Source: Parachlamydiales bacterium (lineage in GTDB: Bacteria > Chlamydiota > Chlamydiia > Chlamydiales > JAFEGQ01). From it: a stretch of DNA of 64,000 nt. Positions 1-64,000 of the stretch are shown piece by piece. The position numbers and the translations under genes were made by a program. The stretch covers positions 8,971 through 72,970 of the forward strand of contig JBFWPF010000006.1 in assembly GCA_050250135.1 (NCBI GenBank), in the 5' to 3' direction. Position 1 is the stretch's first letter. The number at the start of each line of letters is the position of its first letter. Under the pieces are notes generated by a model. It did not search any database. It worked only from the letters and a program-made list of their open reading frames with translations, and was not told where the DNA came from.

Positions 1-1153
1 GGTAGGGCAGCCTCTCCCCCACTTCGCCAATAAACCCCTTTACCAATAGCTGTTTTGCCCCCTTTGTGGCTACCCCACGGGAGGTCAGGTAGAAGAGCTC
101 CTCCTCCCCCAATTGGCCAGTGGTGGAGCCGTGGGAGGCTTTGACATCGTCGGCAAAAATCTCGAGGTTGGGCTCGCTATAGGCGATCGCCCCCTCGCTA
201 AGGAGGAGGTTGTTGTTGAGCTGGAAGGCGTCGGTCTTCTGGGCCTCCCTGTCGACCCAGATCTTCCCGGCAAAACGGGAGCGGGAGCGATCGGAAAGTA
301 AATTTTTAAATAGCTGGGAGGAGGTGGTGTAGGGGGCGAGGTGTTCGACGAGGATGTTGGCCTGAGCGCTCCGGGCGGCGGAGAGGCAGAAGGTGCCGGA
401 GAGGTGAACATCGCTATTGGGCTCGAGAAGGGAGGCACGGATATCGTGATCGCTCCTTTTTGCTCCCCGGTCGGCGATCACCACCTCGAGGCGGCTGTCC
501 CGCTTTTGGGTAGAGCGGACGGCGCTAAATAGGGTGGCCTGGGGAGCGTCGGTGAGGGCAGTGAGCTTAACGGAGGCATTCTCCTCTACCGCAAGGTCGA
601 CCATCCCATTGACGAGGGCTGAGGTGGGGGTAGAGAGGGTGGAGAGGAGCTCGATCTGGGAGCCGGCACCGGCGTAGAGGTGGAGGCGGGGAGAGGCGAG
701 GGTGCGGTCGGAAACGAGGTGGATCACCTGGACAACGCCGGGGATCTGGGTATTGGGGGGGAGGTAGAGGAAGGCGCCGTTGCCGTGGAGGGCCCCGTTG
801 AGGAGGGAGAGGGGGTCCTGCTCTCCTTTGAGGAGGCGCCCGAGCCGGTTGCCCAGGAAGGTGCCGTAGGTTGTTTGGGCCTGGGAAAGGGTAAGGGGCT
901 TAAGGGGCCCCGGATTCGAAAGGTCGGGGAGGTAGTGCCCGTCGAGAAAAACGAGGGTGTGGTCAAAGAGGCGGGCCCTCTCCACTTCGGCAGGATCGGG
1001 GGTCCGGGAGGGGAGGGTGACCGGGTCGATCTGGATGCGGGGAAAGGGGGTATCGCAAAAGCGGCTCCAGCTCTTGGCGCGGATCTGGGTGAGGCCGTCG
1101 GCCCCGGCAAGGGTCTGGTAGAAGCTCTCGAGGAGATCGGCTAGGTGGCCCAC
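1..1153 (-). CDS. sufD: Fe-S cluster assembly protein SufD; the 3' end runs off the window, so a short C-terminal piece is missing
   Basis: It is absent from the ORF track because it has no stop codon inside the window. My manual minus-strand translation (codons at 2-4, 5-7, ...) reads ...EPNLEIFADDVKASHGSTTGQLGEEELFYLTSRGVATKGAKQLLVKGFIGEVGERLPY, the conserved SufB/SufD C-terminal core. A candidate GTG start at 1153-1151 overlaps the sufC stop by 13 nt. The gene order is sufB-sufC-sufD. Confidence 0.8.
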   Translation of the reverse strand, partial: MGHLADLLESFYQTLAGADGLTQIRAKSWSRFCDTPFPRIQIDPVTLPSRTPDPAEVERARLFDHTLVFLDGHYLPDLSNPGPLKPLTLSQAQTTYGTFLGNRLGRLLKGEQDPLSLLNGALHGNGAFLYLPPNTQIPGVVQVIHLVSDRTLASPRLHLYAGAGSQIELLSTLSTPTSALVNGMVDLAVEENASVKLTALTDAPQATLFSAVRSTQKRDSRLEVVIADRGAKRSDHDIRASLLEPNSDVHLSGTFCLSAARSAQANILVEHLAPYTTSSQLFKNLLSDRSRSRFAGKIWVDREAQKTDAFQLNNNLLLSEGAIAYSEPNLEIFADDVKASHGSTTGQLGEEELFYLTSRGVATKGAKQLLVKGFIGEVGERLPY

Positions 1154-1863
1154 TCGTACCCCTCCGCTTCGAGTTTCTGAGCGAGCTCTGCCCCTCCCGA
1201 TTCGGCGATGCGGCCGTCAACCATGACGTGGACGTAGTCGGGTTTGATGTAGTTCAACAGGCGCTGGTAGTGGGTGATTAAAATGAGGGAGCGCTGCCCC
1301 TCCATCAGGCTATTCACCCCATCAGCAACGATCTTGAGGGCGTCGATGTCGAGCCCTGAGTCGGTCTCATCGAGGATCGCCAGCTTAGGGTCGAGGAGGG
1401 CCATCTGGAGGATCTCATTCCGCTTCTTCTCCCCTCCAGAAAAGCCCTCGTTCACCCCCCGCTGCGCAAAAACGGCGGGGACCCGAATCCTCTCCATCTT
1501 CTGCTGGAGGAGGGCCTCAAACTCATCGCGAGAGAGCTTCCCATGGACCGCTTGGTAGGCGGCGTGGAGGAAGTCGGTGTTGGTAACGCCGGGAATCTCG
1601 ATCGGGTACTGGAAGCCGATAAAAAGGCCGAGGCGGGCCCGCTCCTCGGGCTCAAGATCAGCTAGGTCCTCGCCATTAAAGCGGATGTGGCCTGCCGTGA
1701 TCTCGTAGGCAGGGTGCCCGCCGACCACTTTGGCCAGCGTCGATTTGCCCGCTCCGTTGGGGCCCATGATCGCATGAATCTCCCCCGGCTTTACGGTAAG
1801 GGAGAGCCCCTTCAGGATAGGGGCCCCCTCAACCTCTACGCACAGCTCCTCTATCTGAAACAT
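1141..1863 (-). CDS. sufC: Fe-S cluster assembly ATPase SufC
   Basis: 240 aa. It has Walker A GPNGAGKST, ABC signature FSGGEKKRNEI and Walker B LAILDETDSGLD, and is flanked by sufB and sufD. Confidence 0.95.
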   Translation of the reverse strand: MFQIEELCVEVEGAPILKGLSLTVKPGEIHAIMGPNGAGKSTLAKVVGGHPAYEITAGHIRFNGEDLADLEPEERARLGLFIGFQYPIEIPGVTNTDFLHAAYQAVHGKLSRDEFEALLQQKMERIRVPAVFAQRGVNEGFSGGEKKRNEILQMALLDPKLAILDETDSGLDIDALKIVADGVNSLMEGQRSLILITHYQRLLNYIKPDYVHVMVDGRIAESGGAELAQKLEAEGYEWAT

Positions 1864-3299
1864 CAGCCCACCGATCCTTCGAGTTTTAGGGTCAATAACT
1901 TGTCGGCCTCCTGCGCAAATTCGAGGGGGAGCTCTTTGAGCACCTCCTTGCAGAAACCACTCACCACAAAGTTGATCGCATCCTCCCGACCTAAGCCGCG
2001 CGACTGGAGGTAGAAGAGCTGCTCCTCGTTCATCTTGGAGGTGGAGGCCTCATGCTCGACCGACGCGGTCGAGGTGCCCACCTCAATCACCGGAAAGGTG
2101 TTGGCCGAGCAGCGGTTGCCGACGAGCATCGAGTCGCACTGGGTGTAGTTGCGGGCCCCTTCCGCCTTGCGGCCGATCAGCACCTGCCCGCGGTAGGTGT
2201 TGTGGGAGGTGTCGGCCGAGATCCCCTTGGAGATGATCGTAGAGCGGGTCCGCTTGCCGGTGTGGATCATCTTGGTGCCGGTGTCGGCTTGCATCTGCCC
2301 GTTGGTGAGGGCGACCGAGTAGAATTCGCCGACCGAGTCGTCGCCGATAAGGAGGCAGCTGGGGTACTTCCAGGTGATCGCTGCCCCCGCTTCTACTTGG
2401 GTCCAGGTAATCTTCGAGCGGCGGCCGAGACACTTGCCCCGCTTGGTGACAAAGTTGTAAATCCCCCCTTTCCCCGTCTTGGGATCGCCAGCGTACCAGT
2501 TCTGCACGGTTGAGTACTTAATGGTTGCGTCGTCGAGAGCGATAAGCTCGACGATAGCGGCGTGGAGCTGGTTGGTGTCATAGGCGGGGGCGGTGCACCC
2601 CTCAAGGTAGCTGACCGAGGAGCCCTCCTCAGCTACCATCAGGGTCCGCTCAAACTGCCCCGACTCCTGATCGTTGATCCGGAAGTAGGTCGAGAGCTCC
2701 ATGGGACACTCCACCCCCTTGGGCACATAGATAAAAGAGCCATCGGTAAAAACAGCCGAGTTGAGGGTAGCAAAGAAATTGTCGCCGATGGGGACAACGG
2801 TGCCTAAATATTTTTCTACTATCTCGGGGTAGCGCTGGATTGCTTCGGAGATGGAGCAGAGAACCACCCCCGCCTCATCCAATTTTTGCTTAAAGGTGGT
2901 GCCGATCGAGACCGAATCAAAGACCATGTCGACCGCAACGTTAGTGAGCCGCTTCTGCTCGTCAAGGGGTATCCCGAGCTTTTCGAAGGTGCGGAGGACC
3001 TCGGGATCGACCTCATCGAGGCTCCCCAGAACGGGCTTCTTTTTCGGGGCCGAGTAGTAGCGGATATCCTGATAATCGATGGGGGGGTAGGTGCAGTGGC
3101 ACCAGTGGGGCTCTTTGAGCTCAAGCCACTTGCGGAAAGCCTTGAGCCGAAACTCGAGCATAAAGGGGGGCTCCCCTTTTACCGCGCTAAGCTGCCGCAC
3201 CGTCTCCTCGGTCAGCCCCTTGGGGAACCGGTCCGATTCGACCTCGGTGACAAAGCCATATTTGTAGTCCTGCCGCTCGTAAGCGAGATCTTGAGCCAT
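1863..3299 (-). CDS. sufB: Fe-S cluster assembly scaffold SufB
   Basis: 478 aa with a full-length SufB-like sequence ([33 protein letters not shown] ... [21 protein letters not shown]). Its stop overlaps the sufC start by 1 nt. Confidence 0.95.
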
Positions 3300-3323
3300 G
3301 GCAAGAGGGTAACATCTTCCCTA

Positions 3324-6300
3324 CTATTCTTGTAGGGATCGCCATTTCTTGATCATTTGGGCGGCGAGGGGGGCCGCCTCCCTTCCGTAATCCCCATATT
3401 TGAGGTAGACGACCACCACGAGCTCCGGCCTTCCGAAGGTAGTCCCGGTGATCTCCTCCGGCTTAAAAGAGACCCCAGCAAACCAGATATGGTTATAGGT
3501 ATTGGTGCCGGTGAAGGGGTCGAGGTCAACCGTTTCGACCGCCTCGCTAGTGCTGGTTTTCCCCACAATTTGCTTGTAGAGGGCCCGGTAGTCCTGGACG
3601 ATCCAGGGGGCCTCTTGGTAGCTCCGGATCACCGAGGGGCGGGCCCCTCCCTGCTCCCCTTGAACGGCAAGGCGCATCCCCTCCAAGAGCTCACGGCGAA
3701 CGGCGTCGGGGATCTCGAGCTGACGGACCACCTCCGCTTCGCCTTTAAAAATCTGAGGCTTAAAGACCCTCCCCCCGTTCACCAGCGCTGAGAGCATCAC
3801 AGCAGTCTGGAGGGGGGTAACGACGAGGGTATGTTGCCCATCGACATAGGAGTAGAGGCCGGTCCGGTTGGTGGCCAGGTCGTCGGGGAGCCTTCCGGCA
3901 TACTCGCCGGGAAGCTCGATCCCCGTCCGGGCCCCGTAGGAGAGCTGGCGGGCCCGCCGGTTGAGGTCCTCCGGATCCTCGATATGGTCGACCGCCAATA
4001 TGCCAAAGTAGGAATTACTCGAGGTTTCGAGGGCCTTGACGAGGTCGATCTTCCCGACATGGCGCCGGTGGGTCCTGAGGAGCTTCCCCCCTTTGTAGCG
4101 CTGGGAGATCGCTTTACCCTCCAATGTAAAACCAACGTTCCATTGGTTCCCCGTCCCCTTGTGGACATCATCCACCATGGTGAAAGGGCTGATCGGAGCC
4201 GCCCGCCCGGCGAGCTTCTCATGCCGCTGCATCAGAGCCTCAAAGGCGGGGACAAACTTGAAGACCGACCCCTGAATGGTCGCCTGCCGATAAGCATGGG
4301 AGCGGCCATACCCAAAGCCATAGCGGGGATAGAAGGCAGCAGCGAGATCCCGCTCCACCTGATGGCCCGGTTTGCCCCGCAGGTAGCGGTAGTGCCCCCA
4401 CAAAGGGCGGCTCAGCTCGGCAAAGGGGCGGACGGTGGCGAGCCACTCACAGCCGATCGAAAAGGGGTGGGGGGCGAGGAAGGCGCGCAGCTGCTCATAG
4501 GCCCCATGCCACGGCTCCCCCCTGTGGGCCCCCCCTTCAAGCTCCCTCCCAAGGGTAAGCATCAGATCGGCATAGGGGGCAAAATCGGCTTCAATCTCAA
4601 CAGGACCCTCAGGCCCCTTGACCAGCAGGGCCACACAGCTCCACCGCACCCCCTCCCAGAAGGCCCTGAATTGCGCCCGCTCCTCAGCATCGAGATAGTC
4701 CAGGTAGGGATGCTGGTAGCTATGGGCCTCCTCCTCCTGCCGCCGCTTCTCCTTCAGGAAGACCTTCTGATTTTTGGCCCGCCACCGGGCAAACTGATGG
4801 TCGTGGAAAAGCTCGCGGGCATAGCGCCGAAGGGCCCCTTCGAGAACGCAAGCGGACTGACAAAGGGTCCGGTAGTCGGCAAGCGTGGTCTTGCCCACCG
4901 CCTCCATCAGCGAACGAGAGAAGAAGGCGGGATCGACCAACAGCTGACACAGGTCGAGGATAAGGAGCTTCTCGTAGTTGGTGGGGGCGCTCGCTAGGAA
5001 GGGGTCAAAGAGGGATCTTCCCTCAGCTGAGAGTGCCTCGGCAGGGAGGGGCTGATCCCCCTCGCGGTGGTAAAGGCCATTCATCACCCCTCTTGGGTCC
5101 CGCTCCCCTACAAGCTCCCGAAACCTCTCCTGAAGAACCGCCGCCCGCCGGATCGTCCCTACCCTCTCAAGCCCCTTCCGGACCGCCCCCTCCTTGGAGA
5201 GGGCCAGCTCCTCGTAGAACGGGAAGGTGAGGAAACGGCCCTCATCTTCAAACTGCTTGGTCACCACGTTAAAGTTCTCCCGCTCAAGGGGGCGCTTCCC
5301 ATCCCAAATCTCCCCTAAATGGCGGTCGGTCTCAAACCACCGGAGAAGCTGAGAGACCCGCTCCTCCTCTCTCTCCGGGCTGCCCGACGGGATAAAGGTG
5401 TTCGCGTCGGTCCGCGGATAGGAGGCAAGGGCCAGCACCTCACCGCTATTCGGGTCCATCACCACAATCGCCCCCCCCTTTATCCAGGGGTCCTTCAGAC
5501 CCGTGTAAAGCCGCTTTACATAGTCAAACTTATGGCTCCGCCCATCCCGATACCGCTCCGTTTGGGCCAACAGCTCCTCGGCATAGCGCTGGAGCTCAAC
5601 CGAAAGGGCCAACGTGACCGGCTCCCCATGGACCGCCTCGCGCCTTCCTGGCAACTCACTCAAAAACGTTCCATAGATATCCTGCTCAAAAAATGTTTTA
5701 CCGCAGAACCCTCTTAGCCGCTCATCGCATACCTTCTCGATTCCCCCTTTTCCAACCGCATCCTGGAGGGAGTAGGAGCGCTCTTGAAGCTCGGCAAGGC
5801 GCCTCTCCGCCTCCTCGATCGCCGACACCCCCTTAGGCAAGAGAACGGGATCTCCCCGGAGGTAGCCTGCGATGTACTCCTTGAGCACGCGGATCTCGTC
5901 GGCCACCCGGAGGTACTCCTCGCGGCTAATCGGGCCCACATAACCAATCACTTCGGCGGCCACCTTTCCTTGGGGGTAGTCCCGCCGCATCTCCCGCTGG
6001 GCGGTCAGCCCCGGCCACTCCCGCTCGAGCATCCGGAGGCGGTAGTAGGTCTCCTCGGGGAGGTCGGAGCGGATCACATAGGGGACATTCGGAAACAGAG
6101 AGGCCTTGGAGTGGATGAGGTCCTCAATCCGCCCCCTATCCATCTGCAGCTCATCGGCCAGGAGGGTGGCCAGCTTTTCAATATGTTCCTTACGGGCAAA
6201 GTGCTTCTCCCCGCTGCGCTTGACCACCCTCGGAATCTCCCGAATAGGGGCATAGGTGATCGCCACATTGTATTGGACCCGATTGGTGGCGAGGGGGAGG

Positions 6301-6497
6301 TGGAACCGGTCTTCGATGATCCCCCGCTCAGGCTTAAGGGGAACCGCTCGGGTTTGGAAGCGGCGGGCCTCCCCCGTCCTAGCCTCATGCTGCACAACAG
6401 CGACCTGCCAGACCCGGGCGAGAACCAAAACAAAAACGACCAAAATTCCCTTGAGAATTCGGTTGGCCTTTTGGGGGATGGAGGGTTGACGGGTCAT
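3324..6497 (-). CDS. pbp2: Penicillin-binding protein 2 (class B transpeptidase), enlarged chlamydial type
   Basis: 1057 aa with an N-terminal membrane anchor (ILKGILVVFVLVLARVW). Transpeptidase motifs are SxxK (GSVFKFV), SxN (SSNSYF) and KT[GS] (GKTSTS). It is much longer than typical PBP2, as in chlamydial PBP2, and lies next to rpsB as in Chlamydia. Confidence 0.85.
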   Translation of the reverse strand: MTRQPSIPQKANRILKGILVVFVLVLARVWQVAVVQHEARTGEARRFQTRAVPLKPERGIIEDRFHLPLATNRVQYNVAITYAPIREIPRVVKRSGEKHFARKEHIEKLATLLADELQMDRGRIEDLIHSKASLFPNVPYVIRSDLPEETYYRLRMLEREWPGLTAQREMRRDYPQGKVAAEVIGYVGPISREEYLRVADEIRVLKEYIAGYLRGDPVLLPKGVSAIEEAERRLAELQERSYSLQDAVGKGGIEKVCDERLRGFCGKTFFEQDIYGTFLSELPGRREAVHGEPVTLALSVELQRYAEELLAQTERYRDGRSHKFDYVKRLYTGLKDPWIKGGAIVVMDPNSGEVLALASYPRTDANTFIPSGSPEREEERVSQLLRWFETDRHLGEIWDGKRPLERENFNVVTKQFEDEGRFLTFPFYEELALSKEGAVRKGLERVGTIRRAAVLQERFRELVGERDPRGVMNGLYHREGDQPLPAEALSAEGRSLFDPFLASAPTNYEKLLILDLCQLLVDPAFFSRSLMEAVGKTTLADYRTLCQSACVLEGALRRYARELFHDHQFARWRAKNQKVFLKEKRRQEEEAHSYQHPYLDYLDAEERAQFRAFWEGVRWSCVALLVKGPEGPVEIEADFAPYADLMLTLGRELEGGAHRGEPWHGAYEQLRAFLAPHPFSIGCEWLATVRPFAELSRPLWGHYRYLRGKPGHQVERDLAAAFYPRYGFGYGRSHAYRQATIQGSVFKFVPAFEALMQRHEKLAGRAAPISPFTMVDDVHKGTGNQWNVGFTLEGKAISQRYKGGKLLRTHRRHVGKIDLVKALETSSNSYFGILAVDHIEDPEDLNRRARQLSYGARTGIELPGEYAGRLPDDLATNRTGLYSYVDGQHTLVVTPLQTAVMLSALVNGGRVFKPQIFKGEAEVVRQLEIPDAVRRELLEGMRLAVQGEQGGARPSVIRSYQEAPWIVQDYRALYKQIVGKTSTSEAVETVDLDPFTGTNTYNHIWFAGVSFKPEEITGTTFGRPELVVVVYLKYGDYGREAAPLAAQMIKKWRSLQE

Positions 6498-6593
6498 AGT
6501 CTAGAGATTAGGGAGTTCCCCCTGTTTTCTGAAAGCTAGGAACTTGAGGGAAATCCCTCATCAAGGCTATCTTCGGTAGGCAACAGTACGTCA

Positions 6594-6729
6594 TTAGAAA
6601 GTTATCACAGGCGGCCTCTTAGCGAATCGGGCCAGATTGTTGAAGTCGCGACGAAGCCCATAGCCAAAGCGCTATGGGTGAGAAGCGAGATCAGCAAGAG
6701 GACGACGCCATAACCTTTTAAGGGCGTAC
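6594..6729 (+). repeat. Repeat family 2, copy a (136 bp), ending 7 nt upstream of tRNA-Gly
   Basis: It aligns along its length with 10015-10167: TTAGAAAGTTA..GCGGCCTCTTAGCGAATCG.G.CAGATTGTTGA.GTCGCGACGAAGCCCATAGCC....GCGCTATGGGTGAG.AGCGAG...CAGCAAGAGGACG.CGCCATAA..TTTTAAGGGCGTAC. It contains a conserved hairpin CCCATAGC/GCTATGGG with a variable loop. Confidence 0.8.
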
Positions 6730-6736
6730 GGGAAAT

Positions 6737-6807
6737 GCGCCTGTAGTTCAATGGTAGAACAGTAGCCTTCCAAGCTACGAGTGTCAGTTCGATTCTGATC
6801 AGGCGCT
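6737..6807 (+). tRNA. tRNA-Gly (anticodon UCC)
   Basis: A 71-nt cloverleaf folded by hand. Acceptor stem is GCGCCTG/CAGGCGC, anticodon stem GTAGC/GCTAC with loop CTTCCAA, and T-arm GTCAG-TTCGATT-CTGAT. Confidence 0.9.
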
Positions 6808-6877
6808 AACTTTTTAACAACCAAGGCCGAAATCTCCACTTAGTGGGGATGCCGTAGTCAGCAAGGAGGGACAAGGC

Positions 6878-7618
6878 TTGGAACAGACCGTAAAACTTAA
6901 AACTACACTTAAAGAACTTCTTGAGGCCGCCGCTCACTTCGGCCACCGGACCGACCGGTGGAACCCGAAGATGAAGCGCTTTATTTTTGAAGAGCGCAAT
7001 GGGCTCTACATCATCGACCTTTCGAAAACGATGGAGCAGCTCCGAGCAGCTGTCCAGATCGTTCGGAAGGTAGTCGCGAGTAAAAAATCGGTCCTTTTCG
7101 TGGGCACCAAAAAGCAGGCCAAAGGGGTGATCCAAGAGGCGGCTGAGCGGTGTGGCGAATTCTACGTCTCTGAGCGGTGGCTCGGCGGCATGCTGACCAA
7201 CCTCTCAACGCTCCGCCAGTCGGTTAAGAAACTCGACCGGATCGAAAAAGAGATCGGGACCGAAGCCGAAGCGCGCACCAAGAAGGAGCTAGCCCACATG
7301 ACCAAGCTCCAACTCAAATTGGAGCGGAACCTCTCGGGTATCCGCAATATGCGAAAAACGCCGGGTCTTGTGATCGTTGTCGACCCAAGCAAGGAGCATA
7401 TCGCCGTTGCTGAGGCGCGGAAGCTGAATATCCCCGTCATGGCGCTGATCGACACTAACTGCGATCCCGATCCGATCGATTACATCATCGCCTGTAACGA
7501 CGATGCGCTGAAGAGCATTAAGCTGATTGTCGACGAATTGGCCGAAGTGATTATCGACGAGAAAGGGAAGGTAAAAGGGTCGGCGAAAGGGGAAGTCAAA
7601 GAGGGGGAAGAGGCATGA
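6878..7618 (+). CDS. rpsB: 30S ribosomal protein S2
   Basis: 246 aa (LLEAAAHFGHRTDRWNPKMKRFIFEERNGLYIIDL). It has a TTG start 8 nt after an AAGGAGG ribosome-binding site at 6863-6869. Confidence 0.95.
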   Translation: MEQTVKLKTTLKELLEAAAHFGHRTDRWNPKMKRFIFEERNGLYIIDLSKTMEQLRAAVQIVRKVVASKKSVLFVGTKKQAKGVIQEAAERCGEFYVSERWLGGMLTNLSTLRQSVKKLDRIEKEIGTEAEARTKKELAHMTKLQLKLERNLSGIRNMRKTPGLVIVVDPSKEHIAVAEARKLNIPVMALIDTNCDPDPIDYIIACNDDALKSIKLIVDELAEVIIDEKGKVKGSAKGEVKEGEEA

Positions 7619-8457
7619 ACATCACACCCGAAATGGTTAAAGAGCTAAGGCGGCGGACCGGCATCGGCGTCGGCAAGTGCAAAGAGGCACTTGTAGAGGC
7701 GGGCGGGGACATCGAAACTGCGATCGCCAACCTCCGCAAGGCGGGCATGGCCTCAGCTGTGAAGAAAGAGGGGCGCGAGATTAAAGAGGGGATGATCGCC
7801 CACGCCAAAGGGAAGAGCGCCATTGCCGTCGTCGAAATCGGTGCTGAGACCGACTTTGTCGTCCAAAATGAGCGGTTCCAGGCCTTTGCCAAAGAGGTCG
7901 CTCAGGTAGCGGCCGACCAGGCAATCGACAGCCTCGAAACCCTGATCAAGGCCCGTTCGACGAGCGACCCTTCGATGACGCTCGATGAGCTTCGCGCCTC
8001 AACGATTCAGAGCCTCGGCGAGAACATCCAGATCAGCCGGATCAAGCTCCACAAAGTCGCCTCAGGGCACTCGGTGGCCATCTACTCCCACATGGGAGGG
8101 AAGATCGTGACCGTGATCGACCTCAAAGGGAGTGACCAGGAGGAGGCGCTTGCCAGAGAGGTGGCGATGCACGCGGCCGCTGAAGCGCCCGAGTACCTGA
8201 CACCCGATGAGATCCCTGCCGATGTCAAAGCAAAGGAAGAGGAGATCGCTCGAGGACAAATCCAAAACAAACCGCGCGAGATCCAGGACAAGATCGTCCA
8301 AGGAAAGCTCGAGGCCTTTTATGCCCAGGTCTGCTTACCTCGGCAGAAGTTTGTTAAAGACCCGAGCGTCACCATCCAACAGCTGATCGAAAAGCGGGCT
8401 AAGGAGGGCGGCAAGCCCCTCTCGCTGGCTGGGTTTATCCGCTGGTCGATCGAGTAA
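7615..8457 (+). CDS. tsf: Elongation factor Ts
   Basis: 280 aa with an N-terminal UBA-like EF-Ts motif (ITPEMVKELRRRTGIGVGKCKEALVEAGGDIETAI). An ATGA overlap links it to rpsB. Confidence 0.95.
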   Translation: MNITPEMVKELRRRTGIGVGKCKEALVEAGGDIETAIANLRKAGMASAVKKEGREIKEGMIAHAKGKSAIAVVEIGAETDFVVQNERFQAFAKEVAQVAADQAIDSLETLIKARSTSDPSMTLDELRASTIQSLGENIQISRIKLHKVASGHSVAIYSHMGGKIVTVIDLKGSDQEEALAREVAMHAAAEAPEYLTPDEIPADVKAKEEEIARGQIQNKPREIQDKIVQGKLEAFYAQVCLPRQKFVKDPSVTIQQLIEKRAKEGGKPLSLAGFIRWSIE

Positions 8458-9158
8458 TGGGTCGCCGCCGGATCCTCCTCAAGCTCTCAGGTGAAGCCCT
8501 CATGGGGCAAAAGGGGTTTGGGGTCGATCCGGATTATCTCACCTCCATCGCAGCCACCCTGAAAGGGATCCAGCAAAAGGGGATCCAGATTGGGGTGGTG
8601 ATTGGAGGGGGGAATATCTTCCGGGGGATCCAACGGGACACCTTCGGAATGGAGCGGGCCCCCGCTGACCATATCGGGATGCTCGCCACCGTAATCAACG
8701 GGATCGCCCTCCAGCAGGCCCTCCGGCAACAGGGGGCTCCCTGCCGCGTGATGAGCGCCCTCGGGGAGACCGACATCGTGGAGCCCTTCATCTGGGATGT
8801 CGCCCTCCGCTACCTCGACTCGGGCGCCATCGTCCTCTTTGTAGGAGGGACAGGCAACCCCTTTTTCACGACCGACACCTCCGCTGCGCTAAGGGCCGCC
8901 CAGATCAACGCCGACCTCCTCCTGAAGGCCACCAATGTCGATGGGGTCTACGATCGGGATCCCAAAGGGGATCCAAGCGCCCGCCGCTACGACCGCCTCA
9001 CCTACCACGAGGCTCTCCAGATGGAGCTACGGGTGATGGACGCCGCCGCTATCTCCATTTGCCGGGATAACGGGATTCCGATTAAAGTATTTGCGGTATC
9101 CTCCCTTGAGCGGGGGATTATGGAGGAAACTTTTGGAACAATGATCACCTCAGGATAG
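8457..9158 (+). CDS. pyrH: UMP kinase
   Basis: 233 aa with amino-acid kinase fold motifs (ILLKLSGEALMG ... VVIGGGNIFRG ... VGGTGNPFFTTDTSAALRA). Confidence 0.95.
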   Translation: MGRRRILLKLSGEALMGQKGFGVDPDYLTSIAATLKGIQQKGIQIGVVIGGGNIFRGIQRDTFGMERAPADHIGMLATVINGIALQQALRQQGAPCRVMSALGETDIVEPFIWDVALRYLDSGAIVLFVGGTGNPFFTTDTSAALRAAQINADLLLKATNVDGVYDRDPKGDPSARRYDRLTYHEALQMELRVMDAAAISICRDNGIPIKVFAVSSLERGIMEETFGTMITSG

Positions 9159-9161
9159 ATC

Positions 9162-9713
9162 ATGGGCATACAAGACCAGACAAAAAAAGAGATGACACAG
9201 GCCCTTACCCACCTCGAGACCGACCTCAAGGGGATTCGGACAGGGCGAGCTAACCCCTCCCTGCTGGACAGCGTTACGGCTGAGGTCTATGGGAGCCAGA
9301 TGCGGCTCAGGGATGTGGCCAACGTGACCGCCCCCGAGGCTCAACAGCTCCTGGTCACCCCCTTTGACGCCCATAACACCAACACGATTGGTAAGGCGAT
9401 TGAGCGGGCCAACCTCGGCATGCAGGTGGTTATCGAGGGGAACCTGATCCGGATCTTGGTCCCCCCCATGGATAAGGCGGTCCGCCAGGAGATGGTGAAG
9501 CAGTGTAAGCGGAAAGGGGAGGAGGCCAAGGTCTCCATCCGGAATATCCGGCGCAAGTACAACGACCTTGTCCGCAAGCAGAAGGCCGATGGGGAGATCA
9601 CAGAGGATGTGGTCAAGCGGGAGGAGAAGGGGATCCAGACCCTTACCGACGACTTTTGCGCTAAGGCCGATGCCCTAACCGCCGCCAAGGAAAAAGAGGT
9701 GATGGTTATTTGA
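9162..9713 (+). CDS. frr: Ribosome recycling factor
   Basis: 183 aa with a typical RRF sequence (LKGIRTGRANPSLLDSVTAEVYGSQMRLRDVANVT ... SIRNIRRKYND). Confidence 0.95.
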   Translation: MGIQDQTKKEMTQALTHLETDLKGIRTGRANPSLLDSVTAEVYGSQMRLRDVANVTAPEAQQLLVTPFDAHNTNTIGKAIERANLGMQVVIEGNLIRILVPPMDKAVRQEMVKQCKRKGEEAKVSIRNIRRKYNDLVRKQKADGEITEDVVKREEKGIQTLTDDFCAKADALTAAKEKEVMVI

Positions 9714-9757
9714 TCCTTGTGGCAAATAGCCTACCTAGGCTATGCTAGCCGCACGCT

Positions 9758-9832
9758 GGCCCCATCGTCTAGCCAGGTCTAGGACATCGGATTTTCATTC
9801 CGGTAACAGGGGTTCGAATCCCCTTGGGGTCA
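9758..9832 (+). tRNA. tRNA-Glu (anticodon UUC)
   Basis: A 75-nt cloverleaf. Acceptor stem is GGCCCCA/TGGGGTC, the D-arm GTCT...GGAC resembles E. coli tRNA-Glu, the anticodon loop is TTTTCAT, and the T-arm is AGGGG-TTCGAAT-CCCCT. Confidence 0.9.
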
Positions 9833-9855
9833 ACTTTTGCTTAGTTGCGATTTAT

Positions 9856-9888
9856 CCCCCCTTCAAGGACGATAGGTCACAACCCAAG
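9856..9888 (+). repeat. Degenerate solo right arm of the 159-bp element family, 24 nt after tRNA-Glu
   Basis: CCCCCCTTCAAGGACGATAGGTCACAA matches the right-arm consensus CCCTCAGGACGATAGGTCRCAATCAGGGGT over its core and then diverges. Confidence 0.55.
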
Positions 9889-9908
9889 CATCAGGCCATC
9901 TTGGCTGT

Positions 9909-9981
9909 GGGTCCTTAGCTCAGTTGGTAGAGCACCTCACTTTTAATGAGGCCGTCGATGGTTCGAGTCCATCAGGACCCA
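9909..9981 (+). tRNA. tRNA-Lys (anticodon UUU)
   Basis: A 73-nt cloverleaf. Acceptor stem is GGGTCCT/AGGACCC, D-arm GCTC-AGTTGGTA-GAGC, anticodon stem CCTCA/TGAGG with loop CTTTTAA, and T-arm GATGG-TTCGAGT-CCATC. Confidence 0.92.
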
Positions 9982-9985
9982 AATT

Positions 9986-10015
9986 CCCCCTGGACGATAG
10001 GTCACAATCAGGGGT
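9986..10015 (+). repeat. Solo right arm of the 159-bp element family, 4 nt after tRNA-Lys and fused to repeat family 2 copy b
   Basis: CCCCCTGGACGATAGGTCACAATCAGGGGT is near-identical to the right-hand (plus-strand) terminus of the copy at 13583-13741 (CCCCTCGGGACGATAGGTCACAATCAGGGGT). No matching left arm lies nearby. Confidence 0.75.
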
Positions 10016-10167
10016 TAGAAAGTTAAGGCAAGCGGCCTCTTAGCGAATCGAGACAGATTGTTGAGGTCGCGACGAAGCCCATAGCCGCTGCGCTATGGGT
10101 GAGGAGCGAGCTCAATAGGATGGCCGATGCAGCAAGAGGACGGCGCCATAATTTTTTAAGGGCGTAC
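10015..10167 (+). repeat. Repeat family 2, copy b (153 bp)
   Basis: It aligns with 6594-6729 and carries an insertion of about 17-21 bp (CTCAATAGGATGGCCGATG). It has the same hairpin stem CCCATAGC/GCTATGGG but a different loop (CGCTGC versus CAAAGC). Confidence 0.8.
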
Positions 10168-10229
10168 TTCCTTCTTGACAAGCCCTTCCAAAATTCCTAC
10201 ACAGAGCCCCTAGTTTTACGGGATATTCT

Positions 10230-10748
10230 GTGGCCGATCGCCCCATCGAATGTAGCAACTGCAAGAAACCGCTCGCCTACGACTACACCCAACTAGCCGA
10301 AGGGAAGCGAGTCGAGCTCTCGATGTGCGCAACCTGCCCGATTCTTCAAGCCAAGCTCTATGGGACCAAAGCGATCCCCGCCTACGAAGCGGGTGAGGAG
10401 CGCCCTGCAGGGATCACGTGCGGCAGCTGCGGCACCACGCTAGATGCGGTCCGGACCGGCACCCCCCTTGGGTGCAGCCAGTGCTACGAGGTTTTCAGCG
10501 AGGTGATCGGCTATGAGCTCGGGAGCGCCCACCGCCTCTCGAAACGGCTTGGCAAGCCGGCCGGCCGTTCAACCCCCCTCCACATGGGAAGGGCGCCTGG
10601 TGAGGTGGTTGAACTAACCGATACGGCCAAGCTCCTTGCCCTTGACGAGGCGCTGAAAGAGACCCTGACTGCGGAGGACTACGAGGGAGCAGCGTGGCTG
10701 CGCGATCAGATTAAACGGCTTAAGGAGAGGCTCGGTGACCGCGAATAA
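10230..10748 (+). CDS. UVR-motif, zinc-finger-like protein; McsA-like partner of the protein arginine kinase
   Basis: 172 aa with a GTG start. It has paired Cys motifs (CSNCKK...CATCP; CGSCG...CSQC) and a C-terminal UVR motif (EDYEGAAWLRDQIKRLKERL). A 14-nt overlap links it to the downstream guanido kinase gene. Confidence 0.7.
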   Translation: MADRPIECSNCKKPLAYDYTQLAEGKRVELSMCATCPILQAKLYGTKAIPAYEAGEERPAGITCGSCGTTLDAVRTGTPLGCSQCYEVFSEVIGYELGSAHRLSKRLGKPAGRSTPLHMGRAPGEVVELTDTAKLLALDEALKETLTAEDYEGAAWLRDQIKRLKERLGDRE

Positions 10749-11802
10749 GGATCGACTCCCCCTCCTCTCCCTCCATAGGCCCTGGTCGGGTAATGAGAAT
10801 CCGATCTGGCTTGCCTCCACCCTCCTGCTCAAGCGCAACCTCACCCGCTACCGCTTCCCCCCCAAGCTGGACACCCCCTCCCGCAAGCAGATCCGAGAGC
10901 TGATCGGCGGGCAACTCGAGAAAAGTAGCCAACTCGACAAGCCCTACCTAGTCCGCGCCGAAGAGATGGATCCCCTCGAAAAGGAATTTCTCTTCGAGCA
11001 CTTTCTCGCCTCAAGCAGCTTCCAACAGGCGCTTAGTGGCGAGGGGTTTGTGGTCGATGGCAGTGGGGAATTTTTGGCAACGCTCAACATCGGCGACCAC
11101 CTCCAGCTCCACCTCACCGAAACGCACGAGAATCTGGAGGAGAGCTGGAATCGGCTCATTAAGCTCGAGACCCTCCTTGGCCGCACCCTCGATTATGCCT
11201 ACAATCCCCGCTTTGGCTTCCTGACCTCCGACCCGATGAGCTGCGGCACCGGCACCCTCATCTCCCTCTACCTCCACCTTCCTGCCCTGATCCACGTCAA
11301 CTCCCTTGAGGAGACAGTAAAGCGGCTCGAGCCCCATGAAGTAGAGGCGGCCAGCATTCGGGGCCCGCTCGATGACATCGTCGGCGACCTCCTTGTCCTG
11401 CGAAACCGGTGCACCATCGGCCTCACCGGAGAGGACATCGTCCAGTCGCTCCGCACCCAAGCGCTTAACCTCATAGTCGCTGAAAAGCGGCTCCGAAGCG
11501 AGCTCAAGAAGATGGGGAGTGCCGAGATGAAGGATAAGGTGGCTAGAGCCTTTGGCCTCCTCCACCACTCTTACCAGCTGGAGATCCACGAAGCTTGGGG
11601 GGCCCTAAGCCTTCTTAAACTCGGCCTCGATCTGGGCTGGGTCTCGGGCACCACCCACGCTCATCTCAACGAACTCCTATTCACGACCCGACGGGCTCAT
11701 CTGATCTGTGAGTACTCCGAAGCGATTGGCCAGGAGGAGGTGGCCCACAGACGGGCCGAGTTTGTCCACGCCTCCCTCCAGGATATCCACCTGAGCATCT
11801 AG
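10735..11802 (+). CDS. mcsB: Protein arginine kinase / ATP:guanido phosphotransferase
   Basis: 355 aa with a guanido-kinase catalytic domain (NIGDHLQL ... FGFLTSDPMSCGTGTLISLYLHLPAL ...). Its position after frr and the UVR protein matches the chlamydial order as I recall it. Confidence 0.85.
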   Translation: MTANKDRLPLLSLHRPWSGNENPIWLASTLLLKRNLTRYRFPPKLDTPSRKQIRELIGGQLEKSSQLDKPYLVRAEEMDPLEKEFLFEHFLASSSFQQALSGEGFVVDGSGEFLATLNIGDHLQLHLTETHENLEESWNRLIKLETLLGRTLDYAYNPRFGFLTSDPMSCGTGTLISLYLHLPALIHVNSLEETVKRLEPHEVEAASIRGPLDDIVGDLLVLRNRCTIGLTGEDIVQSLRTQALNLIVAEKRLRSELKKMGSAEMKDKVARAFGLLHHSYQLEIHEAWGALSLLKLGLDLGWVSGTTHAHLNELLFTTRRAHLICEYSEAIGQEEVAHRRAEFVHASLQDIHLSI

Positions 11803-11808
11803 TTTCTG

Positions 11809-11837
11809 TTGCCAGAAAAGCATAAATAAATTATAAT
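11809..11837 (+). promoter_or_regulatory. Near-consensus sigma70/sigma66-type promoter for the 11860 gene
   Basis: TTGCCA (11809-11814), an exactly 17-nt spacer, then TATAAT (11832-11837). It is followed by an AAGGA ribosome-binding site and the ATG at 11860, within an AT-rich gap. Confidence 0.55.
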
Positions 11838-11859
11838 ACTTCAAAAATAAGAAGGAAAT

Positions 11860-12747
11860 ATGGATATATTTGCCCCCTTTAAGTGGATTAAAGAGAGTCG
11901 CTTAGTCACTGGGCCTACCTGGGCTATCTCGACCCTGTGGAACAGCCGCCCAGTCCGCTGGATGTCAACCGGTTACAACACCTATTGCTGCTACCATCTC
12001 TTTGGAAGTGCAATCCCTAACCTGCTTGTACTCAACACCTACCGACACGGCACCTCGATTAAGAACTATATATCCATTAACTTCACCGGCTTAGATCCCA
12101 GTCGAGGAGGCGATCCAAAATCGGGTGGTGAGGCCACACTCTTCAGCCTAGAGGGTGAACACTCCCCCTATGCTGACCGCGATGGTGGCTATGTCTACCT
12201 CGCTGGCGATACCCATCACCCCCTTCCTAGCCATGTCAGACCTCTAGAGCGATATGAGATCTGGATTAAGAAGAAGTATGGAGTTCATAACGCCTACCGG
12301 TTTGGCGCTAATTTTGCCCTTGCAAAAAGGGGGATCAATCACAACCTAGGGGCAGGAGCTCTTGCCTTCCTCCCCTTTCTCCTCACACCAACCATAAAGG
12401 TGCATTTCGCCCAAGAGGAGGCCAATGAGCACCCGAACGGAATAGAGGACGATTCCACGATGGGGTATGACGCAGTCCGGACAAAACACCACCTAGGATG
12501 GAATCATATCGGGATCTCAGGGGCTCTCTGGCAGGGGCTAAAGCACCCCAACCTTCCGAAGAGGGCCATCCGTGATCCCCGCCGCTTTTGCACCGGCCTG
12601 ATTCAGGGTACCCTTGCGGTTTGTGCAACGGCTAAGCTCTTCGGCAAGTCGATCCAGCTGCCCGCTCCAGAGCTCCTCCACCGCCTCTGGGAGTACCGCC
12701 TCTTCCGCTGGCCCATCGAATACGCCATCCGCTTCTCTGCCTGGTAA
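11860..12747 (+). CDS. Hypothetical protein (orphan; no domain recognised)
   Basis: A 295-aa ORF with a strong promoter and ribosome-binding site. It is visibly more AT-rich than its neighbours, and I recognised no signal peptide or known motifs. Confidence 0.6.
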   Translation: MDIFAPFKWIKESRLVTGPTWAISTLWNSRPVRWMSTGYNTYCCYHLFGSAIPNLLVLNTYRHGTSIKNYISINFTGLDPSRGGDPKSGGEATLFSLEGEHSPYADRDGGYVYLAGDTHHPLPSHVRPLERYEIWIKKKYGVHNAYRFGANFALAKRGINHNLGAGALAFLPFLLTPTIKVHFAQEEANEHPNGIEDDSTMGYDAVRTKHHLGWNHIGISGALWQGLKHPNLPKRAIRDPRRFCTGLIQGTLAVCATAKLFGKSIQLPAPELLHRLWEYRLFRWPIEYAIRFSAW

Positions 12748-12795
12748 TGGAGAATTGCCCGAAATCGCCGGTCACACTACTCTGCCTGGGATATT

Positions 12796-12868
12796 GCCCG
12801 AGTAGCTCAGCTGGTAGAGCAGCGCATTCGTAATGCGAAGGTCGTCAGTTCAAATCTGGCCTTGGGCA
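12796..12868 (+). tRNA. tRNA-Thr (anticodon CGU)
   Basis: A 73-nt cloverleaf. Acceptor stem is GCCCGAG/CTTGGGC with one G.U pair, D-arm GCTC-AGCTGGTA-GAGC, anticodon loop TTCGTAA, and T-arm GTCAG-TTCAAAT-CTGGC. Confidence 0.88.
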
Positions 12869-13000
12869 AATGTAAACCGGCTTTACACCAATCCCAAGAA
12901 ATAAATTCACCCAGTCTGGCTCTCGATGAAGAGCGGAGACCGACGCTAGCCTTGTAGGCTTGCGAGGTCGAGCTCAAAAGCGAGGGCCGAAAGACCAGTA

Positions 13001-13537
13001 TTACATATCGTAGCGGCCGTGGTCCCCTTGGCGGGGGACCTTGTTGATCAGCACATTGACCATATCGGCCCAGCGGTGTTGACGGGCATAGGGCTCAATG
13101 AGCTTATAATCGACCCCCACTTGGTCTGAAAACCGCTGAAGCATCTCTGGGGTGAGGTTATTCCGATTGGACTCCTCCTCCAAACTCGCCACAAGCCCCT
13201 CCAAAAACTCTTTCCAGAGCTTTCCATTCTGCTTGCGCAGGTTGCGGATCCCTACCTTGAGGTCCTCTTGAGTGAGAATGTAGGCAAGAAACGGGAGGGG
13301 GTGGACAGGGCCGATCCGGTCACCGGCCTTATTCAGGGCGGTGACATAGGGAAGGATGGTGAGGGGGTTGTTAGCCGCTAGGGTGAGGACGATGTAGCGG
13401 ATATCTTGCTTGTCTTGCGTGGTGAGTTCGGCGTAGAAGTTCCGAGGGGCGGAGGTCCGCCGATCGGCGGCAAGGGGAAGGGTGAAAAGAAGGAGGAGGA
13501 GAAGCGCTTTACGCATGGGATCCGGTTTTTGGCCCAT
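13001..13537 (-). CDS. Hypothetical secreted protein
   Basis: A 178-aa ORF. A more likely start is the internal Met at 13516, giving MRKALLLLLLFTLPLAAD, a classical signal peptide. No domain was recognised. Confidence 0.6.
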   Translation of the reverse strand: MGQKPDPMRKALLLLLLFTLPLAADRRTSAPRNFYAELTTQDKQDIRYIVLTLAANNPLTILPYVTALNKAGDRIGPVHPLPFLAYILTQEDLKVGIRNLRKQNGKLWKEFLEGLVASLEEESNRNNLTPEMLQRFSDQVGVDYKLIEPYARQHRWADMVNVLINKVPRQGDHGRYDM

Positions 13538-13582
13538 GTTAGCCTCTCATCGAAATAAGAGAGTAAGCTTTTTTGCCGTTAA

Positions 13583-13741
13583 ACCCCTGATTGCAACCTC
13601 TAGTCCTGAGGGCATTGACAGTGGGCGACCATCTGGAGCACATCTCTTCTCAACCGGGTTTTCAAACCCGGCCTCGCCGCGATATGCTCCATCTGACTAC
13701 CCCCTGCCGCCCCCTCGGGACGATAGGTCACAATCAGGGGT
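13583..13741 (-). repeat. 159-bp long-hairpin (MITE-like) element, copy A, inverted relative to copies B and C
   Basis: The termini are ACCCCTGATTGCAACCTCTAGTCCTGAGGG ... CCCTCGGGACGATAGGTCACAATCAGGGGT, with a central hairpin AACCGGGTTTTCAAACCCGG. Its reverse complement aligns end to end with 41803-41961 and 52271-52429. It sits between divergent genes. Confidence 0.85.
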
Positions 13742-13778
13742 TGGACAAGTAGGTCCTCGTGGAGTATTGTAGCAGGGT

Positions 13779-14549
13779 ATGCGCCTCCTCCTTACCCTCC
13801 TCCTTTTCCCTTTGGTCCTCTTTGCTGAGCGGCCCGACTGGTGCAAGCCGCAGCGTTTCTACGCCAGTTTCGAAAGCGCCTACCTAAGCCGCGATCGAGC
13901 GGGAGGCTCATGGCAAGAGGGGATCCTCTTCGGAGGCCACATCGGCTGGGATCGGGTGAAATTTAAGGGCTTCTATTGGGGCATCGACGCCTACTACTTG
14001 ACCGGAACGCTCATGGGACAAGCCTCAAGTGGTTGCTACGCCGAATCGGCCATGCAGGTCAACGAGGTGGAGGGGCGGCTGGGATGGACCTTCTGCCTCC
14101 CGTGGCGCTGGTCACCGACGGTAACGCCGTTTGTGGGCTACGGCTACTACCACGAGAGTAACCGGTTTCACGCCAACTGCCCTTGGCAGGTTCGCTTCCG
14201 GGCCTACTACGACGACCTGGTGCTCGGTTTTCTCTCAAGTGTCAACCCCTGCTCGACCTATTCCATCGGGCTTAACATCAAAGTAGGGCTCATTAGGCAG
14301 GGACATAACCGGATCTCCGAAGACCCCATGGCAAACCCCGTTTCGCAACGGACGGGAGATCGGCCCCAGTATACGGTCGAGTTGCCCTTGACCCTCTACC
14401 CCTGCCGGAAGTGTCGCTGCCTGGAAATTGCGGTCGTTCCCTTCTACCGACTCCGCCACTTCGGAGGGCGGGAAAACTACCCCTTCGATTTCTTTGAGAC
14501 CCGCCTCTCCTTTTACGGGGCGCGGGCTGAGCTGGGGATCCGCTGGTAG
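13779..14549 (+). CDS. Putative cysteine-rich outer-membrane beta-barrel protein
   Basis: 256 aa with a signal peptide (MRLLLTLLLFPLVLFA). It has alternating aromatic/hydrophilic strand-like segments, a C-terminal aromatic residue (...ELGIRW), and 8 Cys residues. Confidence 0.5.
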   Translation: MRLLLTLLLFPLVLFAERPDWCKPQRFYASFESAYLSRDRAGGSWQEGILFGGHIGWDRVKFKGFYWGIDAYYLTGTLMGQASSGCYAESAMQVNEVEGRLGWTFCLPWRWSPTVTPFVGYGYYHESNRFHANCPWQVRFRAYYDDLVLGFLSSVNPCSTYSIGLNIKVGLIRQGHNRISEDPMANPVSQRTGDRPQYTVELPLTLYPCRKCRCLEIAVVPFYRLRHFGGRENYPFDFFETRLSFYGARAELGIRW

Positions 14550-15058
14550 TGCCCTCCCTTCTGTCATTGATCGGATTTGGGGTGGTCGCCCTCCTCTGGG
14601 GGGTCGGGAGCGGTCGAAGGCTCAACTTGGTTAAGGGGCGGATTGAACGGGATTGGGCTGAGGTAGCCCACTTTCTGAAGGAGCGGAGCACTCTCCTGTT
14701 CCAAATGGGGAGGGAGGAGGTGGTGGAGGCCCACGAGGCCCTACTAAGTGCCCTCCAGGAGGTTGAAGAGCGGGGAGGCCCTCTCCGAATAAGGCTCTCC
14801 CGCCTCCAAGAGGCCGAAAGGGGGGTTCAAAATGCCCTTAAAAACCTGCCGCCTGAAGAGCAGGAGCGGGTCGGAGAGTCGAGCGACCGCCTCCTCTTTG
14901 CCACCGAAACCTACAACGATGGGATTCGGCTCCTAAAACGGCTCTCGCGCCTCCCCTTCCACCTCCCCTTTGCCCTTTTTATCTGTCCCCGAGGGCTCGA
15001 CCTTTTCGAGACGGGCTCTTTTCATGGAGGAGCAGCAAAACTTCCGTTTAGCCCCTGA
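14549..15058 (+). CDS. lemA: LemA-family membrane protein
   Basis: 169 aa with a GTG start that overlaps the upstream TAG by 1 nt. It has an N-terminal TM segment, then LNLVKGRIERDWAEV and C-terminal TYNDGIRLLKRLSRLPFHLPFALF, matching the LemA pattern (YN..V..YN..I..FP). Confidence 0.55.
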   Translation: MPSLLSLIGFGVVALLWGVGSGRRLNLVKGRIERDWAEVAHFLKERSTLLFQMGREEVVEAHEALLSALQEVEERGGPLRIRLSRLQEAERGVQNALKNLPPEEQERVGESSDRLLFATETYNDGIRLLKRLSRLPFHLPFALFICPRGLDLFETGSFHGGAAKLPFSP

Positions 15059-15070
15059 TGGTGACCTAGC

Positions 15071-16045
15071 ATGCGATGGCTCCTCCTACTTTTATTTTCC
15101 CTTCCCCTTTTTGGCGCCCTCTCTGAGTCGGTTCTGCCAGCAATAGAGGCGGCTTATGCAATCGGAGGAGAAAAGTTCACCAAGCGGCAGTGGGAGGAGA
15201 TCACCGCCGCCAAGGGAAGGGAGCGGCTTCGGGTCGTCACCTACAACATGCTCTTCAACCTTTACGACTGGCGCCATGCCGAGGCCTACCGATGGCCAGC
15301 CCGCCTCCCCCGAATAGCGGAATGGATTCGGGCGGCCGATGCCGATCTGATCGCCACCCAAGAGCTCCATAGGGACCAGGTAGAGGGGCTGCTAGCGCTC
15401 ATCGGAGAGGAGTATGCCTTTTATGGCCATGCTTCAACACTTTTGGGAGTAGAATCAGAGATCAATGGCATTTTCTACCGCAAGGGGCGGTTTGAGCTAG
15501 TGTTTGCCGAGTCCCCCTCTATGTCGGAATATGACCCTTACAGCTCGATGAGCCGTCGTCTCACCATCGCCCACTTCCGAGATGGAAAAACGGGGGCGGT
15601 GTTCGGACTGATCAACGCCCACCACTCCTTCAGCAGCGCCGATTCCCGTGAGTGCTCGGTCCGCTTTACGTTGGATCGCCTGGGCCCGTTGATGGGAGAT
15701 ATGCCACTGATTGTGGTGGGTGATATGAACACCTTCCCGACCCGGATAGACGTGGATCTCCCCTTCTACGATGGCCACTACCTCCACCGCCTCTTTATGG
15801 GGGCCGGTTTTCAAGAGGCCTATGACCGGGCCCTCCTGGGTCACGTCGGACCCATTTCGACCTTTACCAATGCACCCGATCAGGGAAAGACCGTTTTTAT
15901 GGGGACGGGCACACCAGGCGTGGTTCTCGACCACATCTATGTGAATGGGAAGGTCGAGGTTATGATTCATGCGGTCGATCCTGCCCGGGTCGACGGCTAC
16001 TTCCCTTCAGATCATATGCCGGTGATTGCCGACCTTGTTCTGTAG
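15071..16045 (+). CDS. Secreted endonuclease/exonuclease/phosphatase (EEP) family protein
   Basis: 324 aa with a signal peptide. EEP motifs are LRVVTYNMLFN, IATQELH and C-terminal SDHMPVIADL. Confidence 0.8.
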   Translation: MRWLLLLLFSLPLFGALSESVLPAIEAAYAIGGEKFTKRQWEEITAAKGRERLRVVTYNMLFNLYDWRHAEAYRWPARLPRIAEWIRAADADLIATQELHRDQVEGLLALIGEEYAFYGHASTLLGVESEINGIFYRKGRFELVFAESPSMSEYDPYSSMSRRLTIAHFRDGKTGAVFGLINAHHSFSSADSRECSVRFTLDRLGPLMGDMPLIVVGDMNTFPTRIDVDLPFYDGHYLHRLFMGAGFQEAYDRALLGHVGPISTFTNAPDQGKTVFMGTGTPGVVLDHIYVNGKVEVMIHAVDPARVDGYFPSDHMPVIADLVL

Positions 16046-16069
16046 TCCCACTAGCCGTATGCTAATGGG

Positions 16070-17260
16070 ATGAAGCAACACGATCTGCTCAAGGGGGGCT
16101 CTGCCATCAGCGGAGCTTTTTTCATCGCGGGGACCTCGATCGGCGCCGGCATGCTTGCCCTCCCGTTCAAGACGGGGCTGTCGGGATTTGGTCCCGCCGT
16201 GGCGGTCAACCTGATCTGCTGGCTCTTTATGCTCTGCACAGGTCTCCTCTTCTTGGAGGCTACCCTCTGGATGCCCGAGGGGACGAACCTCCTCTCGATC
16301 GCCCGCCGATTTTTGGGGAAAGGGGGGCAAGTGCTGGGCGGGGTCGCCTTCCTCTTCCTCTACTACTGCCTCCTCGTCGCCTACTTTTCAGGGGCAACGC
16401 CGATTTTTCGGGGGGTATTCCGGGGGGCCTTGCCCGATGAGTGGATCGGAATCCTGTTTCCCCTCCTGATCGGAATTGTCCTGTGGATCGGAACGCGGGT
16501 GACCGACCGGATTAACTTCCTGCTCGTAGTGGGGCTCATTGCCTCCTACCTCGGCCTCATTGGCTTGGGGAGCTCAGCCGTTGAGGGGGTTAGGCTCCAG
16601 CGGACCGACTGGGGAGCGGGATGGGCCGCTATCCCGATCCTTTTCAGCGCCTATGGCTACCACAACATCATCCCCTCGATGGCCCTCTATCTCAACCGCG
16701 ATGGCAGGCGCCTGCGATGGGCGATCGTAGTCGGGACACTCATTCCCCTCGTCGTCTACCTGCTGTGGCAATGGATCGTGATCGGGACCCTCCCGCAAGA
16801 CCTGATCGCCGTAGCGGCTAGTGAAGGGGAGATCACCCGTCCCTGGGCCCAAATCGCCCAAAGCCCCTATCTGATCGGTTTGGTTGAGGCCTTCTCCCTC
16901 TTTGCCATCACCACCTCGGTGGTGGGAGTCGGGCTCTCTATGATCGACTTTTTTGCCGATGGGACCAAAATCCCGCGAGAGGGGTGGGGCAGGGCCACTC
17001 TCTGCCTCTGTGCCCTCGGTCCTCCTGCCGCCTTAGCGATTGTCCGCCCGGGTATGTTTGTCTCGGCCCTGGAGTATGCGGGGGGATTTGGGGAGGCGAC
17101 CCTAAACGGCCTTCTCCCCGTCCTGATGGTCTGGGTGGGGCGCTACCGCTTTGGACTAAAGTCCGACTATATGCTGCCCGGCGGACGGTTCTCCCTCTCG
17201 ATCCTGCTGGCCGGCGCCATCGCTATTATCGTGTACCAAGTGGTCCAGGCACTGAGCTAG
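16070..17260 (+). CDS. Aromatic amino acid (Tyr/Trp-type) permease, HAAAP family
   Basis: 396 aa with about 11 TM segments and an N-terminal AFFIAGTSIGAGMLALPFKTGLSGF typical of TyrP/Mtr/TnaB permeases. Confidence 0.8.
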   Translation: MKQHDLLKGGSAISGAFFIAGTSIGAGMLALPFKTGLSGFGPAVAVNLICWLFMLCTGLLFLEATLWMPEGTNLLSIARRFLGKGGQVLGGVAFLFLYYCLLVAYFSGATPIFRGVFRGALPDEWIGILFPLLIGIVLWIGTRVTDRINFLLVVGLIASYLGLIGLGSSAVEGVRLQRTDWGAGWAAIPILFSAYGYHNIIPSMALYLNRDGRRLRWAIVVGTLIPLVVYLLWQWIVIGTLPQDLIAVAASEGEITRPWAQIAQSPYLIGLVEAFSLFAITTSVVGVGLSMIDFFADGTKIPREGWGRATLCLCALGPPAALAIVRPGMFVSALEYAGGFGEATLNGLLPVLMVWVGRYRFGLKSDYMLPGGRFSLSILLAGAIAIIVYQVVQALS

Positions 17261-18445
17261 CCGCTCCAGTCCCCAATCGGCCATCTGCCGCTTTTGGAGG
17301 GCCAGGCTAGGGAGATCGGTTGCGGCCGACTGATCGAAAATCCGGACAATATTCATCCAGTAGAGGAGGGTCTGAAAGGTTAGCTCCTCTGCCGTTGGGG
17401 GTGGAACCTGGGTGGCCCCCATGTAGCTATCATGAAAGGCCTGCTGGAGGACAGCCACTTCGGAGGGGGTAAGGCCGTAAAGCCCCCCAGCCCCCTCTAG
17501 GTTAAAGTAAACAATTAGGTAGTCAATCCAGGGAGAACCCAGAGGGCGCCCCCCCTCTCCAATCGAGTAGTGGAGGGTCTGGAGGTCGATCATCGAGAGC
17601 TGATCAGAGGGGGCGTCGAAGAGCCAGTTGGCCATGTGGCACTCGAGGTGGGCATAGGTGTGGCAGGAGGGACGGGAGGCGAGGGCCTGCTGGTAGGAGC
17701 GGAAGAGGGCCTCACACCTTTTGGGGGAGAGCCTCCCCGGCTGCCGCTCTAGGGCAAGGAGAAAGCGGGAGAGGATCTTCTCCTCCCTCTCAGCAAAGTA
17801 GGGGGCCCTCTCTACGGTGATCTCCATTTTGGCGCTGTGGAGTTCTGCAAGGGCACCGCCGATCCGCTCTACGGCCCGTTTGGCAACCCCTAAGGCCTCC
17901 TCCCGCCGGTCAATGAGGCGCTCCTCTCCCACTCGGTGGATGAGGGTGGTCACCGGCTCTCCGGGGAGGTACTCATAGGCGAGCAAGGAGTACTCCCCAG
18001 CCCGCCCGATCGCCTTCAGGGCGGGCACGCGGGCCTGCTGCAAATGGAGGTGGCCTAAGAGATCTGAGGCGGAGAGCTCAGAGGCAAACCGCTGCCTCTC
18101 GACGTAGGCCTTCACCACATAGCGGTAGAGCCCCTCCCCATTCCGGACAAAGAAGAGGGCATCTCGACTAATCCCATCGCTGATATCGGCTGCCTGCTTT
18201 GCCCGCAGGACGGAGAGGTGGCGCTCAGGAACCTGCTTGCCGAGCATCCGGGCCACACACCCCTCTAGCCCCCCTTTGGAAGTCGTGTCGGGGAGGGCGG
18301 ATGAGAGCTTCGAGAGGATCCGCTCGTCCTGAAGGTGCCCTCGGGTGGCCTGAGAGAGGGCGATGACCCGCTCGACTGGCGTGGCCCCAAAGGGGCGCCA
18401 AGCGAGGCAGAGGAGAAGGGACAATACGAGGAGGGACGTGCGCAT
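17156..18445 (-). CDS. Secreted kinase-like (APH/ChoK-type phosphotransferase fold) protein
   Basis: 429 aa with a signal peptide (MRTSLLVLSLLLCLAWRPFGA). It has lysine-strand-like YRYVVKAY, catalytic-loop-like HLECHMANWLFD (compare HGDLHPGN) and a downstream SMIDLQTL (compare IDxE/D). Its 3' end overlaps the convergent permease gene by 105 nt. Confidence 0.5.
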   Translation of the reverse strand: MRTSLLVLSLLLCLAWRPFGATPVERVIALSQATRGHLQDERILSKLSSALPDTTSKGGLEGCVARMLGKQVPERHLSVLRAKQAADISDGISRDALFFVRNGEGLYRYVVKAYVERQRFASELSASDLLGHLHLQQARVPALKAIGRAGEYSLLAYEYLPGEPVTTLIHRVGEERLIDRREEALGVAKRAVERIGGALAELHSAKMEITVERAPYFAEREEKILSRFLLALERQPGRLSPKRCEALFRSYQQALASRPSCHTYAHLECHMANWLFDAPSDQLSMIDLQTLHYSIGEGGRPLGSPWIDYLIVYFNLEGAGGLYGLTPSEVAVLQQAFHDSYMGATQVPPPTAEELTFQTLLYWMNIVRIFDQSAATDLPSLALQKRQMADWGLERLAQCLDHLVHDNSDGAGQQDREGEPSAGQHIVGL

Positions 18446-18457
18446 CTCAGCCTTTTT

Positions 18458-19303
18458 TTAAGGCAACGGGGGGAGGACAAAGAGTCGGGTAGCCCCTGAA
18501 AGCTCTCCCATCGCGGGGAGGGCTTTGAGGCTGTAGGTGGGGCTCCCCTGATGGATCCGCTTTACCTCCACCACATGACCCACTTCAAGGCCGGCGGGGA
18601 ATACCCCATCAAGCCCTGTCGTCACTAAGAGGTCGCCTAACGCTACCCCCTCTCCTTCAAACCCGATCCCCTCAAGTGCCCTCTGCTTGGAGCGCCAAAG
18701 GGGGTGGGAGGCGCCGCAAAGCTCCCCCTTTCCCCCTTTCGAGGAGTTGGATTCCGTTGTGCCGAAGTGATTTTTCAGCAGCTCGAGGTTTTCTCGCAAG
18801 GGTGAATCGACTGGGAGGGCCTCCTCCACAATCGCAAGGTGGGAGAGGAGTGCCGCCGCCCGCTCCTCTGAGCTCGCTACCTGAACGGAGGGGTGCAACC
18901 GGGAATCGGTTATGAGGCAGACGCGCGAGCGCCTCTTGCCAACGTAGTCGACCACACCGACGAGGGCCTTGCCCAGCACAACGGAACTCCCCTTAGCCAC
19001 ATTGTCGACCTCTCCGACGCCAATCCACAAGGTGCTGTTCCACGAAGTTGGCCCGCGGTAGACAACTGGTGCCCCTAGAGCGGCTCTCCCCCCTCTCGCC
19101 TGCTGTCCCCTCTCCGCCCGCAGCCGCTCCACCTCCTCCTCCAGCGCCCGAACCTTCAGCTCTAGCGGCTCCTCCCCACCCCCTCCCCGTCGAGCAAAGG
19201 CCATTAGGGTCCCACTGCGGATGGGGAGGAGAGCCCGCTCAGGGACCAAAAAGAGGAGAAGGAGGAGGACGAGTAGCAAGAGGGCGCTCTTGGAGAGCTT
19301 CAC
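18458..19303 (-). CDS. mreC: Rod shape-determining protein MreC
   Basis: 281 aa with an N-terminal TM segment, a coiled coil (LKVRALEEEVERLRAERGQ) and an MreC beta-domain motif (GDLLVTTGLDGVFPAGLEVGHVVEV). A 4-nt overlap links it to aspC. Confidence 0.8.
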   Translation of the reverse strand: MKLSKSALLLLVLLLLLFLVPERALLPIRSGTLMAFARRGGGGEEPLELKVRALEEEVERLRAERGQQARGGRAALGAPVVYRGPTSWNSTLWIGVGEVDNVAKGSSVVLGKALVGVVDYVGKRRSRVCLITDSRLHPSVQVASSEERAAALLSHLAIVEEALPVDSPLRENLELLKNHFGTTESNSSKGGKGELCGASHPLWRSKQRALEGIGFEGEGVALGDLLVTTGLDGVFPAGLEVGHVVEVKRIHQGSPTYSLKALPAMGELSGATRLFVLPPLP

Positions 19304-20511
19304 AGCACGTCGGCAATGGCGCCGATCACATAGTCGAGGTTGCCCCGATTGATCCCGGTCACGTTGATCCGCCCGTTAGGGGGCATGTAGAGGGCATACT
19401 TTTCCTGGAGGATCTTCGTTTGCGCTCCCGTAAGGCCGCAGAAAGAGAAGAGCCCCTGCTGCCCCTCAAGAAAGGCAAAGTCCCCCTTATCGCGCAAACC
19501 GTCGATCAGCGCCTGACGCATCTCGTGAATCCGCTTGCGCATACCCTTGATCTCCTCGTGCCAGAGGGCGTTTAGCTCAGGGTCGTTCACCACGGCGGCC
19601 ACCACCCGGGCCCCATGGGCTGGCGGGTTGGAGTAGTTCTCCCGGATCTTTCGCCGCACCTGACTTCCCACCCGATGGGCCTCCTCAGGGCTTTGCGTCA
19701 TGATGAAAAGGGCACCGACCCGTTCCGCGTAGAGGGAGAAGTTCTTCGAGTAGGAGTAGCAGAGGATCGACTCGATCTCTTCGGCAACAAAGTGACGCAA
19801 AGCGAAGGGGTCCTCATCCATCGTGTGGCCAAACCCCTGATAGGCGCAGTCGAATAGAGGGATGAGCCCCTGCTCCTTCACCACCGCCGCAATCTTCCGC
19901 CACTGGTCGGGACTCGGGTCGACTCCGGTCGGGTTGTGGCAGCAGAGGTGGAAGAGGATGACACTCCCTGCCCTCATCCCCTTCAAAGCCTTGATCAATG
20001 GGTCAAAGGCGAGGCGCCGCTTTTCCTGGTCGTAGTAGGGGTAGGAGACCGTCTTCAAACGGCAAGCCGAAAAGATCCCGTAGTGGTTGGCCCAGCTCGG
20101 GTCGGGAAGGTAGATCTCCTCCTTACCGAGGGTCCGTTGCAAAAACTCCCCGACCACTCGGAGGGCGCCACTCCCCCCAACCATTTGGCCGCCATAGATC
20201 CGCCCCGCCTTTAGCTGCGGGCACTCCTTTCCGAAGGCGATCTCCGCAGTCCGGCGGATAAACTCGGGGTCGCCATCGATCGGCAGGTAGGACTTTGTCC
20301 TCCCCTCTGCCGCCAGCCGCTTTTCAGCCTCCTGCACACACCTCAACACAGGGACCTTAAGCTGCTCATTGCGGAAAACACCGACCCCTAAGCTCACCTT
20401 ATTGGGCCTAGGATCAGCTGCAAAGGTGGCCGACAGACCGAAGATTGTATCTGGGGGGATCTCCTCCACCCCTGCGTAGGCCCCCATCAGCGTGCCCTCC
20501 CGGGCTGACAT
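19300..20511 (-). CDS. aspC: Aspartate/aromatic amino acid aminotransferase (class I)
   Basis: 403 aa with the PLP-lysine motif SYSKNFSLYAERVG and full-length AspC/TyrB-like sequence. Confidence 0.9.
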   Translation of the reverse strand: MSAREGTLMGAYAGVEEIPPDTIFGLSATFAADPRPNKVSLGVGVFRNEQLKVPVLRCVQEAEKRLAAEGRTKSYLPIDGDPEFIRRTAEIAFGKECPQLKAGRIYGGQMVGGSGALRVVGEFLQRTLGKEEIYLPDPSWANHYGIFSACRLKTVSYPYYDQEKRRLAFDPLIKALKGMRAGSVILFHLCCHNPTGVDPSPDQWRKIAAVVKEQGLIPLFDCAYQGFGHTMDEDPFALRHFVAEEIESILCYSYSKNFSLYAERVGALFIMTQSPEEAHRVGSQVRRKIRENYSNPPAHGARVVAAVVNDPELNALWHEEIKGMRKRIHEMRQALIDGLRDKGDFAFLEGQQGLFSFCGLTGAQTKILQEKYALYMPPNGRINVTGINRGNLDYVIGAIADVL

Positions 20512-20555
20512 TATCAGGTTTCCCCTTTTTCAGCGGTAGTGTATAGAGCCCCTAG

Positions 20556-21038
20556 ATGGCCATCCTCTACCTTATCCTTGTTTTTGCCCTGATCACCGGC
20601 TCAGTCCACCTGATCCTGGCTAAGCGCCCCTACCCTCCCGGCCGTGTCTGGGAGGTCTATCTCCTAAGTTTTTTCTTTTGGATTGGGATCGACTGCCTTG
20701 TAAGCGCCTTTGGCCATATCTACCCCCCGCAGGCGGCCTACCTCGCCGAGCAGATCGGCTTTGCCCCCAGCTTTTTCCAATACGAAGTCGGCATTGCCAA
20801 CCTAGCCGTCGGGGTCCTGTGCCTTATGGCCTTAGGGATCCGGGACCACTTTTGGCTTGCCACCGTCGTCGCCCTCTCGATCTGGTACCTCGGCGACGGG
20901 GTCGGCCACATCATCCAGCTCACCGCCTTCGACAACCATGCCCCGGGCAACGCGGGCGCTCCCCTCGTCCTCGACTTCCTTCTCCCAGCGATCACCCTCC
21001 TCCTCTACCTGCTTGTCAAAACCCGCCGAGTCGAGTAA
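20556..21038 (+). CDS. Hypothetical integral membrane protein (about 4-5 TM)
   Basis: A 160-aa hydrophobic ORF with no recognised family. Confidence 0.5.
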   Translation: MAILYLILVFALITGSVHLILAKRPYPPGRVWEVYLLSFFFWIGIDCLVSAFGHIYPPQAAYLAEQIGFAPSFFQYEVGIANLAVGVLCLMALGIRDHFWLATVVALSIWYLGDGVGHIIQLTAFDNHAPGNAGAPLVLDFLLPAITLLLYLLVKTRRVE

Positions 21039-21058
21039 TATGCCTTCACCCGACTGTT

Positions 21059-21131
21059 GGGGCGTTAGCTCAGTTGGTAGAGCGCAACAATGGCATTGTT
21101 GAGGTCAGCGGTTCGACCCCGCTACGCTCCA
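21059..21131 (+). tRNA. tRNA-Ala (anticodon GGC)
   Basis: A 73-nt cloverleaf. Acceptor stem is GGGGCGT/ACGCTCC and includes the G3:U70 alanine identity pair. The anticodon loop is ATGGCAT and the T-arm AGCGG-TTCGACC-CCGCT. Confidence 0.92.
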
Positions 21132-21150
21132 TTCCAAATAAAATATTTAA

Positions 21151-21184
21151 TATAATATCACAATAGTCGCTATTCTGCTATAAT
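21151..21184 (+). promoter_or_regulatory. Candidate promoter(s) for the 21208 gene in an AT-rich gap
   Basis: There are two TATAAT hexamers (21151-21156 and 21179-21184). A weak -35 (TATCAC/ATCACA) lies 16-17 nt upstream of the second. The ATG is at 21208. Confidence 0.3.
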
Positions 21185-21207
21185 GGTTTTTCAAACAGGA
21201 AAAACAA

Positions 21208-23220
21208 ATGAATACTATGAGCCCCTGTGAGTTAGGGGAGAGATCCCTTGCGTGGCATAGGAGCGCGCGAGGGTTTGGCTACCTCTCGGCGGGAGCAACG
21301 CTAGCCCTCCTCATCTGCATGGGCAAGGGCTTCCAGCACCGTTTTGAGCACCCCTGGGGAAAAAGGGCGATAACGGCGTTGCTAGCTGGGGTTAGCCTAG
21401 GAGCTGCATCGGCCCTTGCCCAGTGGCGCGCCCGGGAGGACTGGGATGCCTTTAATCAAAGACGGGGTGAGGTGGCGCCCGCCCCGCCCCCCAACGAGGT
21501 GCCCAAGGAGCCGCCCACATTCCCTTACATTCGCGAGAGCGGGCTCGTAGGCGGCAGGGGCTCCCTAAAAAAGCTCTGCGCGAAAGCGATTTTCCTGAAG
21601 GGGTGGCCCGAGTCAGAGGTACCGCTAAATAAGGAACTCCCCGAAGATCTAATCGAGTATCTCTTCCCTCTGGCCGATTTGCTCAAGTCTAAGCAGACGG
21701 CCTACCTTGTGACCAAGCTCTCCCAGAGGGCCCAGTTTAGCCTCCACTGTTCCGACTCAAGTGTTCTGGAAGCCATAGCCACCTATCACCCCCACGTCAC
21801 CTGTCTAGAGCTCTTGTCTTCCCTATCCACTGATGGAGTGGCGGCGATTGGGAAGATGAAAGAGTTGAAGCTGCTCAAGATCAGCGAGGGTGGAGACTTT
21901 GCCTCCCTGACCATAGGCCCTTCACTCCGCTATTTGGCGTTGGGGTCGATTGTAAGTCCTCTCACTCTAGCACTGAACGGGGAGAGGGAATGTCCGCTTA
22001 TCGACGCCCATCCCCATCTGCAGGTTTTTATCCTTAGGGGAAGCACTATTACCCTGGGTAAGGGATTTTTGCCCTATTTGCTTAGCCACACCCCCGCTCT
22101 ACTTACGTTAAGTATCCACCCGTGGAACAGGGGTAAACTCGAGACATCGGATACCGAGTTTGGGGATCTGCTCTATTCCCACCCCTCGCTACAGAAATGT
22201 GATGTGCCCCCCCTCCTCCTTGAGAATATGACCCGAGCGGGAAGAGAGGACCTAATCGCGCAGGCAAAGTCCCCTAATCGATCCTACTCGAAGCTGCGCT
22301 CCCTGTGCATTTCTAAGTTTAACCGACGCTACCCCTCTTTCGGCACAACCCTCAACTGGGAACGGCTTCCCTACCTCGAGACGCTCGATCTGGGGGGCTT
22401 ACAGGAGATGAGTGCCCAGGCGCTTCCGATCGCCCTTCGCCATTGCCCCTCGCTTGCTACGCTAATTACGGCCGAGCTGCCCACCGAAGAGGGCTTGGGT
22501 GCGATCCCACCCCGCTCCCTCCCCTTAAAGAGCCTCTCCCTCTCCGGAAAGCCTCTACACTCACTGGCCCCCCTCCTAAAGAGGGTTGCCGCTCTTGAGA
22601 CCCTCTATGCTGAGTCCGACCTCAGGGGAGACGACCCAGGACTCGATGAGCTCCTCAATCAGTCGACTCTTAAAAAAGTTGACCTCTCTCGTTCCTCAAA
22701 ATGGAACCGTGAGAGTTGGGTAGGTGCCCTCTTTCAAAAGAACGGGCAACTCGAGAAATTTGCCTTTCTGGGAGGGCTGGGTGACACCGCCCTTTCTCAG
22801 ATCATTCTGCACGGGCAAAAGCTCGAGGAGCTAAAGGTCTACGCAAATCCCAGTAGCCCCAATTGGGCCCCAGCGAACAAGACCCTTCCTGTCAGAGAAC
22901 TTACCCTCCTCTACCCGAGTGGAGATCTCTCCCAGCTTTTCGCAGCCTGCCCCAACGTGGAGAACCTAACACTCGGTTGGCCCAAGGGGCTCGATCTGGC
23001 GACACTCCATGTCCCTGCCGCGAAAAACCTTTACCTCACGGTGGAGGATGCGCAATTCGACAACGCGCTGAACTTTGTCAAGCAGGTCGTTCCCCACGAT
23101 CAGCTACACCAGATCTCCGTCAGCAGACAGCAGCAATCTCAACTAGATAAAAGCACATGGGAAAAGGAGCGGAAGGCCCTTGCCCACATCGAGCACGTTT
23201 ACATCGATCCCGGCTGGTAA
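21208..23220 (+). CDS. Membrane-anchored leucine-rich-repeat (RNI/FBXL-like) protein; candidate Inc-type or secreted effector
   Basis: 670 aa. Two N-terminal hydrophobic segments are separated by a short loop (FGYLSAGATLALLICMG ... AITALLAGVSLGAASALA). A long array of about 25-28-aa Leu-rich repeats follows (e.g. CPSLATLITAEL..., LKSLSLSGKPLHSLAPLL, LEELKVYAN). The gene is AT-richer than the backbone. Confidence 0.6.
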   Translation: MNTMSPCELGERSLAWHRSARGFGYLSAGATLALLICMGKGFQHRFEHPWGKRAITALLAGVSLGAASALAQWRAREDWDAFNQRRGEVAPAPPPNEVPKEPPTFPYIRESGLVGGRGSLKKLCAKAIFLKGWPESEVPLNKELPEDLIEYLFPLADLLKSKQTAYLVTKLSQRAQFSLHCSDSSVLEAIATYHPHVTCLELLSSLSTDGVAAIGKMKELKLLKISEGGDFASLTIGPSLRYLALGSIVSPLTLALNGERECPLIDAHPHLQVFILRGSTITLGKGFLPYLLSHTPALLTLSIHPWNRGKLETSDTEFGDLLYSHPSLQKCDVPPLLLENMTRAGREDLIAQAKSPNRSYSKLRSLCISKFNRRYPSFGTTLNWERLPYLETLDLGGLQEMSAQALPIALRHCPSLATLITAELPTEEGLGAIPPRSLPLKSLSLSGKPLHSLAPLLKRVAALETLYAESDLRGDDPGLDELLNQSTLKKVDLSRSSKWNRESWVGALFQKNGQLEKFAFLGGLGDTALSQIILHGQKLEELKVYANPSSPNWAPANKTLPVRELTLLYPSGDLSQLFAACPNVENLTLGWPKGLDLATLHVPAAKNLYLTVEDAQFDNALNFVKQVVPHDQLHQISVSRQQQSQLDKSTWEKERKALAHIEHVYIDPGW

Positions 23221-25274
23221 AACCGCGAAATCACCTCGTGGAGGGTGCTCCTGCCTTCGCACGCGATGCGGCAGGGGGGGAGGCTCTCTAAGAACCAGCG
23301 GCCGTAGGCCTTGGTCTTAAGGCGGGTGTCGAGGCAGAGGATACAGCCCCGATCCTGATGGTGACGAATCAGTCTGCCAAATCCCTGTTTAAATTTTACA
23401 ATGGCCTGCGGGACGGTGTACTGGGTAAAGGGATCGCCGCCGCCATCAGCAATGGCGGAGAGGCGGGCCTGGACGATCGGCTCGGTCGGCACCTGAAAAG
23501 GGAGCTTGGCGAGGATGACTAGGCGGAGAGCGTTGCCGATCACATCGACCCCCTCCCAAAAGGAATCGGTCCCAAAAAGGATGCTGTTCTCCTGAGAGCG
23601 GAACCGCTCGAGGAGGGTACTCCGCTCAAGCTCCCCTTGGCGAAGGACCGGGTAACCCTCGGCCTCTAGGAGACCCTTGAGTTCGTCATGGCAGGTCCGG
23701 AGCATTCGGAACGAGGTAAAGAGGACAAAGGCGCCGCCGCGGGAGGCCCGAAGGGCCTGGAGGATCGCCTGGGAGGCGGCCCGGTCAAAGGTGGGGTCAT
23801 TCGGAGCGGGCATATCGGCAGGGACGACGAGGAGGGCCTGCTCCTCGTAGGAGAAGGGGGAGTCGAAGATCGCCTCCACCACCTCCCGGTCGGCAAGGCC
23901 AAGGCGCTGCCGGATAAAGGAGAAGTCTCGGGAGGTGGTGAGGGTGGCGCTGGTGAGGATTACCGTGGGGATCGACTTGAAGAGGCGCTCTGAGAGGAGC
24001 TCCGAGATGTCGAGGCGGGCCGAGACGAGGGCCGCCTGGACAAACCCCTTGGAGTTGAAGGCCTCAATCCAGCGGACCTCGTCGGGAGAGAGCTCATCAA
24101 AGGTGAACTTTTTGAGGGCGCTAGAGTGGTGCTCGATCCGGGCCGCAAAGGCCTTGAGCTCCTCACCCTTCCCCTTGGCCACGTGGTCGATGTCGGCTTC
24201 GAGGGAGCGGAGAGCGGTTGAGAAGGCCTCCATCCGGTCGACAATCCCCTCCACGGCCGGGATGAGAGTGTTGCGCCAGTAGCTATGCTCCAAATGGGCC
24301 GGCTCTAAACGCTGCTTCTCTTGGCTCAGAAACTGGGCGAAGAGGTGGAAGAGGTCGTTAAGGTCACCCACAAGCCTCTTTTTCTCCGCAGGGAGCTCCC
24401 ACGAGACCCGGTCAATGAGGGCGTGAGGGGCCTCAAGGGCGCGCAGCTGCCGCTCAAGGGTGGGGAGCTTGCCCAGGCGGGTCGCCCCTTTGTCCTGTAT
24501 GAGGCGGCCGAGAAGCTTGATCCACTCAAAGCGGGAGAGGCGGATCGCCCAGGATTCGGTTGCGACCTCTTCGAGGTGGTGGGCCTCATCGAGGATCAGG
24601 ACATCGTAGTCGGGGAGTATTCCCCCCTCATCGCTCTCGGCCTTAAGGGCAAGGTCGGCTAAGAGGAGGTGGTGGTTGACGACCAGCACCTGCGCCTCCT
24701 TGGCCGCCTCACGGGCGCTCATGAAGAAGCATTCCTTATAATGGGGGCACCGCTTGCCTGGACAGAGGTCGAGCTCGGCCCCCACCCGTTCCCAGGTCGC
24801 CCCTGAGGGGACGATAGGGAGGTCCGAGCGGGAGCCGTCCTCGCTCTTTTGGGCCCACCCCTCGATCTGGGAAAGCTCCTCCGCTTCATCGGGAGGAAAG
24901 CTCCCCTTCTCGGCCGAAGCCTCGCTTAACTTCTTGAGACAGAGATAGTTATACATCCCCTTAACCAGCACGACCTTGAGGTCGGCGTTTAGGGCTTTGA
25001 GGAGGAAGGGGAGGTCCTTGTCGACCAGCTGCTGCTGAAGGTTGATCGTGTGGGTCGAGATGACAATCCGCTTCTGCTGATTGAGGGCGGCGAGGAGGGC
25101 AGGGGCGCCGTAAGCCAGCGTCTTGCCCGTGCCTGTGCCCGCTTCGATGAGGGCGGTCTGCCCCCGCTCAATGGCTGCTTTGACAATCGCCGCCATCTGC
25201 TGCTGCTGGGGACGGGGCTCGTAGTGGGGGAGGTGCTTGCTGATCGGGCCGCCCGGCTCGAAGGGGCCCATCAC
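23199..25274 (-). CDS. dinG: ATP-dependent DNA helicase DinG (XPD/Rad3 family)
   Basis: 691 aa with Walker [12 protein letters not shown], a DEAH box ([10 protein letters not shown]) and an Fe-S cluster Cys set (NYLCLKK ... [12 protein letters not shown]). Confidence 0.85.
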
Positions 25275-26935
25275 TCCGCTTCCAGCAGATCGAGGAAGGC
25301 CTTGAGGTGTTTGGAGCGGGTCGGGTGGCGCATCTTCCGAAGGGCCTTGGCCTCGATCTGGCGGATCCGCTCTCGCGTCACCCCAAACTCGGTCCCCACA
25401 TCCTCAAGCGTTTTGGGCTTCCCATCGAGGAGGCCAAACCGCTCTTCGAGGACCTTTCGCTCCCGCGGCGTGAGGGTGGCCAGGACATCGGCCATCCGGT
25501 CCTTGAGGATCGCATAGCCGGTCGCCTCCGCAGGCGATTCAACCGCCGTATCCTCGATAAAGTCCCCAAACTGGCTCTCGCCCCCATCGCCCACTTCGGC
25601 CTGCAGGGAGATTGGGTGCTGGGCGATCTTGTAGATCTCCCGGACCCGGTCGGCGGTTATCCCCAGCTCCTCAGCGAGCTCCTCCGGGGTCGGCTCCCGC
25701 CCACTCTCCATCATCAGCTTTTTTGCCGCGCGCAGCACCCGATTGATCGTCTCGATCATGTGGACCGGGATCCGGATCGTCCTCGCCTGATCGGCGATTG
25801 CCCGGGTAACCGCCTGCCGGATCCACCAGGTGGCGTAGGTGGAGAACTTGTAGCCGCGGCGGTACTCGAATTTCTCGACCGCCTTCATCAGCCCCATGTT
25901 CCCCTCTTGGATCAGGTCGAGGAAAGAGAGGCCCCGGTTGGTGTACTTTTTCGCAATGGAGATCACGAGCCGCAGGTTCGACTCGACCATCTCCCGCTTG
26001 GCCTCCATGCTCTTATCAAACCAGCGCTGGAGCATCCGGACATCTTTACGGAACTCATCGAGGGTCCTCCCCGCCGCCAGCTCCCGCTTCTTTAGCTTCC
26101 GCTCGGCAGCGGCCAGCTTTGCCGCCGCATACTTGTTCTTCTCAGCTCGGGGCGCCCGCTCCTTGATCTCCTGTTCGAGGGCGAGGAACCGCTCGTAGGA
26201 GCGGAGGATCACCTCGGAAAAATCTTCGATAACATTGTGCTTGAAGTGGAAGCGGCGCAGGTAGGCCTGAGTGCGGATCCTCCCCTTCTCGATCTCCTCT
26301 TGGATCTTCGCTTGGTCCCCCTTCTTCAGCTTGGGGCTCAGGAGGGAAAGGAGCTGCCCCTGCATCAGCCGATCCTCCTCCTCCAGCAGATCGCACAGCT
26401 TGGGGAGTTGCTTGAGGAAGGCTGCCTTGTCGGCGATCTCCTTTTCGGCGACCACCTTGTCGAACCGCTCCTTCCCTAGCGCGACGGTGCGGCCGATCGA
26501 GATCGCCTCGCGAGCCGAGTAGCGCATCCGCATGATGATCTTCTCGATCTGCATCTGCGCCTTCTCGATCCGCTTGGAGATCTCGACCTCCTCCTCGCGA
26601 GTCAGGAGGGGGACCGACCCCATCTCCTTGAGGTACATCCGGACCGGATCGTCAGGAGAGCCCTCCCCGCGCCTCGAAGCCCCCTCGAGCTCCTTGACCT
26701 CTTTTTTCCGCTCCTTCTGCCGGTCGACCTCGCTCTGGTTGAGGATCTGGACATCCATCCCGCTCAAGTAAATGAGGACCTGATCCAGCGTATCGGCCGA
26801 ATCAAAGGTCATCGGGAGGATCTCGTTGATCTCCTCGTAGGTGAGGTACCCTTGGTCTTTTGCGACTTGAACGAGCTCTTCTATCTTAGCCTGTGCTTGT
26901 TGGCTAAAATCGCCCGACGATTGGGATTGGGACAT
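25271..26935 (-). CDS. rpoD: Primary RNA polymerase sigma factor (sigma-70/sigma-66)
   Basis: Regions 2-4 are clearly present ([28 protein letters not shown]; [29 protein letters not shown]). I place the start at the ATG at 26935 ([10 protein letters not shown]..., 554 aa), not the track's 27493. The upstream 186 codons look non-coding and overlap a real plus-strand gene. Confidence 0.9.
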
Positions 26936-27019
26936 GGCGTGCTTGGCTGAAATTGAGGTTAGGGTACCCTCTACCCGAATTGTTGCAAACGGTTCAAGAT
27001 ATTCAAGTAAATAATTTTT

Positions 27020-27598
27020 ATGCACTGGACCCTTCACAGCGCTGTACAGGACCGCCTCCAGCGGTTGCTTGGAAGAAAGAACGCCTTTACTGAGCACCCC
27101 TTTGAGGAGATGGGGCGGATAGGGGACCTTTACTGGCGGACCCAGAAGATCGTCTTTGAAATCCAGGTCTCTCCTATCCACCCTTTGGAGGTTGCTGCTC
27201 GCACTGAAGCCTACAACCGGATTGGCATCGGGGTGGTCTGGATCCTCCACGACTCCCTCTACAACCGGCGCCGCCTTACGGGAACCGAGCTCTACCTTCA
27301 GGGGAGGCTCCACTACTACACCAACATCGACCGTTGGGGGCGGGGAGAATTTTACGATGTGGCCAAGCAGGTTCACAACGGGAAGGTGATCGCCGCCTCT
27401 CCCCGCTTTCCGGTCCGCCTCAACCGGTACATGAAATTTCCCCACCCCCATTTCGAGCGGGACCACCACTTTTATGGGTGGACCGAGCACCACTTTCGGA
27501 AAGGCGAGGGGATGCGCTCTCTAGTCAGCTCCAACCCCTACCGCCGCCTTCTCGACCACCTCATCCGGGAGGCGTGTGCGGAAGCCGATAGAGGATAG
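27020..27598 (+). CDS. CoiA-like competence/nuclease family protein (short form)
   Basis: 192 aa. [48 protein letters not shown] matches the CoiA core pattern (..aDv.....vIEiQ.S.i......eRt..Y...g..viWil). Confidence 0.55.
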
Positions 27599-28532
27599 CG
27601 ACGATGAGCCCCTGAAAGGCGCCGGTGGGGATGCGGCCGAGAGCGCAGCCGACCGGCACCTCCTCATCGGAGGCAGAGCGGAAGATCATCTCGAGGTGAC
27701 CCGTTTCACCCAGGTCAAGGGCGGCCACCCACTGCCGCCACTCATCGACCCCAGTCCGAACAAGCCAGTTGAAGTCGCGAACAAACCGCTCAGGGGCCCA
27801 GCCGAGAAGCCCTCGGATGAGGTTGGAGGCAAAGAGGAGGCGCTCCTCCCGCGGCGAGTAGAGGGCGATCGCCGCCCCCCGCTCCCCCCGAAACGCATCG
27901 AAAAGGGGGCGCAGGTCGATCGCATAGTCCCCCATTGAGAGCTCCTCAAACCGCTTGGACCGCCCCGCCAGGGCTCGCACCCCGGGCAGGTTTTGGGCCC
28001 TCTCGAGACACTGAACGAGGAGGGTGTGGGCATCATATTGTCCGGTCACCTCAAGGCGAGATGAGTGGGGGAGGGTCTGGGCCCACCTCTCCCCCTCGGG
28101 ATCGGCGGCAAGGGGCGGCCCACTATCGGCCTCTGGTTCAAGGTGGAGGAGGCGGCGGATCTCCCCTTTCAGGTGCTCCACCTCCCTCCCCCGCTCCTCT
28201 GCCAGCGCCTCATAGTGGTGGGCATGCTCCTCCCAACGGACAAGCCCCTCCTCCCGCTCCCGCAGGAGGGATTCATAGCCGGCATGCATCTCCCGCTCCT
28301 CCCGAAGCGCAGCCTGCAGCACAGCGACCTCCCCCCCAACAGGCTGCCCCGCCGGCTCTCCCCAGTCGACGAGAAGGAGTAGGGCCAGCCCGACAAGCCC
28401 CATCCCTCCGCCGAAGAAAAGGCCTGGCAGGCTCCAGAACCAATAAGAGAGCCCCATCAGGGGGAGGACCAGGAAGAGGAGGGCAGCAACTACTCTAGAC
28501 ATAGGGCCTTTGTGTCGTCTACAATCGCCCAT
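27561..28532 (-). CDS. Hypothetical membrane-anchored coiled-coil protein
   Basis: A 323-aa ORF whose likely start is the Met at 28502 (MSRVVAALLFLVLPLMG...). It has two N-terminal TM segments, an E/R-rich helix, and a C-terminal globular domain of unknown family. Confidence 0.5.
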   Translation of the reverse strand: MGDCRRHKGPMSRVVAALLFLVLPLMGLSYWFWSLPGLFFGGGMGLVGLALLLLVDWGEPAGQPVGGEVAVLQAALREEREMHAGYESLLREREEGLVRWEEHAHHYEALAEERGREVEHLKGEIRRLLHLEPEADSGPPLAADPEGERWAQTLPHSSRLEVTGQYDAHTLLVQCLERAQNLPGVRALAGRSKRFEELSMGDYAIDLRPLFDAFRGERGAAIALYSPREERLLFASNLIRGLLGWAPERFVRDFNWLVRTGVDEWRQWVAALDLGETGHLEMIFRSASDEEVPVGCALGRIPTGAFQGLIVAILYRLPHTPPG

Positions 28533-28561
28533 TTTAGGAACTCTTTAGCCCCCTAGCAAGC

Positions 28562-29989
28562 ATGGCCCAAAAAATCACCCCCCGAAGCACCGATTACTCC
28601 CGCTGGTACACCGATATCATCCAGCATGCCCAGCTCGCCGACCACAGCCCCGTTCGGGGGTGTATGGTGATCAGGCCCAATGGCTACTCGATCTGGGAAA
28701 AAATCCAGGCGGGGCTCGACAAGCGGTTCAAAGAGACCGGCCACCAAAATTTTTACTGCCCTATTTTTATCCCCCAGGAGTTTATCACTCGCGAGGCAAA
28801 ACATGTGGAGGGGTTTGCCCCTGAGCTTGCGGTCGTCACCCATGGGGGGGGGAAGGAGCTCGAGGAACCTCTCGTGGTCCGCCCCACTTCTGAGACCATG
28901 ATCTGGCACATGTACAAAAACTGGATCTCCTCTTGGCGAGACCTCCCCCTCCTCTACAACCAGTGGGCCAACGTCGTCCGCTGGGAGATGAGGACCCGCC
29001 TCTTCATCCGGACCACTGAGTTCCTCTGGCAGGAAGGGCACACTGCCCATGCCTCTGAAGAGGAGGCGATCGTTGAGGCGACCCGGATGCTCGAGGTCTA
29101 CCGCGCCTTTATTGAAGAGGTGATCGGGATCCCCCTTATCTGCGGCCGGAAGACCGAGAAGGAGAAATTTGCAGGCGCCGTCGAGACCTTCACCATGGAG
29201 GGGCTCATGCAGGATGGGAAGGCTCTGCAGATGGGGACCAGCCATTACCTCGGCCAGAACTTTGCCAAGGCCTTTGATGTCCAGTTTCAGAACAAACAGG
29301 GGGCGATGGAGTATGTCTACGCCACCAGTTGGGGAACCACCACTCGCCTTATCGGCGCCCTGATTATGACCCACTCCGACGACCAGGGGCTCGTCCTCCC
29401 ACCACTGCTCGCCGCCACCCAGATCGTCATCGTCCCTATCTGGAAGAGCGATGAGGATAAGAGGGCGATACGGGAATTTGTGGCCGGGCTGCTTCCCACT
29501 CTCCGGAAAGACTGGCAGGTCCACTTTGACGACCGGGAGGAGGAGACCCCCGGCTTTAAGTTCAACGAGTGGGAGCTTAAAGGTGTGCCCGTCCGCTTAG
29601 AGATCGGCCCCCGCGACCTCAAGAATGGGACGATGGTCATCGCCCGCCGGGATACCGGCGAGAAGGAGGCCCTCCCCGTCGGACAGCTCTCTGAGCGCCT
29701 TGCGTGGCTGATGCAGGAGATCCAAGTGGGCCTCTTTGAGCGGGCAAGGGAGCGCCGGGATAGCAACACGCATACTATCGATGACTATGAGGCCTTCAAG
29801 AGGCAGGCTGAGGAGGGGGGCTTTATCCGAGGCCATTGGTGCGGCAAGACCTCCTGCGAGGAGGCGATCGCCGAGGAGACCAAGGCAACCATCCGAGTGA
29901 TCCCCTTCGATCAGAAGGAGGAGAAGGGGAAGTGCCTCAAGTGCGGGAGCCCCTCAAACGGCCGCGTGATCTTTGCTAAGGCCTATTAG
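28562..29989 (+). CDS. proS: Prolyl-tRNA synthetase, short archaeal/eukaryote-like architecture
   Basis: 475 aa with class II motifs and no large INS editing insertion. It has a C-terminal Cys-containing domain and a terminal ...GRVIFAKAY (C-terminal Tyr), typical of the archaeal-type ProRS. Confidence 0.9.
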
Positions 29990-30406
29990 GATAGCAAAGT
30001 AAACGGCAACGCCTAGCCCGATCAACGCATAGATGACCCGCTTGAGCGGAAAGAGCCGGCTTAAAACCGACTCCCTTGGCTTCTTGGTGGGAAAATAGGC
30101 CGTTAGCGGGACCTCCCGCAGCTGCACAAGCTTGGCCTCGGCCGCCACCCTATTGGGAAAGCGCCGCCCCCCATACCGCCCCTCCCCCGCCCACCGCTTT
30201 CCCCGGTGCTCAAAATTATAGTGGGCAAAGAGCCGGTAGGTATCGGTACCCGTCTGCCGTACCTCCCACCGCTCGATCTGAGCCGCTGCCTCCCCATCGA
30301 GACGGAGGTAGCCCCACAGGCTGTAGGCCGCCCGCCCGCATAAAAAGAGGACCGCTATCCCCACAAGGGCCAAAAACAGAGGCGCATAAATTCGATTCCT
30401 AGGCAA
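29954..30406 (-). CDS. Hypothetical membrane protein (DUF3592-like)
   Basis: 150 aa with TM segments at both ends flanking a beta-rich segment ([30 protein letters not shown]). Its 3' end overlaps proS by 36 nt. Confidence 0.45.
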
Positions 30407-30479
30407 TTTTTCTCTCCACTTTGACAGAGCAGGGCCTCTACCTTATAATGCCCCCCTAATAACTCTCCATGGAGACATT

Positions 30480-30758
30480 ATGGCAGAAGAGAAAGCCAAG
30501 AGGACTAAACGGCCCACCGCCCAGAAGCGGGATGAACGCAACGCCAAGCGGCGCGACATAAACAAATCTTTTAAGTCCGAGGTCCGGACCGCTATCCGGA
30601 AGCTCGAGACCCATCTCAAGTCGGGAAGCAAGGAGGGGACCTCTGAAGCCCTTAGCCATGTCTATAGCATGATGGACAAGGGAGTTAAGCGGGGGATCTT
30701 CAAGCTCAACAAGGCCAACCGGACCAAAGCCCGCTTTGCCGCTAAGGTAGCTAGCTAG
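30480..30758 (+). CDS. rpsT: 30S ribosomal protein S20
   Basis: 92 aa and basic (KRPTAQKRDERNAKRRDINKSFKSEVRTAIRKLE). Confidence 0.9.
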   Translation: MAEEKAKRTKRPTAQKRDERNAKRRDINKSFKSEVRTAIRKLETHLKSGSKEGTSEALSHVYSMMDKGVKRGIFKLNKANRTKARFAAKVAS

Positions 30759-32169
30759 CACACTCGACGGCCCAGCCACCCCCAAGCGCCACATAGAGGT
30801 TGATCGCATCGAGGGCGATCTGCGCCTCCGCTGCGAGCCGATCATCGTCGAAAAGGCTCACCGAGCGCTCGGCATCGATTACTCTTAAGAAGTCGACAAT
30901 CCCCTGCTTGTAGAGCTCGGTGGCTAGCTCCAAGCTGCGCCGGCTGTTATCGGCTGCCTCATGGAGGAGCCGATGGCGGATCTGCTGCTGCTCAAAATTG
31001 ACAATAGCGTTGCGTACCTCCTCTAGCGAGGTAAGGACCCGCTGATGGTACTGGCAGAGGAGCTCTCCATAGCGCCGCTGCGCCAAGCGAACATTCGCCC
31101 TAAGCGCCCCTCCATGAAAAACCGGCTGGACCAAGTCGCCCCCAATTTGGAGGGCACGGCTTGAGGGCTGAAAGAGCTGGTAGATGTGCTCCGAATCGAG
31201 GCCAAGGACACCTGCAAGGGAGATGGTAGGGAAGAGGTTGGCATAGGCGACCCCAACCCGCGCCGAGGCGGCCCGCAACTCCCACTCGGCCCGCTTCAAA
31301 TCGGGGCGATTCCGGAGGACATCGCAGGGAAGCCCAATTGCGATCACCTCAGGGGGCGCCGGAATAGGCCCCCCTTCGCTCAGGAGGTCATGTAGCCTAA
31401 AAGGCTGCTTCCCGCAGAGAACTGCCAGGCGGTGCATCGCCGCATAGAGCTGCTCATAGAGAGGGGGGATGGCAGCGGCCACCGACCGTTGGAGGGCCCG
31501 TGCCTCTGAGAGATCGAGGTCACTCCCAATCCCCACATCGACCCGAACCCCGACAATCTCCACCGTCGTCTGCTGCCGCTCATTGTTTTCCTTAGCCACC
31601 TCAATCCGGCGCTGAAAGCCCCGGACATCGACGTAGGAGCGGGCCACCTCCCCCAGCAACGAGATCAGGATCGCTCGCCGGTCATTCACCGAGGCCGCCA
31701 AATCGGCCTGCGCCGCCGCTACCCCCTTCCGAAGACGGCCAAAAAGATCGATCTCCCACAAGGCCGAAAACCCGATCTGCCACCCGTTGATGAAGAAGGG
31801 GACAGGACCGATCGAGATCCCATTCACCGCTGGGTTCTTGCTCTCCAGCTCCTTGGCAAAGGTAAACTCCCCATCGATCTGCGGAAAAAACCGGGAGTAG
31901 GCGATCCGCCTCGCTTCCCTGGTCTGGAGGATCCGTTCTGTGGCCGCACAAAGATCGTAGTTATGCTCGATGGCACAGGCAATCAGCTGATCGAGGATCG
32001 GGTCACCAAAACCCTCCCACCAGGCCGCGAGGTCGGGCTCCTCGGTGGAGACCCGTTCCATCCGGACCTTCTCCCACTCGTTCACCAGCTCGACCTTCGG
32101 GGGGCAATAGCGGGGGCCAAGGTTGCAACCGGAGAGCAGGAGGAAAAAGGCAATCCGTCGCCAGGCCAT
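30751..32169 (-). CDS. Outer-membrane efflux lipoprotein (NodT/OprM/TolC family)
   Basis: 472 aa with a lipobox (FLLLSGCNLG) and two OEP repeats with typical helical signatures. Confidence 0.8.
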   Translation of the reverse strand: MAWRRIAFFLLLSGCNLGPRYCPPKVELVNEWEKVRMERVSTEEPDLAAWWEGFGDPILDQLIACAIEHNYDLCAATERILQTREARRIAYSRFFPQIDGEFTFAKELESKNPAVNGISIGPVPFFINGWQIGFSALWEIDLFGRLRKGVAAAQADLAASVNDRRAILISLLGEVARSYVDVRGFQRRIEVAKENNERQQTTVEIVGVRVDVGIGSDLDLSEARALQRSVAAAIPPLYEQLYAAMHRLAVLCGKQPFRLHDLLSEGGPIPAPPEVIAIGLPCDVLRNRPDLKRAEWELRAASARVGVAYANLFPTISLAGVLGLDSEHIYQLFQPSSRALQIGGDLVQPVFHGGALRANVRLAQRRYGELLCQYHQRVLTSLEEVRNAIVNFEQQQIRHRLLHEAADNSRRSLELATELYKQGIVDFLRVIDAERSVSLFDDDRLAAEAQIALDAINLYVALGGGWAVECAS

Positions 32170-32171
32170 GG

Positions 32172-33068
32172 CTAAGAGGCCTCAATTTTCACATCGACCC
32201 GCTGTCCGATGTAGACCGGAAGACCGCTTGGGTCAAACCCGTAAACCACCTGAAGAACCCTCTCCCCCTTTCTCCCCTCTTCATTCGGGACCACATAGGG
32301 CTGCACGTAGAGAAACTGGAGCGGAAAGCGGATCGAGGGGTTTCCCTTGAGGGCCGCACTTGCCTTCGCCTTCGGGTTAAACCGCCACACATCATTCTCA
32401 TTTACCGCCACCTTAACTTGGTACTGATCCCCTCCCACCACTACTAGAGGCTCTCCCCCCTCCCCAGCCGCCGCAAATTCTCCCGCATCGACATTCACCA
32501 CCAGAACCTGCCCCTCCAGCGGAGCGCGCATCGTGAGCAGATCAAGGTTGGTCTCCGCGACCTTTAGCCGCGCCCTAGCCCGCATCTCCTCTGCCATCGC
32601 CGTATCGAGCCGCGCTTCGGCCAGTTGCTTGGCAAACCGCCTCTTGTTGACCTCATCGAGGCTCACAGCCCTTTTGTCGGTGATCCGCTCCACCCGTTCG
32701 TACTGGTCGGTCCGGTCGGCCACCTCCTCCTTTGCCTCGGCTACCCGCTTCTTAGCCACCTCCAGGTCGGTCCTCGCCAGCTGGAGCTGAGCCTTTGCGT
32801 CCCGGTCATCGAGCTTAAAGAGGGGTTGCCCCCGCGCTACCTTGTCACCCACCTTCACATAGACGTCGGTTACCACACCCGAGACATTGCTCCCGACATT
32901 CGACTGGTTCGGACCTGCCTCGACAATCCCTGTGGCCGTTATAGCCCCGTGCGAAGAGGAGTGCACCTCCTCCCTCTTCTCCCTGGGCGCGACCGTAACT
33001 ATGACGGCCGCCACCGCAATCCCGAGCACAACGACCCCAATAACTAGAACGCCCTGCCATCGCTTCAT
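32172..33068 (-). CDS. HlyD-family periplasmic adaptor (membrane fusion protein)
   Basis: 298 aa with an N-terminal TM segment, a lipoyl-like motif (GVVTDVYVKVGDKVARGQPLFKLD), a coiled-coil hairpin and a beta-barrel domain. It lies immediately upstream of the OMF gene. Confidence 0.8.
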   Translation of the reverse strand: MKRWQGVLVIGVVVLGIAVAAVIVTVAPREKREEVHSSSHGAITATGIVEAGPNQSNVGSNVSGVVTDVYVKVGDKVARGQPLFKLDDRDAKAQLQLARTDLEVAKKRVAEAKEEVADRTDQYERVERITDKRAVSLDEVNKRRFAKQLAEARLDTAMAEEMRARARLKVAETNLDLLTMRAPLEGQVLVVNVDAGEFAAAGEGGEPLVVVGGDQYQVKVAVNENDVWRFNPKAKASAALKGNPSIRFPLQFLYVQPYVVPNEEGRKGERVLQVVYGFDPSGLPVYIGQRVDVKIEAS

Positions 33069-33083
33069 AAATTTTTTTATATA

Positions 33084-34457
33084 CTAAAGGCGCGATCCAA
33101 GTCGAGAGGTACGGACCCTGCGCCGCTCGACCATCCCCCCTACCTGGGCCTCATCGCCCAACAGGAGGAAGCCGCGGCGCGCCCGAGTGAGGGCCGTATA
33201 GAAAAGCTCCCGCCCGAACTTATCGCTGCCGGGACTCATCACAAAGGCGACCCGCTCAAATTCACTCCCCTGGCTCTTGTGAACCGAGAGGCAGTAGGCC
33301 AGCTCATAAGGGGGAAGTCCTCCTTCCGGCACCCTGCGCATCTCCCCGTCCGGCCCGAGGAACCACCCATATCCCTCCGCCAAAAGGCCCATCTCGCCGT
33401 TATAGAGCGCAAGGTCGTAGGCGTTCCTTGTGATGATAATGGGGACAACGCTATCCCCTAGGCGGCTATGGAAGAGTTTATTTAGCCCTTCAATCCCAAA
33501 CTCCCCCTTGCGGATGGGGGCGAGGAGGCGAAACCTCATCAGCTCTCCAAACAGCTCCGGTGTTACTTCACCCCCCGGCGGAAATAGGGGGGCCACCTCC
33601 TGGAGCAGGGCCTCTCGCGTCAGAGGTAAGGTCGGAAGGCGCCCGCTCCAAATGCCCCCCTTCACCTCGTTGGCCACCTCGACAAGCTCCTCGGTCTCCA
33701 CCCGCAGGCATCGGGTCAAGTGGGCCGCCGCCTCTGGCAAGCACCTCACCATATCGGCAAAGAGCCCTCCCGCCCCTACCGGCGGGAGTTGATCGGGATC
33801 TCCCATAAGGACCAAACGAGCCCCCTCGGGAATTGCCGAAAGGAGGGCCGCCATCATCTCCACATCGATCATCGAGGCCTCATCGACTAAGAGCAGGTCG
33901 ATCGGCAGCCCCTTTTTCTGGAGGAGCCGGTGGAGGGTCACCACCTCCCTCTCCCCTCCAAGCGCCTTGGCCAGATTCCCCGCCGCCTTCCCTGTCGGCG
34001 CGGCCAAGGCAATACGGTGGGTCGGGTCCCTCTCCCCAATCTCCCGAATCAGCTGAGCCGCCGTAAAGGTCTTTCCGGTCCCCGGCCCCCCTGTTAGCAG
34101 GGTAAGGGGCCTCTGCTGGACCGCCCCAATGGCCGCCCCTTGCTCCTCAGTTACTCCCTCCCCCTCGAAGGAGAGGGGGATCCGGGGAGGAGATCCCAGG
34201 ATCCGCTTCAGATGGCGCGCCACCTCCCCCTCCGCCGCCCAGTGGCGCTGCAGGTAATAGGCCTCCCCTGCCTTCACCACCGGCGCGTCGGGGTAAAGCT
34301 CCTCCCCTTCATAGACCAGCCCCTGCGGCAACCGAGGCTCCCCTTCCGGAAAAAAGCAGAGATCCCCCTCCCTTGCTGACGCAAAGAGCTCTGCAAGGAA
34401 GAGCTGCCCCTCCCGCTGCTGGCACCAATGCTCTCCAAACAACCGATCTATTTCCAT
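33084..34457 (-). CDS. recD: Exodeoxyribonuclease V alpha subunit
   Basis: 457 aa with Walker A GGPGTGKTFT, Walker B LLLVDEASMI and C-terminal SVHKSQGSEF. Its start overlaps the recB stop. Confidence 0.88.
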   Translation of the reverse strand: MEIDRLFGEHWCQQREGQLFLAELFASAREGDLCFFPEGEPRLPQGLVYEGEELYPDAPVVKAGEAYYLQRHWAAEGEVARHLKRILGSPPRIPLSFEGEGVTEEQGAAIGAVQQRPLTLLTGGPGTGKTFTAAQLIREIGERDPTHRIALAAPTGKAAGNLAKALGGEREVVTLHRLLQKKGLPIDLLLVDEASMIDVEMMAALLSAIPEGARLVLMGDPDQLPPVGAGGLFADMVRCLPEAAAHLTRCLRVETEELVEVANEVKGGIWSGRLPTLPLTREALLQEVAPLFPPGGEVTPELFGELMRFRLLAPIRKGEFGIEGLNKLFHSRLGDSVVPIIITRNAYDLALYNGEMGLLAEGYGWFLGPDGEMRRVPEGGLPPYELAYCLSVHKSQGSEFERVAFVMSPGSDKFGRELFYTALTRARRGFLLLGDEAQVGGMVERRRVRTSRLGSRL

Positions 34458-37438
34458 TCGAGCTCCTCTGGCGTTAAAAAGAGCTTCCCTCCCGCTCCTC
34501 CAGCAAAGCCCCGCAGGAAGAGGTAGTAGAATCCGGCAAGGGGAGGCCCTCCGATGAGCTGCAGGTAGCGCCTTACCCCTTCTGCATAGAGCTTAGCCTG
34601 CAACCCGTAGTCGTGGCGCGCCATCTCCTCCCACAGAGTCTCCTCCCGGTAGTCGGGGAGCCGATTCGACTTCCAGTCGAGCAGGTAACTTTTCCCCTCA
34701 TGGACGAAGAAGAGATCGATGATCCCTCCGACCATCCCATTGGAAACGGGATAGAGGAAATCCCCCTCCACCATCCGATGGCGCACATCCCGCAGGCAAA
34801 ACCCTCCCAGATCTCCCCCAAAAGCCCCTTCGACGATCCGAGCCAGCGTCTCCTCCCACCCCGCAAGGCGCCCCCGCGTAACCCGCCTCACATGGGGGAG
34901 TGCTGCTTCCCGCGGCGGTACCTTCTCTAACAGCTCGTGGAGAACGAGCCCCGTTTCGGCTCCCGCTGGCAGCTCCTGAAACTCCCCGCTCAAGGTTTCG
35001 ATCGCTACCGGCTCACCCTCCCCTTGCGCCAGGCCGGTAAATGACTGGACCAGCTCCAGCTCAACTCTAGGCATCGTCAGACGGGGCCTTTCTACCCCCT
35101 CCTCAGCCGGTTTTTCCCGCTTCGCCGGCACAATCTCCGGCACCTCAATGTAAAGCGGCTTTACATTTGCCTTATCGAGATAGAGCTGCACCGGTGACCC
35201 TTTCTCCTCGGCAACTGGGATATAGACCCGATCCTTTGCCCGAGTGACCGCCACATAGAAGAGGCGCATTTTTTCCGCCTCTTCCTCGTCGAGTCGCCGC
35301 TGACGCTCCTCTGCACTCCCCCCATCGCCACTCCAAAAGGTCTGCCCATCCCGCCTAAACGGAACGAGCCCCCTCCCACCCCCACTCCGCGACGCAAGGC
35401 CAAGGGCAAACACCACACCAAACTCAAGCCCCTTGCTGGCAAAGATCGTCAGCACGTGCACCGCATCAGAGGCATCGAGATCGCGCAAGACCCATCGCTC
35501 ATCCACGCCCGCTTCTAGCTTATGGAAAAAAGCGAGCAGATCAGGTGGCTCTGCATCGGCAACCCATGCCGCAAGTTCGTGGAGCAAATTGAGCCGCTCT
35601 CCCCTGCTTACGAGCCGCTCCTCAGTCGTGTGACCCTGCCACTTGCACCGCAGGAGCGCTTCGTAGAAGGGATAAAAACCCCGCTCCTTGAGCACATGGC
35701 TTAATGCGTGAAGGTTAGCAAACGCCTCCCCATCCCATTGGGAGGGAGCTAGCCCGATGAGAGGCGAGGCGAGGGCCGTCCGCCCCTTTAGCCCATCGCC
35801 CGGATCAAGCGCTGCTGCCACCACATGGTAAAGGGGCCAAAATAGCGGATACTCTGCCGGTGCAACGCCCCTTACTGATCGTGTGGGAATCCCCCACTCA
35901 GCTAGATGAGCTGCCACCCGCTTCCCCTGATACCGATCGGAGACCAGAACGGCAAAATGGGAATAGGGGAGACCATGTTCCTCTACAAGCGTGGTGATCT
36001 CCTGTCCGATAAACGGAATCAACTCGCCAACCCCTTTCGCGGCAAAGAACTGGACCGCCCCCTCCCGGCTTAAGGCATTGTCCTCCTTTACCCCGGCCTC
36101 AACAGCGGGGCACTCGATTCCCTTTCCCCTCTCTGGCAGCGGTATGGGATCGGTAACCGTCTCGGGCGCAAACAGGGTGTTCAGCCCCTTAACCAGGCCA
36201 GGCCTTGAGCGGTAGTTGGTTCCCAGACCAAAGCGGGCCTCCTCACCGAGCGCCTCCAATGCTGCCAGATAGGCGTAGATATCGGCATTCCGAAAGGCGT
36301 AGATCGACTGCTTGGGATCCCCCACGAGAATAAGCTGCTGATGGCCAAAAAGGCGCTGCAGGATCGTCCACTGCAGCGGATCGGTATCCTGAAACTCATC
36401 GACGATAGCCGTGGTGAATCGGCGACTAACAGCCCCGCAGAATTCGGTTTTACGTGTCGCCTTCTCCATCGCCTCAACCATCCCATCAAAGGTCAGGCGG
36501 CTCTCCTTAGGGAGACGAAGAGCGAGCCTCTCCCGCGCTCCAACAGCCATCTGAGCGAGGATCTGCAGGGGGCTTGCGGCCTCCTCATAGAGGGCCGCAA
36601 CGGGCTCTAACGCCTTTTCAAGCTCACCCCGCATTCCTTTTGCCTTGAGCTCGCCCCGCACCACCTTTTCCAAGAAGGGATTCCCCTCGGCTACCCACCG
36701 ATCGAAATCGGCAGAAGAGCTTTTTGCAAAGGCCTCAAAACTCGCTACCACCTCCGGCTTTAAATTGCCCGACCGATCGGCAAGCCCCTTGTATCCTTTT
36801 CCGATTTCGCAGAGCCGCTCTGCCGAAGGGAGGGGGACCCACACCCGCTCCACCTCCTTTGCCAGCACCTCAAAGGGGCGTGCCGCCACAATCTGACCAC
36901 TCCTCTCCGCTGCACGGAGGACCTCTCGGGCGAGCTGATCGGCCTCCCCGCCGGCCCAGCGCAACACCCTTCCCAACTGCCCCTCGCTAAACCTCCCTTC
37001 CAAACAGGTGCGGAAGTAGCCCTTAACCACCTGGAGCCGCTCCTCTTGAGACACCTCCTCACCCTGCAGGGGCGTCAGATCGGCCTCCACCGGAAAGGCG
37101 GTCAACATCTCGTGGCAAAAGCCGTGAAGGGTAGAGATCTTTGCCTCATCAAAAGCAGCCAGAGCCCGGTGCAAAGGGGCACTCTCAGTCATATACGGCA
37201 GGGGATCAGCGATCGCCTTAACCAGCGCCTCCCGGATCCTCACGCGCAGCTCCCGCGTGGCCGCCTTTGTGAAGGTGACTACCAGAATTTCACCCACCCC
37301 TTTTCCGGCGAGCAGGAGGCGGATAAAGAGGTGCTCGATCGTAAACGTCTTCCCCGTCCCTGCCGACGCCTCCAACAGATAGGAACCGCTCACATCGCGC
37401 TTCGGATCGAGAACATCAAATCGCTTCACGACAGACAC
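34448..37438 (-). CDS. recB: Exodeoxyribonuclease V beta subunit (UvrD-like helicase plus PD-(D/E)xK nuclease)
   Basis: 996 aa with Walker A ASAGTGKTFT, IVDEFQDTD, and a C-terminal nuclease motif (GIIDLFF...YLLDWKSN). Confidence 0.88.
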   Translation of the reverse strand: MSVVKRFDVLDPKRDVSGSYLLEASAGTGKTFTIEHLFIRLLLAGKGVGEILVVTFTKAATRELRVRIREALVKAIADPLPYMTESAPLHRALAAFDEAKISTLHGFCHEMLTAFPVEADLTPLQGEEVSQEERLQVVKGYFRTCLEGRFSEGQLGRVLRWAGGEADQLAREVLRAAERSGQIVAARPFEVLAKEVERVWVPLPSAERLCEIGKGYKGLADRSGNLKPEVVASFEAFAKSSSADFDRWVAEGNPFLEKVVRGELKAKGMRGELEKALEPVAALYEEAASPLQILAQMAVGARERLALRLPKESRLTFDGMVEAMEKATRKTEFCGAVSRRFTTAIVDEFQDTDPLQWTILQRLFGHQQLILVGDPKQSIYAFRNADIYAYLAALEALGEEARFGLGTNYRSRPGLVKGLNTLFAPETVTDPIPLPERGKGIECPAVEAGVKEDNALSREGAVQFFAAKGVGELIPFIGQEITTLVEEHGLPYSHFAVLVSDRYQGKRVAAHLAEWGIPTRSVRGVAPAEYPLFWPLYHVVAAALDPGDGLKGRTALASPLIGLAPSQWDGEAFANLHALSHVLKERGFYPFYEALLRCKWQGHTTEERLVSRGERLNLLHELAAWVADAEPPDLLAFFHKLEAGVDERWVLRDLDASDAVHVLTIFASKGLEFGVVFALGLASRSGGGRGLVPFRRDGQTFWSGDGGSAEERQRRLDEEEAEKMRLFYVAVTRAKDRVYIPVAEEKGSPVQLYLDKANVKPLYIEVPEIVPAKREKPAEEGVERPRLTMPRVELELVQSFTGLAQGEGEPVAIETLSGEFQELPAGAETGLVLHELLEKVPPREAALPHVRRVTRGRLAGWEETLARIVEGAFGGDLGGFCLRDVRHRMVEGDFLYPVSNGMVGGIIDLFFVHEGKSYLLDWKSNRLPDYREETLWEEMARHDYGLQAKLYAEGVRRYLQLIGGPPLAGFYYLFLRGFAGGAGGKLFLTPEELEWK

Positions 37439-40116
37439 CCTCCGAAAACCTCAACCACCTCATCCCGCCACCTCCCAATCGCTGCCAGCTGCTCAGGCTG
37501 CGTCGGCCAAAGCCACGCCGCCCGCTCCGATACCTCTCCTATTTTCCCCTGCACAAGAGCCGCCATCAGATCGGCATGAAGGGGGGCCGGCTCGCTGAGG
37601 CACCGGAGGTGGTACCTCAGGTAACGCTTCAGATGCTCCATCGGCTCTGCGGGGGCTCTCACCCTCTTCCCCTCCTGAACAGAATGGAGCTGCGGCGCAT
37701 AAGGAAGACGATCCCGCTCCACCAGCGCCGCTAGCAGGAGCAGGTGGGGATAGGCACGAATCACCCCCCCCTTCGAGAAGAGGACTAACCCCTCATGACT
37801 AACAGGTCCCAGCTCTCCCACAATCCTCACCCTCAGATCGGCTTCAAGCTCCACCTCAAACCCCTCCACTGGGAGCATCGTGAGCTCACCGCTGATCCGC
37901 CCCTTTAACCCCTCTGCCCGCCTCTCCACCTCTGCTGCTACCGCCTTACCGAACGGGCCCGCTGCCGTTAGCCCCCCTTCAACTCCGGGATGGCCTGCCC
38001 TTGCCCAGCTTGCCAGCGTCGCCTCGAGGCTATCGGGATGGAAGGGCTCCTCATCCTCCAGCACCCCCTCCCGCCGATCGGGATCGATCCCCATCACCTG
38101 CCGAAAATAGAGGCGCAAAGGGTCTGTAGCCGAAAGGCGCAAATCCCGAACATCAAGGGTGATGATCCCTGGAGCCACCTCACGCTTTACCTCTCGCTTT
38201 TCTATCTGAACCCCCTTTGGAACGGGCGCCTCATAGGGCTCTACCCCTACCCCTCCGTAGTGGAGCAGATCGATCAGAAGCGGCGAGGGGCTTTGGGGCT
38301 GCCCATCCTCCCGATTGACGCTACAGTAGGAAAAGGCGATCGCCTCCCGCGTCGAAAAAATTGCCTCCAAAAAGAGGGCCCGGTCAAGGGCGCCCGGTGT
38401 TGGAATCGGATCCCGGTAGGACTCAAAGTCGAAGGGAGAGGGCTCGCCCCGCCGCGGAAAGGCCCCCTCATCCATCCCCAGCAAAAAGAGGGCCCCACAT
38501 GGCCAGGTCCGCATCGGTAGTAGAGATCCACACCGGACCCCATCGAGTCGATTCGGATGGCGATTGGAGCGAACCCCACCCCACCGCTCCTCCAGATAGG
38601 GGCGGATCGCCTCAAAGGGATAGAACCGATCAGGAGTCAAAGCCGTGGCTAGCGTGATCCCTGGCCCCCTCCCAAAGCAGGCCTCCGCTGTTTGCGCTAG
38701 GTAACGCTCCCAATCAGCTAGCTTTCTGGGCTCAAAAAACCCTAACACACTAGATTCCAATAACTTATAAGAAATTATAAACTTGCCCAACCCCTCCGCC
38801 TCAGTCAGGGGGAGAGCCTCCTCCGATGCAAAGGTGAGGGCCCGGAAGAGGCGATCAAAGCCCCCCTCCCAGCTCGCCACCCCATTATGCCCCTCCAGCA
38901 CCTCATTGCAGTGCTCCCGATTCCGTCCCCAGCGGATCCCTGCCAGCCGGATCAGACCGATCTCCTCCCCGCTGAGCCCCTGCTTTTCGGCAAACAACGG
39001 GTGGGTGAGGAGGGCCGCCACCCGACTCGCCTCCCACCGGCTATCCAGCAGAGAGAGTAACCCTAGTAATCCTGCCTCTACACTCTCCGGCGGCGGCCTC
39101 CCTATGTCCGAAATCGTATAGGGGATCCCCTCCCGCTCAAAAATCGCCTCCAAATAGGGGACGTAAGGGGTGATATCGGGCGCCATCACCCTCATCTCCG
39201 ACGGCTTCATCCCCTGGCGGCAGCGGGCGATAATCCCCTCAGCCGCGCACTCCACCTCCTCCCGCCTCGTCTTTGCCGCATAACAGACAAGCCCCCCCTC
39301 ACCCTGCGGGGGACCGTTTCGCATCAGCAGAAGATCGCTCTGCACCGAGGCTAGCCGATTCCAAGGGCGCTCCACCGCCGTCCACTCCCCGCCTAGACTC
39401 TCCCCGTATTCTGGCCGCTCCACCGCCCCCTTCGCTACCGGGTAGTACTCCTCCACCTCAAGCTCTGCCTCCTCTACCCCCTTCAAGAGCCGCCTGTGGA
39501 GGGTGCCCCAGCTAGCCAGTAGCGGGTGGATCTGCTCCAAATCGGTCCAGAACTGGGCACAAGGGGAGAACAGGTAAAAGGTCGAACCGCTTCGCATCAG
39601 ATGGTGGAAGTAGAGGGGGGGCAGGTGGTTGAAGCCGAAAACATGGAGCGGACCTTGCACCGACAAGTGGATCCCCGGATGGACCTTCGCCGCTATCTCC
39701 TCCAGCGCCCCCTCCCCTCCATAGATCGGCCATTGCGATAGGGGCCCTGCTAGCGCATAGGCGGTCGGATAGAGCCGCTCCGGATGCCCCTCCAAATAAC
39801 TGGCTAGCCATCCCCCCTTCAACATTTCGGCTCCCCGCATCGCCAGCTCAAAGCGGGAGGGGAGGATCCCCTCATGGATCGCCTCCTCCAGAAACAGAAA
39901 GCGGACACCCATCACCACCCCAAAGCGGCGGGCCAGATGGCGGATCAGCTGCTCCTTCACCGCCCCATTGGGGACGACCACGCTGGGCAGATCACATGGC
40001 TCCCGCTGCGCAAAGAGATGCTCCCCCAGCCGATCGGCAAGCCACTCCAGATCTGAGCTCTGATAGGCCTTCATGCCCTCTCCCTTAAACAGACTACCCG
40101 TTATAGTACCCTTCAT
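37426..40116 (-). CDS. recC: Exodeoxyribonuclease V gamma subunit
   Basis: An 896-aa ORF at the head of the recC-recB-recD series, with overlapping stops and starts. The N-terminus (YQSSDLEWLADRLGEHLF) is RecC-like. An alternative start at the ATG at 40074 is preceded by a GGGAGAGGG ribosome-binding site. Confidence 0.75.
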   Translation of the reverse strand: MKGTITGSLFKGEGMKAYQSSDLEWLADRLGEHLFAQREPCDLPSVVVPNGAVKEQLIRHLARRFGVVMGVRFLFLEEAIHEGILPSRFELAMRGAEMLKGGWLASYLEGHPERLYPTAYALAGPLSQWPIYGGEGALEEIAAKVHPGIHLSVQGPLHVFGFNHLPPLYFHHLMRSGSTFYLFSPCAQFWTDLEQIHPLLASWGTLHRRLLKGVEEAELEVEEYYPVAKGAVERPEYGESLGGEWTAVERPWNRLASVQSDLLLMRNGPPQGEGGLVCYAAKTRREEVECAAEGIIARCRQGMKPSEMRVMAPDITPYVPYLEAIFEREGIPYTISDIGRPPPESVEAGLLGLLSLLDSRWEASRVAALLTHPLFAEKQGLSGEEIGLIRLAGIRWGRNREHCNEVLEGHNGVASWEGGFDRLFRALTFASEEALPLTEAEGLGKFIISYKLLESSVLGFFEPRKLADWERYLAQTAEACFGRGPGITLATALTPDRFYPFEAIRPYLEERWGGVRSNRHPNRLDGVRCGSLLPMRTWPCGALFLLGMDEGAFPRRGEPSPFDFESYRDPIPTPGALDRALFLEAIFSTREAIAFSYCSVNREDGQPQSPSPLLIDLLHYGGVGVEPYEAPVPKGVQIEKREVKREVAPGIITLDVRDLRLSATDPLRLYFRQVMGIDPDRREGVLEDEEPFHPDSLEATLASWARAGHPGVEGGLTAAGPFGKAVAAEVERRAEGLKGRISGELTMLPVEGFEVELEADLRVRIVGELGPVSHEGLVLFSKGGVIRAYPHLLLLAALVERDRLPYAPQLHSVQEGKRVRAPAEPMEHLKRYLRYHLRCLSEPAPLHADLMAALVQGKIGEVSERAAWLWPTQPEQLAAIGRWRDEVVEVFGGCLS

Positions 40117-40133
40117 AACGGGAAAAAGGTCTA

Positions 40134-41801
40134 GTGCGCCGGTCGATATTCTCCTCCTTTGCCTTTCTGAACGCGACCCAGTTTCTGGGAGCGCTGAACG
40201 ACAATATCTTCCGTCTCACCACCGTCTTTCTCGGAATCGGTCTTTTAGGTGAAGGGAAGACCAACTTGATCGTTCTGATCGCCGGCGCCTTCTTTGTCGC
40301 CCCCTTTATCCTCTTCTCCCTCCCCTCAGGAACCTTGGCCGACCGGATCAGCAAACGGACGATACTCGTTGCCATGAAGGGGGCCGAGGTGATTATCATG
40401 GCCCTGGGGATGGCCTCCTTCTATTACCAGACTCTCTGGGGCGCCTACGCCGTCCTTTTCCTCATGGCCGCCCAGAGCGCCGTTTTTGGCCCCGCCAAAT
40501 ATGGGATCGTTCCTGAACTCGTCAGCCGTGAAAAGATCGCGATTGCCAACGGTATACTCACAGGCGCCACCGTCATCGCCACCATTCTCGGCGTCCTCCT
40601 TGCCTCCCTCCTCACCGATCTCACCCACCGGAACCTCGTTCTCGTCGGCGCCTTCTGCACAGCCGTTGCCCTCCTCGGTCTCTTCACCAGCCTCGCCATC
40701 GAAAAGACACCGCCCGCCGGCTCAACGAGCAAAATCAACGCCCACCTCTTCTCCCAGATCCTCCGTGTGATGAAACGGGCCCGCGGCGAGAACTACCTCT
40801 TCACCTCGATCCTCGGGAGCGCCTACTTCTACCTCATCGGCTCCTTTGTCCAGCTCAACAGCCTCCCCTTCACCATCGAAAACCTCGGCCTCACCGACGT
40901 CCAGAGCGGCTACCTCTTTTCAGTCGCCGCCCTTGGCATCGCCGTCGGCGCCTTCCTCGCCGGTAAACTCTCCGGCCGCTACGTCGAGCTCGGCCTCTCC
41001 CCTATCACCGGCCTCATCCTGGGCCTCTTTTTCTGCTTCACTGAGCTTGGCGCCGGCAGCATCATCGCCGCCATCCTCCTTCTCGCCTTCCTCGGCGGCC
41101 TAGGCGGGATGTTCCTGGTCCCATTCGATGCCTACACCCAATCGGCTAGCCTCGACCACGAGCGGGGAGAAAACGTCTCGGCTGCCAACTTCCTCGCCTT
41201 TATCGGCGTCCTCCTCTCGGTTGGCCTCTTCTACCTCTCTTCGACCCTCTTCCACCTCTCCTCTATCGGCTCCTTCCGCGTCATGGGGATCGTCACCATC
41301 GCCATCTCCCTCTCCCTCTCCCTCCGCCTTACCGACACCTTTGTTCGCCTTGCCGCTCGCCTCCTCCATTTCCGCCCTGCCCACCGCCAAATTCAGGGGG
41401 CCGACAAGATCAGCCACCACCACCCCACCCTCTTCCTTTGCTCCACCCCTACTCCCGAAGCTGGCCTCCTCTTTATGATTATCCTTCAGCAGCGCTACAT
41501 GCGCCTAGTCATTGAGGAGCCCGAGAAGCCCTCCCCTCTTTTCCGTTTTGTCTGCCGCCTAGCCAAGGTCGGCTTCTACCAAGGGGCGATCACCCCCGGC
41601 GGCCCAGTCGGCCCAAAGGCGGCTCTCTGGCTGAAGCGGGGCTATTCGGTTGCTCTCCTCCCCCGCAAACCCGAATCGATCAGCCTAGCGTCTCTAGCGC
41701 AAACCCTTGCTAAGGAGCGCCACGTCGACCTTCTCCACATCCGTCTCACCGCCAAAGGGCCGGGCCGATGGGCCCCCCCTATGCGGGCCGTGATTAGCTG
41801 A
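40134..41801 (+). CDS. MFS transporter, lysophospholipid transporter (LplT)-like, with a C-terminal acyltransferase-like extension
   Basis: 555 aa with a GTG start. The N-terminus FLNATQFLGALNDNIFRL is typical of LplT, and there are about 12 TM segments. The last ~150 aa are soluble and resemble a PlsC-type fold, but I cannot find the HX4D motif. Confidence 0.7.
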   Translation: MRRSIFSSFAFLNATQFLGALNDNIFRLTTVFLGIGLLGEGKTNLIVLIAGAFFVAPFILFSLPSGTLADRISKRTILVAMKGAEVIIMALGMASFYYQTLWGAYAVLFLMAAQSAVFGPAKYGIVPELVSREKIAIANGILTGATVIATILGVLLASLLTDLTHRNLVLVGAFCTAVALLGLFTSLAIEKTPPAGSTSKINAHLFSQILRVMKRARGENYLFTSILGSAYFYLIGSFVQLNSLPFTIENLGLTDVQSGYLFSVAALGIAVGAFLAGKLSGRYVELGLSPITGLILGLFFCFTELGAGSIIAAILLLAFLGGLGGMFLVPFDAYTQSASLDHERGENVSAANFLAFIGVLLSVGLFYLSSTLFHLSSIGSFRVMGIVTIAISLSLSLRLTDTFVRLAARLLHFRPAHRQIQGADKISHHHPTLFLCSTPTPEAGLLFMIILQQRYMRLVIEEPEKPSPLFRFVCRLAKVGFYQGAITPGGPVGPKAALWLKRGYSVALLPRKPESISLASLAQTLAKERHVDLLHIRLTAKGPGRWAPPMRAVIS

Positions 41802-41802
41802 T

Positions 41803-41961
41803 ACCCCTGATTGCGACCTATCGTCTTGAGGGGGCGGCAGGGGGTGGCAAGATGGTGTACATCGTGACGAGGCAGGGTTTATCAACCCGGGTGAGGAGGG
41901 ATGTCCTCCAGATGGCCACCCTCTGTCGATGCCCTCAGGACGATAGGTCGCAATCAGGGGT
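41803..41961 (+). repeat. 159-bp long-hairpin (MITE-like) element, copy B
   Basis: Arms are ACCCCTGATTGCGACCTATCGTCTTGAGGG ... CCCTCAGGACGATAGGTCGCAATCAGGGGT (29 Watson-Crick pairs plus 1 G.U out of 30). It starts 2 nt after the TGA of the upstream gene and ends 20 nt before the stop of the convergent porin gene. Confidence 0.9.
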
Positions 41962-41981
41962 ATTAACCGCCCCCTTACACC

Positions 41982-42962
41982 TTAGAAACTCAAGATCAAC
42001 TTTCCTTCGATAGCTGAGCTCGAGTGGTCTCCCTTGAAGTGATGGGAGAGCCGCTCCGAATGCTGCAGCTTAAGCTTAGCCGAGAAGTTGTCGGTAAACG
42101 CATAGCCGACCTCGGAGAGCGGGCCCCAGAAGTTGGTGCCGGTCGCATCATCCTTGTAGAGAGCATTGGCCTCGACAGCCCGTAGCTCAACCTTCGCCGA
42201 CCAGTTCCCCTGCTTCTGCACATTGCCAACCTGGACGCCGATGTAGCCGGCCGACCGGTGGCTGCTCGCCGCGGGGTTGATCAGGTAGGCGGCATAGGTT
42301 CGCCCCTTAGGGACGAGCCAAAAGCCGGGAAAGCGGTAGCCCGCTAGGAGCTGAATGGGCTGCTTGTGGGAATCCCAGTAGGTCATCGAGACCCGGGTGT
42401 AGGCGCCGGTCCCCCAGATTCCGTCGAGTCCGGTCATGGCAATGCCGCCGAACCGCTGATGGTCAAGGTCGACCACCATCGGCCCCCCTTGCGCCACAAA
42501 GGTCCCATAGCGACCAACAGGGCGGGAGTACTCGGAGTAGAACCCATCAAAATCGTGGTTAAATTGGACGGCCGATTCGAAGTGGTCGCAGAGAGGCTGC
42601 CTACCAAGCTCCCCATACCAACGGGTCGCCCCATTCTCATAAAAATCTTTACCAACCAGTGCTTGCTCGAGGGTAATCGCCTCGGAGGCCTTCACGGTCC
42701 CAATTTTGTTGGCCACTTTAACCTTGGCGCTGGCCCAGTTCCCCTGGTCCTTCACATAGGCATTAAAGGTCGCCTCAAAATTGGCCTTGTCCTCGTTTTG
42801 CCAGGCCAGGCGGGACGGGTTGCCCGCGTCTGCCTTCTCTTCCCCCCTCTTGGTGAGGTGTTTTCCCGCAATCTTGACATCCCCGTTAAAGGTAAATTGT
42901 TCGGGTGCAGCATAAGCGGCCGTTGCGAAAAGCAGAGCGGCGAGAAGGGCAAAGTTCTTCAT
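41982..42962 (-). CDS. Putative outer-membrane porin / beta-barrel protein
   Basis: 326 aa with a signal peptide (MKNFALLAALLFATAAYA). It has amphipathic beta-strand periodicity and a C-terminal ...GKLILSF with a terminal Phe. Confidence 0.6.
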   Translation of the reverse strand: MKNFALLAALLFATAAYAAPEQFTFNGDVKIAGKHLTKRGEEKADAGNPSRLAWQNEDKANFEATFNAYVKDQGNWASAKVKVANKIGTVKASEAITLEQALVGKDFYENGATRWYGELGRQPLCDHFESAVQFNHDFDGFYSEYSRPVGRYGTFVAQGGPMVVDLDHQRFGGIAMTGLDGIWGTGAYTRVSMTYWDSHKQPIQLLAGYRFPGFWLVPKGRTYAAYLINPAASSHRSAGYIGVQVGNVQKQGNWSAKVELRAVEANALYKDDATGTNFWGPLSEVGYAFTDNFSAKLKLQHSERLSHHFKGDHSSSAIEGKLILSF

Positions 42963-42993
42963 TCGAAATCCCGTGCGTTAATGGGCAGGCCCA

Positions 42994-45234
42994 TTATTTG
43001 CGCAAAGGGAAGTTTATGTCCACAAATAACCCCCAGGGATGGGGGGATGTTCCATTCAGAGCGGAGGCCCATTCGGCCATCGGCCAAGGACTTAGCCCCA
43101 AATAGTCGGTCCGCCATAAATCGAGTTTGAGGGTGCCTGGGTTGACTGCAAAGCCAAAGAGCTGCCCCTCCCAGTTGGAGTCGGCAAAGAGGAGGGGGAG
43201 GGGGAGCGCATACCCCCTGTGAGCGAGGGCCGAGCGGATCTGCCAGGGGAGATCCTCGGCGCTGTAGGCCCCGCCCCCCTCAATAATGGCGCATGAAAGA
43301 CAAATATTGTAAAGCTGATCGGCTGCGAGGAGGGGGGAGCCGCGAGTCGGATCAAAGGTATCGAGCCCTTTGGGCCGGAAGCCGAAGAGGGCGGTCAACT
43401 TTTCGGGAAGATCCCCTGTAAAGCTAAAGGGAAGGGTCGTGTAGAGGAGGTGGTCGATCAGGGGTGTGGGGATCGACTTGGCCCACCGCTCCCTCAGTTC
43501 GGCTGGCCGGACCCTCCCCGCCACCCGAGCCTGCTTCCGGAAGGGAGGGGGCAGACGAGCGATGAGGGCCTCAATCATCGGTGGCTCAAGCCAAAGGGGG
43601 GCGAGCAGCTCTTCGGCGGGCCGGATGATCCGCTCCCGGATCCAGGTCGAGGTGTTCCCCTGATCGAGCCACCCCTCTCGGAAAGGGGAGAGGCCTGGCT
43701 TGAAGAGGAAGGCGTGGGTGGGCGACTGCATCAGCATCGAGGCCATCGGGTTGTGGATAAAGGGGTCGCTCTTCGCGGGGGGGAGCTCTTTCATAGTGTC
43801 GAGGAGGAACACCAGAAGATCGTGGGGGCTCTCCACCCGTCGCTGCCGCATCTTGGGGACCTCCTCCAAGCCCAGGTAGCCCGCCACAAGCTCTCCCATT
43901 GTCCCGCCCGATAGGTAGAGCCAGGGCTTGCGCTCTACCCGATCCAAGTGGGCAAGTGGCTCCTTAGGCAGAGGGGTCTGGTAGGCCTTGGCCAGCCTCA
44001 CAAGCGCCGACTCGAGGAAGGGCTCGCTCCTGATGTGGCGGACGATCACCCCGACGAGCTCTCCGATCAGCTCCCCAAACTCCTCCCGGAGCTGGGGCTC
44101 GGTCGCAATAAAAAAATCGACGAGGGAGGTGATATAGGAGTCAGGGCCATCGATCCAAGTCCAAGCGGAAGGGGCCTCCCGCCCCTGCTTGTAGACTAGC
44201 CTAAAGCCGGCCCGCGCATCGTCGTACTGACAGGCCCCCTCGTCGCGGATCGTCGGGTCGTAAATCTCCTGAAAGTAGCGAGGAAAGAGGGCGCTGTAGG
44301 CCTCCACCAAGCGAGGGGGCATTGCCGCAATCGCCTCTCCCTCCTCGTGGAGCTCCTCTCTCAAGGCAACCAGTTGATCGATCTCCCCTACCCGGCGGCG
44401 CAGCTCAAGCTGAAGCCACTTCGCATCGGCCTCAGGGGCCCGCGCGAGCCGTGCCTCCAGGTACTTCCCGTGGGAAAAGGCGGTCTCATACTTGACCTGC
44501 AGCTCCTCTAGCTCCTTCTTGATCCCTTCGAGCTTCTCCTCGAGGAAGCGGTGGATCTCCCGCCCAACTCCTCCCTCCTCTTCGGAACCAAAGCCGAGGA
44601 TGATGGAGAGGTTCCCTTTCGAAAAGGCCCCTTCGGCTTCGACAAAGGAGGCCAGCGTGTACTCCCAGCCCCGAAGGAGGGGACAACCACCGGCATCCCC
44701 TGCCGGCGAGAGGGGGACCGAGTAATTGCCCCGGGTAAGGCGCCCCCGCTCGATGAGCTCCTTGAGGTCGGCGAGCAACTGCTCGGGAGCCTCCGACTGG
44801 ATCAGGATCGCAGGGGCCGTGGCAAAGCAGGAGCCGATCTTTTGCCGTAGCGGCGTTAACAAAGCCGCCAGCACTGCCCTGCGCGTCTCCTCCGCTCCGA
44901 CCGGCCGCCCCTCAGGGAGCCCCAAGGTCTCCCGAATCTGCTGCTCCATCAACGGGTTGCGATGGGGCGCTGACAGGCGAGAGAGCCCCCTGAGGAGCTC
45001 CCGATTGCTGAGTATGGCGAGGGCATGGACCCGCCCTTGCGCCTCCAGGTGGCCACCCGGCCCAAGGGAGTGGAGCCCCGCCTTAAGCAAACGGATCGTC
45101 TCCTCCCCTGGCGGCAGCTGCCCCAGCTCGCCCCCAAACACCAGAGCCGCTAATGGCCCATGGGCCACGAGCTCCCGCCGCTTCTCTTCAAAGAGGGCAG
45201 GTAAAAAAGCAGGATCGGTTAGGTTTAGGCTCAT
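42994..45234 (-). CDS. Large conserved-hypothetical protein
   Basis: The track ORF extends to 45348. I prefer the ATG at 45234 (MSLNLTDPAF..., 746 aa), because the longer form would overlap the divergent thrS start. No domain was recognised with confidence. Confidence 0.6.
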   Translation of the reverse strand: MSLNLTDPAFLPALFEEKRRELVAHGPLAALVFGGELGQLPPGEETIRLLKAGLHSLGPGGHLEAQGRVHALAILSNRELLRGLSRLSAPHRNPLMEQQIRETLGLPEGRPVGAEETRRAVLAALLTPLRQKIGSCFATAPAILIQSEAPEQLLADLKELIERGRLTRGNYSVPLSPAGDAGGCPLLRGWEYTLASFVEAEGAFSKGNLSIILGFGSEEEGGVGREIHRFLEEKLEGIKKELEELQVKYETAFSHGKYLEARLARAPEADAKWLQLELRRRVGEIDQLVALREELHEEGEAIAAMPPRLVEAYSALFPRYFQEIYDPTIRDEGACQYDDARAGFRLVYKQGREAPSAWTWIDGPDSYITSLVDFFIATEPQLREEFGELIGELVGVIVRHIRSEPFLESALVRLAKAYQTPLPKEPLAHLDRVERKPWLYLSGGTMGELVAGYLGLEEVPKMRQRRVESPHDLLVFLLDTMKELPPAKSDPFIHNPMASMLMQSPTHAFLFKPGLSPFREGWLDQGNTSTWIRERIIRPAEELLAPLWLEPPMIEALIARLPPPFRKQARVAGRVRPAELRERWAKSIPTPLIDHLLYTTLPFSFTGDLPEKLTALFGFRPKGLDTFDPTRGSPLLAADQLYNICLSCAIIEGGGAYSAEDLPWQIRSALAHRGYALPLPLLFADSNWEGQLFGFAVNPGTLKLDLWRTDYLGLSPWPMAEWASALNGTSPHPWGLFVDINFPLRK

Positions 45235-45277
45235 CCCCTTCCGTTTTAGCCGAATAATAGCGTAATATCCCATAGGT

Positions 45278-47200
45278 ATGGATATCCGTGTACAGGGACA
45301 TGGGGAACTCTCCCTCCCCGAGGGGGCAACCCCAACCGATGTGGTCAAAAAGCTTGGGCTCCTCGCCCCCGATCAGGCCGTTGCCGTTTCGATTAACGGG
45401 AAGATGCGTGACTTCTTCCACCCCCTTGCTAGTGGGGATGAGCTTGTCTTCTTCTCCTTCCAGGAACCTGAGGGGAAGGAGCTCTTCTGGCACTCGGCGG
45501 CCCACGTCCTAGCGCAAGCGGTCCTCCGCCTCTTCCCCGACGCCAAACCGACCATCGGCCCCCCCATCGCCAACGGCTTCTACTACGACTTTGGGAACTT
45601 GACGCTCGAGGAGAGCGACCTTGCCAAGATCGAGAAAGAGATGAAAAAGGTCGTCAAGGAGAACTACCGCCCCGAGCGCTCCTCCTTTGCAAGCAAAGCT
45701 GAGGCCATCGCCGCCTTCAAAAGCAACCCCTACAAGGTCGAGCTGATCGAGAGCTTCGAAGAGGGGGCAGAGCTCTCTGCCTATAAGCAGGGGGAGTTTT
45801 TCGACCTCTGCCGCGGCCCCCACCTCCCCACCCTCGGCAAGATCAAAGCGCTCAAGATCCTCAAGACCTCGGGCGCCTACTGGCGGGGCGACTCCGAGCG
45901 GGAGATGCTCACCCGGATCTACGCCATCGCCTTTCCCGATAAGGAGCAGCTCGAGGACTACCTCCACAAGCTCGAAGAGGCGAAAAAGCGGGACCACAAG
46001 ATCATCGGCCCCCAGCTCGGCCTCTTCTCCCTTAAGGAGGAGGCTCCCGGCATCCCCTTTATCCACCCCAAAGGGATCTTCGTCTGGAACCAGCTGATCG
46101 ACTACCTCCGCTCCCTTCTCAAAGAGGGGGGCTACTCCGAGATCAAGACCCCCAGCCTGATGACCCGCGATCTCTGGGAGATCTCAGGCCACTGGGAGCA
46201 CTACCGAGAGGGGATGTACACGCTCGAGGTGGAAGAGCGGCAATTTGCTATGAAGCCGATGAACTGCCCCGGCTGCATCCTCTACTACAAAGGGGAGCTC
46301 CATAGCTACCGGGAGTTTCCGCTCCGGATCGCTGAAGTCGGCCATGTCCACCGCTATGAGGCCTCAGGCGCCCTCTCGGGTCTTTTCCGCGTCCGCGCCT
46401 TCCACCAGGACGATGCCCACATCTTCCTCAAGATGGAGCAACTCGAAAAGGAGATTGTCCTGGTTCTCGAGTTTGCCGACCGCCTCTACTCCACCTTTGG
46501 CCTCAGCTACTCCCTTGCCCTCTCAACCCGCCCCGAAAAGGGGACTATCGGCGTTGATGAGGATTGGGACCTTGCGACTCAGTCGCTAAAGGGGGCCCTC
46601 GACACCTTTGGGAAGCCCTACACCGTGAAAGAGGGAGACGGCGCCTTCTACGGCCCGAAAATCGATATCCACCTGAATGATGCCCTCGGTAGAGGGTGGC
46701 AATGCGGCACCGTCCAGGTCGACTTTGCCCTCCCGAAACGGTTCCATGTAGAGTACACCGACAGTGACGGGGCCCGCAAAACGCCCATACTCGTCCACCG
46801 GGCGATCTTCGGCTCGATCGAGCGCTTCTTTGGGAGCCTGATCGAGTTCTACGCCGGCGCCTTCCCCCTTTGGCTTAGCCCTCGGCAGATCCGGATCCTC
46901 ACCGTCGCCGATCGGCACGCCGACTACGCCCACAAACTCGGCGCGAAATTTCGCAAAGCCGGTTTCGAAGTGGAGGTCGACGACTCCGACGAATCGGTCG
47001 GGAAAAAGGTCCGCTCCGCTCAGCTTGACAAGGTCAACTACATCCTGACCACCGGTGATCAGGAGGTCGAAAACAAGACCCTTAGCCTCCGCACTCGCGA
47101 CAACGTCGTCCACGGCGAACTCGCCGTCGACACCTTCCTCAAAGAGCTCACCAAAGAGAGAGACGAACGGGCTCTCGCCTCCCCATTCTCTAAAAAGTAG
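45278..47200 (+). CDS. thrS: Threonyl-tRNA synthetase
   Basis: 640 aa with an N-terminal TGS domain, a second additional domain (HSAAHVLAQAV), a class II core and an anticodon-binding domain. Confidence 0.95.
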   Translation: MDIRVQGHGELSLPEGATPTDVVKKLGLLAPDQAVAVSINGKMRDFFHPLASGDELVFFSFQEPEGKELFWHSAAHVLAQAVLRLFPDAKPTIGPPIANGFYYDFGNLTLEESDLAKIEKEMKKVVKENYRPERSSFASKAEAIAAFKSNPYKVELIESFEEGAELSAYKQGEFFDLCRGPHLPTLGKIKALKILKTSGAYWRGDSEREMLTRIYAIAFPDKEQLEDYLHKLEEAKKRDHKIIGPQLGLFSLKEEAPGIPFIHPKGIFVWNQLIDYLRSLLKEGGYSEIKTPSLMTRDLWEISGHWEHYREGMYTLEVEERQFAMKPMNCPGCILYYKGELHSYREFPLRIAEVGHVHRYEASGALSGLFRVRAFHQDDAHIFLKMEQLEKEIVLVLEFADRLYSTFGLSYSLALSTRPEKGTIGVDEDWDLATQSLKGALDTFGKPYTVKEGDGAFYGPKIDIHLNDALGRGWQCGTVQVDFALPKRFHVEYTDSDGARKTPILVHRAIFGSIERFFGSLIEFYAGAFPLWLSPRQIRILTVADRHADYAHKLGAKFRKAGFEVEVDDSDESVGKKVRSAQLDKVNYILTTGDQEVENKTLSLRTRDNVVHGELAVDTFLKELTKERDERALASPFSKK

Positions 47201-47252
47201 CCCTTCCCTACAATGTCAAGCCGCTTTACATTGATGCAAAAAGGGGGAGACG

Positions 47253-64000: not shown

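What the first reader, a model, noticed from the sequence alone, without database searches (positions are those of the whole stretch)
13583..13741. Family of 159-bp long-hairpin (MITE-like) elements that I cannot place in a named repeat or ncRNA family
Three copies of exactly 159 bp occur at 13583-13741 (inverted), 41803-41961 and 52271-52429.

- **Arms:** each starts ACCCCTGATTGnnACCTATCGTCCTGAGGG and ends with its reverse complement CCCTCAGGACGATAGGTnnCAATCAGGGGT. The 30-nt arms are 30/30 complementary in the 52-kb copy.
- **Centre:** each carries a central hairpin CCGGGTTT-(GT/GA)-AAACCCGG.
- **Interior:** the sequence between arm and centre is also partly self-complementary (e.g. CAGAGGGTAGTCA with TGACTGCCCACTG), so the whole unit can fold into one imperfect hairpin of about 75 bp.

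All copies are intergenic and no transposase is in the window. The size and long terminal inverted repeats recall Correia, ERIC or Nezha-type MITEs, but the sequence is not one I recognise. I am not aware of such elements being described in Chlamydiota.
Basis: seen in the sequence. Interest (0 to 1): 0.7.

Follow-up and report, generated by a model that had tools for sequence, protein, structure and literature searches.

The report
Hairpin mini-transposon family in environmental chlamydiae
The three 159-bp palindromic repeats are real copies of a small, non-coding jumping-DNA family (a MITE) that has spread between the housekeeping genes of an uncultured chlamydia-like bacterium; it is a new family of a well-known kind of element, not a new kind of system.

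Summary
Three 159-bp copies sit at the stated coordinates, 84-85% identical, with 30-nt terminal inverted repeats and whole-length hairpin potential (z about -14).

The window (an NCBI 'Parachlamydiales bacterium' MAG) also holds:
- a solo arm at 9986-10015;
- a degenerate mini-copy at 9838-9890;
- two copies of a sister family, 'F', at 6595-6720 and 10016-10158.

About nine further copies, in several subfamilies with related but different termini, occur in five chlamydia-like metagenome contigs.

Evidence for mobility:
- One copy is inserted inside another, flanked by a duplicated TTA. Two more copies carry perfect TTA duplications.
- The sites of E52, E41 and F6, and the tRNA-Glu/Lys spacer, are empty in the relatives examined (one to two each).
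- No transposase was found in the window or in the loci.
- Rfam gives nothing.

The stems covary: 36 of 51 pairs changed on both sides. Three tandem G·A mismatch motifs are conserved in every subfamily, so some single-stranded form (RNA or ssDNA) is probably under selection.

Verdict: this is a new MITE family, Correia/ERIC/bcr1-like, mobilised in trans by an unidentified transposase. A 3-bp TTA duplication suggests an IS5/PIF-Harbinger-type enzyme. Interest is moderate.

The parts
52271..52429 (+). E52: full 159-bp element, the best-preserved copy. TIRs are 52271-52300 and 52400-52429. Tandem-GA 'AGAT' motifs are at 52318-52321 and 52378-52381. The apical double tandem-GA is GACGA 52334-52338 opposite GAGGA 52361-52365. 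The apical hairpin is 52341-52358.
   Evidence: It is an insertion relative to L012 and L013, where the ORF stop and tRNA-Pro are 6-7 nt apart. It supplies part of the TGA of the conserved 81-aa ORF.
41803..41961 (+). E41: full 159-bp element, 1 nt after the stop codon of the MFS transporter gene (40134-41801), between convergent genes. Its apical hairpin is degenerate.
   Evidence: The ortholog of the MFS gene in GCA_021772495.1 (L014) has no element downstream.
13583..13741 (-). E13: full 159-bp element, inverted, in the divergent spacer between ORFs 13001-13537(-) and 13779-14549(+). It is the most decayed of the three (5' arm 2 mismatches, 9 G-U pairs).
9986..10015 (+). Solo 3' arm (CCCCCTGGACGATAGGTCACAATCAGGGGT), 3 nt after tRNA-Lys. 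The rest of the element is missing.
   Evidence: (D6). The independent Logan assembly contig L008 ends exactly at the end of this arm, as expected at a multi-copy repeat.
9838..9890 (-). Degenerate, internally deleted mini-copy in the tRNA-Glu/tRNA-Lys spacer. It contains GACGATAGGTCACAA.
   Evidence: 15 bits, E = 0.05. The spacer is 73 nt here against 8-11 nt in relatives L010 and L011.
6595..6720 (+). F6: sister-family hairpin (extended unit about 6574-6729), just upstream of tRNA-Gly. It has the same apical module (TCGC-GACGAAG-hairpin-TGAGAA-GCGA) with different basal arms, and a 17-nt deletion relative to F10.
   Evidence: (D4). It is absent from the orthologous PBP2/tRNA-Gly spacer of GCA_021772495.1 (90 nt against 239 nt).
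10016..10158 (+). F10: sister-family hairpin (shared unit extends to 10167, AGGGCGTAC), directly after the solo E arm and upstream of mcsA.
   Evidence: (-69.5 kcal/mol, z = -6.9).

Best explanation
**What it is.** These are copies of a non-autonomous, fold-back DNA transposon: a MITE of the Correia/ERIC/bcr1 type, found in environmental Chlamydiota.

**Anatomy.** Each unit has about 25-30-bp terminal inverted repeats with a shared core ([G/A]ACC..TTGC..CCTATC). Its interior pairs along its whole length, so one strand can form a hairpin of about 75 bp. The helix is interrupted by three conserved tandem G·A/A·G motifs: AGAU opposite AGAU, and GA(C/U)GA opposite GA(G/A)GA around a covarying Watson-Crick pair.

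**How it moves.**
- Shown: copies insert into chromosomal DNA at TTA/TAA-containing sites, often at the very end of genes or beside tRNA genes. At least some insertions duplicate 3 bp (TTA).
- Shown: the family has diversified into subfamilies and into 95-bp internally deleted forms.
- Inferred: a transposase encoded elsewhere recognises the termini and mobilises the element in trans. A 3-bp TTA/TAA duplication is the signature of IS5-family (IS1031-type) and PIF/Harbinger 'Tourist' elements, from my own knowledge of those families, so that is the most likely enzyme class.
- Inferred: the conserved single-strand features mean a folded single strand matters. The likeliest form is a read-through RNA hairpin in the 3' or 5' untranslated regions of flanking genes, acting as a stabiliser or RNase III target as in Correia, ERIC and bcr1. 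A folded strand during transposition is the less likely form.
- The elements carry no sigma-70-type promoter or intrinsic terminator of their own.
For: **Repeat family is real.**

**Same termini, length and architecture in other chlamydia-like contigs** from metagenomes Ga0180437 and Ga0180438.; gene content.

**Nested insertion.** In L003 1780-2094, a B-type copy at 1810-1968 interrupts a C-type copy, with TTA on both sides. Removing the insert and one TTA restores a 153-nt element that folds as a full hairpin. The partner arm (TCCTAAG) shows that the target CTTAGGA held a single TTA.

**Further duplications.** There are perfect TTA/TTA flanks at L003 4289-4383 and L003 10791-10949. The right flank is TTA, at offset 0-1, for E13, E41 and E52.

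**Empty sites.**
- E52: L012 and L013.
- F6: L009.
- tRNA-Glu/Lys spacer: L010 and L011.
- E41: L014.

**Covariation over 9 copies of 3 subfamilies**.
- 91.9% of cells are paired, against 75.8% in shuffles and about 42% when the partners are slid.
- 36 of 51 pairs changed on both sides; 0 of 500 shuffles reached this.

**Apical module.** It is shared by all subfamilies, including F. The middle pair of the double tandem-GA covaries (C-G x10, U-A x3, none broken).

**Mismatch census.** G·A 95, G·T 64, A·C 33, all other types together 72.

**Strand asymmetry.** The forward strand folds 10-22 kcal/mol better than the reverse in all 9 full copies.

**Short forms.** The 95-nt forms arise by deletion between CGAAG direct repeats.

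**Negative searches.**
- No promoter or terminator inside the elements.
- No transposase among 43 window ORFs and 30 locus ORFs.
- No Rfam family.
Against: - No autonomous IS with the same termini was found. The enzyme class therefore rests only on the length and sequence of the duplication.
- None of the three window copies has an intact duplication. Left flanks are CCA, TGA/GAT and TCT/CTG; right flanks are TTA.
- Only 3 of about 11 copies have a perfect duplication.
- An element that carries TTA at one end and inserts next to a TTA (IS200/IS605 style) would look the same in the nested case.
- Conservation of the tandem G·A motifs and the strand asymmetry are not needed by a transposase that recognises double-stranded ends, so something is missing from the simple MITE picture.
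- The RNA reading is weak. The five window copies are all co-oriented with flanking transcription, but the metagenome copies are mixed: about 3 co-oriented, 4 antisense and 2 ambiguous.
- Among private (single-copy) mismatches, G·U and A·C are about equal (8 against 6).
- All copies seen are old. No two distinct copies are more than about 85% identical, so current activity is not shown.
- Copy number in the whole genome is unknown.
Confidence: 0.75

Rival explanations
1. It is a single-strand (HUH/tyrosine transposase) element of the REPIN/RAYT or IS200/IS605 'PATE' type. The whole-length hairpin forms in ssDNA, for example on the lagging-strand template. A Y1 transposase recognises it and inserts it next to a TTA without a true duplication.
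For: - The hairpin spans the whole element, and compensatory changes occur even in the interior.
- Strand-specific features are conserved: G·A mismatches would be C·T on the other strand.
- The forward strand folds better even with DNA parameters, -58.1 against -51.6 kcal/mol.
- The arms contain CGTC, which recalls the CGTC-tagged REPs of PMC3733652.
- Most copies lack a clean duplication.
Against: - The most conserved part is the terminal 23 nt, which is nearly identical between a 60%-GC and a roughly 45%-GC host. This is typical of double-strand TIR recognition.
- The arms are not consistently self-palindromic REP units.
- Three copies have identical TTA (or TAA) on both sides, in either orientation relative to the element. 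This is what a staggered cut gives.
- No RAYT/TnpA-like ORF was seen in about 110 kb examined.
Confidence: 0.1
2. It is a multi-copy structured non-coding RNA gene or cis-regulatory RNA (for example a protein-binding hairpin with kink-turn or box C/D-like GA motifs), kept by the host for RNA function. Its spread is only incidental.
For: - Covariation is strong, and the loops are more conserved than the stems.
- GA(C/U)GA...GA(G/A)GA resembles box C (RUGAUGA) / box D (CUGA) and tandem-GA protein-binding motifs (resemblance from memory).
- G-U pairs are enriched in the window copies, 22 against 4 A·C.
- All five window copies are co-oriented with neighbouring genes.
- Four window copies or remnants sit beside tRNA genes.
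Against: - No promoter or terminator signal.
- No Rfam family.
- Absent from the orthologous sites of the relatives examined, so no locus-specific function is conserved.
- Orientation is mixed in the metagenome copies.
- There is a nested insertion, plus truncated and internally deleted copies.
- The bulge geometry does not fit a canonical 3-nt-bulge kink-turn in all subfamilies (sequence reading).
Confidence: 0.08
3. It is a local segmental triplication or chance palindromes, not a dispersed family.
For: None beyond the small number of copies in one window.
Against: - 0 matches expected by chance against 7 found.
- Copies occur in other organisms' contigs.
- The flanks of the copies are unrelated.
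- A Logan contig breaks at an arm end.
Confidence: 0.01

Closest known systems
Correia repeat-enclosed elements (CREE/nemis) of Neisseria
   Same: Both are about 155-bp non-coding units with 26-30-bp terminal inverted repeats. In both, the whole element can fold into one RNA hairpin. Both have a long form and a form shortened by about 50-65 bp through internal deletion (here 159 against 95 nt). Both sit at gene ends and in intergenic spacers, are co-transcribed with neighbours, and have no known parent IS. Correia properties are as summarised in PMC2649163 and PMC2229807 and from my own knowledge.
   Different: There is no sequence relationship. Correia duplicates TA, whereas here the duplication is TTA. 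Correia carries an IHF site and promoter-forming ends, and no promoter-like sites were found here. The conserved tandem G·A motifs are not a described Correia feature. The host phylum differs.
ERIC/IRU (Enterobacteria) and bcr1 (Bacillus cereus group) long-hairpin MITEs
   Same: Both are 127-155-bp imperfect palindromes dispersed in intergenic, transcribed regions. Both are predicted to form stable RNA hairpins. Their effect on mRNA depends on orientation (own knowledge).
   Different: The sequences are unrelated, and the duplications differ (bcr1 TTTAT). No expression data exist here.
Tourist-type MITEs / PIF-Harbinger and bacterial IS5-family (IS1031/IS427/ISL2 groups)
   Same: Both have a 3-bp TTA/TAA (TNA) target duplication. 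The termini are of the general form G-[G/A]-C-C-..-T-T-T/G-G (own knowledge of these families; not tested with a tool).
   Different: No IS5/PIF-type transposase was found linked to these termini. The similarity of the termini is recalled from memory, not measured.
Rickettsia palindromic elements (RPE) and Coxiella QMITEs
   Same: These are also palindromic mini-repeats that have expanded in obligate intracellular bacteria, some of them amoeba-associated. They are often found without an identifiable transposase (PMC1458961; PMC10969869).
   Different: RPEs often insert in frame within protein-coding genes and lack clear TIR/TSD. The elements here stay outside ORFs, at most supplying or abutting stop codons. 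There is no sequence similarity.
REPIN/REP-RAYT systems
   Same: Both consist of two inverted conserved ends that fold into a long hairpin. Folding is strand-specific. They occur in high copy number in intergenic DNA.
   Different: The arms here are not self-palindromic REPs. A TTA duplication is present. No RAYT gene was seen.

Membership tests
Bacterial MITE (generic definition) | Small (about 50-800 bp) and non-coding | tested here: met
   Units are 95-161 bp. No conserved ORF or start codon runs across copies (sequence reading).
Bacterial MITE (generic definition) | Terminal inverted repeats | tested here: met
   Arms are 30-31 nt and 84-100% complementary. The arms of subfamilies A, B and C are alignable.
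Bacterial MITE (generic definition) | Target-site duplication | tested here: inconclusive
   Three metagenome copies have a perfect TTA/TAA duplication, one of them a nested insertion. It is absent or decayed in the three window copies and in most others.
Bacterial MITE (generic definition) | Multiple dispersed copies; presence/absence between related genomes | tested here: met
   The window holds 3 full copies, 2 remnants and 2 F copies. About 9 copies lie in about 44 kb of metagenome loci. Empty orthologous sites are shown.
Bacterial MITE (generic definition) | An autonomous IS with matching termini that supplies the transposase | tested here: not met
   None was found in the window, in the loci, or among exact-terminus matches in GTDB representative genomes, JGI metagenomes or IMG/VR. 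ISfinder and the rest of this MAG could not be searched, so absence is not established.
Any Rfam 15 RNA family | Covariance-model score at or above the family's gathering threshold | tested here: not met
   Only the 6 tRNAs pass. Nothing overlaps the elements at E <= 5. On the element alone, the best hits are miRNA-precursor models at 26-30 bits against thresholds of 79-83.
Correia / ERIC / bcr1 (named families) | Sequence homology to the family consensus | not tested
   No reference sequences were available in the tools. Recalled consensus termini differ, and the duplication is TA or TTTAT rather than TTA. The comparison is one of mechanism only.
REP/REPIN-RAYT | Each end is a short self-palindromic REP (GTAG/CGTC-tagged); a RAYT gene is in the genome; no duplication | tested here: not met
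   The arms fold weakly and inconsistently on their own (-3.7 to -9.8 kcal/mol, with different pairings). A TTA duplication was seen. No RAYT was found in the sequence examined, although the genome is not fully available.
Kink-turn / box C/D-like RNA motif | C-stem, 3-nt bulge, then tandem sheared G·A/A·G, in a consistent register | tested here: inconclusive
   Tandem GA steps are conserved. In several copies the two strands of the loop are of equal length (for example E52, 9 x 9), giving a continuous helix with two tandem-GA steps rather than a 3-nt bulge. There is no structural or protein-binding test.

The most novel reading that the evidence does not exclude
The hairpin is more than transposon baggage. 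The three tandem G·A motifs include a double one around a covarying pair, and they are conserved across subfamilies whose termini and stems have all changed. On this reading they mark a specific protein-recognised single-stranded structure. That would make the family one of two things:

- a hairpin-dependent mobile element using a folded ssDNA or RNA intermediate, which would be a transposition mode not described for TIR/TSD elements; or
- a mobile RNA regulatory module that chlamydiae have recruited at gene ends and tRNA loci.
Probability: 0.15. Interest if true: 0.7.

Novelty: new member of a known kind. Interest (0 to 1): 0.4.

Why it matters
**What it adds.**
- MITEs have not been described in Chlamydiota in the literature I could search.
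- It adds a further case of mini-transposon expansion in an obligate intracellular lineage, alongside Rickettsia RPEs, Coxiella QMITEs and the Cardinium MITE.
- Here the element has inserted at gene ends and tRNA loci of core housekeeping operons. In one case it supplies part of a stop codon without changing the protein's length.

**Practical consequences.**
- The repeats break short-read assemblies of these MAGs.
- They could serve as strain markers.

**Why the conserved motifs are worth a follow-up.** The tandem G·A motifs, together with abundant covariation, give a clean and testable handle on a general question: why do long-hairpin MITEs keep their fold? The candidates are a transposition intermediate and an RNA function.

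Tried and rejected
**Searches that found nothing useful**
- Rfam, in three runs (gathering, whole-window E-value, and element-only E-value): nothing.
- Exact-terminus scan of GTDB representative genomes: one chance hit inside a Verrucomicrobiota coding region, which is not an element.
- IMG/VR: none.
- PLSDB plasmids, with an A-type and a B-type copy: no meaningful hit.
- A strict descriptor for the apical module, and an nhmmer profile of the arms, over all held sequence: no copies beyond those already known, and none in the relatives' loci L009-L014.
- Transposase search by Pfam in the window and the metagenome loci: none.
- The Cardinium MITE and Amoebophilus IS papers were checked for matching termini: nothing usable.

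**Ideas considered and dropped**
- Orientation rule. I first thought the elements were always co-oriented with transcription (5 of 5 in the window). The metagenome copies did not bear this out.
- G-U bias. I first read the excess of G-U over A-C as strong evidence for RNA (41 against 7 from MFE folds). A direct census gives only 64 against 33, and private mismatches are about equal.
- Coding or Shine-Dalgarno reading of AAGGAG...ATG inside the metagenome copies: the start codon is not conserved.
- Integron attC-like and canonical kink-turn readings: considered from sequence only and not supported.
- TA or TTAA duplications: tried on all copies, and they fit worse than TTA.

Full report

Yes. 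The three stretches at 13583-13741 (inverted), 41803-41961 and 52271-52429 are each 159 bp and align without gaps at 84-85% identity. The 30-nt arm pattern, allowing up to 3 mismatches, occurs 7 times in the window against 0.00 expected from shuffles.

The arms are 31/31 complementary in E52, 97% in E41 and 84% in E13. As RNA, E52 folds into a single hairpin of -114.4 kcal/mol, against -56.9 +/- 4.2 for shuffles.

Small corrections:
- The perfect CCGGGTTT..AAACCCGG centre is present in only two of the three copies.
- The elements are intergenic but abut genes very tightly.

**2. What else is in the window?**

The seventh arm match is a solo 3' arm at 9986-10015, 3 nt after tRNA-Lys. A degenerate mini-copy lies at 9838-9890 in the tRNA-Glu/tRNA-Lys spacer.

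A second repeat family, which I call F, has two copies at 79-83% identity: 6595-6720 just before tRNA-Gly, and 10016-10158 just after the solo arm. It has different basal arms but the same apical module as E: stem, GACGAAG, GC-rich hairpin, TGAGGA, stem.

E52 ends 5 nt before tRNA-Pro.

**3. Which organism?**

The window carries rpsB-tsf-pyrH-frr, mcsAB, PBP2, sufBC, tyrP, mreC, rpoD, recBCD, thrS and recA. Its S2 protein is 100% identical to 'MAG: Parachlamydiales bacterium', on a contig of 73,564 bp.

G+C is about 60%. None of the 43 ORFs scanned is a transposase, reverse transcriptase or integrase.

**4. Is it a dispersed family?**

An exact scan for the 23-nt terminus gave these results:
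- GTDB representative genomes: only a chance coding-region hit.
- IMG/VR: nothing.
- JGI metagenomes: five contigs from Ga0180437 and Ga0180438.

The five contigs carry chlamydia-type genes: a CT398-like gene, dapF-clpP-glyA, DUF4116, ankyrin/HEAT proteins and tyrP. They have a much lower G+C.

A covariance model built from six copies then found more. In all there are about nine elements in about 44 kb of distinct sequence. They fall into subfamilies:

| Subfamily | Terminus |
|---|---|
| A | ACCCCTGATTGYNACCTATCGTC |
| B | GACCCTAATTGC..CCTATCTC |
| C | AACCTA(A/TA)GTTGCG.CCTAT |
| Fourth type | 5' arm only |

Lengths are 159-161 nt, with 95-nt forms that lack the centre. The short A and B forms both look like deletions between CGAAG direct repeats.

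Between the 60%-GC window and the low-GC contigs, the terminal 23 nt are nearly identical. The interior has diverged beyond BLAST detection yet keeps the same length and fold.

**5. Is it mobile?**

Three lines of evidence say yes.

(a) *Nested insertion.* In L003 1780-2094, a B-type copy (1810-1968) sits inside a C-type copy, flanked by TTA on both sides. Deleting the insert and one TTA restores a 153-nt element that folds end to end. Its 3' half (TCCTAAG) shows that the target CTTAGGA held one TTA.

(b) *Other duplications.* Two further copies have perfect TTA/TTA flanks. The right flank of E13, E41 and E52 reads TTA at offset 0-1.

(c) *Empty sites.*

| Site | Relative(s) | Observation |
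|---|---|---|
| E52 | GCA_021772495.1 (rpsB 84% identical); a marine-sediment contig | The conserved 81-aa ORF (90% identical, same length) ends TAG. It is followed by TTACTA or TTTTTTT, then tRNA-Pro. In the window the 159-bp element lies between them and supplies part of the TGA. |
| F6 | GCA_021772495.1 | The PBP2/tRNA-Gly spacer is 90 nt against 239 nt in the window. |
| Mini-copy | Two relatives (L010, L011) | tRNA-Glu and tRNA-Lys are 8-11 nt apart against 73 nt. |
| E41 | GCA_021772495.1 | The MFS ortholog has no element after its stop. |

An independent Logan assembly of the same organism breaks exactly at the end of the solo arm. This is what a multi-copy repeat does to a de Bruijn graph.

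The window copies themselves show no intact duplication. At about 15% divergence they are old.

**6. Structure and what is conserved.**

Over nine full copies from three subfamilies:
- 91.9% of cells in the 51-pair consensus hairpin are paired, against 75.8% after shuffling and about 42% when the partners are slid.
- 36 pairs have changed on both sides; 0 of 500 shuffles reach this.

The most conserved interior positions are not in the stems. They lie in three purine-purine mismatch motifs:
- AGAU opposite AGAU (A-U, G·A, A·G, U-A).
- GA(C/U)GA opposite GA(G/A)GA below the apical hairpin. This gives two tandem G·A steps around a pair that covaries: C-G in 10 sequences, U-A in 3, never broken.

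G·A is by far the commonest mismatch: 95, against 72 for all non-transition types together. On the opposite strand these mismatches would be C·T. All nine full copies accordingly fold 10-22 kcal/mol better in one orientation. The asymmetry persists with DNA parameters.

G·T exceeds A·C by 64 to 33 overall and by 22 to 4 in the window copies. Among mismatches private to one copy, however, the two are about equal. The bias therefore belongs to the ancestral or master sequences rather than to each insertion.

**7. RNA or DNA?**

This is not settled. In favour of RNA:
- The five window copies all point the same way as the neighbouring genes.
- The copies sit where they would be read through.

Against RNA:
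- The metagenome copies point both ways.
- There is no promoter or terminator signal inside the element.

Tandem G·A steps and G·T pairs are tolerated in DNA hairpins too. What is clear is that a constraint acts on one strand as a folded molecule, and a transposase recognising double-stranded termini does not explain that.

**8. Most likely mechanism.**

It is a non-autonomous fold-back transposon mobilised in trans. Insertion into TTA/TAA-containing sites with a 3-bp duplication is shown. The enzyme class is inferred only from that signature, which I know as typical of IS5-family (IS1031-type) and PIF/Harbinger 'Tourist' elements. No parent IS was found.

The preference for TTA/TAA would explain why copies pile up at stop codons and in the AT-richer spacers around tRNA genes in a 60%-GC genome. 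After insertion, the hairpin would be part of neighbouring transcripts, as with Correia, ERIC and bcr1. Any stabilising or RNase III-dependent effect is inferred, not shown.

The main rivals are set out in the Rival explanations section with what would refute them:
- an ssDNA/HUH-type palindromic element;
- a host-maintained structured RNA.

**9. Comparison with what is known.**

In how it works, the closest match is the Correia/ERIC/bcr1 class of long-hairpin MITEs. Like Correia it has long and short forms, and no known parent IS. In its duplication, the closest match is Tourist/IS5.

It is not a member of any Rfam family. Membership in the named MITE families could not be tested by sequence, and the recalled termini and duplications differ.

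Searches of the paper library for MITEs in chlamydiae found nothing relevant. A 2024 survey and a 2024 review of prokaryotic MITEs do not mention chlamydiae in their main text.

**10. Verdict.**

This is a real, dispersed, demonstrably mobile mini-element family in environmental Chlamydiota. It is a new family of a known kind. The conserved tandem-GA hairpin architecture is the one feature that goes beyond the ordinary and deserves an experiment.

Noticed in passing
window 6574-6729 and 9995-10167: The two F copies share more than the hairpin. They also share a right flank (AGGGCGTAC) and, on the left, an E-type 3' arm: intact at 9986-10015, and barely recognisable at 6574-6594. In F6 the sequence GTACGTCAT...AGGGCGTAC forms a further outer inverted repeat that F10 lacks. 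It is unresolved whether F inserted next to an E arm and the composite was then copied, or whether the arm-like stretch in F6 is chance.
   Followed up: partly
window 52026-52271: There is a conserved 81-aa ORF of unknown function with no Pfam hit. It is 90% identical to, and the same length as, its counterpart in GCA_021772495.1, and it is also present in a marine-sediment contig. It always lies between an EamA transporter gene and tRNA-Pro. In the window its stop codon TGA straddles the junction with E52.
   Followed up: partly
window 6737-6807, 9757-9982, 52435-52509; L004 1201-1276: Four of the seven element copies or remnants in the window lie within 15 nt of a tRNA gene, and one metagenome copy lies about 220 nt from tRNA-His. 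This may reflect only AT-rich TTA targets around tRNA genes in a GC-rich genome. A real tRNA-proximal preference was not excluded.
   Followed up: partly
window 62879-63282 (inside ORF 62666-63559, minus strand): There are in-frame tandem repeats with periods of 51 and 72 nt (87-96% matches, about 2-3 copies each), so the predicted protein has a repetitive core. This is unrelated to the hairpin elements.
   Followed up: no
whole window: G+C is 54-62% (about 60% overall), which to my knowledge is well above that of cultured Chlamydiota. The cumulative GC skew falls steadily from about 20 kb to 64 kb, so the + strand is probably the lagging-strand template there.
   Followed up: no
L008 (Logan SRR27751816 contig, 3236 bp) against window 6780-10015: A second, independent assembly of the same organism yields only a 3.2-kb contig here. 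It starts inside tRNA-Gly and ends at the last base of the solo E arm. The repeats fragment short-read assemblies of this genome.
   Followed up: yes
L003 4286-4383: A 95-nt short element is wedged exactly between two convergent genes. The plus-strand gene ends in TAA immediately before the element. The minus-strand gene runs 8 nt into the element and uses a TAA inside its arm as its stop codon.
   Followed up: partly
window 3324-6497 (minus strand): The PBP2-type penicillin-binding protein is 1057 aa. Its dimerisation domain (residues 54-211) and its transpeptidase domain (803-1010) are separated by about 590 residues that match no Pfam family.
   Followed up: no
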